DNA of 60,081 nucleotides from an uncultured Oscillospiraceae bacterium (lineage in GTDB: Bacteria; Bacillota; Clostridia; Oscillospirales; Oscillospiraceae), in the NCBI GenBank assembly GCA_964408545.1, contig CAYOZT010000001.1, forward strand, positions 1 through 60,081, given 5' to 3'. The notes beneath the pieces are model-generated. The model did no database searches. It saw only the letters and a program-made list of their open reading frames with translations, and had not been told where the DNA came from. The position numbers were made by a program, and so were the translations under genes. The first letter of the stretch is position 1. Each line of letters starts with the position of its first letter. Shown in pieces: positions 1-60,081 of this stretch.

Positions 1-223
1 ACCGTTCTCTGCCCCAGTGCAAGACAAAATAGTTACTTGTCACTATTAAGCCTTGGATTTTCACGGCTTTTTATTTGCCTAAATTTCAGAATGATCTATT
101 TTGAGACAGCCCTTTTTGGCGATTTTCGCAAGAATGTCGTCGTTTTTTGGTTCTCATCATTCTTCGCTTTTATCTCTTTACGCCGCAATTTGCGTGGGAT
201 AGCATTTCGTGGCAGAATTTCGC

Positions 224-251
224 GCACATACCTGCGCGTGTGGCATAGAAT
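224..251 (+). promoter_or_regulatory. Putative mother-cell sigma (SigK-like) promoter for cotJ
   Basis: GCAC(224-227)-16 nt-CATAGAAT(244-251) resembles the SigK AC-N16/17-CATAnnnT consensus; lies upstream of spore coat genes. Confidence 0.4.
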
Positions 252-300
252 GACAGCGAACGACGAAAAGCCGTTCCAATTCGGATGGGAGGAATGCATT

Positions 301-735
301 TTGGATGAGAGGAAATGGGACGCGCAGACCATGGAGGGCAGCCTGCCGCCTTCTGCGCCGTTGGCCAATCCCTATGTGCCGTTCCAGCGAGAAAATGCTG
401 AGCGTTATGAGGCGCGTACGGGCATGATCCGCGGGACGATGTACCCGGGGCTCGACCTGCCGTTTATGGGCAAAGTCAACACGAAGGAGCTGCCGATCAC
501 GCCCTTGTCGGAGCTTCAGGTGCTCGGCTTTGCGCTGCACGATCTGGCACTGTATCTGGACACACACCGCAATGACAGCGAGGCGCTGGAGGTCTATCGC
601 GCATATCAGCAGATATACCATCAGGGTCTGACGGATTATCAGGCTACGCGTCCGCTGACGCACGAAATGCCGACACAGGCCAAAAGCTATGTATGGCTCG
701 ACGATCCGTGGCCGTGGGAATTCGAGAACGCGTAG
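301..735 (+). CDS. cotJB: Spore coat protein, CotJA-CotJB fusion
   Basis: TTG start 8 nt after GGAGG; CotJA-like LANPYVPFQ...GTMYPGLDLP followed by CotJB-like DLALYLDTH...WLDDPWPWE; directly upstream of cotJC. Confidence 0.85.
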   Translation: MDERKWDAQTMEGSLPPSAPLANPYVPFQRENAERYEARTGMIRGTMYPGLDLPFMGKVNTKELPITPLSELQVLGFALHDLALYLDTHRNDSEALEVYRAYQQIYHQGLTDYQATRPLTHEMPTQAKSYVWLDDPWPWEFENA

Positions 736-747
736 GGAGGGCGGAAA

Positions 748-1344
748 ATGTTTATTTATAGCAAAAAAATGCAGTATCCCGTCAAGATCGCCAATCCCGA
801 TCCGCGTCTGGCGTCGCTCATCATCAGCCAGTACGGTGGCCCGGACGGAGAGCTCGGTGCGTCGCTGCGCTACCTGTCGCAGCGCTATGCCATGCCTTTT
901 GACGAACTGAAGGGGCTTTTGACCGACATCGGCACGGAGGAGTTGGGGCATTTGGAGATGGTCGGCGCGATCGTGCACCAGCTGACGAGAAATTTGAGCG
1001 ATCAGCAGCTGCAGGAGTCGTCCTTTGCACCGTATTTTGTCGACCATACGGCGGGCGTCTATCCGACGGCAGCCTCGGGCTTCCCGTGGAGCGCAGCGAG
1101 TATGGCGGTCAAGGGCGATCCGATGGCCGATCTGACCGAAGACCTCGCCGCAGAACAAAAGGCACGTGTGACTTATGATAATATCCTGCGCCTGAGCGAC
1201 GATCCGGATGTGAACGACGTTATCAAGTTCCTGCGTGAGCGCGAGATCGTCCACTTCCAACGCTTCGGTGAAGCCTGCCAGCTTTTGCGCGAAAAGCTCA
1301 ACCAAAGAAACGTCTACTATATGAACCCCGCGCTGGATATGTAA
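748..1344 (+). CDS. cotJC: Manganese catalase family spore coat protein CotJC
   Basis: QYGGPDGELGASLRYLSQ, DIGTEELGHLEM, EDLAAEQKAR, REIVHFQRFGE motifs. Confidence 0.95.
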   Translation: MFIYSKKMQYPVKIANPDPRLASLIISQYGGPDGELGASLRYLSQRYAMPFDELKGLLTDIGTEELGHLEMVGAIVHQLTRNLSDQQLQESSFAPYFVDHTAGVYPTAASGFPWSAASMAVKGDPMADLTEDLAAEQKARVTYDNILRLSDDPDVNDVIKFLREREIVHFQRFGEACQLLREKLNQRNVYYMNPALDM

Positions 1345-1350
1345 GGAAAA

Positions 1351-1382
1351 TCGGGCGAAGGCACGCGCCTTCGCCCGAAAAA
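1351..1382. terminator. Hairpin between convergent cotJC and aroQ
   Basis: TCGGGCGAAGGC-ACGC-GCCTTCGCCCGA 12-bp stem. Confidence 0.75.
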
Positions 1383-1814
1383 TCAGCCGTATTTCTCAAC
1401 AAGGTATTGCATGGCCATGCGATAGGCGGCCAATCCCTGCCCGCAGATGCTTTTTTCGCAGTATAGCGCGCAGTAGGAGAGCCTTCGAAACGGCTCGCGT
1501 GCGGAAATATCGGAAATATGCACTTCGACCGCGGGAATGCAGACGGCGCGCAGCGCGTCCAAAATGGCGACGGAGGTGTGCGTATAGGCTGCGGCGTTGA
1601 TGACGATGCCGTCGATCCGACCGTAGGCGCTCTGGATCTTCTCGACCAAGGCGCCTTCATAGTTGGATTGAAAGTGCTCGAGCTCCACGCCGAGCTCGCT
1701 TGCGCTGCGCCGCAAAAGCGCGAGCAGATCATCGTAGGTCTCGGTCCCATATATTTCGGGCTCGCGCAGGCCGAGCAAATTGATGTTCGGGCCGTTCAGG
1801 ACGAGAATTTTCAT
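1383..1814 (-). CDS. aroQ: Type II 3-dehydroquinate dehydratase
   Basis: MKILVLNGPNINLLGLREPEIYG, QSNYEG, NAAAYTHTS, EVHISDISAREPFR. Confidence 0.95.
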   Translation of the reverse strand: MKILVLNGPNINLLGLREPEIYGTETYDDLLALLRRSASELGVELEHFQSNYEGALVEKIQSAYGRIDGIVINAAAYTHTSVAILDALRAVCIPAVEVHISDISAREPFRRLSYCALYCEKSICGQGLAAYRMAMQYLVEKYG

Positions 1815-3022
1815 GCGTGTTCCTCCAGAATGTGCCGCGCCGCATCCGCAGGCGTGGCGGAATGGTCGATGATGTAGTCGGCGGCGGCAAGATAGAGCGG
1901 CGAACGATGCGCGTATAGTGACGGCAAATCGATCGAAAGGGGACGATCGTCGCGCGCAAGCAAATGCAGCGGTCGATCCAGATAACAGAGCCTTCCGTTT
2001 TGCTTCAGAAGGCGGATGTTTTCTTCGTTCGTGACGCAGCCGCCGCCGGTTGCGATCACGAGGCCGTGCGCGCTTGCATATTTGCGAATGATCTCGTGCT
2101 CCAAGGCGCGAAATGCTGCCTCGCCGTCGCGCAGAATGATCTGCGCGGGGCTTTTTTGTGTTTGGCGCGTGATCTCCAGATCGGTGTCGAGCAGAGGGCG
2201 CCCCGTTTTTTCGGCAAGAACGGCGCCGACGGTGGATTTTCCGCAGCCGGGCATACCGATCAGAACAAGGTTTTCCGCGTCGGACGCGACGCGCCGATAG
2301 GCTTTTTGCGCACAGTCGTCTGCGATCGGCCGACCGAGGAAGTATTCGGCACTTTCTTTCGCCTGCGCAACGAGCATCCAAAGGCCGTTCACCGCTTTGA
2401 TCCCACGCTCCTGCGCGTGCAACAGCAGCTTCGTGCGCAGGGGATTATAGATCAGGTCGACGACAGCCTGCAGCTGCGGAAAAATGTCGAGCGATACGGG
2501 CGAGACGTCGCAGTCGGGAAACATTCCGACGGGGGTCGCGTTGACAAGCAGCTGCGCGTCGGCGTGCTGCGCGAGATTTTCGTAATTATTCTCGCCGCTG
2601 CGCGAAATAATGATCGCTTCGGCGCCCAGATCGCGCAGCACGGCGGCTGCCGTCGTGCCCGCGCCGCCGCTTCCGAGCACGAGCGCCTTTTTGCCCGAAA
2701 CGGACAGATCGTTTCGCGACAGAAGGGAAAGAAATCCGGCGTAATCGCTGTTGTGTCCGAACAGACTGCCGTCGGCGCGTCGGACGACGGTATTGACCGC
2801 GCCGAGACGACGGGCGACGGGGGAGAGCGCGTCGAGGTAGGGAAGCACCGCTTTTTTATACGGAATGGTCACATTGAGCCCGTCAAAATCGCCGTAGCGC
2901 AGAAAATCGGCGAGCGCTTGCGGCTCTTTTTCGATCAGGGCGTAATCGTAATCGCCGAAATAGGCGTGGATCGCGGGGGAGAAGCTGTGCCCCAGATACT
3001 GCCCGAGCAGACCGCAGCGCAT
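1811..3022 (-). CDS. aroE: Shikimate dehydrogenase-shikimate kinase fusion
   Basis: HSFSP, NVTIPYK, GAVNT, NATPVGM, DLIYNP, then P-loop GMPGCGKS, FRALE, ATGGG of AroK. Confidence 0.92.
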   Translation of the reverse strand: MRCGLLGQYLGHSFSPAIHAYFGDYDYALIEKEPQALADFLRYGDFDGLNVTIPYKKAVLPYLDALSPVARRLGAVNTVVRRADGSLFGHNSDYAGFLSLLSRNDLSVSGKKALVLGSGGAGTTAAAVLRDLGAEAIIISRSGENNYENLAQHADAQLLVNATPVGMFPDCDVSPVSLDIFPQLQAVVDLIYNPLRTKLLLHAQERGIKAVNGLWMLVAQAKESAEYFLGRPIADDCAQKAYRRVASDAENLVLIGMPGCGKSTVGAVLAEKTGRPLLDTDLEITRQTQKSPAQIILRDGEAAFRALEHEIIRKYASAHGLVIATGGGCVTNEENIRLLKQNGRLCYLDRPLHLLARDDRPLSIDLPSLYAHRSPLYLAAADYIIDHSATPADAARHILEEHA

Positions 3023-3898
3023 TCAAAACACCTCACTGTAGCTGCCGAGGTAGCAAAAGCCCTCGCACAGATCGTCCAGTTCGCACATCAGTCGCACAAA
3101 TTCGTGCGAATAGACGGAACTTTCCAAGTCGAAGCGGAAGCGCATTTGAAAACCGTCCGCTTCGGCCGGGCTCGCGTCGAGGTCGGCGATGTTCAAGCCG
3201 AGCGTGTAGAGCCTTGCGAGCACGCGATACAGACTTCCCGGGCGATTGGGCAGGCGCATCAAAAGCGTCGTCTTATCGGCGCCCGGGTATATTTCGAGCG
3301 CCTTGCCGAAGAGCAGAAAGCGCGAAAAACGGCCGTCGCTGCCGCCGATGCGGACGGAGCGAAGGACGAAAAGCTGCGCATCGGCGAGCTTTTCGAACAG
3401 TCGTTGGTTTTCGAGCGGGAGCAGCCCGTAGCGGCAAAGTCCCTGCTGTACGGCGGAAATGACCGCATCGGCTTGGCGGAAATACAGCGCGTTCGGCGTT
3501 TTGAAAAGACGCTGCAGCGCGTATGACAGGTGCAGATCCTCTTCGCTTGCGCAGCAGGCGACGGCGGCGCTTTGCGGGAAAAGGCGGGGGGTATTTTCGA
3601 TGGCGTCCGAAATCTGCGCAAACAGGGCGGTTCGGACGGCATTTTTTTCGCATTGATAGCTGCGGCTCAGCTCGAAAAGGAGGCTATAGAGCACCTGCAC
3701 GTCGTTTTGCAGCTCGGGCTCGACCTTGGAGGCAACGTCGGAGAGTTTTTCACGCTCACGCGCAGGATCGAGCACGGCCAAATCGTGCTTCTTTTTGTAT
3801 TCCGCGATCCGCGTGGAGATCTCCATACGGCGCCGGAAAAGCGAAACGAGCTGCTCGTCAACATCGTCGATCTCGAGGCGCAATTGCTTGATATCCAT
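3023..3898 (-). CDS. pheA: Chorismate mutase fused to an internally deleted prephenate dehydratase and ACT domain
   Basis: N-terminal LRLEIDDVDEQLV..RRRM..K...RE CM domain; LPLEN; C-terminal RPGSL ACT and YLGSY; only 291 aa. Confidence 0.8.
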   Translation of the reverse strand: MDIKQLRLEIDDVDEQLVSLFRRRMEISTRIAEYKKKHDLAVLDPAREREKLSDVASKVEPELQNDVQVLYSLLFELSRSYQCEKNAVRTALFAQISDAIENTPRLFPQSAAVACCASEEDLHLSYALQRLFKTPNALYFRQADAVISAVQQGLCRYGLLPLENQRLFEKLADAQLFVLRSVRIGGSDGRFSRFLLFGKALEIYPGADKTTLLMRLPNRPGSLYRVLARLYTLGLNIADLDASPAEADGFQMRFRFDLESSVYSHEFVRLMCELDDLCEGFCYLGSYSEVF

Positions 3899-3901
3899 GG
3901 C

Positions 3902-4975
3902 TTATCCTCTGTTATCCAAAATCATATCGTATAGGGCGATGGCGGCGGCGGCCTCCACGACGGGGACGGCGCGCAGTGCGATGCACGGATCGTGTCTGCC
4001 TTGCGTGCAGATCGTCGTTTCCTCCATGCGCAGCAGGGAAACGGTCTGCTGCGGTTTGGCGATGGAGGGTGTCGGCTTGCAGCAGACGTCGAAAAGGAGG
4101 GGCATACCGTCCGTGATGCCGCCGAGAATGCCGCCGCAACGGTTCGTCGTCGTGACAACGGTGTCGTCGCGCAGGGCGAAGGGGTCGTTGCTTTCGCTGC
4201 CGCGCAGCGCGGCAAAGTCTTCGCTCAGGCCGAAACCGACGCTTTTCACGCCGGGGATGCCGTACAGGATCTGCGCAAGACGGTTTTCAACACCGCCGAA
4301 CATCGGCTCGCCCAGCCCCGCCGGTAGTCCCACGACGGCGCATTCGATCCGCCCGCCGATGCTGTCACCGTCGGCGTGTGCTGCGGCAATGGCGGCACAA
4401 AAACGCTGCCGCTCGTCGTCGCTGCAGGCGGGGAAATCGGGAAGGATCGACTCGAGCGCGGGCTGCACCGCGTCAAAACGCGGCGCGTGTTCGCGGCCGA
4501 TCTGTATGATGTGCGCGCCGATGCGGATATCGAGCTGCTCGAGCCATTGCAGGCACAGTCCGCCCGCGACGCATAGGGGCGCCGTCAATCGCCCGGAGGA
4601 ATGCCCGCCGCCCGCGACGTCCTGAAAACCGCCGTATTTGACCTGCGCGGTATAGTCGGCGTGCCCGGGGCGGGGAAGATCGAGCAGCTGCGCATAATCG
4701 TCGGAGCGCACGTCGTGATTTTCGATCAGGGCGGCCAGCGGCGCACCGCAGGTGAAGCCGTCGACGAGCCCGGCGTAAAAAACGGGCAAATCGTCCTCGC
4801 AGCGCGCGGAAGAAAGTGCATCTTTTCCCGGCGCGCGGCGCGACAAGAAGCGTTCCAAGCGATCGGTGTCGACGGGCAAGCCCGCGGGGATGCCGTCGAG
4901 CACCATGCCGACAGCTTTGCCGTGCGACTGACCGAAAACGGACAGTTTGAGATTTTTGCCGTAGGTCGAACTCAT
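3902..4975 (-). CDS. aroC: Chorismate synthase
   Basis: FGQSHG, RPGHAD, GGGHSSGRLTA, GGILGGITDG, KPTPSI, GRHDPC. Confidence 0.97.
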   Translation of the reverse strand: MSSTYGKNLKLSVFGQSHGKAVGMVLDGIPAGLPVDTDRLERFLSRRAPGKDALSSARCEDDLPVFYAGLVDGFTCGAPLAALIENHDVRSDDYAQLLDLPRPGHADYTAQVKYGGFQDVAGGGHSSGRLTAPLCVAGGLCLQWLEQLDIRIGAHIIQIGREHAPRFDAVQPALESILPDFPACSDDERQRFCAAIAAAHADGDSIGGRIECAVVGLPAGLGEPMFGGVENRLAQILYGIPGVKSVGFGLSEDFAALRGSESNDPFALRDDTVVTTTNRCGGILGGITDGMPLLFDVCCKPTPSIAKPQQTVSLLRMEETTICTQGRHDPCIALRAVPVVEAAAAIALYDMILDNRG

Positions 4976-6201
4976 ATTCTACCTCCCAGACGGGTAAATT
5001 CTTTCCAGAAATTCGGGTAAGATTTGCGCACGCACTGTGCGCCCAAAACGGTCACGGGGCGGCTGCAGACGGTCGAGGCAACGGCGGCGGCCATGGCGAT
5101 GCGGTGGTCGTTTCGCGCGTCGACGATGCCGCCGACAAGCGGCGCGGGGAATATCCGCAGACGATCTTCCTCCGCGATCGCTTTGCCGCCGAGCGCGGTG
5201 ATCATGTCCGTCACGGCAGCAAGGCGGTCGGACTCTTTCAGACGCAAACGCGCCACGTCCTCCATGACGCAACCGTCGGTTGCGGCCGCGACGACGGCGA
5301 GGATCGGGACAAGATCGGGAATGTCGGCTGCGGAAAAGGTGATGCTTTTCCGCAGCTGCTCCAAAAGTGTCGTGACGGCGCGATCGCCCTGCACGCTTTG
5401 TTCGTTCAGACCGTGCACCTGCACGCTGCTTCCGAGCCGATCGGCGGCCAGCCAAAAGGCGGCGTTGCTCCAGTCGCCTTCGACGGATACGGTTTCGGGA
5501 CTGTGATAGGTCTGTTCTGCCGCGGTGCGGCCGTCCTGCCACACGACGCCAAAATTGCGCAGCACTTGCTGCGTCATGTCGATATAAGGGCGCGAAGCGA
5601 CCTTGCCCATCAGCTGCAGCTGACTTTCGCCGTTCAACAGCGGAAGTGCCATCAAAAGCCCGGAAATGAATTGACTCGATACATCGCCGTCGATGCGATA
5701 ATGCCCCGCGCGAAGTTGCCCGTTCAGCAAAAGCCCTGCGCTGACTGCGCGGCTGATGGGGATGTTTTTTGCGAGCAGTTCGCTGCGACTGAGCCAACGA
5801 AGACGGCAGCCGTGCCGCTCGAGTTCCTCCCACAGCGGCGAAAGGGGACGATAGGGGAGCCGTCCTTCCAGTAAAAAGACGGTCTCAACGCCCATGGCGC
5901 CCGCCAACGGCAGCAGAAAGCGCAGCGTTGCGCCGCTTTCCCCACAGGGGCAAACGGCATGAGCGGGGAAGGCGGTGACGGGTGTGACGATCTCGGCCTG
6001 CCCGAATACGTGCTCGACCTTCGCGCCGAGCCCCGAAAGACTTGCGATCGTTGCGGAAAGATCGTCGCACAGGCTGCCGATCCGCAGCTCAGTGGGGCGG
6101 TCTGCCAGCGCACTGCACACCAGCAGTCGATGCGCGTGCGATTTGGAGGGGACGGCGTTCACCTGCCCGTGGAGTTTTTCGGGGAAAATGGTCATATCCA
6201 T
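4972..6201 (-). CDS. aroA: EPSP synthase
   Basis: PSKSHAHR, CGESGATLR, SSQFISGLL, SRPYIDMT, RLKESDR, DHRIAM, KSYPNF. Confidence 0.96.
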   Translation of the reverse strand: MDMTIFPEKLHGQVNAVPSKSHAHRLLVCSALADRPTELRIGSLCDDLSATIASLSGLGAKVEHVFGQAEIVTPVTAFPAHAVCPCGESGATLRFLLPLAGAMGVETVFLLEGRLPYRPLSPLWEELERHGCRLRWLSRSELLAKNIPISRAVSAGLLLNGQLRAGHYRIDGDVSSQFISGLLMALPLLNGESQLQLMGKVASRPYIDMTQQVLRNFGVVWQDGRTAAEQTYHSPETVSVEGDWSNAAFWLAADRLGSSVQVHGLNEQSVQGDRAVTTLLEQLRKSITFSAADIPDLVPILAVVAAATDGCVMEDVARLRLKESDRLAAVTDMITALGGKAIAEEDRLRIFPAPLVGGIVDARNDHRIAMAAAVASTVCSRPVTVLGAQCVRKSYPNFWKEFTRLGGRI

Positions 6202-6202
6202 G

Positions 6203-7237
6203 CTACATACCTGCCTTTATCCATGCGTCGACTTCGGAAAGGGGAAGACGGATGCGTCGGGCGCAACCGACGGTTGCGGGCACGACGAGGGTGATATCGT
6301 CGCCGAGGCGCTTTTTGTCCGCGCGGATGCACGCGGACAGCCGCTCGGCGGGAATGTCGGTCGCGGTCGGCAGAGAAAATGCTTTCAGCAGCTGCGCCAA
6401 TTCGTCCGCAAGGGCGGGCGCGGCGGTACGTGCGATCATGGCCATGCCGATGGCGACGGCTTTTCCGTGCGAAACGCGGTATCCGCTCGCTTTTTCGATG
6501 GCATGGCCGAAACTGTGCCCGAAATTCAGCAGTTGCCGCGCGCCGCGGTCGAATTCGTCGCACTCGACCGCGGCGCGTTTGTGCTCGATGCAGCGCGTGA
6601 TCGTTTCCTCGCGCGGAAAATCGAGGCCGCAGCGGAAAAGCGTACGGTAGAGCGGTTCGTCGAATAGCAGCGCGGTCTTGATGATCTCGGCGCAGCCGTC
6701 GCAAAACGCTTCGCGCGGGAGCGTATCGAGCGTGCGTGTGTCGCACAGCACGAGCGAGGGCTGCCAAAAGGCGCCGAGCAGGTTTTTTCCTGCGGGAAGG
6801 TCGATGGCGGTTTTGCCGCCGACGGATGCGTCGACCATGGCAAGCAGGGAAGTCGGGCACGAAAGGAAATCGATGCCGCGCAGGTAGGTCGCCGCGGCGA
6901 AGCCCGTCAGATCGCCGACGACACCGCCGCCCAGTGCGACGAGAAAATCGTCGCGCGTCAGCTCGCGCTCGGCAAGAAATCCCGCGAGCGCGAGATAGTT
7001 TTGCGCATTTTTGCTGCTTTCGCCCGCGTCGACGAGGAATTCCCATGCATCGATCCCCGCTTTTTGCAGGCTGTCCTTGACCATGCTGCCGTACAGCGGC
7101 CAGACGTTTCGGTCGCTGACGAGGACGGCACGTCGTCCGCGCATACATTCGGCGGCATACTGCCCCAATTCGGACAGAAGCCCCTCACCGACGCAAACGC
7201 GGTATGTTTTGGATGCTTTTACGGTGACGGTCTGCAT
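6203..7237 (-). CDS. aroB: 3-dehydroquinate synthase
   Basis: GESSK, ALGGGVVGDLTGF, PTSLLAMVDASVGGKT, LNFGHSFGHAIE, SHGKAV; ATG 7237 with GGAGGG RBS. Confidence 0.96.
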   Translation of the reverse strand: MQTVTVKASKTYRVCVGEGLLSELGQYAAECMRGRRAVLVSDRNVWPLYGSMVKDSLQKAGIDAWEFLVDAGESSKNAQNYLALAGFLAERELTRDDFLVALGGGVVGDLTGFAAATYLRGIDFLSCPTSLLAMVDASVGGKTAIDLPAGKNLLGAFWQPSLVLCDTRTLDTLPREAFCDGCAEIIKTALLFDEPLYRTLFRCGLDFPREETITRCIEHKRAAVECDEFDRGARQLLNFGHSFGHAIEKASGYRVSHGKAVAIGMAMIARTAAPALADELAQLLKAFSLPTATDIPAERLSACIRADKKRLGDDITLVVPATVGCARRIRLPLSEVDAWIKAGM

Positions 7238-7250
7238 CGGCGATCCCTCC

Positions 7251-8252
7251 TCAGGCGATGATCCGGCGAATTTCCGTGATCTTCTGCGACAGGGCGGAAA
7301 ACTCGCTCGGCGTGAGCGATTGCGCGCCGTCGCAAAGGGCACATTGCGGCCGGTCGTGCACCTCGACCATGATGCCGTCGGCGCCGCAGGCAGCGGCGGC
7401 CAATGCCATCGGCGGCACGATCGATGCGATGCCCGTGGCATGGCTCGGATCGACGATCACGGGAAGGTGCGACATTTCGTGCAGCATCGGCACGGCGGAA
7501 AGGTCGAGCGTATTACGCAGCCGCGTTTCGAAAGTACGGATGCCGCGCTCGCAGAGGATCACATTTTCGTTTCCCTCGTTCATGATGTATTCGGCGCTCA
7601 TCAGAAGCTCCTGCAGGGTGTTTGCCGACCCGCGCTTGAGAAGAACCGGCTTGTCGCTTCGCCCGAGCTCGCGCAGCAGGTCGAAATTCTGCATATTGCG
7701 CGCGCCGACCTGCAGAATATCCACATCGGAAAACATTTCGAGCATGGAAGTGCTCATGATCTCCGTGACGATGGGCAGTCCCGTCTGTTTTTTGGCTTGG
7801 GAAAGGAGCGAAAGTGCTTCTTTTCCGAGCCCTTGGAAGCTGTACGGCGAGGTGCGCGGCTTGAACGCGCCGCCGCGCAGGATGTTCGCGCCGGCTTTTT
7901 TGACCGCCTCGGCGACCGTGAAAAGCTGCTCGGCGGACTCAACGCTGCACGGTCCTGCGATCAGCGCGAAGTGTCCGCCGCCGATCGCGGCGTCCCCGAC
8001 GCGGATGATGCTTTCGCGCGGATGAAATTTGCGGTTGGCCTGTTTGAACGGGTCACTGACGCGGCAGACCGATTCGACGATCTGCATCGTGCGCAGCAAC
8101 TCGATATCGATGCGCTCGGTGTCGCCGATGATGCCGAGGATCTCACAGCCGTTTCCGGGGCAGCGGTGCACCTGCACGGATTGCCGCTCGAGCCAATCGA
8201 TGAGCGTCATGATCTGCTCGTCCGATGCATTCGGTTTTAATACTGCGATCAT
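7251..8252 (-). CDS. aroF: DAHP synthase (class I-beta, N-terminal regulatory domain)
   Basis: IAGPCSVES, RGGAFKPRTSPYSFQG, GARNMQN, LKRG, CERGIRTFE, DPSH. Confidence 0.95.
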   Translation of the reverse strand: MIAVLKPNASDEQIMTLIDWLERQSVQVHRCPGNGCEILGIIGDTERIDIELLRTMQIVESVCRVSDPFKQANRKFHPRESIIRVGDAAIGGGHFALIAGPCSVESAEQLFTVAEAVKKAGANILRGGAFKPRTSPYSFQGLGKEALSLLSQAKKQTGLPIVTEIMSTSMLEMFSDVDILQVGARNMQNFDLLRELGRSDKPVLLKRGSANTLQELLMSAEYIMNEGNENVILCERGIRTFETRLRNTLDLSAVPMLHEMSHLPVIVDPSHATGIASIVPPMALAAAACGADGIMVEVHDRPQCALCDGAQSLTPSEFSALSQKITEIRRIIA

Positions 8253-9679
8253 TTCTTTGCCTCCCGATCGTCTTGCGCGGTGGGCGTGTAGCGGATCGTC
8301 GTCTGCCCCGAGAGGGCTTGCCCGTTTTGCGCGCTGAGGGTGAATGTGTAGTTTTCGCCGAGCGTGAGCGAAGGGATCTGCAGCGAATTTCCGACAAAAT
8401 AATAGCTTTTCGTTTCCTGCCCCTGCGCGGATACGGTCACGATCCAGCCGAGCTGCGAAGCGTTTTCGCATTGCAGCGTCAGCACGACTTTTTCGCCTTT
8501 CGTTTCGGCGTAGAGCCGCTCGATGCGCAGCGCAGATGCCTCGGATCGCGGCAAAAGACAGGCACCGACGATCAGCGCCAGAACGAAGAAAACGCACACG
8601 GCGGCCATACCGATGCGCGTGCGGCGCGTAGCGGCGGGCTTTTTCGCCGTGACGGCACGCTTGGGCACGGCGCTGACGGGAACGGCGGGGGACTCGATCT
8701 CCCACAGCGGGATGCGCAGTTCCTCCTCGTCGTATATTTCGGGAAGAAAATCTTCGATGGGCGGCGCGACCGCTTCCCCGACCTCGCGGAATTTCGGCGC
8801 GACAATGGGCACATCGTGCACGCCGTTTCGCTGCAGATAAGCGCAAAGTGCCGCATTCATCTGCTGCGGATCGTTCCATCGGACGGCGCTGTCGGGCGCG
8901 CAGGCACGCAAAATGATACGCGCAAGCTCGTAATCGGCGTATTTCGGCGGCGCAAGCAGCTGACCGACGATGTCATCGGGGCCGGGGAGTTCACCGTCGT
9001 TGTAGGCCTGATAGAGCATCATGCCGAGCGCGTAAACATCGGCGGTGTCGTTGAGCGGCAATTTTCCGTTTTGCAGCTCGGGCGCGGTGTATTCGCTGCG
9101 GCAGCGCTCGGGGAGCACGGCCTTTCCGATGCTCGACAAAGGCACGAAGCCGAGGTCGCCGATGCAGTAGCGCTGCCCGATACGGAAAACATTGCTCGGC
9201 TTCAGATCGGCGTAGAAAAAGCCCGCGTGACGACAGGCGGAAAGTGCGGCGCTGATGTCGAGCGCCATGTTGAGCACCTCCATCTGCGTTACGTCCGCGT
9301 CGGAGAGGATGCTTTGCAGGCTCGGTTTTTCGCTTGCGAGCAGCTGCACCTCGTAGCCGACGCCTTCCACACGCACTGCCTGTACGAAATCAAAGTCGGT
9401 AAAGCCGCCGAGCGCAGCCAGATGACGCAGTGTCTTCGCTTCGGAGACGGTGGCGTTGGCCTGCTCCCGATAGTACGCATTTGCGGCACTGCGATCGGGA
9501 AAGGCGCCCGTCATCAGCAGTGCGTCGAGCTGCACGGCGGAGGCGGGAAAACGGATCGTTTTGAGGATAAAATCTTCACCGCTCGATGTTTCCTTTGCGC
9601 GGCAGCAACAGACGGCGTCATGCACGGCAAAGGGCGGCTGCAGGCGAAAGCCTTCGCCGACGGCAAGGCTCGTGGGCAT
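8249..9679 (-). CDS. Membrane-anchored Hanks-type Ser/Thr kinase-like protein (atypical)
   Basis: ILK lysine, YADLKPSN catalytic loop, DLG, YTAPE, DVYALG; one TM helix (IGMAAVCVFFVLALIVGACLL); beta-rich ~90-aa extracellular tail; no GxGxxG loop. Confidence 0.85.
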   Translation of the reverse strand: MPTSLAVGEGFRLQPPFAVHDAVCCCRAKETSSGEDFILKTIRFPASAVQLDALLMTGAFPDRSAANAYYREQANATVSEAKTLRHLAALGGFTDFDFVQAVRVEGVGYEVQLLASEKPSLQSILSDADVTQMEVLNMALDISAALSACRHAGFFYADLKPSNVFRIGQRYCIGDLGFVPLSSIGKAVLPERCRSEYTAPELQNGKLPLNDTADVYALGMMLYQAYNDGELPGPDDIVGQLLAPPKYADYELARIILRACAPDSAVRWNDPQQMNAALCAYLQRNGVHDVPIVAPKFREVGEAVAPPIEDFLPEIYDEEELRIPLWEIESPAVPVSAVPKRAVTAKKPAATRRTRIGMAAVCVFFVLALIVGACLLPRSEASALRIERLYAETKGEKVVLTLQCENASQLGWIVTVSAQGQETKSYYFVGNSLQIPSLTLGENYTFTLSAQNGQALSGQTTIRYTPTAQDDREAKK

Positions 9680-9709
9680 TTTCGTTCGCCTCCTTTTCCT
9701 TTTCTTTTA

Positions 9710-9738
9710 ATGATAAAATAAAATGGAGGAAAATGCAA
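9710..9738 (-). promoter_or_regulatory. SigA-type promoter for the kinase-aro operon
   Basis: Minus strand TTGCAT-17 nt-TATCAT just upstream of the GGAGG RBS. Confidence 0.5.
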
Positions 9739-9864
9739 TAGATTTCTGACGTCATGAGCCAATTTTTCCTGAAAAATACGGACAAAACACAAAATGTGCC
9801 CGCAAGCGAAAGAAGAATGTCAAAATGTGGGATAAAATTTTCTGAAAAAATTTGCCTTTCCCAG

Positions 9865-9893
9865 TTGTTTTATTTGGAAAGAACTGCTATAAT
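9865..9893 (+). promoter_or_regulatory. SigA-type promoter
   Basis: TTGTTT-17 nt-TATAAT with extended TG. Confidence 0.55.
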
Positions 9894-9935
9894 AACAGAA
9901 ACCAAGATGCAAGTGCATCGGAACGGAGGATAACA

Positions 9936-11174
9936 ATGAGTAAGATCGTATGTGACGTTTGCGGCTCATCCTATTCCGAATCGGAGACCCATTGCCCGAT
10001 TTGCGGCACGGCCAAATCGGATGCGGTGAAGCCTGTCGTCGAAACCAATGGGGAAGAGCAGCCTGTCAAGGCCGGCAAATACTCCAAAAACAATACAAAG
10101 AAACCCGCGGCAGCGAACGGCCGTGATCGTGCGGGTGCTTCCCGCAAGTCGGACACGCCCTCGAGCACCGCGATGATCGCGATCGTTGCCGTGCTGCTGC
10201 TGGCGATCGTTGCCGTCGTCGTATTCATCATTGCCCGCGCGGCGGACGATCCCGATCCGAAGGACACCGTTGTCGCCACCACCACACAGGAGTCGACCAC
10301 TTTGCCGGAGATCACTTGCCAGTCCATCTCTCTGCGTGAAGCGATCAACGGCCCGATCATCTTCGAAGATCTGACGAAGACCTTCCGGCTGGAGATCGTC
10401 AAGACACCTGCCGATTCGACCGAAATCGTTACATACATCTCCGCCGATCTCGGCGTTGCCTACGTCAGCGCGGACGGCCTCATTACGCCCGTTGCGCCCG
10501 GCGAAACGAAGATCACCGTCACCTGCGGCGCAGCGACGCCCATTGAGCTGACCGTGGTCGTCGAAGAGCCCGCGCCCGTTCTGGAGCTGACATCCACGGA
10601 ATTTACCCTGAGCGATGCGAACGGTCTCACACAGGATATCCTTGATCTTGTGAAGAACAAAGAAAAATTCGACAAGGAAAAGTTCGTTTTGACCAGCGCT
10701 GATGAGAGCGTCGTTCGCGTGGACGGCACGGTCGTCACTGCACTCAAGAGTAACGGCATGAAGGGCGTCAAGGTCGAGATCAAGTACGGCGAGCAGACGG
10801 CGGAATGCCTCGTGCGCGTCGGCACCATCGCCCAGACCTCCTATAAGCTTTCTGCGGGCTGGAAAAACGAAGGCACCTCCATCACGGTCACGATGGTCGT
10901 CGGCAAGGACGGGCAGAAGAGCATTGAGCTCAAGCTCGTCGACCAGAACGATACCATCGTAAAGATCGCCGAAAGCGACTGGAAATTCAGTAACGATTTC
11001 CCCAAGTGCTGTGAAAAGAGCTACGATGCCTCGACCGGCGCGCTGACGATCACCGCAAAGGCCTCCACCGATACCTTGACTAACGGCCAGTATGTCCTCG
11101 TGTGGACGACTTACCAGAACGTCAAATATCAGTGCAAGATCATCATCAAGCCCGCCGAGACCGCCGAAAACTAA
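9936..11174 (+). CDS. Zinc-ribbon / single-TM / bacterial Ig-like (Big_2-type) domain membrane protein
   Basis: CDVC-x10-CPIC at N-terminus; hydrophobic helix AMIAIVAVLLLAIVAVVVFII; Ig-like motifs SADLGVAYVSADGLITPVAPGETKITVTCG and SADESVVRVDGTVVTAL; GGAGG RBS before ATG 9936. Confidence 0.8.
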   Translation: MSKIVCDVCGSSYSESETHCPICGTAKSDAVKPVVETNGEEQPVKAGKYSKNNTKKPAAANGRDRAGASRKSDTPSSTAMIAIVAVLLLAIVAVVVFIIARAADDPDPKDTVVATTTQESTTLPEITCQSISLREAINGPIIFEDLTKTFRLEIVKTPADSTEIVTYISADLGVAYVSADGLITPVAPGETKITVTCGAATPIELTVVVEEPAPVLELTSTEFTLSDANGLTQDILDLVKNKEKFDKEKFVLTSADESVVRVDGTVVTALKSNGMKGVKVEIKYGEQTAECLVRVGTIAQTSYKLSAGWKNEGTSITVTMVVGKDGQKSIELKLVDQNDTIVKIAESDWKFSNDFPKCCEKSYDASTGALTITAKASTDTLTNGQYVLVWTTYQNVKYQCKIIIKPAETAEN

Positions 11175-11180
11175 ACAAAC

Positions 11181-11218
11181 AAAACCTGCTGCAAGGACGA
11201 GCCTCGCAGCAGGTTTTT
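11181..11218. terminator. Bidirectional intrinsic terminator
   Basis: AAAACCTGCTGC...GCAGCAGGTTTTT between convergent genes. Confidence 0.8.
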
Positions 11219-11230
11219 GTATTTTTCACA

Positions 11231-12073
11231 TTATTTGCGCACGAACAGCACGCCGAGCGTGCCGGGGCCGCAGTGGCAGGAAACGGTGCAGCCGGCGTCC
11301 GTTTCGTATACGACGCCGAAGGGCGGACACTGCCTGACGGCCTCCATGACGGCGCTGTAGCACGCGTCGGTCACGGGCGTTTTGGTGACGAAGAGGATCT
11401 CCCGCGTCAGATCGTCGCGCTCGAGCAGGCGGTCACGAACGTAATTGGCGAGGCACTTGGCATAATTGCCGCGGTATTTTTTCACGACGACCATTTTGCC
11501 GTCCTTGACCTCGATGCAGGGCTTCAAATTCAGGATATTCGCGCCCAAAGCAGCCGCGGCGGAGCAGCGACCGCCCTTGACCATATAGTCGAGTCGGTCG
11601 AGAAGGAAGCTCGCTTCCACGCGATCGGTGAACGCGCGCAGCTTTTCTGCCAAATCGTCGAGTGAGGTGCAGATCTTTGCCAAACGGCAAGCCTCCAGCA
11701 CCACAAGACCTTGACCGGTAGACAGGTTCTTGGAGTCGATGACGCGAACATTGTCGAATTCTTGTGCGGCGAGGCAGGCGTTCTGGTAGCAGGAGGAGAA
11801 GCCCGAGCCGATATTGATGTGGATGACACCGTCATAGCGCTCGGAATAGGGACGGAAGCAGTCGATGTATTCGCCGACGGAGTTGGCGGCCGTCGAGCAC
11901 AGAGCGCCGCCTGCGGCGACGTGCGCGAAGATCTCGGCGGGGGTGATGGTGACATTGTCCTTATATTCGCTGTCGCCCTTGATAACGGTCAGGGGGATGA
12001 TGGAAATGTCGTTTTCCCGAAGGATTTCGGCGGAGAGGTCACAGGTGCTGTCTGAAATGATCTTGATGTTCAT
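11231..12073 (-). CDS. DegV family fatty acid-binding protein
   Basis: IISDSTCDL, FSSCYQNA, IDSKNLSTG, KGGR, LNLKP, SCHCGPGTLG. Confidence 0.93.
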   Translation of the reverse strand: MNIKIISDSTCDLSAEILRENDISIIPLTVIKGDSEYKDNVTITPAEIFAHVAAGGALCSTAANSVGEYIDCFRPYSERYDGVIHINIGSGFSSCYQNACLAAQEFDNVRVIDSKNLSTGQGLVVLEACRLAKICTSLDDLAEKLRAFTDRVEASFLLDRLDYMVKGGRCSAAAALGANILNLKPCIEVKDGKMVVVKKYRGNYAKCLANYVRDRLLERDDLTREILFVTKTPVTDACYSAVMEAVRQCPPFGVVYETDAGCTVSCHCGPGTLGVLFVRK

Positions 12074-12097
12074 ATGTCGATGATTTCCTTTCGTTCG

Positions 12098-12457
12098 TTA
12101 TGCATGACTCGCTTGCGTCATCATGAAACAGTTCGGCTCCACCTTGGAGCGGCGCAAATAATCCGCACCCCAGTCCCGCATGGCAACGAGAATGGGCATG
12201 AGGCTCCTGCCGAGCTCGGTCAGGGAGTACTCGACCTTCGGCGGGACGATGGGGAAGACCTCGCGATGGACGAGGTCGCTGGCCTCCAGCTCGCGCAGTT
12301 GCTGCGTCAGCATTTTCGGGGTGATGCCGTCGAGCGCGGCGCGCAGCTGAGAGTAGCGCAGCTTGCTGTCGGACAAGTGCCAGAGGATCAATGCCTTGTA
12401 TTTGCCGCCAATCAAGTCCAAAGTGGCTTCCACGGGACAATTTTGCGATGTGGACAC
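12098..12457 (-). CDS. HxlR family winged-helix regulator
   Basis: CPVEATLDLIGGKYK, ITPKMLTQQLRELE, PPKVEYSLT; GTG start 8 nt after GGAGG. Confidence 0.92.
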   Translation of the reverse strand: MSTSQNCPVEATLDLIGGKYKALILWHLSDSKLRYSQLRAALDGITPKMLTQQLRELEASDLVHREVFPIVPPKVEYSLTELGRSLMPILVAMRDWGADYLRRSKVEPNCFMMTQASHA

Positions 12458-12638
12458 GGGGAAAACCTCCTTGCTTACCAAAAGGATAGTATGGTACAAA
12501 AAAGTGCATACTTGCCAATCGGAATGATTGTGATAGAATGGTATCATAAAGTCGTGCAGATGTCAATAAAATTTTACAATTCCGGGTTGATTTTTGGCGC
12601 GCGATGACCGATAATATAGATATGGAGAGGGAACGCTT

Positions 12639-15122
12639 ATGATACTGAAATTCGAAGTGAGCGGAATGACCTGCGCGGCGTGCTCGGCGCGTGTGGAAAA
12701 GGTGACGGGCGCCGTTGCGGGCGTGCAAAAGGCGGAGGTCAATCTCCTCGCGGGGAAAATGACCGTCGAGGCAGACTCCGATGTGACGCAGAAGATCGAA
12801 CTTGCCGTGCGCGAGGCCGGTTACGGGATCTGTGTTGCCGGTGCGCAGAAAAAAGTACGGCAGGGGACGGACGATCCGCTGCGCGAGATGAAAAAACGCA
12901 TCATCGGTTCTGGCATATTTCTCGTGATACTGATGTACTTTACCATGGGGCACATGATCGGCTTGCCGCTGCCTGCATGGTACCATCACAGCCCGATGAC
13001 CGCGGCACTGCTGCAGTTTCTGCTGACGCTGCCCGTGGTCTACCTCAATCGCGCGTACTACACGCGCGGGCTGAAGGCACTTTGGCACAGAGCGCCGAAC
13101 ATGGATTCGCTGATCGCGGTCGGCTCACTTGCGGCACTCGGATACGGGGTCGCGGCACTGTTTTTGATGGCCGACGCGCTCGGCACGGGCGATCTGCAGA
13201 AGGCGCAAGGCTATGCCGATAATCTCTATTTCGAGTCCGCGGCGATGATATTGACCCTTGTGACCTTGGGGAAATTTCTCGAAACGCGTGCCAAGGGCAA
13301 AACGGGGGACGCCATCCGTCAGCTGATGGATCTGCGTCCGAAAACGGCCACCGTCGTGCGCGACGGTTGCGAGACGGTCATCCCCGTCGAGCAGGTGCGC
13401 GTGGGCGACATCGTGTCGGTCAAGGCGGGTGAGAGCATCAGCGTGGACGGCGTGATCGTGTTCGGCTCGGCCGGTATCGACCAGAGCGCGCTCACGGGCG
13501 AGAGCATCCCCGCGGAAAAAACGGTCGGCGACCGCGTCGCCGCCGCGACCGTCAGCCGCAGCGGCTATATCCGCTTCCGCGCCGAGCAGGTCGGCGAGGA
13601 TACGACGCTTGCCAAGATCATCCGTATGGTCGAGGAGGCGGGCGGCTCGAAGGCGCCCATCGCCCGTCTGGCGGACAAGATCGCGGGCATTTTCGTGCCC
13701 ACGGTCATGAGTATCGCAGCCGTGACTTTGCTCGTATGGCTGCTCGCGGGGAAGACGCTTTCGTTTAGCCTCGGCTGCGCCGTGTCGGTGCTGGTCATTT
13801 CCTGCCCGTGTGCGCTCGGTCTGGCGACGCCCGTTGCCATCATGGTCGGCACGGGGCGTGCGGCCAATCTCGGCGTGCTTTTCAAAAACGCGGCAGCGCT
13901 GGAAAATCTGCACCGCATCGATACCGTCGTGCTCGATAAGACGGGCACCTTGACTACGGGCAAGCCCGCAGTGACGGATGTTTTGGAGGCAACCGACGGT
14001 TGCGGCCTGATCGCGGTCGCGGCTGCCTTGGAAGAACGCTCGGAGCATCCGTTCGCACACGCGATCACGCAATACGCACAGGGCGTCGAACGCCCGAGCG
14101 TCACGGATTTTGAGACCCTTGCGGGCTTGGGCGTCAGCGGCCGTATCGACGGCGTGCGCTATTTCGGAGGCAACCGTAGGTTGCTCGAAAGCAAGGGCAT
14201 CCGTGTTCCCGAATATCCGCACTTGACCGACGCGGGAAAAACGCCGCTGTATTTCGGCGCGGAGGACGGACGGTATCTCGGCGCCATCGCCGCAGCGGAT
14301 GTACTCAAGGACGATTCGTGCGAGGCGGTCGCCGCGATGCACGCGCTCGGGCTGTCGGTCGTGATGCTCACGGGCGATAACCGCCTGACCGCAAACGCCA
14401 TCGCGCAAAGCGCCGGCATTTCGCGTGTCATCTCCGATGTGCTCCCGACGGACAAATCCGCCGCCGTGCAGCAGTTGCGCGCACAAGGACACCGCGTGCT
14501 CATGGTCGGCGACGGTATCAACGACGCGCCCGCGCTCGTCTCGGCGGATGTCGGCATGGCCATCGGCGCGGGAACGGATATCGCCGTGGAGTCGGCGGAT
14601 GTCGTGCTGATGGGCACGTCGCTCACGGGCATTTGTCGTGCGGTGGAACTGAGCAAGGCGACCATCCGCAATATCCGCCAGAATCTTTTTTGGGCGTTTG
14701 CCTACAATACCTTGGGCATACCCATTGCGGCGGGCGTTTTGTATCCGGCGTTCGGGATCCGACTCAGTCCCATGATCGGGGCTGCGGCCATGAGCCTGAG
14801 CTCCGTATTTGTCGTAAGTAATGCGCTGCGTCTGCGGCTGTTTCGGCCGAAGAGCGCGCAAAAAATAGCAAGGCAAGAGGAAAACCAAGAGGAAACACAA
14901 AAATCGGAACAGGAGGAAAAAACGATGCAGACAGTCATTAAAGTCGAGGGCATGATGTGCAATCATTGCAAAGCGAGAGTGGAGAAAGCTTGCATGGCCG
15001 TACCCGGGACGACCGCCGCGGTGGTGGATCTGGCCGAAAAACAGGTCACCGTCACGGGCACTTCCGAGCGTGCGGCTTTGGAAAAAGCGATCGTCGACGC
15101 CGGCTACGAGATCATTGGGTGA
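12639..15122 (+). CDS. copA: Cu(I)-type heavy metal P1B ATPase with N- and C-terminal HMA domains
   Basis: GMTCAAC, TGES, CPCALGLATP, DKTGT, GDGINDAP, YN and MxxSS motifs, C-terminal GMMCNHC. Confidence 0.93.
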   Translation: MILKFEVSGMTCAACSARVEKVTGAVAGVQKAEVNLLAGKMTVEADSDVTQKIELAVREAGYGICVAGAQKKVRQGTDDPLREMKKRIIGSGIFLVILMYFTMGHMIGLPLPAWYHHSPMTAALLQFLLTLPVVYLNRAYYTRGLKALWHRAPNMDSLIAVGSLAALGYGVAALFLMADALGTGDLQKAQGYADNLYFESAAMILTLVTLGKFLETRAKGKTGDAIRQLMDLRPKTATVVRDGCETVIPVEQVRVGDIVSVKAGESISVDGVIVFGSAGIDQSALTGESIPAEKTVGDRVAAATVSRSGYIRFRAEQVGEDTTLAKIIRMVEEAGGSKAPIARLADKIAGIFVPTVMSIAAVTLLVWLLAGKTLSFSLGCAVSVLVISCPCALGLATPVAIMVGTGRAANLGVLFKNAAALENLHRIDTVVLDKTGTLTTGKPAVTDVLEATDGCGLIAVAAALEERSEHPFAHAITQYAQGVERPSVTDFETLAGLGVSGRIDGVRYFGGNRRLLESKGIRVPEYPHLTDAGKTPLYFGAEDGRYLGAIAAADVLKDDSCEAVAAMHALGLSVVMLTGDNRLTANAIAQSAGISRVISDVLPTDKSAAVQQLRAQGHRVLMVGDGINDAPALVSADVGMAIGAGTDIAVESADVVLMGTSLTGICRAVELSKATIRNIRQNLFWAFAYNTLGIPIAAGVLYPAFGIRLSPMIGAAAMSLSSVFVVSNALRLRLFRPKSAQKIARQEENQEETQKSEQEEKTMQTVIKVEGMMCNHCKARVEKACMAVPGTTAAVVDLAEKQVTVTGTSERAALEKAIVDAGYEIIG

Positions 15123-15132
15123 GGTGAAGGAT

Positions 15133-16062
15133 ATGCACATGGATTTTTACTTTCCGTCCAACGGAAAAGGCATGATCCACGGCTGCCGCTGGGAGCCGCA
15201 GGGTGAGCCGAAAGCCGTGCTGCAGATCGTGCACGGCATTGCCGAGTACGCGGCGCGTTACGAGGAGTTTGCCACATTCATGGCGCAGCAGGGCTATCTT
15301 GTGGTCGCGGAGGATCACATGGGGCACGGAGAATCCATTGCCGACGGCGCAGCCGGCTATTTCGAGGGCGGCTGGTTCAAGGCGGTCGCGGATACGCATC
15401 GGTTGCTGACCTATACGCGTATGGAGTATCCAGACATTCCGTATGTGATGTTCGGACATTCCATGGGCTCGTTCATGCTGCGCACGATGCTCATCAAATA
15501 CCCGCGCGCCGATATCAGCGCCGCGATCATCTGCGGCACGGCGTGGATGCACCGCGGACTGATCAATTCCGCCATGGCAACGGCGATGTTGGCCTGCAAG
15601 GGCGGCCGTGCCGACAAGCCCAGTAAGATGCTCAACAACATGATGTTCGGCTCGTACAACCGTAAGGTCGAGCACAAGCGCACCGATTTCGACTGGTTGA
15701 CGAGAGATGCCGCCATCGTCGATGCATATATCGCCGATCCGCTGTGCGGTTTCCCCGTTACGCCGGGGCTTGCGCGCGATATGCTCGGCGGGATGCGCTT
15801 CAATCAGGAGAGCGAAAATCTCGCGAAAATGCGCAAAGATCTTCCCGTGCTTTTCATCGCGGGCAGCGACGACCCCGTCGGATCGTACGGCGAGGGCGTG
15901 ACGCGCGCATACAAAGAATTCGTCAAAGCGGGCATGGAGCAGGCGGATATCCGATTGTATCCGCTTTGCCGCCACGAGCTTCTTAACGAGATCAACCGTG
16001 ATGAGGTCTATGCGTATATTTTGCAGTGGCTGCAAAATAAGCAGATCGCAAATGACATCTGA
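15133..16062 (+). CDS. Alpha/beta hydrolase (lysophospholipase-like)
   Basis: HGIAEY, DHMGHG, GHSMG nucleophile elbow, GSDDPV, RHELLNE. Confidence 0.9.
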   Translation: MHMDFYFPSNGKGMIHGCRWEPQGEPKAVLQIVHGIAEYAARYEEFATFMAQQGYLVVAEDHMGHGESIADGAAGYFEGGWFKAVADTHRLLTYTRMEYPDIPYVMFGHSMGSFMLRTMLIKYPRADISAAIICGTAWMHRGLINSAMATAMLACKGGRADKPSKMLNNMMFGSYNRKVEHKRTDFDWLTRDAAIVDAYIADPLCGFPVTPGLARDMLGGMRFNQESENLAKMRKDLPVLFIAGSDDPVGSYGEGVTRAYKEFVKAGMEQADIRLYPLCRHELLNEINRDEVYAYILQWLQNKQIANDI

Positions 16063-16097
16063 GCGCGTTTGGCGCATACCGTAAGCGGAGGTAGCGA

Positions 16098-16439
16098 TTG
16101 AACATTCAGATATTCGGCAGGAGCAAATGCTTCGACACGAAAAAAGCCGAACGCTATTTCAAGGAGCGGCGCATCAAGTACCAGTATATCGATCTAGACC
16201 GTTACGGCATGGCGGGCAAGGAATTCGACAGTGTCCTGCGCGCCGTCGGCGGGATCGACCGCCTCATCGACTGGGACGGCCGCTCGAGCGAGATCACGCT
16301 CATGAAGTATATGGACGATGCGCGTGCCAAGGAAGACAAAGTCTTCGACGATCCCACGCTGATGAAAACGCCCGTCGTGCGCAACGGAAAATCGGCCACC
16401 GTCGGCTATTGCCCCGAGATCTGGGCGCGCTGGGAATAA
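16098..16439 (+). CDS. ArsC/Spx family protein
   Basis: KCFDTKKAERYFKER, LMKTPVVRNG; TTG start after GGAGGT. Confidence 0.88.
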   Translation: MNIQIFGRSKCFDTKKAERYFKERRIKYQYIDLDRYGMAGKEFDSVLRAVGGIDRLIDWDGRSSEITLMKYMDDARAKEDKVFDDPTLMKTPVVRNGKSATVGYCPEIWARWE

Positions 16440-16450
16440 AATAAAGGCAC

Positions 16451-16487
16451 AAAAGCAGTTTCCCGAAACGGGGGACTGCTTTTTTTA
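16451..16487 (+). terminator. Intrinsic terminator
   Basis: AAAAGCAGTTTCCCG-AAA-CGGGGGACTGCTTTTTTT. Confidence 0.85.
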
Positions 16488-16538
16488 TAATTTTTAGTTG
16501 AAAACGGCGCAAAAATATGATACTCTAGGAGGGAACGA

Positions 16539-17906
16539 ATGTCTGTTTTGCAAAAGCTGTACGATATCGTGTGGGGCGCCCCTGCGCTGGTGCTCATCGT
16601 GCTGGTCGGGATGTACCTAAGCGTGCGCAGCGGCTTTGCGCAGCTGCGGCTGCTACCGTGCGCGCTGCGTGCTTTCTTCTTGAAAATGTTCGGCAAGCGC
16701 GACGCCGACGGCGGCTCCTCATTCCGCGCACTGTGCACGGCGCTTGCCGCTACCGTCGGTACGGGAAATTTGGCGGGCGTGGCCGGTGCCATCAGCATCG
16801 GCGGCGCGGGCGCGATCTTCTGGATGTGGGTGTGCGGTCTGCTCGGCATGATGCTCAAATTCGCCGAGGCAACGCTTGCCGTGCGCTACCGCACGCAAAA
16901 CGATGCGCACGAATACATCGGCGGGCCGATGTATGTGATCGAACGCGGACTCGGGAAAAAATGGCGTTTTCTTGCGGTCATCTACAGTTTTTTCGGCTTG
17001 ATCGCCGCTTTCGGTGTGGGTAACGCCACACAGATCAATACCGTCATCGTCAGCGTCAACGATGTGCTTTCACGTTTCGGCGGCGCGCCGACGACGATGG
17101 GGAATCTGCTCATGGGCATCGGCCTTGCGATCCTTGTCGGGGCTATGCTGCTCGGCGGCGCGAGCCGCATCGGGCGCACGGCGGAGGTGCTGGTGCCGTT
17201 TGCGGCGACGGCCTATCTGTTGATGGGCTGCGCAGTGCTCATCGCGCGCATCGACGCCGTCCCGAGCGCATTCGCCGCCATTTTTCACGGTGCCATGCAG
17301 CCGCGTGCCGTCACGGGCGGCGTGGTCGGCTCTGCGGTAGCGACGATGCGTATCGGCGTTTCGCGCGGCGTGTTTACGAACGAAGCGGGCATGGGCACCG
17401 CGGGCATCGCGCACGCGGGCGCCGAGGTGCGACACCCTGTCGAGCAGGGGCTGATGGGCATCGTGGAGGTCTTTCTCGACACCATCGTCATCTGCACGAT
17501 GACGGCACTCGTGATCCTTTGCAGCGGCGTTCCCATCGCGTATGGGACGGATGTCGGCATCACGCTCACGACCGACGGCTTCGCCGCCGTGCTCGGTGCG
17601 TGGGTGCCCGTTGCCATTTCCGCCGCGCTGTGTCTGTTTGCACTGGCGACGGTGCTCGGCTGGGGGCTGTACGGGATGCGCTGCGCGCAATACCTGTTCG
17701 GCACACGAAAATGGAAGATCTTCGTCTACATTCAAGTTGCCACCGTCGTTTTTTCCGCCGTGCAGAACGCGCAAAGCGTATGGCTGGCGGCGGAGATCAT
17801 CAACGGCCTGATGGCCGTTCCGAACCTCATCGCTTTGGCGGCGCTCAGCCCCGAGCTGTTGCGACTGCTGCGTCAATACAAAAGAAAAACGGTAAATGTG
17901 CCGTAA
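16539..17906 (+). CDS. Alanine/glycine:cation symporter (AGCS family)
   Basis: LAATVGTGNLAGVA, GAGAIFWMW, GGPMY, RGVFTNEAGMG, DTIVICTMT, PNLIAL. Confidence 0.93.
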   Translation: MSVLQKLYDIVWGAPALVLIVLVGMYLSVRSGFAQLRLLPCALRAFFLKMFGKRDADGGSSFRALCTALAATVGTGNLAGVAGAISIGGAGAIFWMWVCGLLGMMLKFAEATLAVRYRTQNDAHEYIGGPMYVIERGLGKKWRFLAVIYSFFGLIAAFGVGNATQINTVIVSVNDVLSRFGGAPTTMGNLLMGIGLAILVGAMLLGGASRIGRTAEVLVPFAATAYLLMGCAVLIARIDAVPSAFAAIFHGAMQPRAVTGGVVGSAVATMRIGVSRGVFTNEAGMGTAGIAHAGAEVRHPVEQGLMGIVEVFLDTIVICTMTALVILCSGVPIAYGTDVGITLTTDGFAAVLGAWVPVAISAALCLFALATVLGWGLYGMRCAQYLFGTRKWKIFVYIQVATVVFSAVQNAQSVWLAAEIINGLMAVPNLIALAALSPELLRLLRQYKRKTVNVP

Positions 17907-17918
17907 ATGGAGGTAAAT

Positions 17919-19124
17919 ATGAGAATTTCCGTCAATGCAAATCGCTGTGAGTCCTCGCCCATGCGAAAGTATCACCCGCTTGCGGTCGCGGCCAAGGAGC
18001 AGGGCAAGACCATCTATCACCTGAACATCGGTCAGCCGGATCTGCCGACACCGCAGGCGTTTTACGATGTCGTGCATAATTTCACCGAGGAAACTCTGGC
18101 CTATACCGAGTCGCCCGGCACGACCGAGCTGATCGACGCCATCCGCGGCTATTACGCCAAGCTCGGCGTTTCGCTCGAGCGCAGCGACGTGCTCATCACC
18201 ACGGGCGGCAGTGAGGCGCTGATGTTTGCCTGCCACTGCATCCTCGACCCGTATACGGAGATCATCGTTCCCGAGCCTTACTATCCGAACTACTCCACCT
18301 TCGTGCATATGGCGGGCGGCACGATCCGCGCCCTGCCGACCTGCCCGGAGGAGGGCTATAACTACGCTTTCCGCGACCGCATCGAGGCGCTCATCACGCC
18401 CAACACCCGCGCCATCATGATCACGAACCCCGGTAACCCCACCGGCGTCACGCTGACCAAAGAGCAAATGCGTATGATCGCGGACGTCGCCAAGGAGCAC
18501 GAGCTGTATCTGATCAGCGACGAGGTGTACCGCGAGTTCTGCTACGACCGCCTTGAGGGTGCGCCCACGATGGGTATTTTCGACGATATCGCGGAAAATC
18601 TGATCATCACCGACTCCGTTTCCAAGCAGTTCTCCGCTTGCGGCGCGCGTGTCGGCTGCATCATCACGAAAAATCACAAGCTGCAGCAGGCACTGCTGAA
18701 ATTCTGCCAGTCCCGTCTGGCAGTCGCCACCATCGATCAGGCCGCGTCGGCTGCGCTGTACAGCGTCGGGCAGGACTTCTACGACGAATGCCGCCGCGAA
18801 TACAAAAAGCGCCGCGACCTCGTGGTCGATTCGCTGCGCGACATCCCCGGCGTGCTGGTCGAGCGTCCGCACGGTGCGTTCTACGTGATGGCAAAGCTCC
18901 CCGTCGACGATACGGACAAATTCCAGAACTGGCTGCTGTCGGAGTTCGACGACGAGGGAGAGACCGTTATGTTCGCGCCCGGCGCACCCTTCTACGAAAC
19001 GCCCGGTAAGGGCGTGGACGAGGTGCGTATCGCCTACGTCCTCAAGGAGGAAAATCTGCGCCGCGCCATGCAGCTGCTCGATAAGGGAATCGCTCGTTAT
19101 CGCAAAGAAGTGATGGGCGTCTGA
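17919..19124 (+). CDS. PLP-dependent aminotransferase class I/II
   Basis: LNIGQPD, TTGGSEAL, NPGNPTG, SDEVY, DSVSKQFSACGARVG. Confidence 0.92.
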   Translation: MRISVNANRCESSPMRKYHPLAVAAKEQGKTIYHLNIGQPDLPTPQAFYDVVHNFTEETLAYTESPGTTELIDAIRGYYAKLGVSLERSDVLITTGGSEALMFACHCILDPYTEIIVPEPYYPNYSTFVHMAGGTIRALPTCPEEGYNYAFRDRIEALITPNTRAIMITNPGNPTGVTLTKEQMRMIADVAKEHELYLISDEVYREFCYDRLEGAPTMGIFDDIAENLIITDSVSKQFSACGARVGCIITKNHKLQQALLKFCQSRLAVATIDQAASAALYSVGQDFYDECRREYKKRRDLVVDSLRDIPGVLVERPHGAFYVMAKLPVDDTDKFQNWLLSEFDDEGETVMFAPGAPFYETPGKGVDEVRIAYVLKEENLRRAMQLLDKGIARYRKEVMGV

Positions 19125-19164
19125 CCTTTTCCGCCATGGCGGCAAATACTCAGGAGGAAATACC

Positions 19165-20580
19165 ATGTATCTGTATAATTCGACCAGTCACAAAAAGGAG
19201 CTTTTCGTCCCGAACAGCCCCGACATTGTGAAAATGTATACCTGCGGCCCGACGGTGTACCACTTCGCGCACATCGGTAACCTGCGCACCTATATCATGG
19301 AGGATGTGCTGGAAAAGGCGCTGCGCTATGAGGGATACCCGGTCAAGCGCGTGATGAATATCACGGACGTCGGCCATCTGGCCTCCGACGCCGACACGGG
19401 CGAGGACAAAATGCTCAAAGGCGCGCGCCGCGAGCACAAGACGGTCATGCAGATCGCGCGGTTTTACACCGACGCGTTCTTTGCCGACTGCGATAAACTC
19501 AATATCAAGCGACCCGACGTCGTCGAGCCGGCCACCAACTGCATCGCCGAGTATATCCACATGGTGCAGACACTGCTTGACAAAGGCAAGGCCTATTTTG
19601 CCGGCGGCAATGTCTATTTCGACACTTCCACGCTCGAAAAATACTATGTATTCGGTGAGCACGAGGAGGAAAATCTCGAGGTCGGCGTGCGCGAGGGCGT
19701 CGAGGAAGATACCAACAAGCGCAATAAAAACGATTTCGTCCTCTGGTTCACCAAGTCGAAATTCGAAGATCAGGCGCTCAAGTGGGACTCTCCGTGGGGC
19801 GTCGGCTACCCCGGCTGGCACATCGAGTGCTCCTGCATCTCGATGAAGCATTTGGGCGAGGATCTCGACATTCACGCCGGCGGTATCGACAATGCCTTCC
19901 CGCACCACACCAACGAGATCGCCCAGAGTGAAAGTTATCTCGGGCACAAGTGGTGCAATTACTGGTTCCATGTCCACCATCTGAACACCGAGGGCGGCAA
20001 AATGTCCAAATCGAAGGGCGAGTTTTTGACCGTTTCGCTGCTGGAACAGAAGGGCTACGACCCGATGGCGTACCGCCTGTTCTGCCTGCAGAGCCACTAT
20101 CGCCGCAATCTCGTTTTCTCGTGGGAAAATCTCGACAATGCCGTCGCGTCCTACGAAAAACTGGTCACGAAGATCGCCGCGCTGCGTGCCGACGGCGAAG
20201 TCGACGCCGCCGCAATGGCGCAGCTGAAGCAGCGTTTCGTTGCCGCGCTCGATGCCGACCTCAACACTTCGCTTGCCGTTACCGCGCTGTACGACGTGCT
20301 CAAGGCCAAGTGCTCCGACGCGACGAAGCGCGCCGCCATCGCCGATTTCGACCGCGTGCTGAGCCTGAACCTGCTCGCCGCGGCAGACGCCGTGCGCAAA
20401 AAGCAGACCGAGGAAGAAACTCCCGACGCCGATCCCGAGATCGACGCGCTGCTGGCCGCGCGCACCGAGGCGAAAAAGAACAAAGATTGGGCGCAGGCCG
20501 ACCGCATCCGCGACACGCTCAAGGCCATGGGCATCGAGATCATCGATACGCCGCAGGGCGCAAGATGGAGAAGAGTATGA
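19165..20580 (+). CDS. cysS: Cysteine--tRNA ligase
   Basis: CGPTVY..AHIGN, PGWHIECS, FPHHTNE, KMSKS. Confidence 0.97.
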   Translation: MYLYNSTSHKKELFVPNSPDIVKMYTCGPTVYHFAHIGNLRTYIMEDVLEKALRYEGYPVKRVMNITDVGHLASDADTGEDKMLKGARREHKTVMQIARFYTDAFFADCDKLNIKRPDVVEPATNCIAEYIHMVQTLLDKGKAYFAGGNVYFDTSTLEKYYVFGEHEEENLEVGVREGVEEDTNKRNKNDFVLWFTKSKFEDQALKWDSPWGVGYPGWHIECSCISMKHLGEDLDIHAGGIDNAFPHHTNEIAQSESYLGHKWCNYWFHVHHLNTEGGKMSKSKGEFLTVSLLEQKGYDPMAYRLFCLQSHYRRNLVFSWENLDNAVASYEKLVTKIAALRADGEVDAAAMAQLKQRFVAALDADLNTSLAVTALYDVLKAKCSDATKRAAIADFDRVLSLNLLAAADAVRKKQTEEETPDADPEIDALLAARTEAKKNKDWAQADRIRDTLKAMGIEIIDTPQGARWRRV

Positions 20581-23108
20581 AACTGCTGATCTTGGACGGC
20601 AACTCGGTCATCAACCGCGCCTTTTTCGGCGTCAAGCCGCTGACCACGCGCGAAGGGCTGTTCACCAACGCCATTTACGGCTTTTTGAACATTCTCGACC
20701 GCATGGAAAAAGAGGAATGCCCCGACGCCGTCTGCGTCGCTTTCGACCGCCACGAGCCGACCTTCCGCCACCTGCGCTACGACGGCTATAAGGCCACCCG
20801 CCACGGTATGCCCGAGGAGCTGGCCATGCAAATGCCCGTGATGAAAGACGTGCTGCGCGCCATGCGCATCCCCGTCTACGATTGCAGCGGCTGGGAAGCC
20901 GACGACGTGATCGGCACCGTCGGCAAGATCTGCTCGAATAACGCTTGGGAGTGCGTCGTCGTCACGGGCGACCGCGACAGTTTGCAGCTGATCGACGAAA
21001 ACGTGCACATCAAGCTCGTCATCACCAAGGGCGGGCAGACCACCGCTACGCTCTACACGCAGGAAAAATTCCGCGAGGAATACGGCTTCGAGCCGAAAAA
21101 ACTCGTCGATCTGAAGGCGCTGATGGGCGACTCGTCCGACAATATCCCGGGCGTCGCCGGCGTCGGCCCGAAGACGGCGACGGAACTTCTGCTGAAATTC
21201 GGCTCGCTCGACGGCGTGTACGAAAATCTTTCGGACGAGTCCATCCGCCCGAAATTGCGCGAAAAACTCGAAAATGACCGCGAAAATGCCTATCTTTCCT
21301 ATGAATTGGCAACGATCGTTCCCGAGGCGCCGATCGATTTTGCACCCGAGGATGCACTTTTGCGCCCCTACGACTGCGAAGCGCTGCTGGCGCTGTTCCG
21401 AAAACTCGAATTTGTCAAACTGATCGACAGATACGGCCTGCGTACCGCCGCGTCCGCGGCGAAAACGCCCGCGCCGAGTGCCGTTTCGCCGCTTTCCAAG
21501 GCGGAAGCTTTGCCCGGCACCGAGACGCCTTGCGCCGTTTATCTCGCGCCCGACGGCAGCCTTGCGTTGGCGTGGGAGCAGGGCGTGTATGCCATGACGC
21601 CCTTGGAAACGGCGATCAACGCGCAGTGCCTGTGCGGCCGAAACTGCATCGGCCACGACATCAAGACCCTCATGCATCGGCTGGACGAGCGGAAGATCCC
21701 CTATGGCGATTTCCTTTTCGATACGGCGCTGGCCGCCTATGATCTCAACCCCTCGCAGGCGGAATACCCCGTCTCGAAACTTGCGACCACCTTCTTGGGG
21801 CAGAGCATCGACGATGCGGACGCCGCCGCCTGCGCGCAGGCGATCTGGCAGCTGCGCCCGATCCTTCGTTCCGAGCTGGACAAGCAGGGTATGACGCAAC
21901 TGTACGACACGATCGAGCTGCCGCTGTGCGATGTGCTCTACCGCATGGAAAAGGCGGGCGTCGCCATCGATAGGCAGCAGTTGCAGCATTTCGGCGAAAT
22001 GCTCGAAACGCGCCTTGCCGCCTGCGAAACGCGGATCTACGACTATGCGGGCGGGGAGTTCAATATCAATTCGACCAAGCAGCTCGGGCAGCTGCTGTTT
22101 GAAACGCTGGGCTTACCGCCCGTGAAAAAGACCAAAACGGGCTATTCGACCAATGCCGACGTGCTCGAAAAACTCCGCGACAAGCACCCCATCATCCCCG
22201 AGATCATGGATTATCGGATGCTTTCGAAGCTCAAATCCACCTATGCCGACGGCCTGATGAAGGTCATCGGCGAGGACGGGCGCATCCGCACGACTTTCCA
22301 GAATCTCGTGACGGCGACCGGTCGCCTTTCTTCGACCGAGCCGAATTTGCAGAATATCCCCGTGCGCACCGATCTGGGCGCGGAGATCCGCAAAATGTTC
22401 GTGCCTGCCGACGGCTGCGTGCTGGTCGATGCGGATTACAGTCAGATCGAGCTGCGCGTGCTCGCGCACATTGCCGACGATCGCGTCATGCAGCACGCTT
22501 TCCTCAGCGGCGAGGACGTCCATACGGTGACGGCCGCGCAGGTCTTCGGCGTTTCGCCGCAGGAGGTCACGCCCTTGCAGCGGCGGCACGCCAAGGCGGT
22601 CAATTTCGGCATCGTGTACGGCATTTCGGAGTTTTCTCTGGCGGAGGATATCGGCGTTTCGCGCCACGAGGCAAAACAATACATCGAAAGCTATTTGAGC
22701 CACTACAGCGGCGTGCGCCGCTATATGAAGCAGGTCGTCGCCGATGCGCGCAGCAAAGGCTATGTCGAAACGCTCTACGGCCGCCGCCGCTATATCCCCG
22801 AGCTGAGCGCGACCAATTTCAACGTTCGTCAGGGCGCGGAGCGCATCGCGCTCAATACGCCCATTCAGGGCACGGCAGCGGACATCATCAAGCTTGCCAT
22901 GCTGCGCGTGGATCGCGCCTTGCGCGAACAATATCCCGAAGCGCGCCTTTTGCTGCAGGTGCACGACGAGCTGATCGTCGAGTGCCCCGCACAGATCGCA
23001 TCGGAGGTCGCGCAGCTCGTCAGCCGCGAGATGGAAGGCGTGGCGCAGCTTGCCGTTGCGCTGACCGCCGAGGCGAAGATCGGCAAAAACTGGTACGAGG
23101 CAAAATGA
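20577..23108 (+). CDS. polA: DNA polymerase I
   Basis: LILDGNS..RAF, EADDVIG, LMGDSSDNIPG, TGRLSS.EPNLQNIP, DYSQIELR, KAVNFGIVYG, QVHDEL; ATG overlaps the cysS stop. Confidence 0.97.
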   Translation: MKLLILDGNSVINRAFFGVKPLTTREGLFTNAIYGFLNILDRMEKEECPDAVCVAFDRHEPTFRHLRYDGYKATRHGMPEELAMQMPVMKDVLRAMRIPVYDCSGWEADDVIGTVGKICSNNAWECVVVTGDRDSLQLIDENVHIKLVITKGGQTTATLYTQEKFREEYGFEPKKLVDLKALMGDSSDNIPGVAGVGPKTATELLLKFGSLDGVYENLSDESIRPKLREKLENDRENAYLSYELATIVPEAPIDFAPEDALLRPYDCEALLALFRKLEFVKLIDRYGLRTAASAAKTPAPSAVSPLSKAEALPGTETPCAVYLAPDGSLALAWEQGVYAMTPLETAINAQCLCGRNCIGHDIKTLMHRLDERKIPYGDFLFDTALAAYDLNPSQAEYPVSKLATTFLGQSIDDADAAACAQAIWQLRPILRSELDKQGMTQLYDTIELPLCDVLYRMEKAGVAIDRQQLQHFGEMLETRLAACETRIYDYAGGEFNINSTKQLGQLLFETLGLPPVKKTKTGYSTNADVLEKLRDKHPIIPEIMDYRMLSKLKSTYADGLMKVIGEDGRIRTTFQNLVTATGRLSSTEPNLQNIPVRTDLGAEIRKMFVPADGCVLVDADYSQIELRVLAHIADDRVMQHAFLSGEDVHTVTAAQVFGVSPQEVTPLQRRHAKAVNFGIVYGISEFSLAEDIGVSRHEAKQYIESYLSHYSGVRRYMKQVVADARSKGYVETLYGRRRYIPELSATNFNVRQGAERIALNTPIQGTAADIIKLAMLRVDRALREQYPEARLLLQVHDELIVECPAQIASEVAQLVSREMEGVAQLAVALTAEAKIGKNWYEAK

Positions 23109-23548
23109 TGCAGATCTATCCGATGACTGCGCGCCATGTCGCGCAGATCGCGCAGCTGGAAATGCTGTGCTTTTCCGACCCGTGGAGCGAGCAAAGTATC
23201 GCCTCCGAACTTCAAAATCCGCTTTCGCTGTGGCTCGTCGCCGCGGAAGGGGAGTGCGTGGTCGGCTATATCGGCTCGCAGAGCGTGCTCGGCGAGGCGG
23301 ACATGATGAATGTTGCCGTGCATCCCGATCATCGGCGGCGCGGCATCGCGCGTGCGCTCATCGAGGCGCTTTGCGCGGCACTGGCGCAGGCGAATGTCCA
23401 TAGCCTGACGCTCGAAGTGCGCGCATCCAACGCCGCGGCGATCGCGTTGTATGAAACGATGGGATTTGCGACCGTCGGCCTGCGCCCGAACTACTACCGC
23501 CATCCGCGAGAGGATGCGCGCATCATGCGAAAGGAGTGGCAAGGATGA
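23105..23548 (+). CDS. rimI: Ribosomal protein S18 N-acetyltransferase
   Basis: FSDPWS, NVAVHPDHRRRGIA, LEVRASN, RPNYY; adjacent to tsaD. Confidence 0.9.
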   Translation: MMQIYPMTARHVAQIAQLEMLCFSDPWSEQSIASELQNPLSLWLVAAEGECVVGYIGSQSVLGEADMMNVAVHPDHRRRGIARALIEALCAALAQANVHSLTLEVRASNAAAIALYETMGFATVGLRPNYYRHPREDARIMRKEWQG

Positions 23549-24561
23549 ACATTCTTGCAATCGAGTCGTCTTGCGACGAGACGGCCGTCGCCGTCATCCG
23601 AAACGGACGGGAAGTATTGTGCGACTGCATCGCTTCGCAGGTCGCACTGCACCGCGAATACGGCGGCGTCGTACCCGAGATCGCGTCGCGCAAGCATATC
23701 GAGGCGATCTACGGCTTGGCCGAGCGCGCGCTGGCGGAGAGTGCCCTGACGCGTGCGGATATCGATGCGGTCGCCGTCACCTATGCGCCGGGACTCATCG
23801 GTGCGGTGCTCGTCGGCGTGAATTTCGCCAAAGCCGCCGCGCTCGCGATGGACAAGCCACTCATCCCCGTGCATCACATTCGCGGCCACATTGCAGCCAA
23901 TTATCTGGCATATCCCGAACTCGAGCCGCCGTTTTTGTGCCTTGTCGTCTCGGGCGGGCATACCATGATCGTCGATGTGCGCGATTACACCGATATGCAG
24001 ATTCTGGGCACGACGCTCGACGATGCGGCGGGCGAAAGTTTCGACAAGGTCGCCCGCGTGCTCGGGATGCCTTATCCCGGCGGCGCCGCGCTCGACCTCG
24101 CCGCCCGCAGCGGCGACGACAAAAAATACCCTCTTCCGCGCAGCAAACCCGGCGAAAACCCGTATAACATGAGCTTTTCGGGGCTGAAGACCGCCGCGTT
24201 GAACCTCATCCACCACGCCGAGCAGGTCGGCGAGCAGCTCGATATCCCGAGCCTGTGCGCGTCGTTCTCGGCGGCGGTGTCGGATACGCTCGTGCCGCGC
24301 GTCGTGCGCGCCCTGCGCCAGACCCGCTACCGTAAACTCGCCGTGGCCGGCGGCGTGGCGGCCAATTCGCGCATCCGCGCCGATATGCTCGCCGCCGCGC
24401 AGACGCTGGGCGCGCAGCTGTATCTGCCGCCGCTGAGCCTGTGCGGCGACAACGGCGCCATGATCGGCGCGCAGGCATATTACGAGTATTTGGCGGGCAA
24501 CACCGCGGATATGAGCCTCAACGCCTACGCGACCAAGTCCATCGTGGGGGAGATGCTCTGA
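23545..24561 (+). CDS. tsaD: tRNA t6A37 threonylcarbamoyltransferase
   Basis: IESSCDET, GGVVPEIASRKH, HHIRGH, SGGHT, DDAAGESFDK, DNGAMI. Confidence 0.97.
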   Translation: MNILAIESSCDETAVAVIRNGREVLCDCIASQVALHREYGGVVPEIASRKHIEAIYGLAERALAESALTRADIDAVAVTYAPGLIGAVLVGVNFAKAAALAMDKPLIPVHHIRGHIAANYLAYPELEPPFLCLVVSGGHTMIVDVRDYTDMQILGTTLDDAAGESFDKVARVLGMPYPGGAALDLAARSGDDKKYPLPRSKPGENPYNMSFSGLKTAALNLIHHAEQVGEQLDIPSLCASFSAAVSDTLVPRVVRALRQTRYRKLAVAGGVAANSRIRADMLAAAQTLGAQLYLPPLSLCGDNGAMIGAQAYYEYLAGNTADMSLNAYATKSIVGEML

Positions 24562-25025
24562 TGCTCCTTGTTTTCGACAAGTTGCGTTCGCTCCGTTTTT
24601 CCGAGCTGACGGAGGTCTACGCCGAGTCCTTGGGGAAAGACGGCGCGCAGCGGCTGCTTCGGGCGCAGCAGGAGTTATATGCATATCTGCGGCAGGAGTT
24701 TTTTACACGCGCGGGCGACCGCTACTGCATCTGGGAGGAAGCGGGCGAATACGTCTGCGCGCTGCGCTTGCAGCGCTTTGAGGACGGTCTGCTGCTCGAT
24801 GCGCTCGAAACGCGCCCGAGTTGCCGCCGACGCGGATACGCGCAAAAACTCCTTGAGGCCGTTTCCGAAAGCACACGCGGCGTAACGCTCTACAGCCACA
24901 TCCGTTTCGACAATCGCGCCTCCCGCGCGCTGCACGAAAAATGCGGCTTTCGCAAATGCCGAGCGTTTTCCCGCCTTGCCGACGGCTCGGTCGATCCGCA
25001 CTGCGCGACTTTTTGCCGCGAATAG
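24561..25025 (+). CDS. GNAT family N-acetyltransferase
   Basis: LETRPSCRRRGYA, N.ASRALHEKCGF; start overlaps the tsaD stop. Confidence 0.85.
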   Translation: MLLVFDKLRSLRFSELTEVYAESLGKDGAQRLLRAQQELYAYLRQEFFTRAGDRYCIWEEAGEYVCALRLQRFEDGLLLDALETRPSCRRRGYAQKLLEAVSESTRGVTLYSHIRFDNRASRALHEKCGFRKCRAFSRLADGSVDPHCATFCRE

Positions 25026-25069
25026 CCGCCGCGCGAGCGGAACACACGCGCGACATGGGCAAAATCACC

Positions 25070-25098
25070 AAAACGGAGGGATGCATTCCCTCCGTTTT
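25070..25098. terminator. Intrinsic terminator ending the cysS-polA-tsaD run
   Basis: AAAACGGAGGGA-TGCAT-TCCCTCCGTTTT. Confidence 0.8.
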
Positions 25099-25151
25099 CT
25101 GCCTGTTTCGGGCGGAATTGACAAAAAGCGCTTGAAAGTTTCAAAAAATGC

Positions 25152-25178
25152 TTGACAGAATATATATATATATATAAT
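25152..25178 (+). promoter_or_regulatory. SigA promoter of the pilin gene with a (TA)8 microsatellite in the spacer
   Basis: TTGACA 25152-25157, GAA, (TA)8 25161-25176, TATAAT 25173-25178; spacer 15 nt. Confidence 0.8.
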
Positions 25179-25238
25179 TGCCTTAGTTTCGGGACAAGCC
25201 CGAGATAAAAGAAACTTTTTAGGAGGAAAACACAACTT

Positions 25239-25607
25239 ATGAAAAAACTGAACAAAAAAGGCTTCACCATCGTGGAGCTGGTCATCGTCATCGCGGTCAT
25301 CGCGATCTTGGCCGCCGTCCTGATCCCGACCTATAGCAGTGTCGTCGAGAAGGCGAACAAGTCCGCTGCCATGCAGGAGGGTGCTGCCCTTTACAAGGAA
25401 GCGCTTGCGCTTGATCTGTCCGACGGCGTGCAGGATGGCAAAGATGGTGAAACTAAGATTGAGACCGTCAACGGCAAAAATGTTACATACACTGTTACAA
25501 CCACTAACGGCACTACCACTATTAAGTTCGTATACACCGCCAAGGCCTATAAGGTAACATATGATGGCACAAAGTGGGAATATACGACGGTTAGTACTAA
25601 TAGCTAA
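25239..25607 (+). CDS. Type IV pilin (class III signal peptide)
   Basis: MKKLNKKG|FTIVELVIVIAVIAILAAVLIP with E at +5; AGGAGG RBS; 122 aa; own promoter and terminator. Confidence 0.93.
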   Translation: MKKLNKKGFTIVELVIVIAVIAILAAVLIPTYSSVVEKANKSAAMQEGAALYKEALALDLSDGVQDGKDGETKIETVNGKNVTYTVTTTNGTTTIKFVYTAKAYKVTYDGTKWEYTTVSTNS

Positions 25608-25661
25608 TAATAGTGGAGAATAATTTACCTGTTTCTTTTGTTGAGTTTCTGTAAAAAGGGT

Positions 25662-25697
25662 CGAGGGACGCGAAATGCGTCCCTCGGTTCTTTTTTT
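25662..25697 (+). terminator. Intrinsic terminator of the pilin gene
   Basis: CGAGGGACGC-GAAAT-GCGTCCCTCG followed by GTTCTTTTTTT. Confidence 0.85.
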
Positions 25698-25715
25698 ATG
25701 CCGCCGCAGTCAGGC

Positions 25716-26180
25716 GTAGGGGGCGGCGCCTTCGACGCCCCGCATGATACGCGCCGGATCATCGATCACCCATCGTAGGGACCGGCGTCCTCGACGGTCC
25801 ACGTTCTACCGTGTACGGGCGGACGCCTCTGTCCGCCCGCAAAAACGCCAATGCCACAGTAGGGCGGGGACACGTCCCCGCCGCCCCATTCCGACGCTTG
25901 AGTGGCCGAATGCACGCACCATGTCCCGATGTTTGTGCCGCTACTGTAGGGAAGAGGCCATGCCTCTTCCGAGCGGGCGGCTATCGGCCGCCCGCCGCGC
26001 CGTAGGCGCGAAAAAAACGGATCCTTTGACTCGCTATCGCTCGCTCAGGATGACATATTTTCACTTTTTGCCATTGTCCGACGGCGCAATTATCGTACGG
26101 GGCGGCGGGGATATATCCCCACCCTACCGCGCATCGCCGGAGATGGGGAACGCGGGACGCCGAGGGCGTCGTCCCCTACA
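25716..26180. repeat. Cluster of REP-like GTAG-tagged palindromes plus one TGTC-tagged element
   Basis: GTAG/GTAC plus GC-rich hairpin at 25716, 25775, 25813, 25859, 25946 (+) and 26127, 26179 (-); minus-strand TGTCATCCTGAGCGAGCG..AGGATCC at 26019-26055. Confidence 0.75.
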
Positions 26181-26231
26181 AGCGTGGGGAACACGGGACT
26201 GCGACGAAAATCTTTGCAGCTCGCTCGTTTT

Positions 26232-26909
26232 TCAAATCGTTTCGACCTGTGTGACATACACGGTGTCGTCGTGCACTTGAAAGCGAATATCATAGCCCGC
26301 GAACGATAGGCCGTACAAGCGCTGCGGATCGTTCTGATAGCGCGGGCGCGGATCGTGCGCGAGCACGCCGACGGCGGCCTCACGCTTATCGAGCGGGAGC
26401 TTTTGCAGCAGGGCGGGGGGAAAATCGACGGCAAGCAAGCTGCCCGATGTCCCGTCCGTGAAGCCGCCGAGCGCATCGGGGCGACAATCGGCGTAGGGAA
26501 TGTAGGGCTTGATGTCGAAAATGGGCGTCCCGTCGAGAAGGTCTGCGCCGCCGACATGGATGACCGTGCCGAACTGCGCCGCTTCCTCCGTGCCGAGGAA
26601 GCGCACGCACGAAAGGCCGAGGCTGTTCGGGCGGAAGGGCGAGCGCGTGGCAAACACACCCATGCGGGTGTTTCCGCCCAGGCGCGGCGGCCGCACGGTC
26701 GGCGACCATTCGCTGCGCACGGCCTGCGAAAACTGCCAGATGAGCCAAAGGTGCGAAAAACCGTCGAGCCCGCGCAATGCGTCGGCGTTGCGATATTTCG
26801 GCTCAAACACGATCGTCGCGCGCAGCTGCTCGACGATGCCGCTTTGGCGCGGAATGCCGAACTTTTCGGAAAAATCGCTGCGAATATGGGCAATGGGCAG
26901 GATCTCCAT
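26232..26909 (-). CDS. trmO: tRNA m6t6A37 methyltransferase TrmO (TsaA)
   Basis: EKFGIPRQSG, GLDGFSHLW, VRPPRLGGN, GVFATRSPFRPN, DIKPY, DPRP. Confidence 0.93.
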   Translation of the reverse strand: MEILPIAHIRSDFSEKFGIPRQSGIVEQLRATIVFEPKYRNADALRGLDGFSHLWLIWQFSQAVRSEWSPTVRPPRLGGNTRMGVFATRSPFRPNSLGLSCVRFLGTEEAAQFGTVIHVGGADLLDGTPIFDIKPYIPYADCRPDALGGFTDGTSGSLLAVDFPPALLQKLPLDKREAAVGVLAHDPRPRYQNDPQRLYGLSFAGYDIRFQVHDDTVYVTQVETI

Positions 26910-26910
26910 C

Positions 26911-27723
26911 TTATGCCCTCCGCTTTCTCAGGCAGAAGGTGACGGCAAACACGAGCGCGAGCACCAGCGAGATCGCCGCGCCCGCAGACGCGCCGAGGAA
27001 GAAGGACGCAAGCAGTCCGCTCAAGCCCGCCAGCAATGCAAACGCGACGGAGAACAGATGATATTGCCGCAGATTTTTCGCCACGTTCCGCGCCGCCGCG
27101 GCGGGAAGCACCAGCAAGGAATTGAGGATCATCAGTCCGACATTGGAGATGGTCAGTGTGACGACGACGGCAATGAGCACGGTGAAAGCCGTCTGCATGG
27201 TGCGCACGGGCACGCCGCGCGAGGAAGCCAGCTGCGGATAGACGCTGCTGAGCGTCAGACGGTTGGCGCACAGCAGCCAGAACGCGACCACCGCAAGCAA
27301 AACGAGCAGCAGCGCGACGAGCTCGCCCGAAGAAACGGACAAAATGTCGCCGATGAGATATTGATTGTATTTCGTGAAGCTGTCACCGCCGAGCGTCGCG
27401 ATAAAGATACCCAGCGCGACGGCGGCACTCGAGAAAACACCGATGAGCGTGTCCGCCGCCTGATTGCTGCGATGGCGGACATAGGAGAACAGCAGCGCAA
27501 ACAGCACGCTGAAAACGACCGCTGCCCACAGCGGCGCGGCAACGCCGCAGATACAGCCGATGGCGATGCCCGTAAATGCGGAGTGGCCGAGCGCATCGGA
27601 GAAAAAGCTCATGCGTCCCGTCACGACCATGGTCGACAGCAGACCGAACAGCGGCGCCATGATCAGAACGGCAAAAAAGGCGTTGCGCATAAATTGATAG
27701 TTGAAAATGTCCCAAATACTCAT
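26911..27723 (-). CDS. znuB: Zn/Mn ABC transporter permease
   Basis: FMRNAF, SFFSDALGHSAFTG, LIGDIL, LLVLPAAAA; multiple TM helices. Confidence 0.88.
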   Translation of the reverse strand: MSIWDIFNYQFMRNAFFAVLIMAPLFGLLSTMVVTGRMSFFSDALGHSAFTGIAIGCICGVAAPLWAAVVFSVLFALLFSYVRHRSNQAADTLIGVFSSAAVALGIFIATLGGDSFTKYNQYLIGDILSVSSGELVALLLVLLAVVAFWLLCANRLTLSSVYPQLASSRGVPVRTMQTAFTVLIAVVVTLTISNVGLMILNSLLVLPAAAARNVAKNLRQYHLFSVAFALLAGLSGLLASFFLGASAGAAISLVLALVFAVTFCLRKRRA

Positions 27724-28475
27724 TGCTCGGCACCTCCCGTCATGCGGAAGATCCGCTTGAATTCCTCGCTCGAGAGCACCTCCTGTGCCGTACCGAGGCG
27801 CACGATGCGGTGGTCGATGAGGGCGACCTGATCGGCGTAGCGCGAAAGGGAGGTGAAATCGTGTGTGGTCATGAGGATGGACAGATCGTAGGTGTGGCGG
27901 ATTTCGTCGAGCATATCCATCAGGCCGCTTTGCCCTTCGACGTCCACGCCGGAAAGCGGCTCGTCGAGGATGAGGATGTTCGGGATCGGCTCGAGCGCAA
28001 GCGCGAGCAGCACGCGCTGCAGTTCGCCGCCCGAGAGCGTGCCGACGCGCTTGTCGATCAGCTCGGTGGCGTGCACGCGCTCCAGACAATCGAGGATTTT
28101 CTCGCGATCTTTTTTCCCCACACCCAGAAAAACGGGACGACGACTTTGGCAGCAGGCGAAAAGATCGGCCACAGAGATCGGATCGCCCGCGTCGAAGGCG
28201 GGACTTTGCGGCACATAGCCGATCTTCATGCTGCGCCCGCGGCTGCCGAGCGCGGAGAAGGCGATGACGCCGTCGTATTCGAGCTGGCCGAGAACAGCCT
28301 TGAGCAGCGTGCTTTTGCCCGCGCCGTTCGGGCCGATGAGCGCGACCAGCTGGCCGCAGTGAACGTGCATATTGACATCGGAAAGGATCTGCTCGTTTCC
28401 GATTTTTACGGACAGATCCTGCACCCGCAGGCAGCACGAATCGCCGCATTTTCCGCCGTGGACGGTAGCTTTCAT
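27720..28475 (-). CDS. znuC: Zn/Mn ABC transporter ATPase
   Basis: GPNGAGKST, GYVPQ, LSGGELQR, ILILDEP, THD. Confidence 0.9.
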   Translation of the reverse strand: MKATVHGGKCGDSCCLRVQDLSVKIGNEQILSDVNMHVHCGQLVALIGPNGAGKSTLLKAVLGQLEYDGVIAFSALGSRGRSMKIGYVPQSPAFDAGDPISVADLFACCQSRRPVFLGVGKKDREKILDCLERVHATELIDKRVGTLSGGELQRVLLALALEPIPNILILDEPLSGVDVEGQSGLMDMLDEIRHTYDLSILMTTHDFTSLSRYADQVALIDHRIVRLGTAQEVLSSEEFKRIFRMTGGAEQ

Positions 28476-29344
28476 CCCAGCGCCTCCTTCAGTGTATCGA
28501 TGTTGCGGTACATTTTTTCAAAATAATTTCCTTCGCCCATGCACATATCCAGTGTCAGGACACGCACGCCCGTCTCCCGTGCAATGACGGATGCCGCGGC
28601 GGTGCTGCCGTAGCTTTCGGTGAAGATGGCGGGCAGATCGTGCGCGCGGACAAGCTCGATCAGCTCGATCAGCTCGCGCGCGGAAGCTTCGCTGCCGGAC
28701 TCTTCCTCCACCGCCTCCAAGATCGTCAGGTCAAAGGCCTGCGCGAGGTAGGCAAAGCCGTCGTGGAAGGTGATCAGCTCGCGACAGCGAAGAGAACGAA
28801 GCGTTGTTTCGCCGTAGGACTGCAGCTCGTCGAGCTGCGCGAGCAGTGAGGCAAGGTTCCGTTCGAAAACGGCGCGGTCGCCCGGATATTGAACGCAGAG
28901 CGCGGCGCAAATATTTTGCGCCATGATCTTGGCGTTGGCAGGGGAGAGCCAGATGTGCGCGTCGTGCTCGTGATGATGGTCATGCTCGTGTTCGTGTCCC
29001 TCGCAGCATTCGAGCAGCGGCACACCGTCGGAGGCGTCGCAAAGGCTCGTGCAGCGCGACAAAAGTGCGTCGTCCAAGTTTTCCAGACCGCCGCCCGAGA
29101 GAATGACCAACTGCGCGTTTTCGAGTTTTTTCATCTGCGCGGTGGAAAGCGAATAGTCATGCAGGCAGGAAACGTTTTCACCGATGAGCAGTTCGACTTC
29201 CGTCTGCGTGCCCTCGCAAAGTTCGCGCGTCAGGTCATAGACCGGCCGCGTCGTCGCCAGAACGGAAACATCCTCCGATCTCGCCGCGCAGCCGAACAGC
29301 AGCGTCGGCCATAAAAATAACAATAAAAATGCAATCTTGCGCAT
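28472..29344 (-). CDS. znuA: Zn ABC transporter substrate-binding lipoprotein
   Basis: Lipobox-like LLFGC, CLHDY, His-rich loop HEHEHDHHHEHDAHIWLS, TFHDGFAY. Confidence 0.88.
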   Translation of the reverse strand: MRKIAFLLLFLWPTLLFGCAARSEDVSVLATTRPVYDLTRELCEGTQTEVELLIGENVSCLHDYSLSTAQMKKLENAQLVILSGGGLENLDDALLSRCTSLCDASDGVPLLECCEGHEHEHDHHHEHDAHIWLSPANAKIMAQNICAALCVQYPGDRAVFERNLASLLAQLDELQSYGETTLRSLRCRELITFHDGFAYLAQAFDLTILEAVEEESGSEASARELIELIELVRAHDLPAIFTESYGSTAAASVIARETGVRVLTLDMCMGEGNYFEKMYRNIDTLKEALG

Positions 29345-29496
29345 GGTGATCACCCGATTTCGTATTTCTTATATTGTACCATATCTGTCAACAATTTTCT
29401 CGAAAAAGCGGATTTCTTTTTTCGTGCGGCGTTTTGACAGGAAATGTCCGCCGAATGGATTATACTGATAACAAATCCCTACAAAGGAGGACATTT

Positions 29497-29814
29497 ATGC
29501 AGTTTACCAGTTTTTTACAGGACGGCAATTTGACCGTGGCGCTGACCGGGGAGATCGATCATCACCGCGCCAAAAGCTATATTCAGGCCATTGCCGCCAA
29601 AATCGAGGCGTACACGCCGAATGTATGCATTTTGGACTTTACGGATGTGACGTTCATCGATTCATCGGGCATCGCGGTGGTCATCAACGCGTTCCGCGAG
29701 ATGAAAAAGATCGACGGGAGCATCGTTTTGACCGGGATCGCCTCGCAGCCGATGAAGGTGTTCCGCGCCGCGGGCATCGATAAGATCATGGAGATCAGGG
29801 AGGTCGCCGTATGA
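29497..29814 (+). CDS. spoIIAA: Anti-sigma F factor antagonist
   Basis: GEIDHH, FIDSSGI STAS motif; AAGGAGG RBS; operon context. Confidence 0.93.
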   Translation: MQFTSFLQDGNLTVALTGEIDHHRAKSYIQAIAAKIEAYTPNVCILDFTDVTFIDSSGIAVVINAFREMKKIDGSIVLTGIASQPMKVFRAAGIDKIMEIREVAV

Positions 29815-30242
29815 AATTCGACAATTACATGATTTTGGAATTTCCCAGCAAATCCGCCAACGAGGCGTTTGCGCGCTCGGCGGTGTCCTGTTTTGCCGCG
29901 CAGCTCGATCCGACCATGGAAGAGCTCGGCGATATCCGCACGGCGGTATCCGAGGCCGTGACCAACGCTATCGTCCACGGATATCCCGACGCATTGGGGG
30001 TCATCATCCTGCGCTGCCGTATCCTGAAAGATAATGTGCTCGACATCGTCATCAAAGATCGCGGCAAGGGCATTGCCGATATCGAGCAGGCAAAGCGCCC
30101 GATGTTCACGACGGGCGGCAGCGACCGCAGCGGTATGGGCTTTACCATCATGGAAAGCTTCATGAGCGAGCTGGAGATCACCTCCGCGCCGGGAAAGGGG
30201 ACGACGGTGCATATGCGCAGAAAGCTGCAGCGCAGGAAATGA
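29811..30242 (+). CDS. spoIIAB: Anti-sigma F factor
   Basis: NEAFAR, AVSEAVTNAIVHGY, DRGKGI, RSGMGFTIME. Confidence 0.96.
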   Translation: MKFDNYMILEFPSKSANEAFARSAVSCFAAQLDPTMEELGDIRTAVSEAVTNAIVHGYPDALGVIILRCRILKDNVLDIVIKDRGKGIADIEQAKRPMFTTGGSDRSGMGFTIMESFMSELEITSAPGKGTTVHMRRKLQRRK

Positions 30243-30943
30243 CAGATACCCGAGAACTCATTGCGCGGGCGCAACAGGGGGACAAAGCCGCCGCCGAACG
30301 GCTCATCGACGAGAACGGAGGGCTTATTTGGTCGGTCACGCGGCGATTTTTGGGCAGAGGAACGGAGGCGGAGGATCTGTATCAGCTCGGCTGCCTCGGC
30401 TTTATGAAGGCGGTGGAGGGTTTCGATCTTGCGTTCGGAACACAGTTTTCGACCTATGCCGTGCCGAAGATCGCAGGCGAGATCCGTCGCTTTTTGCGCG
30501 ACGACGGGGCAGTCAAGGTCTCGCGCAGCATCAAAGAGCAGGCCGTGACCATTCGTGCCGCGCGAAATATGCTGACCGTTTCGCTCGGGCGCGAGCCGAC
30601 CGTTTCCGAGATCGCCGCGCAAACGGGGCTGACGAGTGAAGAGATCGCCATGGCGGAAACGGCTGTCAGCTGTACCGAATCGATCGACCGCCCGATGGGC
30701 GATGACGGTTTTTGCCTGGAAGATATCCTGAGCGACACGCAATCGGAAGAACAGCTCGTCGAAAAAATCTCCCTGCGACAGGCCATCGAAAAACTGCCCG
30801 AACGGGAAAGGACGGTCATCGAGCTGCGCTATTTTCACGATCTGACGCAGGATCGCAGCGCAAAGGTGCTCGGCGTCAGTCAGGTGCAGGTGTCGCGCAT
30901 CGAAAAAAAGGCACTGGAAATTTTGCGGCAATTGCTGCGATAG
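30239..30943 (+). CDS. sigF: Sporulation sigma factor SigF
   Basis: LIWSVTRRF, FSTYAVPKIAGEIRRFLRDDG, SQVQVSRIEKK; follows spoIIAB. Confidence 0.93.
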   Translation: MTDTRELIARAQQGDKAAAERLIDENGGLIWSVTRRFLGRGTEAEDLYQLGCLGFMKAVEGFDLAFGTQFSTYAVPKIAGEIRRFLRDDGAVKVSRSIKEQAVTIRAARNMLTVSLGREPTVSEIAAQTGLTSEEIAMAETAVSCTESIDRPMGDDGFCLEDILSDTQSEEQLVEKISLRQAIEKLPERERTVIELRYFHDLTQDRSAKVLGVSQVQVSRIEKKALEILRQLLR

Positions 30944-31017
30944 CGCGATTTTTTTCTTCCTTTTTCGAGCCGCCTGTGCTATAATGACAGAAAGAAAACG
31001 ATTGGACGGGTACAGCT

Positions 31018-33402
31018 ATGACAGAAGAATGGAACGCGCGATTTGCATCGGCCAGAAGGGCGTATATCGCTCGGCAATTTCAAAACCTGAACGATATGCA
31101 GCGGCAGGCCGTACTGACCACCGAAGGGCCGCTGCTGCTGCTTGCCGGCGCCGGCAGCGGAAAGACGACGGTGCTGATCCATCGCATCGCGAATTTGATC
31201 CGATTCGGCCGCGGCAGCGATTCTTCCGAGGTGCCCGCATGGGTGACGCAGGAGGATGTGCTGTTTCTTGAAGGACTGTCCGAGCCCATAAGTGACGAGC
31301 AGCGCGATCGGGCGGAGTACCTTTGTGCCTTGGAGCCCGTTGCACCGTGGGATATCATCGCCGTGACCTTCACGAACAAGGCCGCGAGTGAGCTGAAAGA
31401 TCGTCTGATCGAACTGCTGGATCCCGAGGCGGCGCAGGTCTGGGCGATGACCTTCCATTCGGCCTGCTGCCGCATCCTGCGCCGCTACGCCGAGTGTGTC
31501 GGCTACACCGGCAGCTTTACGATCTACGACACGAGCGACTCCGAGCGCGTCATGAAAGAGGTCATCAAGGACATGGGGCTCGACGACAAGACCTTTCCCG
31601 CCAAGTACGTGCTGGGCATCATCAGCCGCGAAAAGGATCGCCTGACCACGCCCGAAGAACTCCTTGCCCGCGCCGAGGCGAGCGGCGAATACCGTGCAAT
31701 GCCCGTTGCCAAGGCCTACGCGAGCTATCAGAAGCGCCTGCGCGAGAATAACGCCCTTGATTTTGACGATATCATTTTGCAGACCGTCCGCCTCTTGCAG
31801 GAAAACGAAGATGTGCGAGCCTTTTATCAGCGGAAATTTCGCTATGTTCTGGTCGACGAATATCAGGACACCAACCACCTGCAGTATCTTTTGACGAGCC
31901 TTTTGTCGGGCGGCTACGAAAATATCTGCGTCGTCGGTGACGACGATCAGAGCATCTACCGCTTCCGCGGTGCAACGATCGAAAACATCCTCGACTTTGA
32001 AAAGCAATATCCCGCTGCGCGACTGATCCGTCTGGAGCAAAATTATCGCTCGACCAAGGCCATTCTCGAGGCGGCCAACGCCGTCATTGCCAATAACCGC
32101 GGCCGCAAGGGAAAAACGCTCTGGACGGCCAATCCGCAGGGCGAGCCGATCACGGTATACGAGGCCTCCGACGAGCGCGCCGAGGCGAGCTTCGTCGCAA
32201 GCCATATCCTCATCGACAGGCAGGAAGGGCAGCCGATGCGCGATCACGCCGTTTTGTATCGCACGAATGCGCAGTCGAACGCGCTCGAATATGCGTTCAA
32301 GAGCAACGGCATCGCTTACCGCGTCATCGGCGGCACGCGCTTTTTCGACCGCGCAGAGGTCAAGGATATGCTTTCGTATTTGTGCGTGCTGAACAATCCG
32401 CACGACGATCTGCGCCTGAAGCGGATCATCAACAATCCGCCGCGCGGGCTCGGCGCGAAAACGATCGACACCGCGCAGCGCCTTGCCGAAGCGGAAGGAA
32501 AAAGCCTGTACAGCGTCGTTTCCGATGCGAAAGATTACGCGCCGCTGGAAAAAGCGGCGGCAAAGCTCGGGCAGTTCACCATGCTTTTGCTATCGCTCAA
32601 CGCGCTGCTTGCAGACGGGATGTCCCTGCCCGATTTTTACGAGGAACTGATGCGCCGCACGGGCTATGTGCAAATGCTCGAGGAAAAGCCGACGCCCGAG
32701 AACCAGTCACGCTTGGAAAACGTGCGAGAACTCAAATCGAGCATCCTGTCCTACATCGAAAACGAACCGGCACCGACGCTGGCGGGCTTTTTGGAGGAGA
32801 TTGCGCTCTACACCGACATCGAGGAGTACAACGCTTCCGACGATGCCGTCGTGATGATGACGATGCATTCGGCCAAGGGACTGGAATTTCCGAATGTCTT
32901 TTTGGTCGGCTTTGAGGACGGCCTGTTCCCGGGAATGCGCGCCATCGGCGACCAAGAGGAAATGGAGGAGGAGCGCAGGCTGTGCTATGTTGCCATCACG
33001 CGCGCCAAGAAAAAGCTCTACATTTCCCATGCAAGGCAGCGTATGCTCTACGGACGCACGAGCGCCGCGATGGCGTCGCGCTTTCTCAGGGAACTGCCGC
33101 AGCAAGCGCTCCGCTTCAAAGGCGGATACGCCTATCACCATGCCGCCGCCGCGCCCGAGCAGCGCAGCTTTTCGCAACCGCAGGTTGCGAAAAAGCCGCA
33201 ATGGCAACCGGCGGTTGCGCAAAGCGGCAGCTATTTGGAACTGAACAGGGGGGATATGGTCGAACACAAGGCTTTCGGCCGCGGACTCGTGCTGAGCGTG
33301 CTGAAAATGAGCGGCGATGCGCTTTTGGAGATCGCCTTCGATCAGGTCGGCACGAAAAAGCTGATGGCGAAAAGTGCCTCGCCTTACATGAAAAAAGTGT
33401 AA
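31018..33402 (+). CDS. pcrA: ATP-dependent DNA helicase PcrA/UvrD
   Basis: AGAGSGKT, TFTNKAA, DEYQD, GDDDQSIYRFRGA, QNYRS, HSAKGLEF, EERRLCYVAITRA. Confidence 0.96.
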   Translation: MTEEWNARFASARRAYIARQFQNLNDMQRQAVLTTEGPLLLLAGAGSGKTTVLIHRIANLIRFGRGSDSSEVPAWVTQEDVLFLEGLSEPISDEQRDRAEYLCALEPVAPWDIIAVTFTNKAASELKDRLIELLDPEAAQVWAMTFHSACCRILRRYAECVGYTGSFTIYDTSDSERVMKEVIKDMGLDDKTFPAKYVLGIISREKDRLTTPEELLARAEASGEYRAMPVAKAYASYQKRLRENNALDFDDIILQTVRLLQENEDVRAFYQRKFRYVLVDEYQDTNHLQYLLTSLLSGGYENICVVGDDDQSIYRFRGATIENILDFEKQYPAARLIRLEQNYRSTKAILEAANAVIANNRGRKGKTLWTANPQGEPITVYEASDERAEASFVASHILIDRQEGQPMRDHAVLYRTNAQSNALEYAFKSNGIAYRVIGGTRFFDRAEVKDMLSYLCVLNNPHDDLRLKRIINNPPRGLGAKTIDTAQRLAEAEGKSLYSVVSDAKDYAPLEKAAAKLGQFTMLLLSLNALLADGMSLPDFYEELMRRTGYVQMLEEKPTPENQSRLENVRELKSSILSYIENEPAPTLAGFLEEIALYTDIEEYNASDDAVVMMTMHSAKGLEFPNVFLVGFEDGLFPGMRAIGDQEEMEEERRLCYVAITRAKKKLYISHARQRMLYGRTSAAMASRFLRELPQQALRFKGGYAYHHAAAAPEQRSFSQPQVAKKPQWQPAVAQSGSYLELNRGDMVEHKAFGRGLVLSVLKMSGDALLEIAFDQVGTKKLMAKSASPYMKKV

Positions 33403-33445
33403 TATTTTCTCCGCACGGCGCATAATCCTAGGCGGGGGGATGTGT

Positions 33446-34069
33446 ATGCAGCGATGGATACGGATCGGTTTTCGCGTTTTTCTCGTGCTGCTCATCGCGG
33501 CGCTGCTGTGTTTTTTCGCCGTACGGAAAAAGTATTCCGATGTCATCATCACGCTGGCACAGACGAGCGTGACCAATGCAACGTCCGATCTGATCAATGA
33601 CGGTGTTTCCCGCCAGATCGCCGCGGGAAAGATCGGCTACGAAAATATCGTTTTCTTCGAAAAAGATGTCAGCGGTCGCGTCACGGCGCTGAAAACGAAC
33701 ATCGCGCAGGTCAATCAGCTGAAAACCGAGACGCTCGACTATGTCAACGAGACGCTGCTCGACACCGAGCATTTTTCCATCGGCGTGCCCATCGGCAGTA
33801 TGATCTTTCCCGAATTTCTTTCGGGAAAGGGGCCGCAGATCCCGGTGGAGGTCATGTCCGTGCGCAATTCCGATGCGAGCTTTTCGAGCGATTTCCTCGA
33901 GGCGGGCATCAACCAGACATTGCATCAGCTCAAAATGACCGTCTCGGTGGACGTGACGGTGCTGGTGCTCGGAAAAACCTTTGATTTCACGGTCGCAAGC
34001 GACGTGATCGTTGCCGAAACGGTCATCGTCGGCGAAGTGCCCAATACCTATCTACACGCAGGAGGCTAA
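33446..34069 (+). CDS. yunB: Sporulation protein YunB
   Basis: N-terminal TM, VPIGS, GPQIPV, F..AGINQTLH, IVAETVIVGEVP.TY. Confidence 0.9.
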   Translation: MQRWIRIGFRVFLVLLIAALLCFFAVRKKYSDVIITLAQTSVTNATSDLINDGVSRQIAAGKIGYENIVFFEKDVSGRVTALKTNIAQVNQLKTETLDYVNETLLDTEHFSIGVPIGSMIFPEFLSGKGPQIPVEVMSVRNSDASFSSDFLEAGINQTLHQLKMTVSVDVTVLVLGKTFDFTVASDVIVAETVIVGEVPNTYLHAGG

Positions 34070-34070
34070 T

Positions 34071-36044
34071 ATGGATCCCAGACAGAGAATTTTGGATTTG
34101 ACGGAGCTTTTGATTCAGGCAGGACATCGGTATTATGTGCTCGACGATCCGCAAATGCCCGATTTTGAGTACGATCGGCTGCTGCGCGAGCTCGAGGAAC
34201 TCGAAGCGGCCTATCCTGAGTTTGCGCAGTCCAATTCCCCGACCAAGCGCGTCGGCGGCGAGGCGCTCAGCCGTTTCGAAAAGGTCGTGCACCCCGTGCA
34301 ACTGAACAGCCTGCAGGACGTTTTTTCCGAAGACGAGCTGCGCGATTTCCTGCATCGCATCGCGCAGGATCATCCGAATGCCGCGTTTTCCGTCGAGCCG
34401 AAGATCGACGGATTGTCCGTCGCGCTCGAATATATCGACGGCCGCTTTGTTCGCGGCGCGACGCGCGGCGACGGCAATATCGGCGAGGACGTGACCGAAA
34501 ACTTAAAGACCATCCGCTCCATTCCCATGGTTATTCCCGATGCGCCTCGGCATTTGATCGTCCGCGGCGAGGCCTTCATGCCGAAGAGCAGCTTCGAAAT
34601 GCTCAACGCGCGGCAGGAAGAACTCGGTAAGCCTCTGTTTGCCAATCCGAGAAATGCCGCGGCAGGTTCTCTGCGCCAACTTGACCCGAAGATCGCCGCG
34701 CAGCGTGCGCTCGACATTTACGTATTCAACATCCAGTTGTGCGAGGGCGAGTCTTTCACGATGCATTCGCAGACACTCGAATACCTGAAAGCGCACCGCT
34801 TCAAGGTCATCGACTACCGCCTTCTGCGCGACGCCGATGCGATCCTTGCCGAAGTCAAGGATATCAACGAGCGGCGCGAGCGTATGATCTGCGATATCGA
34901 CGGCGCGGTCGTCAAGCTCAACGACCTTTCCGACCGTGAAAAACTCGGCGCGACGGCGAAATTCCCGCGCTGGGCGGTCGCCTACAAATATCCGCCCGAG
35001 ATCAAGCCCACGACCGTCGAGGATATCATCGTTCAGGTCGGACGCACGGGCGTTTTGACACCCAAGGCCGTGCTCGCGCCCGTTCGGCTCGCGGGAACGA
35101 CGGTCACGAATGCCACGCTGCACAATCAGGACTTCATTTCGCAGCGCGATATCCGCATCGGCGACACCGTGCTCGTGCGTAAGGCAGGAGAGATCATCCC
35201 CGAAATACTCGAGGTCGATCTTTCCAAGCGTCCGCAGGACACAAAGCCGTATTTTCTGCCGGAAAAATGTCCCGTGTGCGGCGCGCGGGTCGAGCGGGAC
35301 GAGGAAGGCGCCTTCCTGCGCTGCACGGGTGCGGAGTGCTCGGCGCAGCTCGTGCGACACATTTCGCATTTTACCTCGCGCGATGCCATGGATATCGAAG
35401 GCTTGGGCGAGTCGATCGTCGAAGCTTTGGTCGCCAATCGGCTGATACGCTCTTCGGCGGATATTTACTATTTGACGCTCGAAGATATCAAGTCCCTCTG
35501 GAAATCCGGCACGACTGCCGCGAAAAAGCTGCTTTCCGCCATCGAAAGCAGCAAAGATCAGGACTTGGGTCGCCTCATCTACGCCTTGGGCATTCGTCAG
35601 GTCGGCGCGAAAACGGGCAAGGTTCTGGCGCGCCACTTCGGAACGCTCGATGCCTTATCCGCCGCCACGGCCGAAGAACTGACGGCCGTGCCCGATGTCG
35701 GCGAGGTGACGGCGCAGAATATCGCCTCGTGGTTTGCGCAGCCGCAAAGCCGACACCTTGTCGAGCGACTGCGTGAGGCGGGGGTCAATTTCCGCTGCCT
35801 GCAGGAGCTGAGCGATACGCGTTTCGCAGGGCAAACCTTCGTGCTGACGGGCACGCTGCAAAGATTCACCCGTGAGGAGGCAAGCGAGAAGATCGAGCTG
35901 CTCGGCGGCAAGGTCTCCGGCTCCGTGTCGAAAAAAACGAGCTATGTCCTTGTCGGCGAAAACGCCGGCTCGAAGGAGAAAAAAGCCCGTGAGCTGCAGA
36001 TCCCCATCCTCTCGGAAGAGGAATTTTTGAAAATGATAGAGTGA
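34071..36044 (+). CDS. ligA: NAD-dependent DNA ligase
   Basis: EPKIDG, TRGDG, ANPRNAAAGSLRQ, QVGRTG, Zn finger CPVC..C..C, BRCT GSVSKKT. Confidence 0.97.
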   Translation: MDPRQRILDLTELLIQAGHRYYVLDDPQMPDFEYDRLLRELEELEAAYPEFAQSNSPTKRVGGEALSRFEKVVHPVQLNSLQDVFSEDELRDFLHRIAQDHPNAAFSVEPKIDGLSVALEYIDGRFVRGATRGDGNIGEDVTENLKTIRSIPMVIPDAPRHLIVRGEAFMPKSSFEMLNARQEELGKPLFANPRNAAAGSLRQLDPKIAAQRALDIYVFNIQLCEGESFTMHSQTLEYLKAHRFKVIDYRLLRDADAILAEVKDINERRERMICDIDGAVVKLNDLSDREKLGATAKFPRWAVAYKYPPEIKPTTVEDIIVQVGRTGVLTPKAVLAPVRLAGTTVTNATLHNQDFISQRDIRIGDTVLVRKAGEIIPEILEVDLSKRPQDTKPYFLPEKCPVCGARVERDEEGAFLRCTGAECSAQLVRHISHFTSRDAMDIEGLGESIVEALVANRLIRSSADIYYLTLEDIKSLWKSGTTAAKKLLSAIESSKDQDLGRLIYALGIRQVGAKTGKVLARHFGTLDALSAATAEELTAVPDVGEVTAQNIASWFAQPQSRHLVERLREAGVNFRCLQELSDTRFAGQTFVLTGTLQRFTREEASEKIELLGGKVSGSVSKKTSYVLVGENAGSKEKKARELQIPILSEEEFLKMIE

Positions 36045-36052
36045 ACAAGCAC

Positions 36053-36088
36053 AGCACGGCCTTCGATCCGATTCGGAGGCCGTGCTTC
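36053..36088. terminator. Hairpin between convergent ligA and eutH
   Basis: AGCACGGCCTTC...GGAGGCCGTGCT stem. Confidence 0.7.
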
Positions 36089-37168
36089 TTAGATATCGTG
36101 CTTTCTCGTCAAAAGCAGCGCTACGCCGACGGCGCCAATGCCGCCCGTGAGTTTTCCGACGATGACCGCGGGCAGTATTTGCGGCGCAAAACCTGCCGTG
36201 AAACCGAGATGGTCGCCGAACACGAACGCAGCCGATACGGCAAAGGCGACGTTGACGATCTTCCCACGCTCGTCCATCCGTTCGAGCATATGGAAGGTCG
36301 CGATGGAGTTGGCAAGGCTCGCGACCAGCCCGGCGGCAGCCGTATCGTTGATGCGCAGGCGCTTCCCGAGCGCGGCAAGGGGTTTTTGCAGAGCGCGCGT
36401 GATGACCTGCACCAGCGGGAAGGCGCCGGCCAGAACGATGGCGATCGCGCCGACGGTCTCGAAGCCTTCCGTGATCGGCGCCATGCCGCCGATGAGGGAA
36501 AAACCCGTCAGGCTCTCGACGATGGCGGCGGCGAGACCGAGCGTGATGACGGCCGTGACGAGCTTTCCGAATACGGTAAAGCCGCGGATCATGGCTTTTT
36601 CCGCAAATCCGAGCCCAAGGCCGATCAGCACGGCGATGAGCACGATCGGCACGAGATTTCTCAAGATCATGCCCGCGGGAAATCCCGCGACCAAGCCGCC
36701 GACGAAAATGCCGAGCGGGATCGTCACGACGCCGCACAAAATACCCTTGGCCAGCGCACTGCGATCGCTTTCGCGCACGATACCGAGGGCGACGGGGACG
36801 GTAAAGACCACCGTCGAGCCGAGCATCGAGCCGCACAGCACGCCGCCGAGCATGGCGGCGTTCGGATCGGTCGTCATCTCGAGCGCCAAGGCGCCGCCGC
36901 CCATGTCACACGCCAGCAGCGTCCCCGCGAACATCGCCGCATCCGCACCGAGAAATGCGTAAACGGGAACGACGACGGGTTTCAGAAGCTTCGCCAGCAC
37001 CGGCGCGATGCAGATGACGCCGACCATCGCCAACGCCAACGAGCCCATGGACAAAATGCCTTCTTCGAAGGCTTTGCCCAAGCCGAGTCGATCACCGAAA
37101 ATACGCTCGAGTGCGCCGAGCACGGCGAAAACGGCCATGACGGCGATGATGATCTCGTATGCGGACAT
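36089..37168 (-). CDS. eutH: Ethanolamine permease
   Basis: LGKAFEEG, LACDMGG, LAGAFP, AFVFGDHLGFTA, VGKLTGG. Confidence 0.92.
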   Translation of the reverse strand: MSAYEIIIAVMAVFAVLGALERIFGDRLGLGKAFEEGILSMGSLALAMVGVICIAPVLAKLLKPVVVPVYAFLGADAAMFAGTLLACDMGGGALALEMTTDPNAAMLGGVLCGSMLGSTVVFTVPVALGIVRESDRSALAKGILCGVVTIPLGIFVGGLVAGFPAGMILRNLVPIVLIAVLIGLGLGFAEKAMIRGFTVFGKLVTAVITLGLAAAIVESLTGFSLIGGMAPITEGFETVGAIAIVLAGAFPLVQVITRALQKPLAALGKRLRINDTAAAGLVASLANSIATFHMLERMDERGKIVNVAFAVSAAFVFGDHLGFTAGFAPQILPAVIVGKLTGGIGAVGVALLLTRKHDI

Positions 37169-37170
37169 GG

Positions 37171-37407
37171 TTAGCCCCCGTTTTTATCGACGATGGCGAC
37201 GACGACCGCGTCGACGGGGGCATCCATGCAATAGCGGGCGGCACTGTGCCCCGTCACGAGCAGCACCGTGTCCCCGCTGCCTGCTCCGACCTGATCGGAG
37301 GCGACCAATTCCTCCGTTTCCGTGCGCACGACCAAAAAGGTCTGCCCCGAGAGGCAGGAGGCTTTTCGTGTTGCCCACACCGAGCCGATCACTGTTCCGA
37401 TTTTCAT
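37171..37407 (-). CDS. eutN: BMC vertex pentamer protein EutN/CcmL
   Basis: GTVIGSVWATRK, D.VGAGSGD.VL, DAVVVAIVD. Confidence 0.93.
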   Translation of the reverse strand: MKIGTVIGSVWATRKASCLSGQTFLVVRTETEELVASDQVGAGSGDTVLLVTGHSAARYCMDAPVDAVVVAIVDKNGG

Positions 37408-37793
37408 TGTGTTCCCTCCAATATTTCCTTGGCAAGCGGCGTCAGTACCGCGCCCGGCGCAATGACGGCGCCGCTGCTGCGTATGGCGCGTGCCTCCTGC
37501 GCCGTGATCAGATGACGGCGATTGCCGTCGGTAAACAGGACGCCCCAGTTTTTCAGCTCGCGCTGCGCGGTCGCGCAGGAGGCCGAGAGGGCGCGATTGT
37601 TCACCTGCGGAAGCCCGGGCGTGTACAGATAAACGGCGACACCGCTCGAAAGCGCCTCCAAGACGGCTTCCTCGCGAAAATGCAGCAGTTGCCCGAGCGT
37701 GATCGAGCCGATGACCACCGCGTCGTAGGGCTTTTCCTCGACGAATTCAAAGGGCAGGGGAGGCGCCTGCCCGATCAAAAGTGCACGCTTCAT
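37404..37793 (-). CDS. Conserved eut-locus hypothetical protein
   Basis: Translationally coupled between pduL and eutN; C-terminal LITAQEA...VLTPLAKE motif seen in BMC-locus accessory proteins. Confidence 0.75.
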   Translation of the reverse strand: MKRALLIGQAPPLPFEFVEEKPYDAVVIGSITLGQLLHFREEAVLEALSSGVAVYLYTPGLPQVNNRALSASCATAQRELKNWGVLFTDGNRRHLITAQEARAIRSSGAVIAPGAVLTPLAKEILEGTQ

Positions 37794-38398
37794 GGCACGA
37801 TCCTCCCGAGATCGCCCGCCTTGAGCGCGCAGGCGTTTGCCTCGTCAAAGTCCAGATGCGCGGCGGTCGAGAACCGATCGCTGACGCGCACGACCGTGTC
37901 GCAAAAGATCGTCGGACGGTCGCTGAGCGTCTGCAAACGCACGCTTTGCCCATCCGTCACGCCGAAACGCTGCGCGTCGAGCGGCGTCAGATGCAAATGC
38001 CGCTTGGCGATGATGACGCCCTCTTGCACGGCAATGCGACCGTTCGGCCCTTCCAGAACGATGCCGGGTGTGTTTTTTGTGTCGCCCGAGAGTCGGATGG
38101 GCGCGTCGATACCGAGCGCGCGGCTGTCGGTCAGGGAGATCTCCACCTGCGCGCTTTTTCGCACGGGGCCGAGCACCGCGACGTTTTCCAATCGACCTTT
38201 TGCACCGACGATCGTCACGCGTTGTTCACTTAAGAATTGTCCCGGCTGCGAGAGCGGGCGCTTTATCGTCAGCTCGCTGCCGAAAAGCGTCAGGCATTGC
38301 TCGCGCGTCAGGTGCACATGGCGCGCCGACGCCTCGAGCGGAATGAAGATCCGCTCGAGCACGGCCTGCGTCAGCGTTTGGATGGCCTTATCATCCAT
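37790..38398 (-). CDS. pduL: Phosphotransacylase PduL
   Basis: SARHVHL, LSQPGQF, QVEISLTD, AKRHLH, HLDFDEANA; N-terminal amphipathic peptide. Confidence 0.92.
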   Translation of the reverse strand: MDDKAIQTLTQAVLERIFIPLEASARHVHLTREQCLTLFGSELTIKRPLSQPGQFLSEQRVTIVGAKGRLENVAVLGPVRKSAQVEISLTDSRALGIDAPIRLSGDTKNTPGIVLEGPNGRIAVQEGVIIAKRHLHLTPLDAQRFGVTDGQSVRLQTLSDRPTIFCDTVVRVSDRFSTAAHLDFDEANACALKAGDLGRIVP

Positions 38399-39089
38399 GT
38401 TTCGCTTCCTCCTTTTTCAGGCGGATCATCAGGATATAGAGCATACTGCTCATGCGGTTAAGAAGCATTAGGATATCGCTACGCGAACAGCTGCCGTCCG
38501 CGTTTTCGAAGGCACGGGCGGCGCATAGCTCCGCCGCCCGTGCGGCGCAGCGCGCCCGATTGAGCATTAATATCGCAGCGCCGTCGCGAAACGAGGGCAT
38601 AAAATGCGGCTGCGCGTAGTACTTCTGCGGAAAGTGCGAATGCTCGCGTAGCTCCGCGGCCGTCAGACCGCACAGCGTGTCGAGCTTTGCAGGTTCTTGC
38701 ATGACGTCATAGCGGATGATGCTGCGCGCAAGCGAGAGTATTTCCTCCAGATCGTTTTGCGTTTTCCGATCGCAGGAAAGCTGCGCGAGCAGGATCTGCG
38801 CCTCAAGCGTATCCATCGCACCGCGAAAGGCGATGATCGGCGCGGATTTCGCCACGAGGATATCGCCGCGCAAATGCGTCATGTGCTCGGGCTTTTGTGT
38901 GAAACATTCGCCCGAGAGCGTGTGATAACGCTCGATTTTTGCCTCCTTGGCAGAACGCAGTTCGATGCGTTCGTGGCGCAGATAATCGCGTGCGGAAGGG
39001 CTGAGCGTATCGCCGTCACCGAGGAAAAAAACACGTTTGCCGTCGCGATTGCGCACATTCGCCCTGACCGCTTCCAGATCATAAAGCAT
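38391..39089 (-). CDS. eutT: Cobalamin adenosyltransferase EutT-type
   Basis: KPEHMTHL, FRGAMDTLEA, LREHSH, LNRAR...E, LNRMSS. Confidence 0.88.
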   Translation of the reverse strand: MLYDLEAVRANVRNRDGKRVFFLGDGDTLSPSARDYLRHERIELRSAKEAKIERYHTLSGECFTQKPEHMTHLRGDILVAKSAPIIAFRGAMDTLEAQILLAQLSCDRKTQNDLEEILSLARSIIRYDVMQEPAKLDTLCGLTAAELREHSHFPQKYYAQPHFMPSFRDGAAILMLNRARCAARAAELCAARAFENADGSCSRSDILMLLNRMSSMLYILMIRLKKEEAKHG

Positions 39090-39389
39090 TTATTGTTCGG
39101 CGCTTTGCGCGCTGCGTCCCTTGGGGAGGATGGCGTCGACCTCGGTGTGCGGCCGCGCGATGACGTGCACGGAGATCAACTCACCGACTTTTTCAGCGGC
39201 GGCGGCACCGGCATCGGTCGCGGCCTTGACCGCGCCGACATCACCGCGTACCATCACCGTGACGAGTCCGCCGCCGACCTGCTCCTTGCCCACCAGCTGC
39301 ACATTGGCGGATTTGACCATGGCGTCGGCCGCTTCGATCGCACCGATGAGACCTCTTGTTTCGATCATGCCCAAAGAATTCGTGTCCAT
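39090..39389 (-). CDS. eutM: BMC hexamer shell protein
   Basis: [36 protein letters not shown]. Confidence 0.93.
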
Positions 39390-39403
39390 ATTCGTTCATC
39401 CTT

Positions 39404-40840
39404 TCAAGTGTTCTTGTTGTTTAGCCGTTCCAGAATTTTTGCGGTGAGCAGTTCGACAAGCTCGGCGTTCTTTTCACACGCGGGCGTCGTTTGCTCCCGT
39501 CCCCACGCGACACGGCGGATATTGATAAGGTCGAGCGGGGAGATGTTGTTCGACGAGCTGCTGCCGCCGACCGCGCCGCAGCCGAGCGTCAGCGCGGGGA
39601 AAAGGGAAGTGCTCGCGCCGATCCCGCCGAGCGCGGCGGGCGTGTTGACCAGAAAACGCGAAACGGGGATGCTGCGTGCGAATTTTCGGATCACGTCACG
39701 GTCGCTTGCGTGCATGGCGAAGGTGTGTCCCGCGCCCTCGTGCGTCAGCACCTCAATGGCCTTTTCGAGGACGGCGTCTTCGCTGTCCATTACGAAAAAT
39801 GCCAGCACGGGACAAAGCTTTTCCATCGAATACGGGCGCGTGGGTCCTGCCTCCTGCTCGTGCGCGACGAGCACTTTCGTGTTCGCGGGCACGGAAAAGT
39901 GCGCCATCTGCGCAAGCGAGAGCGCACTGCGCCCGACGATGTCGGGATTGAGCGCACCGCTCGGGCGGAACAAAAGTTTTGCAAGGGAGGCGGCCTCTTG
40001 CGTATTCATGAAATAAAAGCCCAGCTTTTCGCCTTCGCGTATGACGCGCTCGCGCATCCCTTTTTCGACGATGATGCTTTGCTCGGACGCGCAGACCGTG
40101 CCGTTATCGAAGGTTTTCGAGCGCAGGATGCATTCGAGCGCATGGGAAATGTCGGCACTGTGGTGGATATAGGCCGGGCCGTTGCCCGCGCCGACGCCGA
40201 TGGCGGGCTTTCCCGAGGAATAGGCCGCCTTGACCATGGCAGGGCCGCCCGTGGCAAGGATGAGGCGCACCGCATCCGCGTGCATCAGCTCCTGACAGCC
40301 TGCCATAGACGCGATCGACAGGCAGCCGATGCAGCCTTCGGGCGCTCCTGCCTCGCGTGCGGCCTGCTCGACGATCTGCGCAGCCTTTTGCGTGCAGCCG
40401 AGTGCCTTCGGATGCGGCGAGAAAATGACGCTGTTGCCGGATTTCAGGCAGATGAGCGCCTTATAGCAGACGGTCGAGGTCGGGTTCGTGCTCGGCACGA
40501 TCGCCGCAATGACGCCGACACCGACGCCGATCTCCCAAAGCCCTTTTTCTTCGTCTTCGTGCAGAAATCCGACGGCTTTCATATCGCGGATGGCGTCGAA
40601 AACTTTTTCCGAGGCGAAGCGATTTTTGACCGTTTTGTCCTCGACATTGCCGAAGAGAGTCTCTTGCACGGCCAATGCGGCAAGCTCGGCGGCGTGTTCG
40701 GCAAATCGGCGGGAAACGGCGGCGCAGATCGCGTCGAGTTTTTCCTGCGAAAATCCTTGCAGGGCGGTTTGTGCCTGCGCGGCACGCCGACATAGAAGCC
40801 TTGCTTCCTGCCGCGCGGCAAGATCTTGATCGAAATCCAT
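39404..40840 (-). CDS. eutE: CoA-acylating acetaldehyde dehydrogenase
   Basis: PSTNPTST, ATGGPAMV, GVGAGN, FDNGTVCASEQ, EKLCP, TLGCG; C-terminal amphipathic peptide. Confidence 0.93.
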   Translation of the reverse strand: MDFDQDLAARQEARLLCRRAAQAQTALQGFSQEKLDAICAAVSRRFAEHAAELAALAVQETLFGNVEDKTVKNRFASEKVFDAIRDMKAVGFLHEDEEKGLWEIGVGVGVIAAIVPSTNPTSTVCYKALICLKSGNSVIFSPHPKALGCTQKAAQIVEQAAREAGAPEGCIGCLSIASMAGCQELMHADAVRLILATGGPAMVKAAYSSGKPAIGVGAGNGPAYIHHSADISHALECILRSKTFDNGTVCASEQSIIVEKGMRERVIREGEKLGFYFMNTQEAASLAKLLFRPSGALNPDIVGRSALSLAQMAHFSVPANTKVLVAHEQEAGPTRPYSMEKLCPVLAFFVMDSEDAVLEKAIEVLTHEGAGHTFAMHASDRDVIRKFARSIPVSRFLVNTPAALGGIGASTSLFPALTLGCGAVGGSSSSNNISPLDLINIRRVAWGREQTTPACEKNAELVELLTAKILERLNNKNT

Positions 40841-40844
40841 GATG

Positions 40845-41474
40845 CTACTCCTTTTTCGGTGTTCTTGCGATCAGCGATACGGCTTGCGCGAAAGCGCTGC
40901 AGGCGGCGTCGCACGCGCTTTGCGTGCCCGTCAGCAGTGCACCGCCGAAATTCGTTTCGCTCGGCGGGGCGTAAAACTTGCAAAGGCGCACATCGGCGGC
41001 CTTGAGCGCTGCGTCGAGCGCGACCATGCTCTCGAGCGGCGGCGCGATGAGGTAAGAAAGTGCCGCGCCGAGTCGAACGCCGGCTTCCTGCGCCAGAAAG
41101 CTGCCGCAACTGCTGACGGTGTAGGCAAGATAGGGGACGCCGTTTTCTTCCGAAAAGCCGATGTGTTCGAGCGATGCGAGCACCGCGTCCATGCCGCTTT
41201 TCGCGGCGTCGGGCGTCTCGGCGGACAAAATGCCGATCACTTCGCCCGCATAGGGAGTCGAAGCATTGGCGGCGCCCGCGTAGAAACTTCGCGCGTAGGA
41301 TACGCTCACGTCGGCGGCCTTGGTCGCTTCGTCGAGGGCGATATAGGTCGCGTCATCGCTGTCCGTCGTCACAAGGGCAAGGCAGCGGTGACCGTTTGGA
41401 ACGTTCAGCGCGCGCAGCAGCGCCTCGCCGGCGTTCGGGATATGCCGCACGGCAAGGACTCGGACACGGATCAT
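40845..41474 (-). CDS. eutL: BMC tandem-domain shell protein
   Basis: DDATYIALDEATK, SFYAGA, YLIAPPLE, PPSETNFGGALLTG.QSAC. Confidence 0.94.
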   Translation of the reverse strand: MIRVRVLAVRHIPNAGEALLRALNVPNGHRCLALVTTDSDDATYIALDEATKAADVSVSYARSFYAGAANASTPYAGEVIGILSAETPDAAKSGMDAVLASLEHIGFSEENGVPYLAYTVSSCGSFLAQEAGVRLGAALSYLIAPPLESMVALDAALKAADVRLCKFYAPPSETNFGGALLTGTQSACDAACSAFAQAVSLIARTPKKE

Positions 41475-42379
41475 CTGTCGTCCTCCGTGTGCAGACCGAC
41501 CCCCGACACCTTTTTACGCAGGATCTTTTCGATGAGATCGGCGGCGTAAGCGCCCGCCTCAAGCGCGGGCGTGCCCTGCGCATGGATGTTGGAGATGACC
41601 GTGCGGCTCGACTCCGACACGCCCGTATGCGGCCGGTAGGTGATATAGATCGACATACTCTTGTCGCTGACGAGCCCCGGCCGTTCGCCGACGAGCATAC
41701 ACACGACTTCGCAGCCCGTGATATCGCCGATGGCATCGCCCGCGCCGACGCGGCAGTATCGGACGAAAATGGCTTTGCCGCTGTCGATACCTTTCAGCCG
41801 CAGACCGTCCTGCAGCGCGTGCATACAGTCGATGGCGTTGGCGCGGATCGCCGCGGCGGATAAGCCGTCGCCGATGACGATCTGCACGGTCGGCGCCCTG
41901 TCGATGACGCCTTTGATCGCCTTGGCGTTGTGCTCGTCAAAAAGGCGACCGAGATCGGGGCGCGTAAGATATTCTTCCTTATTTGCACAGCGCGTTACGG
42001 TCGGCAGCAGGTCGTTTTCTTTGGCAAACTCCGCGTCGATCTCCGACCAGACCGCATCCTGTGCTGCCGCGTGATCGGCGCGAAAGCGCAGCATCGTCAG
42101 CGTTTTGTAGCGGGCACCGGCTTTGCCCGAGCCGAGACGCGCGGGCGTTTTTTGCTTCATTTGCCGAAATTTTTCGGCATTTTCCGCGTTTTCCACGAGA
42201 TACAACTGCCGAAGATCGAGCGCCGTCACATCGGGAACGAAATCGCCGTCGTGAAAAGACGCCGTCGGCCGTTCGTCAACGCTCTGCGTGGATTTATAGG
42301 AGCTCCCTTTGACGGCAGGTTCCTGCTCGAGCTGCGCCATGATCTGCGCGACGAGCGCGCCGAGTTCTTCCTTATTCAT
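41471..42379 (-). CDS. eutC: Ethanolamine ammonia-lyase small subunit
   Basis: TPARLG, FRADHAAAQDAV, YLTRPDLGR, DGLS, GERPGL, ISNIH. Confidence 0.96.
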   Translation of the reverse strand: MNKEELGALVAQIMAQLEQEPAVKGSSYKSTQSVDERPTASFHDGDFVPDVTALDLRQLYLVENAENAEKFRQMKQKTPARLGSGKAGARYKTLTMLRFRADHAAAQDAVWSEIDAEFAKENDLLPTVTRCANKEEYLTRPDLGRLFDEHNAKAIKGVIDRAPTVQIVIGDGLSAAAIRANAIDCMHALQDGLRLKGIDSGKAIFVRYCRVGAGDAIGDITGCEVVCMLVGERPGLVSDKSMSIYITYRPHTGVSESSRTVISNIHAQGTPALEAGAYAADLIEKILRKKVSGVGLHTEDDR

Positions 42380-42391
42380 TCCTTCCCCCCC

Positions 42392-43756
42392 TTAACAAAG
42401 CAGGCTCGAGCCGTCGCCCGCCTTCGCAGTCAAACGGCCGTTTTCGACGAAGCCCATTTTTTCGAGCCAGCGCTGAAACTCGGGGATGGCGGTCTTGCCC
42501 GTGATCTCGCGCAGCGCGGCTGTCTCGCGGAACCCCGTCGTCTGATAGTTGAGCATGATGTCGTCGCCGTGCGGGATGCCCATGAAGTAGTTGCAGCCCG
42601 CCATGGTCAGCAGCGCAGCGAGATTTTCGATATCGTTCTGGTCGGCCTTCATGTGATTGGTGTAGCAGCAGTCGCAGCCCATGGAAACACCCGTGAGCTT
42701 GCCCATGAAGTGATCTTCAAGCCCCGCACGCGTGACCTGCCGCGCGTCGTACAGGTATTCCGGGCCGATGAAGCCGACCACGGTGTTGACGAGGAAGGGG
42801 TGGAAATGCTTGGCAAAGCCGTAGCAGCGCGCCTCCATGGTCACCTGATCGCTGCCGTTATGCGCGTCGGAGGACAATTCCGAGCCCTGTCCCGTTTCAA
42901 AATACAGCACATTGGGGCCTTCGGCCGTGCCCTCGTGCAGCAGAAGATCTCTTGCCTGCGCAAGGGTGTCGGCGCAGAAGCCGAACGCTTCGTTGCCCTT
43001 TTGCGAGCCTGCGATCGACTGAAAAATGAGGTCGCACGGCGCACCGCTGCGCACGGCCTTCATTTGCGCGGTCACGTGCGCGAGCACACAAATTTGCGTC
43101 GGGATCTGCCAACGGTTCTTGAGTTCGTCAAAGCGGTGCAGAATTTTCGCGACCTGCTCGGGGGAGTCCGTCACGGGATTCAGACCGATCACGGCGTCGC
43201 CCGCACCGAAGGAAAGCCCTTCGAGCGTCGAGGCGGTGATGCCCTCGAGATCGTCCGTGGTGTGGTTCGGCTGCAGACGGCAGCTGAGCGTACCGGGTAG
43301 GCCGATGGTCGTATTGCAGTGCGCGGTGACGTGCATTTTGTTCGCCGCGTAGATGAGGTCGAGGTTACTCATGAGTTTGGCAACGGCGGCGACCATTTCG
43401 CTCGTAAGGCCGCTGCGAATGCGACGGATGTCGGCATCCTTCGTCTGCTCGGACAGGATCCACTCGCGCAGTTCGCTGACCGTCCACGAACGGATGGAGG
43501 CGTACACCTTTTCGTTGACGTCATCTTGAATGATGCGCGTGACTTCGTCCTCTTCGTACGGAACGGCGGGATTTTCCCGAAGCTCGGCAAGCGTCACGGC
43601 GCTCAGGACGACTTTTGCGGCCACACGTTCCTGTGCGGACTGCGCGGCGAGCCCCGCGAGTCGGTCGCCCGATTTTTCCTCATTGGCTTTCGCCAGAACC
43701 TCTTTGATATCTCGAAAAACATAGGTCTTTCCGAGAAGCGTCGTTTGTAATTTCAT
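42392..43756 (-). CDS. eutB: Ethanolamine ammonia-lyase large subunit
   Basis: RLQPNH, DAVIGLNP, YFETGQGSELS, NTVVGFIGPEY, DIMLNYQTT. Confidence 0.97.
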   Translation of the reverse strand: MKLQTTLLGKTYVFRDIKEVLAKANEEKSGDRLAGLAAQSAQERVAAKVVLSAVTLAELRENPAVPYEEDEVTRIIQDDVNEKVYASIRSWTVSELREWILSEQTKDADIRRIRSGLTSEMVAAVAKLMSNLDLIYAANKMHVTAHCNTTIGLPGTLSCRLQPNHTTDDLEGITASTLEGLSFGAGDAVIGLNPVTDSPEQVAKILHRFDELKNRWQIPTQICVLAHVTAQMKAVRSGAPCDLIFQSIAGSQKGNEAFGFCADTLAQARDLLLHEGTAEGPNVLYFETGQGSELSSDAHNGSDQVTMEARCYGFAKHFHPFLVNTVVGFIGPEYLYDARQVTRAGLEDHFMGKLTGVSMGCDCCYTNHMKADQNDIENLAALLTMAGCNYFMGIPHGDDIMLNYQTTGFRETAALREITGKTAIPEFQRWLEKMGFVENGRLTAKAGDGSSLLC

Positions 43757-43759
43757 GCT

Positions 43760-45118
43760 TCATTTCTCCAAAATCAGGGTTTTGATCACGACGGGGATAG
43801 CCGCATCGATCGGTGCGCCGACGTCGAGAAAGCTTTCGGGCGGCAAACGCACGCGGTCGATGCACAAGATGGGCGTGTCGGCGGGCAGACGCAGCGCAAG
43901 CGCGTGCCCGAGAGATTTTGCCATATCCTGCTCGAAAACAAAAATGCGCTCGCCGCACATGGGGACGCGCGCAAGCTTTTCGGCCAGCGCGGAGATCTGC
44001 GCATAATGCTCTGCGCCGCAGCCGTCAAGCGCGACGGCGCACGGCGACTCGTATAACGTCAGCTTATGCGCAAGCGCCTCGGGAAGCTCCTGCGGCGTCA
44101 CGCGGACGACGGGCAAGTTTTTGAGCGGAAAATCGATGTTGCGGTAAAACACGGTGCTGCCCGACAGCGTGGTCGCGTGGCAGCCTGCGCCGATGACGGT
44201 CGCGCGGATAGCCTCGCTGCCGAGCCGATAGGGCATTTGACACAGACGGCTTTCGACGATGGCCTGCGCGAGCGTCGGGCCGATGTCGCCGAACGCGCCA
44301 TGGTCGAACGGTTGCGCCATACACTCCGCCACGCCGCCCGAAAACGACAGCATTTCTATCTTTTCGGGAATGCGCCACACTTCGCCCGCCTCGCGTGTCC
44401 ACAGCTTTTGCAAAACTTCCGTCGGCGCACGCAGACCGACCGCCATTTCGAGCGCTTGCGCAAGCGTCCGACAGAGCGCATCGAAAGCCTCTCGCGGCGG
44501 TCGATCGCCGACACGATAGGGGAAAATGCCCTCAAGAACGGGGGAGAGGTAGCGGATCGTCCCCGCTTCGTCGATCTTCACGAGCCGACCGCCGACATTC
44601 ATGCAGCCCGTTGCGATGATCTCACCGCCGCAAATGTAGGCAAAATTCGAAGTTCCGCCGCCGATGTCGATGTGCACAAGGCTTTTCCCCGTTTCGGCGC
44701 TGTAACGATCGGCGCGTGCTCCCTTCGCGGCGAGTACGCTTTCCAAATGCGGCCCCGCCGTTGCGACGACGAATTCGCCCGCGAATTGCGACAGATGCTT
44801 GAGCACCGTCCGTGCGTTTTCTTTTCGTCCCGTTTCGCCCGTGATGATGATCGCGCCCGTGTCGACCTGCCGCCGCTCGATGCCCGCACGGCGATACTCG
44901 TTTTCGACGATGTCGCGCAGCTTTTCGCCGTCGACGAGCTCTTGCCCGAGCAGGGGCGTGAAATGGACGGGACTTCGGTAGAGGATCTCGCGCGTGGCGA
45001 TGTGCATATCGGGCACGGCGAACGGAGAATTTTTGTTTTCGATGCCAAGCCGCGAGAGCAGCATCTGCGTTGTGCTCGTGCCGACATCCAGCCCGACCGA
45101 AAGAAGCTCCTTACGCAC
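43760..45118 (-). CDS. eutA: Ethanolamine ammonia-lyase reactivating factor
   Basis: LSVGLDVGTSTTQ, GAIIITGET..KENA, VATAGP.LE, DIGGGTSN, IRATVIGAG, PVVIKTL; GTG start with GGAGG RBS. Confidence 0.93.
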   Translation of the reverse strand: MRKELLSVGLDVGTSTTQMLLSRLGIENKNSPFAVPDMHIATREILYRSPVHFTPLLGQELVDGEKLRDIVENEYRRAGIERRQVDTGAIIITGETGRKENARTVLKHLSQFAGEFVVATAGPHLESVLAAKGARADRYSAETGKSLVHIDIGGGTSNFAYICGGEIIATGCMNVGGRLVKIDEAGTIRYLSPVLEGIFPYRVGDRPPREAFDALCRTLAQALEMAVGLRAPTEVLQKLWTREAGEVWRIPEKIEMLSFSGGVAECMAQPFDHGAFGDIGPTLAQAIVESRLCQMPYRLGSEAIRATVIGAGCHATTLSGSTVFYRNIDFPLKNLPVVRVTPQELPEALAHKLTLYESPCAVALDGCGAEHYAQISALAEKLARVPMCGERIFVFEQDMAKSLGHALALRLPADTPILCIDRVRLPPESFLDVGAPIDAAIPVVIKTLILEK

Positions 45119-46193
45119 GACCGACGACCTCCGTGATGATACTGCGCACCATGCCGGCGTCGGGCGTGACGAGATTGGTCCGGCAGCAGGGATCCGATAG
45201 CGCCGAGGCGACCAAGGCGTCCATATCCTTTGCGACACGTGTGGGGCAAATGCCCGCCTGCACGAGCGTCTGTGGCAACCGCAGGTTGCGCCGAAGGGTC
45301 AAAAGGGCGTTTTTCAGTGCCCGCACGGCGATCGTGTCGCTTGCACAGGAAAGTCCGACGCTGCGCGCCAAGGCGGCATAGCACGCGCAACCGACGGTTG
45401 CGTTGCGTTCGATGACCGCAGGCAGCAAAATGGCGTTGAGCGCGCCGTGCGGGATATGGTATTCGCCGCCGAGGGTGTGCGAAATGGCGTGGCAGAGCCC
45501 GAGCCCCGCGTTGGAAAAGGCCAATCCGGCCATGCACGATGCTTCGTGCAGTCGTCCGCGCAGCGCCGTATTGCCGCCGAAGGAGGCGGGCAAAAGCTCC
45601 AGAGCCGTGCGCAGCGCATCGGCGGATAACAGGCGCGTGACCGTTCCCGACTTCGTCGCGACATAACTTTCGACCGCGTGCGAGACCATGTCAAAGCCGC
45701 CCTCTGCGACGAGCTTTTGCGGAAGGGTCGCGACGAGCGTACTGTCGAGAACGGCCATCTGCGGGCGCAGTGCCTCGTCAACTAAGGGGTGCTTGCGCGC
45801 CTCATGCGTCAGGATCGCAAAATCCGTTACCTCCGAGCCCGAGCCCGAAGTCGTGGGGATGGCGACGAGCTGCGCCCGACTTTGCGAAAAATAGTGCATG
45901 GCCTTGGCCGTGTCGATGGCACTGCCGCCGCCGAGCGCGACGATCGTATCGGGGCGAAAGCTTTGCACTTCGAGCGCGCCGCGCGCCGCCGTTTCGACCG
46001 AGGGATCCGGCTTTACATCGGCAAAAATATGCGTTTGGCGCGCATTTGCCGCCGCCGTGACGGCGTCCGCTTTGCCGTTTTCCAGAAAATAAGGGTCACA
46101 CACGAGCATGAGCCGCTCCGCGTGCAGCGTTTGCAGCGCCGCGATCGACCCTGCACCGCTGACGATCCTTGTCTTACAGATAAATTGTTCCAT
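45111..46193 (-). CDS. eutG: Iron-containing alcohol dehydrogenase (EutG/PduQ-like)
   Basis: GGGSAID.AK, IPTTSGSGSEVT, AGLAFSNAGLGLCHAISH, PHG. Confidence 0.85.
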   Translation of the reverse strand: MEQFICKTRIVSGAGSIAALQTLHAERLMLVCDPYFLENGKADAVTAAANARQTHIFADVKPDPSVETAARGALEVQSFRPDTIVALGGGSAIDTAKAMHYFSQSRAQLVAIPTTSGSGSEVTDFAILTHEARKHPLVDEALRPQMAVLDSTLVATLPQKLVAEGGFDMVSHAVESYVATKSGTVTRLLSADALRTALELLPASFGGNTALRGRLHEASCMAGLAFSNAGLGLCHAISHTLGGEYHIPHGALNAILLPAVIERNATVGCACYAALARSVGLSCASDTIAVRALKNALLTLRRNLRLPQTLVQAGICPTRVAKDMDALVASALSDPCCRTNLVTPDAGMVRSIITEVVGRA

Positions 46194-46340
46194 CTTCCCA
46201 CCTCGCAGCTATTGTTTCCGAAACACAGAAAATCATGTGCAAAATTTCGGCGAAAATTCCGCTTTCGGCGGAAAAGGTTCTTGACGAATTAGAACGAATG
46301 TGTTATTATGAAACAAAACCAAGAAACGGGAGGTCCTGCC

Positions 46341-46865
46341 ATGGAACGATCCCTTCCTGCCGCGGAGGAGCTGGCACTGGCCGACGAGATCCTCAACCGC
46401 AATTTTCTGAGCATGGCGTATCTGCGCAGTCTGCTCGCGGGCGATTTTCACCTCGAATATCTGGGCGAAGATTTTCTGCTGTTGCACGAAAAGGGCATTT
46501 TTGTCCTCAAGCAGTGCCACAAAAACGGCATCATCCGCGGAGAGGCCGATGCGCAGCTGTGGACGGAGATGAACTATCTCGGCGACGAGGCGCTCTTTTC
46601 CAACCCCTTGCTCGACAACCGCGTCAACATCCAAAAACTGATGCTGTTTTTGAAGCTGCCGCGTGAGGCGTTTCACAGCTGCATCTTGTTCGATACGCAG
46701 TGCGAGCTTCGCAGCGTCCCGCGCGAGGGGGCGCATTTTTCCGTGATGCTCGTCGACGAATTGGAAGATTTTTTTGCAAAATTTCCGCAAATGCCCGTTC
46801 GCTATTCGCATACCCAGCTCGATGCGCTCAACGATATTTTTCTGCTTGTATCCGGCGGAAAATGA
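46341..46865 (+). CDS. NERD-like domain protein, apparently degenerate
   Basis: DFLLLHEKGIFVL...G..W...NPL.N pattern; GGGAGGT RBS; promoter TTGACG-17-TATTAT at 46281-46309. Confidence 0.6.
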   Translation: MERSLPAAEELALADEILNRNFLSMAYLRSLLAGDFHLEYLGEDFLLLHEKGIFVLKQCHKNGIIRGEADAQLWTEMNYLGDEALFSNPLLDNRVNIQKLMLFLKLPREAFHSCILFDTQCELRSVPREGAHFSVMLVDELEDFFAKFPQMPVRYSHTQLDALNDIFLLVSGGK

Positions 46866-46901
46866 TGTTATAATGCGTTTGTGAAAAAGTGAGGTGATCG
46901 G

Positions 46902-47390
46902 ATGCGCATTCTCGGCATCGATCCCGGCTACGGGATCACGGGCTTCGGCCTGATCGAGTCGGAGCGCGGGAACAGTAAACTTTTGACCTGCGGCGCCGTC
47001 ACGACACCTGCGGGAATGGATTTTTCCGCCAGACTCGAAATCATTTACAACGATATCTGCGAGCTTCTGCGTCAGACAAAGCCCGACGCCGTTGCGATCG
47101 AGGAACTTTTTTTCGGTCAGAATGTGACCACGGGCATCGGCGTGGCGCAGGCGCGCGGCGTGGTGCTGCTGGCCGTCCGTCAGGCAGGTCTTGAGGTCAC
47201 GGCCTACAAGCCCATGCAGGTCAAACTTTCGCTCGTCGGCTACGGCAACGCGACGAAGCATCAAATGATGGACATGACCAAGCGCCTTTTGCATTTGAAC
47301 GCCATGCCCAAGCCCGACGACGCGGCCGATGCCATCGCCATCGCGCTTTGCCACGCGCGCTCGGCGACATCCTTGCTGTCGAAGGTGTAA
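46902..47390 (+). CDS. ruvC: Holliday junction resolvase
   Basis: ILGIDPG, AIEELFF, GYGNATK, DDAADAIAIA. Confidence 0.96.
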   Translation: MRILGIDPGYGITGFGLIESERGNSKLLTCGAVTTPAGMDFSARLEIIYNDICELLRQTKPDAVAIEELFFGQNVTTGIGVAQARGVVLLAVRQAGLEVTAYKPMQVKLSLVGYGNATKHQMMDMTKRLLHLNAMPKPDDAADAIAIALCHARSATSLLSKV

Positions 47391-47404
47391 TTTCGGAGGT
47401 ATTT

Positions 47405-48004
47405 ATGATCTACTGTCTTTCCGGCACGGTCGCCGTATTGGAGCCGGGGCTGGCCGTCATCGACTGCGGCGGCGTCGGCTACGGTTGCCGTGTGAGCGCA
47501 TATACCGCTGCGCAATTAAAACTGAATCAAACCGCGCGATTGTTCGTCACCGAATCCATCCGCGAGGACGCATACGATCTGTTCGGATTTGAAAGCCGCG
47601 AGGAACAGCGCCTTTTCGAGATGCTGACCGCCGTCAACGGCGTCGGCGCGAAGGCTGCGCTGTCGATCCTCTCCGCCGGCGGCCCGCAGAATTTCACCCT
47701 TGCCGTCATGACCGGCGACGAAAAGCTGCTGACTGCGGCGCAGGGCGTCGGCAAAAAGCTGGCACAGCGCATCATCCTCGAGCTGAAGGACAAGCTCGGC
47801 GGAGGAACGCAGCTCGATTTTTCCGCCATCCAAAACACCGCGCCCTTGCAGCAAGGGAACAATGCCGCCTTGGCGAATGCCGCGCTGCAGGAGCTGGGCT
47901 ATTCCGCCGCCGAGATCGCATCCGCGCTCAAGGGCGTCGATCCCAACGCATCGGTCGAAGAAATGGTGCGCCATGTCCTGCGCGCCATGGTCATGAAGGG
48001 CTGA
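47405..48004 (+). CDS. ruvA: Holliday junction branch migration protein
   Basis: GGVGY, REDAYDLFGF, VNGVGAK, GVGKKLAQRIILELK, ALQELGY. Confidence 0.95.
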   Translation: MIYCLSGTVAVLEPGLAVIDCGGVGYGCRVSAYTAAQLKLNQTARLFVTESIREDAYDLFGFESREEQRLFEMLTAVNGVGAKAALSILSAGGPQNFTLAVMTGDEKLLTAAQGVGKKLAQRIILELKDKLGGGTQLDFSAIQNTAPLQQGNNAALANAALQELGYSAAEIASALKGVDPNASVEEMVRHVLRAMVMKG

Positions 48005-48027
48005 AATAAGAACCGTGGAGGTTAGAA

Positions 48028-49065
48028 ATGAGTCTTGAATTTTCTCAGCAATTGGATACCCCCCTTATTTCGCCGACTTTTGCGCCGCAGGATGCCGCCG
48101 AGATCGGCCTGCGTCCGAAGCGTTTGGCCGATTACACCGGACAGGAAAAGGCGAAGGATAATCTCTCCGTTTACATCGAGGCCGCCCGCATGAGAGGGGA
48201 GAGCCTCGACCATACGCTGCTGTACGGCCCTCCCGGTCTCGGAAAAACGACGCTCGCGGGCGTCATCGCCAATGAAATGGGCGTCAATATCCGCATCACC
48301 TCCGGCCCCGCCATCGAAAAACCGGGCGATCTTGCAGCACTGTTGACCAATCTCAATCCCGGCGATATCCTCTTTATCGACGAGATCCACCGCTTAAATC
48401 GCGTGGTCGAAGAGATCCTCTATCCCGGGATGGAGGATTTTGCCATCGATATCATCGTCGGAAAGGGCCCGAGCGCGAATTCCATCCGCTTGGATCTGCC
48501 GAAATTCACCCTCATCGGTGCGACGACGCGCGCGGGGCAGCTGTCCGCGCCGCTGCGTGACCGCTTCGGCGTGTCGCTGCGCTTGGAACTGTACACGCCG
48601 GAAGAATTGTCGCGCATCGTCACCCGTTCGGCGACGATCCTCGGGATGCAGATCGATCCGCGCGGCGCCATGGAGATCGCCTCACGCAGCCGCGGCACGC
48701 CGCGTATCGCCAACCGCTTTTTGCGCCGCGTGCGCGATTTCGCGCAGATCATGTGCGACGGCGTCATCACCAAGGAGGCTGCCGACCTTGCGCTTTCGCG
48801 GCTCGAGGTCGATGCGCTCGGACTTGACGCCATTGACCGCCGTATGCTGACAGCCATCATCCGCAATTACGGCGGCGGCCCCGTCGGCCTCGAAACACTG
48901 GCTGCGACCATCGGCGAAGAGGCGGTGACACTGGAGGACGTGTATGAGCCGTATTTGATGCAGCTCGGATTTTTGACGCGTACTCCGCGCGGTCGCTGCG
49001 TCACAAAATCGGCGTATGATCATCTGCACATCCCGTTTGAAGGGCAATCGAGCTTCGATATTTGA
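48028..49065 (+). CDS. ruvB: Holliday junction branch migration helicase
   Basis: [44 protein letters not shown]. Confidence 0.97.
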
Positions 49066-49127
49066 TGTGTTCTGCACCGTTCGGACAGAAAAATGTGGTT
49101 TTTCTGCGAAAAAATGTGGATTTCCGA

Positions 49128-49155
49128 TTGACAAATTCGATTTGTATGATATAAT
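49128..49155 (+). promoter_or_regulatory. SigA promoter
   Basis: TTGACA-16 nt-TATAAT with extended TG. Confidence 0.65.
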
Positions 49156-49255
49156 TCAAAAAGTGGCGACGCCACACATTATTCACAGACTCCGAGTTCC
49201 AAGCGATTTTCGCGGTGGCTTCCACGGGGCAAACAACCGAAAAGAGGTAAAAACA

Positions 49256-49534
49256 ATGTACGAAGACAAGAATTTGGTTTGCAAAGAGTGCGGCAATGAG
49301 TTCGTGTTCACCGCCGGTGAGCAGGCTTTCTACGCTGAGCGTGGCTTCCAGAATGCTCCCCAGCGCTGCAAGGCTTGCCGTGACGCCCGCAAGAACGCTA
49401 CCCGCGGTCCCCGTGAGTTCTTCACTGCTACCTGCGCCCGTTGCGGCGGTGAGGCCAAGGTTCCCTTTGAGCCGAAGACCGACCGTCCCGTGTTCTGCAG
49501 CGAGTGCTTCGCTCAGATGCGCAACGAGGGTTGA
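49256..49534 (+). CDS. Double zinc-ribbon protein (zf-trcl plus CxxC-x17-CxxC)
   Basis: CKEC..FVFTAGEQAFY..GF...PQRCKAC and CARC-x17-CSEC; codon usage resembles the nearby ribosomal protein genes. Confidence 0.9.
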   Translation: MYEDKNLVCKECGNEFVFTAGEQAFYAERGFQNAPQRCKACRDARKNATRGPREFFTATCARCGGEAKVPFEPKTDRPVFCSECFAQMRNEG

Positions 49535-49543
49535 TTCTTATCC

Positions 49544-49580
49544 AAAAATCACCGAGGCCGCTTTGGCCTCGGTATTTTTT
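49544..49580 (+). terminator. Intrinsic terminator
   Basis: ACCGAGGCC-GCTTT-GGCCTCGGT-ATTTTTT. Confidence 0.85.
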
Positions 49581-49629
49581 GCGATCTGCGCGTATCGCGA
49601 AGATTTTACGAAAAAAGCGAAAAAAGTGC

Positions 49630-49658
49630 TTGACAAAAAGGAGAAGCCGTGCTAAAAT
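49630..49658 (+). promoter_or_regulatory. SigA promoter of the infC operon
   Basis: TTGACA-17 nt-TAAAAT. Confidence 0.75.
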
Positions 49659-49664
49659 CAGCAG

Positions 49665-49788
49665 GTAATAAAGAAGGCTGAACATCCGCCTCACCGTAAG
49701 CGACTTGCAAAACGGTCAATATTCCACGCGCTCCCGTAGGGGAGTGTTGCGGAATGTGTGCGGGTGCCTCGGCATCCGTTTTTTGTTG
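49665..49788 (+). ncRNA. Ribosomal protein L20 leader (attenuator)
   Basis: Structured ~120-nt leader before infC-rpmI-rplT ending in CGGGTGCC-TC-GGCATCCG-TTTTTT terminator; this is the known position of the Firmicutes L20 leader. Confidence 0.75.
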
Positions 49789-49808
49789 TTATTTTGGAGG
49801 TGTTTCCT

Positions 49809-50327
49809 ATCGCAAAGTTAGAACATCGGCTCAATGAGGAGATCCGTGACAAGCAGGTGCGCCTGATCGGTGCCGACGGTGCTCAGTTGGGCATCGTTTC
49901 CGCGGACGAGGCCAATCATTTGGCCGAGGAAGCCGGCATGGATCTGGTGGAGATCTCTCCCAACGCCCAGCCGCCCGTCTGTAAGATCATGGACTATTCC
50001 AAGTACTGCTTCGATCAGAAGAAGCGGGAAAAGGAAGCCCGCAAAAATCAGAAGGTCGTGGAGATCAAGGAGATCCGCATGAGCCCCGGCATCGACACCA
50101 ATGATTTCAACACCAAGGTCAAGGCCGCTCAGAAATTCCTGACGGACGGCAACCGGGTGAAGGTCAGCGTACGTTTTCGCGGACGCGAAATGGCACATAC
50201 CAATCTTGGTGAAAAGTTGCTGATGGACTTTGCGCAGGCCGTTGCCGAAATCGCCACCATGGAGAAAAATCCCAAACTCGAAGGCCGTTTCATGGCAATG
50301 TTCCTTACCCCCAAAGCCGGCAAGTAA
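49809..50327 (+). CDS. infC: Translation initiation factor IF-3 (non-canonical ATC start)
   Basis: [28 protein letters not shown]; GGAGGTG RBS followed by in-frame ATC at 49809. Confidence 0.95.
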
Positions 50328-50361
50328 CACACTACACACAATATCGGAAGGAGAACTACCC

Positions 50362-50559
50362 ATGCCCAAGCTGAAAACCCATAGCGGTGCCAAGAAAAGA
50401 TTCAACCTGACCAAGACCGGTAAGGTTAAGAGAGCGCGCGCCTACAAAAGCCACATCCTCACCAAGAAAACCACCAAACGCACCCGTCGTCTTCGCACCA
50501 CCGCTTATGCCGACGTGACCAATGTCGACGCGATCAAGAAGATGATCCCGTACAAATAA
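50362..50559 (+). CDS. rpmI: 50S ribosomal protein L35
   Basis: [20 protein letters not shown]. Confidence 0.97.
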
Positions 50560-50577
50560 GAATAGGAGGATAGACAA

Positions 50578-50934
50578 ATGGCAAGAGTAAAAGGCGCAAT
50601 GATGACGCGCAAAAGAAGAAATGCTACCCTGAAGCTGGCAAAGGGCTACTGGGGTTCCAAATCCAAGCACTTTAAGATGGCCAAGCAGGCCGTTATGAAG
50701 TCCGGCAACTATGCTTTCGTCGGCCGTAAGCAGAAGAAGCGCGATTTCCGCAGACTCTGGATCACCCGTATCTCCGCCGCCGTGGCTCCCTACGGCCTGA
50801 ACTACTCCAAGTTCATGAACGGTCTGAAGAAGGCCGGTATCGAGATGAACCGTAAGAGCCTGTCCGAGATGGCCATCCATGACGCCGCCGCGTTCGCTGC
50901 CGTCGTCGAGAAGGCCAAGGCTGCGCTGAACTAA
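50578..50934 (+). CDS. rplT: 50S ribosomal protein L20
   Basis: [33 protein letters not shown]. Confidence 0.97.
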
Positions 50935-50997
50935 GCTGCATATCCAAGAGCGCGCTGCATTTGCAACGCGCTCTTTTCTCAAAAGAAGGGGATCCGA

Positions 50998-51876
50998 ATG
51001 GAACTGACCCACACGGCGACACGCTGCGGGAGACTCTCCTCGTTCCTGCGCACGGAGATGCAGATTTCCTCGGGGCTGGTCAATCGCCTGAAATGGCATG
51101 AAAAAATTCTGGTCAACGGCAAACCGGAGCACACGGACTTTCCGGTGCAACCGGGGGACGAGATCACCGTCATCATGGATGCGCCCGCGCCGGAGTATCC
51201 GGCGCGGCAAGGCACGCTGGAGATCTTATATGAAGACGAGTACCTTCTGGCAGTGGATAAGCCCGCCGGGATGCTCATCCATCCGTCTCGCGCGAAAAAC
51301 GAGGGGACACTTGCCAACTTCGTGGCAGGATATTATGAAAAGACGGGGCAGAAGTGCGCCTTCCACCCGGTAACAAGATTGGATCGGGATACCTTCGGTA
51401 TCGTGTTGCTGGCAAAAAATGCCCATATTCACGCTTTGCTTCAAAACGCAAAGCTGCAAAAGACCTATCACGCGCTGGTATTCGGCCGCCCTCAACACGA
51501 TGCGGGCATCATCGACGCGCCGATCGAGCGCCAACCGCTGCCGAGCCTGTTGCGATTTGTCGGCAAAGGCGGAAAGCCGTCGGTGACGGAGTTTCGCGTG
51601 CTCGAAAGCGGGGGAAATTGCTCGAAATTGGCACTTCGTCCCGTCACGGGACGGACGCATCAGCTGCGCGTGCACTGCGCGCACATGGGCTTTCCCATTT
51701 TGGGCGATCCGCAGTACGCAAGCGAAGCGTCTGCGGCCTTTTCCGAGCGGATCGGGCTGCGGCACCAGCTCCTTTGCGCGCACGAGATCGCGCTTGCCCA
51801 TCCGATCACGGCTGCGCCGCTTGTGCTGAGCAGCCGCATGGATGTTACAGCTTCAGATGTGCGCGATGCTTTTTGA
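50998..51876 (+). CDS. RluA/RluD family pseudouridine synthase
   Basis: ILYEDE, VDKPAG, RLDRDT catalytic Asp, TGRTHQLRVH, PILGD. Confidence 0.92.
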   Translation: MELTHTATRCGRLSSFLRTEMQISSGLVNRLKWHEKILVNGKPEHTDFPVQPGDEITVIMDAPAPEYPARQGTLEILYEDEYLLAVDKPAGMLIHPSRAKNEGTLANFVAGYYEKTGQKCAFHPVTRLDRDTFGIVLLAKNAHIHALLQNAKLQKTYHALVFGRPQHDAGIIDAPIERQPLPSLLRFVGKGGKPSVTEFRVLESGGNCSKLALRPVTGRTHQLRVHCAHMGFPILGDPQYASEASAAFSERIGLRHQLLCAHEIALAHPITAAPLVLSSRMDVTASDVRDAF

Positions 51877-52345
51877 CACTGTAAAAAACAGCCGTGCCCG
51901 CGCTGAGCAGCACCGCGGCCTCTCCAAGGGCGACGCAGGCGGCATTGAGGAAAAATCCGCTGCCGATGTAGATGCTCAGCTCCGCGCCGACGAGCACGCC
52001 GTTCCACACGGCGGGCATGAGCATGGCGGGCAGGGGATAGCCGTGGATGCAAACGCGGCGCATTTTCCACATACACGCGGCTGCGCCCGCCGTGGCGAGG
52101 CTGCCGACGAGAAAATCCAAGGGAAGCGCCGCGCCGCTGATGAGGTTGAACAGCAGGCATCCGATGCTCAAGCCCGCGATCGCCGACGGCGTGAACAGTG
52201 CCAGCACGCTCAGCGCCTCCGATAAGCGAAATTGCACGGCCATGGACGCCGAGTCGGGAAAGATCATATTTTGCAGCTGCGTCAGCACCACATACAGTGC
52301 GGCGATCAGCGCGCCGCGCACGAGCGAACGAGTTTGATCACGCAT
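51845..52345 (-). CDS. queT: Queuosine precursor transporter QueT
   Basis: ALIAALYVVLT, VQFRLSEAL, GLSIGCLLFNL, VGAEL; preQ1 riboswitch upstream. Confidence 0.92.
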   Translation of the reverse strand: MRDQTRSLVRGALIAALYVVLTQLQNMIFPDSASMAVQFRLSEALSVLALFTPSAIAGLSIGCLLFNLISGAALPLDFLVGSLATAGAAACMWKMRRVCIHGYPLPAMLMPAVWNGVLVGAELSIYIGSGFFLNAACVALGEAAVLLSAGTAVFYSVKKHRAHLKL

Positions 52346-52359
52346 AAAAAAGTCTCCGA

Positions 52360-52390
52360 AAAACGAAAAAATGAGCGCAGTGCGCCCATC
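52360..52390 (-). terminator. Expression-platform terminator of the preQ1 riboswitch
   Basis: Minus strand ATGGGCGC-ACT-GCGCTCAT-TTTTCGTTTT. Confidence 0.7.
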
Positions 52391-52392
52391 AA

Positions 52393-52438
52393 GTCCCTAG
52401 TTTTGTTTACAGACAGGATGGTCACGAACTGTCTTATT
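52393..52438 (-). ncRNA. preQ1-I riboswitch
   Basis: Minus strand AGACAG-TTCGTGACCATC-CTGTCT-GTAAACAAAACTAG: P1 stem, GTTC loop and A-rich AAAACTAG tail; upstream of queT. Confidence 0.9.
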
Positions 52439-52572
52439 GCATTACCACGGAATTCTAGCACTTCGCGGCGCAAAAGTCAAGTGTTTATAAATTATTCATT
52501 GGATTTTTTGCGCGGATATGTTATAATGCCCCGGTGAGAGAAAAACGCCCGCGGGCGAAAATGAGGTTTGCT

Positions 52573-53046
52573 ATGTTGTTGAAGTATTTGACGGTTTTCC
52601 TGATCGCCATGGTACCCTTGATCGAGATCCGAGGCGCCGTGCCCGTGGCCTTGGGCATGGGATTGCCGCTCATCCCGTCGATGATCGTGTGCGTGGTGGG
52701 CAATATGGTGCCGGTTCCGATCATTTATCTGTTCGCGCGGCGTTTTCTCAATTGGGGTGCGAAGCAGAAGCACATCGGTCGCTTTTGCGGCTTTTTCCTC
52801 GAAAAAGGGGAGCGGGCAGGGCAGAAGCTGGTCGCGAAAACGGGACGCGGCGGCTTGGCGGCCGCACTGATGATCTTCGTCGGCATACCGCTGCCGGGAA
52901 CGGGCGCATGGACGGGCACGCTCGGCGCAAGTTTCCTCGATATGGGGCCGAAATCGACCACGGTCGCGGTCTGCTTGGGCGTGATCATGTCCGGCTCCAT
53001 CATGACCGTCATCAGCATTTTGGGGCTACACCTGTTCGGATTATAA
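52573..53046 (+). CDS. COG2426 small multi-drug export family membrane protein
   Basis: MVPLIEIRGAVP, GNMVPVP, FVGIPLPGTGAWTG. Confidence 0.9.
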   Translation: MLLKYLTVFLIAMVPLIEIRGAVPVALGMGLPLIPSMIVCVVGNMVPVPIIYLFARRFLNWGAKQKHIGRFCGFFLEKGERAGQKLVAKTGRGGLAAALMIFVGIPLPGTGAWTGTLGASFLDMGPKSTTVAVCLGVIMSGSIMTVISILGLHLFGL

Positions 53047-53202
53047 CACGGCGTTCAAGGACGTATCGCATTTTCGCGATGCGTCTTTTTTGTAAAAATT
53101 CCTTGACAAATTCCAAACACCGTCGTATAATAAAAACGGGCGTTGCAAAACGACCGATTTGAAAGATTGCTTACACCGAATTCAGAAAATTGGGAGGTCA
53201 TC

Positions 53203-53790
53203 ATGAAAACATTGAAAACCATTCAGACACTTGCCAAAATCGGCAAGATCCTCAGTAAGATCGTCTTTATTTGCAGCATCGTCGGCCTGTGCCTCTGCGG
53301 CGTCGGCTTTTTGGGGCTCGTCATCGGCGGCCGCGACATTGAACTCGGCAGCGTAACGCTGCATTTGCTGCAGACAACGGGAGTGAACCTCACCCTCGGC
53401 GACGTCTGGGTCGCTATTTTTGTGCAAGCCTTTGAATGTATCGGCGAGATGATCGTTTCGAAGATCGCGCTGGATTATTTCAAAAATGAGCTCGAGCAGG
53501 GGACACCCTTCCACATGGACGGCGCAAAGGAGCTGCAGCGTTTGGGAATCTATACTATTTGGGTGCCGATCGCGGCGGCGGTAGTAGGGGAGATCGCGTT
53601 GAGCATCGTTGTATTGCTGGGTGACCATACCACACAGATCGTACATACGAGCATCGACTGTGACGGCAACATCAGCTTGGGCATCATGTTCCTCGTTGCG
53701 TCCCTGCTGTGCCGATACGGCGCGCAGCTGCAGCAGGAAAAAGCGGATGCGCAGGAAACGCACGAAATCGAAGAAACGCAAAACGGATAA
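53203..53790 (+). CDS. Four-TM membrane protein (DUF2975-like)
   Basis: Four hydrophobic segments, GTPF...AKELQRLG, YGAQLQQE tail; GGGAGGT RBS. Confidence 0.7.
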   Translation: MKTLKTIQTLAKIGKILSKIVFICSIVGLCLCGVGFLGLVIGGRDIELGSVTLHLLQTTGVNLTLGDVWVAIFVQAFECIGEMIVSKIALDYFKNELEQGTPFHMDGAKELQRLGIYTIWVPIAAAVVGEIALSIVVLLGDHTTQIVHTSIDCDGNISLGIMFLVASLLCRYGAQLQQEKADAQETHEIEETQNG

Positions 53791-53798
53791 GAAAACTG

Positions 53799-53825
53799 CT
53801 GCGGGTGACCATGCGTCACCCGCAG
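53799..53825. terminator. Hairpin between convergent genes
   Basis: CTGCGGGTGAC-CATGC-GTCACCCGCAG. Confidence 0.75.
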
Positions 53826-53845
53826 CTGCTTATCCCCAATACGTG

Positions 53846-54907
53846 TTATTCTTCGATAATGACCAAGGGCTTGATCAAATCGCGCGGCTTATCCTTCATG
53901 AGCATCAGTGCCGGCTCGACATTTTCCAAGCCGACGAATCGATGCGTCACCAACTTTTCGGGGTGGATGCGCCCTGTCATGACAAGGGCTGCCAACTTTT
54001 CCATACGCAGCCTTCCGCCGGGCATCAGGCCGCCGCGGATCTGCTTGTGCGCCATTCCGCAGCCCCATTCGGCTCTCGGGATCTTCACGTATTCGCCTTC
54101 GCCCAAATAGTTGACATTGCCGATGATCCCGCCGGGCTTGAGCATACGGATCGCCTGATCGAAGGTATCGTTATCGCCGCCTGCAATGACGATCTTGTCG
54201 ACGCCTTTTCCGCCTGTTTTCGCCAAGATCTGCTCGACGATGTCGCCTTCTTTGTAATTGATGATCTGCGTTGCGCCAAATTCCAAGGCGAGATCGGCGC
54301 AATTTTTTCTCGAGCCGACGGCATAAACGGCGGATGCACCGCGGATCGCCGCGCCCGCTACCGCCATAAGCCCTACCGGGCCGATCCCGATAACCGCTAC
54401 GGTATCGCCGAACCGAATATCCGCCAATTCGACACCGTGTAATCCGGTCGGAACCATGTCGGCCAGCATACACGCCGCCGCAAGATCCATTCCGTCCGGA
54501 AGATGTGCCAGATTGCCGTCCGCATCGTTCACATGGAAGAACTCGGCGAAGACGCCGTCCTTGAAATTGGAAAATTTCCAGCCCGAGAGCATACCGCCCG
54601 AGTGCATGGCGTATCCGCCCTGCGCTTCCAAGGAGTTCCAGTCGGGCGTGATCGCCGCGATGAGCACGCGATCGCCGGGCTTGAAGTCCTTCACCTCCGA
54701 GCCGACCTCGACGACTTCGCCGACTGCTTCGTGACCTAAGATCATCTCGTGGCGATCGCCGATCGCACCTGCCCAGACCGTATGGACATCCGAAGTGCAA
54801 GGAGCAAGCGCAAGCGGCTTGCAGATCGCATCACACGGACCGCATATCGGTCTTTCCTTTTCCACCCAACCGGTTTCACCGATCCGCAACATTGCAAAAC
54901 CTTTCAT
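53846..54907 (-). CDS. adh: Zn-dependent NADP-type secondary alcohol (isopropanol) dehydrogenase
   Basis: MKGFAML, PCTSDVHT, GHEAVG, GWKFSNFKDG, GIGPVG, VGSR, WGCGMAH, MKDKPRDLIKP: clostridial/Thermoanaerobacter secondary ADH family. Confidence 0.9.
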   Translation of the reverse strand: MKGFAMLRIGETGWVEKERPICGPCDAICKPLALAPCTSDVHTVWAGAIGDRHEMILGHEAVGEVVEVGSEVKDFKPGDRVLIAAITPDWNSLEAQGGYAMHSGGMLSGWKFSNFKDGVFAEFFHVNDADGNLAHLPDGMDLAAACMLADMVPTGLHGVELADIRFGDTVAVIGIGPVGLMAVAGAAIRGASAVYAVGSRKNCADLALEFGATQIINYKEGDIVEQILAKTGGKGVDKIVIAGGDNDTFDQAIRMLKPGGIIGNVNYLGEGEYVKIPRAEWGCGMAHKQIRGGLMPGGRLRMEKLAALVMTGRIHPEKLVTHRFVGLENVEPALMLMKDKPRDLIKPLVIIEE

Positions 54908-54977
54908 AAAACAAGCCTCCAATCATATTATTTCGGTCGCTCAACATAATTTGTGAGCCATTCTTATTTACAAATAG

Positions 54978-55006
54978 ATAATAACATATCGATATGAATT
55001 TGTCAA
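54978..55006 (-). promoter_or_regulatory. SigA promoter of adh
   Basis: Minus strand TTGACA-17 nt-TATTAT with extended TG. Confidence 0.65.
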
Positions 55007-55290
55007 TAGGAGAATGAGAATTATTTGCATTTTTGGATAAAACACAGGCATATTGCGAAAATGTTCCGACCGAATTTCAAAAATGCGAATCGGGAAGAAT
55101 GGGGAACAGGCAGGATTTTGGCTTATTCTATGTCGGAAAACGCGGATCGTTACCCCAAAAACGCCCGCGCAGAAATTTTTTGCAGGAGATATATTGTCCG
55201 TTTTTCTCAGTGGGGCTTGCACGATCGTTTTCCGGTGTTGTTTGCATGAAGGGATTTGCTTGGAGGCAATTACGGAAAGAGGATAGGTGA

Positions 55291-55536
55291 TTGGGATTCA
55301 AGGAAAGATGGAGAAAATTCAAAAACGCGGTCCGCGATGCGCTGTGCAATCGGATCGGCGGCTATCGCTGCCGCTCTCAAGTTCCCGAGCATGAGATTAT
55401 GAAGCTCGTGCGGATGTACGGGCCGATCATTACCGAGTTTTTCGACAACGAGGAAGAAAAGGTGAAGTTTCAAAAGTGGAGAGAGGCGCAAAAAGAAATT
55501 ACGAATAAGAAAAAGCAACCGGACACGGTCGCATAA
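55291..55536 (+). CDS. Small hypothetical protein, probably mobile-element associated
   Basis: 81-aa ORF with upstream GAGGA and a downstream hairpin (55545-55571); C-terminal PEHEI...P.I.EFF..EE....F..W pattern. Confidence 0.55.
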   Translation: MGFKERWRKFKNAVRDALCNRIGGYRCRSQVPEHEIMKLVRMYGPIITEFFDNEEEKVKFQKWREAQKEITNKKKQPDTVA

Positions 55537-55699
55537 AGAGCAGACCTCGGCAGGGCGTTTCCTTGCCGAGGCTATTCTCATTTCTTGCTGTTAAAGTTGG
55601 GATACTCAAAGAAAACAAATAATCCGAACGACTCTCCAAAGAGGAGAATGTTCGGATTATTGTCATGTGGTACGAGTGTTCATAACGAAACTACCGAAA

Positions 55700-55839
55700 A
55701 AGCGTTTCACGGCAGGCAAAGCATATTCCGCGGCGTACCTTGCCGAAAATTTGCCGATCCGATGCGTTGGGTACGGGAGATGAACCGTATCAAGGCAAGC
55801 GCCGAGGAGACCGTTCTCAAAGAACGCATTTACAAATGA
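55700..55839 (+). pseudogene. tnpV: tnpV remnant
   Basis: DPMRWVREMNRIKASAEETVLKERIY matches the TnpV C-terminal pattern; TAGK...AYLAE in another frame just upstream; no intact N-terminus. Confidence 0.7.
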
Positions 55840-55869
55840 AGAATTTTTTGGCAAATTGCAAAAAAGGGC

Positions 55870-55898
55870 TTGAAAAACGGAGCGCAGATGTGTATAAT
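55870..55898 (+). promoter_or_regulatory. SigA promoter upstream of the hairpin array and B12 riboswitch
   Basis: TTGAAA-17 nt-TATAAT. Confidence 0.7.
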
Positions 55899-55921
55899 AT
55901 GTCTGCAAGTCAAGTGCGTAT

Positions 55922-56023
55922 CAAGGGACGGGTACCCGTCCCTTGCCCGTAGGGTTCCCTGCGGACGCGAAATTTGCGTAAAGCGGATATCCGCTTTTAT
56001 GTTCCCGACGAGCGGGAACATAA
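55922..56023. repeat. Five abutting inverted repeats
   Basis: Perfect palindromes at 55922-55945 and 55980-55997, plus hairpins at 55947-55964, 55965-55979 and 55997-56023. Confidence 0.85.
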
Positions 56024-56045
56024 TGGTACTTTGTCTATAATTTAG

Positions 56046-56243
56046 TTGCACAGAGGCAATGCGTCCGTAGCGGCGGAAACGTCAGGCGCAAAGCTGAACA
56101 AGGGAATGGGGTGCAAGTCCCCGCATCGACCGATGCTGTAAGCGTTTAGAATCATGTCCGTCGGCGAAAGCCGGTCATTGGAGCGATCTGAGAAGGCAGG
56201 GCGTGATTTGCCTGAGACGCAAGTCAGAAGAACTACTGTGTAA
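56046..56243 (+). ncRNA. Cobalamin riboswitch
   Basis: AAGGGAA-TGGGGTGCAAGTCCCC, GCTGTAAG, CATTG...GAGAAGG, B12-box-like AAGTCAGAAGAACT; P1 GCACAG/CTGTGT. Confidence 0.9.
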
Positions 56244-56260
56244 AGCAATGTTTTCGAGAA

Positions 56261-56315
56261 CGGTTACGGAGATGTTGCGCCCTTTTTGGGCGGATATCTC
56301 GTAACCGCTTTTTTG
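56261..56315 (+). terminator. Riboswitch expression-platform terminator
   Basis: CGGTTACGGAGATG...TATCTCGTAACCG followed by CTTTTTTG. Confidence 0.8.
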
Positions 56316-56396
56316 TTTTCTTCGTTGTCAAAGGGGTCATCCCCTCGGACATAGATTCTTTTTTGCAATACTATTAAATTAGGAAGGAAGTTCATT

Positions 56397-59300
56397 ATGC
56401 AAAAGACAGAATTTACAAAACGATTTCTGGCGATATTGCTGTGTTTGGTGATGATTTTTTCCACCGTCCCCACTACGGCATTCGCGGCAGAAATCACAGA
56501 AAACAGCACCACTCAGGAGGAAAACGTGGCTCCGTCGGCAAAAACGATTGAAGTTTCTCCCGAGCATCAGCTTTCCGAACTATATTTCAAGAACAGCTTT
56601 ACACAGGAAAGCAGTTTCTATGAAATGCAGCCTGCGTTTGACTCTGAGATCAAGGAACACAACGTTATTATCCCTGATACAGTAAACCCTTCGCAAAACT
56701 TTGCAATTTGGGCAACCCTTTCCGAAACAGCATCCGGCGACATTACTGTTCAATATGTAAAGCACGATGGAAAGCAGGCTCCTGAATATCCGATTACATC
56801 CGGGGATGAGTATGGAACTTCGCTTTCCAAGCCTTTCAAGCAGAATAGCCTGATCGGAAACAGTCTTACATTTAGGGTTGGCGGTGAAGAAGCATATATT
56901 GTCAACATCATCCGTAAGGCAACGCTGAAAGGACTAACGCTTAGCGATCAAACAGGAGCAGCAATAGAATTATCTTCGACCTTTGACGGAAGCATATACT
57001 CCTATTCTGCGGAAATTCCGTCAGATGCAGTTTTGTCAATAACCGCGACAGCTACCGCAAGCGAGGCAAATGTTTCTGTTAATGGTAGTATACTGGAAGA
57101 GAATTCTATAACAGTAACTCCGGAATGGTCTGCTGACAAAACTGCTACGATTACAATTACTGTAGCCGGCGGTACAGCGCAAAGTAGCACTTATACTATC
57201 GAGTTGACGCAGAAAGGCGCAGCGATTGATCGAATTGAAATTGTGACACCTCCTATCAAAACGATATATCAAGCAGGAGAAGAATTTGATATTACCGGTC
57301 TTTCGGTCAAAGCTGTCTATATTGACGGTAGCTCCCGCATAATAGACAACAGCAAGCTCTCCTTCGTTCCCGATACGCCTTTGGCTGCCGGTACTAATAA
57401 GATAGAAATCAGCTATAAAGGAGTAAAAACATACCAGCCTATTACCGTTCTGAGTAATCTTGTTGGTTCGGGAACAAGTAGCGATCCGTATCTGATTTCT
57501 TCTGTGGAAGATATGGTTTCGATTCGGACGCAGGTAAGTCAAGGCAATAATTTCAAGGGGTGTTACTTTGAAATTACCGCAAATTTAGTTTTTCCGGCGG
57601 ATTGGATTCCCATAGGATGCCTCAAAGCCGGAGCATTGAGCACAGAGAACGGCGTAAATATATTGCCGTTTTCCGGATCCATTGACGGAAAAGGGCATAC
57701 ATTGACTTTTGCAAGCGGAAGTAAGCCTTTATTCAACTATGTTAGAGAAGCTAGCGTTAGTAACTTTAATATTGTGGCTCCCTTTATGGATGGCTATGCT
57801 CTAGTCGATAAGTATACAGTTGATTACGGTGAAGACGGTAACTATGCTGAAGGCACCGGTGGCAGTTATCAAGAAGGATGCCCAGATACAATCACCATTA
57901 GCAATGTGACTATTAAGAGTGGCTCTATCATCAAAAACGGTGGCTTTATCGGCGGATTTGCATCAGGTGGTAACACCGTAACAGTGGTAGATTGTCTTGT
58001 TGAAAAAAATGTAAAAATCGGATGTAATGCAGATGGCACTTCGGCAGACAATTCTTGCGTCGGTTCTTTTGGCGGAATGGTAAGCGGTGTATTCCGCAAC
58101 TGTGTTAGCTATGCAGATGTTTACGGATCAAAATATGTCGGAGGCATAGCCGGATACAAAGGCCAAAGCATGGGCTTGTTCAACATCATTGGATGCGAGT
58201 TCCACGGAAATGTGATTGCATCCGGTAGCTACGCAGGAGGCATTGTTGGCGCAGGATATTCTGCTTCTTCTGCGCCCAATACCATGTGCGTGACTATCGA
58301 GGCTTGTAAATGCGATGGTACTGTTACAGGAGCAGACTATGTTGGTGGCATTCTGGGTGCTGAAAGCGCAATCCAATGTTGGTCTAATGGTATTGGTATT
58401 ATTCGAAACAATTCCTTTACCGGTACGATCCATTCTTCCGGTGAAAACGTTGGTGGCGTGATTGGATACATGGCATCCTTGAATCGTTATACCATCGTTG
58501 AGAATAACTTTTATTCCTGCACACCTAATAATGTCGAAGGTGTTGGAAAAATCAAATATATTGACACAAGTTGCACAACACGTGAAACAGCAAGTGATAC
58601 GACATATTTTGATACCTCTAAGGAACTTCCCAACATATCCGGCGTTGCATTAAAGAGTCATAATCGTGAAGATGATCCATTAGGCGCCGACAAAACAAAA
58701 CTATTCTATACAGGTGAAATTGCAGAAAAATACGTAACAGAGCTTTTAATTTCCGGAAACTACAAGACGGAATACTATGTGGGAGATTCCTTTGATACAG
58801 ACGGCATACAATTCGAGGCCAGATGGAGCAATGGCGAAATCACATATCCGAGCTTAACAGAGATTGCATTTTTCGGTTTTAATAGTTTAGATGTTGGAAC
58901 AAATGGTATAACCGCAAAATACGAAAATACATCTTGCATTTTTACGATTAGTGTTATGCCAAAATCCGGCAAGATCACCGTGAATATCACCATCCTTGGC
59001 GACAGCAAGCACGGTGAAACCGATGATCCTCACGGCCTTGCCATGGGCGGCCTGAGCGAATGGGCATATGAGTTGGATTTTGAGGCCAATGCCAACGAAA
59101 CCGTTTGGGACGTGCTTCAGAGAGTGTTCGAAAAGTACAACATGTATGTTGACGCCAACGACGATAACGCCTATGGCACCATTTATATCAAATCGATCAA
59201 CGGTCTGCGTGAGAAAGACAACGGTGAGGGCTCCGGTTGGATGTACACCGTTAATGGCGTGTACCCCAATGTGGGCGTTGCCGCGACCTTCGTCAAGGAG

Positions 59301-60081
59301 GGCGACGAGATCATCCTGCACTATACCGATGACTACACCAAAGAAGACGGCAGTATGTCTCCCGATTACGACGCAACTGCCAAGGCAGTAGATGAACTGA
59401 TCGAGAATATCGGCACCATTTCCTACACCGATGCTTGCAAGGAGCGGATCGACGCTGCCCGCAAGGCATACGACGCGCTCTCCGCCTCCGACAAAAAGAA
59501 AGTGACCAAGCTCTCCGTTCTGGAGACTGCGGAAAAAGACTATGCCAATTTGAAGCAGGCGCAGGACAACCTCGACAAGGCTGTTGACGACCTCAACAAG
59601 GCCATCACCGACGGCGACGCGGCGCTCGACAAGAAGATCGCCGACTTGACCGCCGCCCTCGAAAATGCAAAGAAAGCATTCGAAGCGACCGATGCCGCCG
59701 ACAAGGCCGACCTCGAAGCTAAGATCGCTACTGCGCAGACCACGCTGCAGGGCGCGATCGACAAGGTCGCAAGCGATCTGGAAGCCGCGAAGACGGAGCT
59801 GAGCAAGGCCATCACCGATGGCGACGCGGCGCTCGACCAGAAGATCGCGGACTTGACCGCCGCCCTCGAAAATGCAAAGAAAGCACTCGAAGCAACCGAC
59901 GCCGCCGACAAGGCCGACCTCGAAGCTAAGATCGCTACTGCGCAGACCGCGCTGCAGAGCGCGATCGACAAGGTCGCAAGCGATCTGGAAGCCGCGAAGA
60001 CGGAGCTGAGCAAGGCCATCACCGATGGCGACGCGGCGCTCGACCAGAAGATCGCGGACTTGACCGCCGCCCTCGAAAATG
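56397..60081 (+). CDS. Large secreted multidomain surface protein with DUF4430 (3'-partial, >1228 aa; absent from the ORF track because it has no stop in the window)
   Basis: Signal peptide MQKTEFTKRFLAILLCLVMIFSTVPTTAFA; cadherin-like beta-sandwich; two Big_3-like domains (PIKTIYQAGEEFDITGL; YKTEYYVGDSFDTDGI); GSGTSSDPYLI and GLUG-like VGGIAG repeats; DUF4430 (SINGLREKDNGEGSGWMYTVNG...ILHYTDDY, ~58971-59350); helical repeats; frame consistent at all points checked from 56397 to the window end. Confidence 0.88.
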   Translation, partial: MQKTEFTKRFLAILLCLVMIFSTVPTTAFAAEITENSTTQEENVAPSAKTIEVSPEHQLSELYFKNSFTQESSFYEMQPAFDSEIKEHNVIIPDTVNPSQNFAIWATLSETASGDITVQYVKHDGKQAPEYPITSGDEYGTSLSKPFKQNSLIGNSLTFRVGGEEAYIVNIIRKATLKGLTLSDQTGAAIELSSTFDGSIYSYSAEIPSDAVLSITATATASEANVSVNGSILEENSITVTPEWSADKTATITITVAGGTAQSSTYTIELTQKGAAIDRIEIVTPPIKTIYQAGEEFDITGLSVKAVYIDGSSRIIDNSKLSFVPDTPLAAGTNKIEISYKGVKTYQPITVLSNLVGSGTSSDPYLISSVEDMVSIRTQVSQGNNFKGCYFEITANLVFPADWIPIGCLKAGALSTENGVNILPFSGSIDGKGHTLTFASGSKPLFNYVREASVSNFNIVAPFMDGYALVDKYTVDYGEDGNYAEGTGGSYQEGCPDTITISNVTIKSGSIIKNGGFIGGFASGGNTVTVVDCLVEKNVKIGCNADGTSADNSCVGSFGGMVSGVFRNCVSYADVYGSKYVGGIAGYKGQSMGLFNIIGCEFHGNVIASGSYAGGIVGAGYSASSAPNTMCVTIEACKCDGTVTGADYVGGILGAESAIQCWSNGIGIIRNNSFTGTIHSSGENVGGVIGYMASLNRYTIVENNFYSCTPNNVEGVGKIKYIDTSCTTRETASDTTYFDTSKELPNISGVALKSHNREDDPLGADKTKLFYTGEIAEKYVTELLISGNYKTEYYVGDSFDTDGIQFEARWSNGEITYPSLTEIAFFGFNSLDVGTNGITAKYENTSCIFTISVMPKSGKITVNITILGDSKHGETDDPHGLAMGGLSEWAYELDFEANANETVWDVLQRVFEKYNMYVDANDDNAYGTIYIKSINGLREKDNGEGSGWMYTVNGVYPNVGVAATFVKEGDEIILHYTDDYTKEDGSMSPDYDATAKAVDELIENIGTISYTDACKERIDAARKAYDALSASDKKKVTKLSVLETAEKDYANLKQAQDNLDKAVDDLNKAITDGDAALDKKIADLTAALENAKKAFEATDAADKADLEAKIATAQTTLQGAIDKVASDLEAAKTELSKAITDGDAALDQKIADLTAALENAKKALEATDAADKADLEAKIATAQTALQSAIDKVASDLEAAKTELSKAITDGDAALDQKIADLTAALEN
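59597..60081 (+). repeat. 207-bp (69-aa) intragenic tandem repeat, at least 2.3 copies
   Basis: CAAGGCCATCACCGA recurs at 59597, 59804 and 60011; near-identical units. Confidence 0.95.

Follow-up and report, generated by a model that had tools for sequence, protein, structure and literature searches.

The window (the whole 60,081-nt stretch of DNA analysed here, 58% GC) is part of a genome assembly of 1.93 Mb in 275 contigs (G000; 55% GC, 81.5% complete, 5.4% contamination) and holds a short type IV pilin gene behind a promoter whose spacer is filled by a TA repeat. The gene, its promoter and the surrounding elements form a cassette with the following features:

25050..25378, plus strand: constant 5' arm (terminator, promoter, leader and pilin N-terminus), common with the copy on contig C53 at 95.7% identity over 329 nt
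25070..25098, strand not assigned: terminator-like hairpin upstream of the promoter (12-pair stem, -19.7 kcal/mol; scan match on the minus strand only)
25132..25161, plus strand: second, weaker promoter-like site that overlaps the main one, TTGAAA, 18 nt, TG-n-CAGAAT (9/12)
25152..25157, plus strand: -35 box TTGACA
25160..25176, plus strand: alternating AT run of 17 nt that holds (TA)8, fills the spacer and enters the -10 box
25173..25178, plus strand: -10 box TATAAT, after a 15-nt spacer
25186..25206, plus strand: hairpin predicted by folding at the 5' end of the leader
25221..25226, plus strand: ribosome-binding site AGGAGG
25239..25607, plus strand: 122-aa type IV prepilin with constant N-terminus and variable head (PF07963 and TIGR02532 over cut-off)
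25621..25732, plus strand: constant 3' arm of the cassette, 98.2% identical to C53 over 112 nt
about 25659-25697: terminator-like hairpin in the 3' arm (terminator scan and fold)

The promoter reads exactly as an earlier note on this DNA had claimed, with a 15-nt spacer in which (TA)8 (25161-25176) merges into TATAAT. That note was also right that the hexamer placed 17 nt from the -35 box in the present allele is TAATTG, and that the promoter stands ahead of the ribosome-binding site and ATG (25239) of a pilin. Sigma-A polymerase needs about 17 nt between its two boxes. Adding or removing two bases rotates one box against the other by about 70 degrees, and short repeats can slip when DNA is replicated. 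Tandem Repeats Finder returned 32 rows for the window, in which the pilin-promoter tract was the sole period-2 array. The remark that the run is unusual and without a second of its kind is thus correct for the window, but genome-wide the tract is one of 21.

The weaker promoter-like site overlaps the main promoter and its placement is unaffected by tract length. Two promoter-like sites occur in the region compared with 0.8 +/- 1.0 in shuffled sequences; the weaker one is possibly a chance occurrence, and it could be a source of basal output from the pilin gene. The upstream hairpin would insulate the pilin promoter from the tsaD-GNAT genes that precede it, and because terminator-like hairpins flank both sides, a one-gene transcript is suggested for the window pilin. 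No regulator gene linked to the cassette was found among the open reading frames of the window. The cassette is flanked by a cluster of REP-like palindromic repeats (25715-26200) with matches on dozens of contigs, and a Y1 transposase gene on contig C89 carries an internal stop. Elsewhere in the window lie bacterial-microcompartment-like genes with an aldehyde dehydrogenase (37171-40840, recognised by eye from translations only) and, at the contig end, a 207-nt tandem repeat of 2.3 copies at 97% in a coding-like stretch (59597-60081).

The window pilin has a class III signal peptide (G|F, E at +5) followed by a hydrophobic N-terminal helix, and G8, F9 and E13 are invariant in 112 aligned sequences among the 120 listed homologues; one homologue among the matches listed is labelled Clostridia by NCBI. 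The predicted structure (pLDDT 86.8) comprises a long helix (H11-60) and four strands, with the helix packed on an antiparallel sheet in the model. The top eight VIA-align hits were all pilins or pseudopilins, at modest scores (Z 5.2-6.3, rmsd 3.3-4.7, 77-103 aligned residues), and a Foldseek search with the model gave no match at E<=0.001. Five short paralogues share 93-97% identity with the window pilin over the first 40 aa and 20-35% over the rest. Its size and stand-alone promoter suggest that it is the major filament subunit.

The assembly genes are encoded in one operon on contig C5 (1479-8023), which comprises minor pilins and PilD-, PilC- and PilB-like proteins behind a plain TTGACA-17-TATAGT promoter without a TA tract. 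The operon has no major pilin like the dispersed ones, and a profile search of the 81.5% complete genome found nothing over cut-off for PilT. The earlier note had also raised a role in competence, for which no support was found: the pilin scored 25.9 bits against a ComGC cut-off of 75 and the ATPase 273 against 300 for ComGA, so that subunits of the ComGC/ComGA type, as expected of a competence (Com) pilus, were not recovered. The ATPase scored 560 for PilB, itself under the cut-off of 676, and is closer to PilB than to ComGA.

Across G000, 21 promoters follow the design TTGA(C/A)-(TA)n-TATAAT. The lengths of alternating AT runs decay geometrically up to 11 nt and are then followed by 21 runs of 13-21 nt, where 0.02 runs of at least 13 nt are expected from the decay of the shorter ones; the other five base pairs together contribute a single alternating run of that size. 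This excess is not due to chance. Promoter context surrounds 20 of the 21 long runs, which together with one 11-nt run make up the 21 promoters. The exception is a 16-nt run outside a spacer (C41:11530), which seems to lie upstream of a minus-strand promoter-like site. The lengths and copy number might instead be an artefact of assembly or binning, produced by collapsed repeats or mixed strains, given that the assembly used k=55, identical promoters were collapsed and contamination is 5.4%. However, the interiors of the largest contigs hold tracts with distinct flanking genes, two each on C4, C8, C13 and C53, the design recurs in independent genomes, and the excess is absent for every other dinucleotide, which leaves an artefact with almost negligible likelihood.

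A downstream gene is present for 19 of the 21 tract promoters, and in every case it encodes either a prepilin (13 promoters) or a large lipoprotein (six promoters). The prepilins comprise six short pilins of 107-133 aa and seven long pilin-fusion proteins of 435-509 aa, and the C-terminal parts of the three fusion proteins scanned matched no Pfam family. The lipoproteins range from 699+ to 1428 aa, and the five scanned contain collagen/GLUG, BspA leucine-rich or solute-binding domains. Eighteen of the 19 genes are intact to their stop codon and the remaining one runs off its contig. A stricter automatic tally, in which one double-counted tract promoter was merged, placed a prepilin or lipobox protein behind all 16 distinct tract promoters that had a reading frame, compared with 10 of 99 plain promoters (16-18 nt) with a reading frame; a further 66 plain promoters had none called. 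Conversely, 13 of the 18 prepilin genes of G000 have a tract, as opposed to 1 of 30 in 29 loci of relatives. The repeat lies between the two boxes, where its unit number fixes their distance, and the excess is confined to surface genes, as in switching of the hif and vmm type.

Spacer lengths were compared between the two promoter classes. In plain promoters 17 nt is by far the commonest length (129 sites), with 25 sites at 16, 11 at 18 and 4 at 15. The 18 tract promoters in which both boxes were recognised have spacers of 9, 11, 13 (five), 15 (five), 16 and 17 nt (four), and the eighteenth lies 17 nt from TATTAT. The prevalence of odd lengths was considered as a sign of selection and rejected, since whole-unit slippage from a starting length of 17 nt yields odd spacers in any case; the two-base steps are a sign of slippage. 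Intact genes at mostly poor spacings would fit reversible silencing better than decay. The stand-alone pilin promoter is one of 21 of this design in the genome, and its (TA)8 tract is probably a slipped-strand switch, with the window copy predicted to be off or weak.

A different origin for the poor spacings would be that decayed spacers quiet duplicated pilins, which would then form a silent archive whose variation arises by recombination between the constant arms. The window cassette (25050-25732) and its counterpart on C53 (10921-11573) have both arms in common (95.7% and 98.2% identity) around heads that are 35% identical, an arrangement that would allow head exchange by recombination, and REP-like repeats flank the cassette. 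Nevertheless, perfect boxes, a ribosome site and a terminator are kept in each cassette, the same promoter design serves unrelated lipoproteins, and five copies stand at 17 nt. Recombination may supplement slippage, but it leaves the tract itself unexplained, and we regard an archive of this kind as very unlikely.

Other repeats in the genome are placed where slippage could act by other means. Five (GACA)n tracts were found in short leader reading frames that precede a terminator hairpin (C11:29020, C52:2350, C47:1, C22:3 and C39:14389), of 13-14 units where whole, and three of them lie at contig ends. On C11 and C52, which hold (GACA)14, the leader stop falls inside the hairpin in one of the three frames and before it in the other two; on C52 a long pilin gene follows about 700 nt downstream. 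On C13 (15005-15022; locus L114), (AG)9 lies in a prepilin-like gene that in the assembled frame is only 139 aa long, whereas another phase stays open for about 545 aa, which makes it a candidate frameshift switch. An (AAGC)13 tract broken by the assembly (C48:1 and C184:1) is found just past a promoter-like site before a secreted protein of 532+ aa.

Whole-unit length differences between homologous copies were found among paralogues, among homologues of the genus and in two Bacilli genomes (G425 and G426; see below). Within G000, a 19-nt run on C7 is matched by a 17-nt run on C57 with 124 nt shared upstream, and a length of 11 on C13 by one of 15 on C49 with 43 nt shared. The geometry of a k=55 assembly is visible in 38 overlaps of exactly 55 nt between contig ends, with both orientations included. 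The terminal 55-mer of C7 spans 17 bases of the tract and the 38 that follow it, and is also held by C56, where it is preceded by A and not, as in C7, by T; as the preceding bases differ, runs of 19 and 17 nt enter one downstream sequence, which continues only in C56. A tract stands exactly at the edge of further contigs (the end of C49 and the starts of C53 and C4). Overall, a repeat occurs within the terminal 55 bases at 11 of the 550 contig ends, compared with 0.36 expected; eight of these end inside the repeat, and five of the 11 are tetranucleotide tracts. Such forks can arise from co-occurring strains or unassembled paralogues (with 5.4% contamination), and shared flanks break contigs on their own.

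The window's own tract showed no fork and no length variant, at a length that is pooled with the C53 copy. Identity between the two copies extends from 100 nt before the tract to 160 nt past it, 277 bases in total, so with k=55 the (TA)8 value is not an independent reading and is likely the pooled majority of two loci. The 17-nt value of four long-pilin copies was likewise pooled by the assembler over identical copies, which makes the ON or OFF call at any one locus soft.

These lengths could also be read as slow tuning knobs, in which each tract gives a graded promoter strength fixed within a strain and does not switch rapidly within a clone. MutS and MutL are both intact, which rejects a mutator background and implies that slippage of an 8-unit tract should be lower; the tracts have only 5-10 units, differences across species and paralogues could be old, and the assembly forks could reflect strain mixtures. 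Against this, genes as long as 881 aa are intact although their promoters have spacers of 9, 11 or 13 nt, lengths that are implausible as useful fixed settings. Two lengths also feed one downstream sequence within a single assembly, and the genome has further repeats with a frame-dependent and hence all-or-none effect. Slow tuning is therefore judged unlikely.

The design is sparse among relatives. A match to the promoter pattern was present in 23 of 400 genomes of the genus, with one to four copies, compared with two genomes for the reversed control, and a stricter pattern matched in 15 of 400 genomes of the class with at most four copies. A genus-wide trait was therefore rejected on these counts, which come from genomes of which many are incomplete and whose assemblies break at repeats. 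Some matches in relatives belong to housekeeping-type genes and are ordinary promoters, at 17 nt, that happen to contain a short TA run. Homologous promoters of the genus nevertheless differ in length: those of one secreted protein have 8, 16 and 22 nt, those of one small protein 7, 11, 13 and 19 nt, and those of two paralogues of one genome (G179) 11 and 13 nt. The spacers of the secreted-protein family are even, so that 17 nt is unreachable by whole units.

Nine genomes of the genus and class encode a 64-99-aa protein whose promoter has a TA spacer of 9-19 nt (loci L030, L034, L035, L037, L038, L043, L164, L173 and L177). The protein had no Pfam family over cut-off and no match in G000; the genes downstream of it are varied and often membrane or lipoprotein-like, five of the loci have a divergent conserved gene, and the locus is possibly a mobile element. 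Two pilin promoters in genus relatives carry other repeats, in one case an interrupted TA tract (L088, on C139 of G102) and in the other a run of A24 that precedes the -35 box (L098, on C4 of G005).

No close relative of G000 was found among the genus genomes or in the metagenome scan, in which the window-type promoter pattern gave two matches, neither with a TA tract. When the window locus was searched in 300 genus genomes, none of the matches listed reached the promoter, with 444 weaker ones beyond these; the best of those listed were 69-80% identical and covered trmO or tsaD, and three extended into the GNAT gene. In the best match (G234), tsaD-GNAT and trmO lie about 7 kb apart and no pilin reading frame of at least 100 aa was seen between them.

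A GTDB scan for the promoter followed by a prepilin returned 20 loci, 14 of them from two uncultured Bacilli genomes; the other six occur singly, have runs of no more than 8-12 nt and were excluded as support. The same promoter-plus-pilin pattern had no match among viral contigs. One of the Bacilli genomes, G425, has 45 such promoters, with spacers of 13 (seven), 15 (27), 16 (one), 17 (six) and 19 nt (four); among the 23 of these 45 promoters that were listed, 20 precede prepilins and three have no convincing reading frame. At its modal spacer of 15 nt, the hexamer at 17-nt spacing is TAATTT, which keeps three key bases. In G426, five promoters fit the stricter pattern, and pilin copies with near-identical downstream flanks stand at 5, 13 and 17 nt.

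The prominence of 15 nt, which is as common as any class in G000 and the mode in G425, is what would be expected if the TA run were a fixed regulatory element, such as a protein site or a melting or cruciform stretch, that fires a short-spacer promoter through an activator or supercoiling. Alternating TA is self-complementary, a property with a structural effect of its own. A fixed element should have one length, however, and the lengths observed extend from 9 to 17 nt in G000 and from 13 to 19 nt in G425; nor is a regulator gene linked to the window's cassette. Such an element is highly improbable as the explanation of the tracts.

Under the slipped-strand switch, the gain or loss of one TA unit would move the spacer to or from 17 nt, and the window copy, at 15 nt, would be one unit short of ON and hence off or weak. 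Cassettes may flip independently during replication while the single assembly operon (minor pilins, PilD, PilC and PilB) stays on, so that each cell would polymerise whichever pilin sits at 17 nt, chosen from six short pilins and seven long pilin-fusion proteins. Among the collagen-like, leucine-rich-repeat and solute-binding lipoproteins, each cell may likewise display a subset of its own. The earlier note had proposed slippage that turns piliation ON and OFF; indirect evidence supports spacer slippage well, but since 13 of 18 prepilins have a tract and the operon has none, a flip more likely changes which pilin is made than whether the cell is piliated. Likely benefits, speculatively, are escape from phage or antibody and changes in adhesion.

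A wider proposal is that a combinatorial surface code arose independently in uncultured Clostridia and Bacilli, in which tens of TA-promoter pilin and adhesin cassettes lie a step or two from ON around one constitutive pilus machine and single cells choose their pilin by slippage and not by gene conversion. In G000, three mechanisms based on repeats (in the promoter spacer, in a leader-peptide attenuator and by frameshift) would serve one surface programme. We hold the case for this proposal to be evenly balanced. Complete pilin genes that are dispersed in the genome, with slippage at their promoters deciding among them, would be a further route to pilin variation, in commensal lineages that are still uncultured. 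Screens that find inversions would miss such switches, and short-read assemblies break at these very repeats and average over them. Spacer length can be read from DNA alone, and metagenomic or metatranscriptomic reads could therefore test which surface proteins are favoured, including in host and phage-pressure settings.

Among known systems, the hif pilus of Haemophilus influenzae is of the chaperone-usher type, the ON state of vmm in Mycoplasma mycoides is a 17-nt spacer, and pil1 of Streptococcus gallolyticus is a sortase pilus. For hifA/hifB, a (TA)9-11 tract is proposed to alter the spacing of the -10 and -35 boxes, a precedent that the earlier note had cited and that holds (PMC2651432). 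The hif system has one divergent promoter pair that switches a subunit together with a chaperone, whereas G000 has many one-way promoters whose products include type IV pilus subunits and whose pilus machinery is without a tract.

In mycoplasmas, dinucleotide insertion or deletion in the vmm spacer turns transcription ON and OFF (PMC10502178, PMC2628566), and in strain 95010 of the mycoides cluster six of six poly-TA tracts precede lipoprotein genes, with unit numbers that differ (PMC3053259). The poly-TA lipoprotein promoters of this cluster, including Vmc of M. capricolum, resemble those of G000 in that several occur per genome. G000 differs in its 19-21 loci, 55% GC, cell wall and intact mismatch repair, and two thirds of its cassettes encode type IV pilins and not, as in the cluster, lipoproteins. 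Switching has been demonstrated for vmm, whereas in G000 it is predicted from sequence.

In S. gallolyticus pil1, a repeat in a leader reading frame ahead of a terminator acts by attenuation (PMC3894217). This resembles the separate (GACA)n tracts of G000 and not the mechanism of the TA tract, with a repeat unit of five bases (GCAGA) in pil1 and four in G000. PilB of Streptococcus sanguinis is described as a modular type IV pilin (10.1101/2021.01.27.428410). Seven TA-promoter proteins of 435-509 aa are like it in joining a pilin N-terminus to a large C-terminal part, and unlike it in that the three C-terminal parts scanned have no Pfam family.

Variation in type IV pilins is attributed mainly to recombination, as in Neisseria pilE/pilS and the inversion of Moraxella, and the available portion of this 2025 review makes no mention of a TA-spacer pilin (PMC11868660). 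A literature search in which subscription journals are thinly covered found no TA-spacer switch reported for pilins of gut Firmicutes, in agreement with the earlier note, which knew of no description for a type IV pilin of commensal Clostridia. Taken with hif and vmm, the type of mechanism is known, and its scale and the genes that it would serve in G000 are new.
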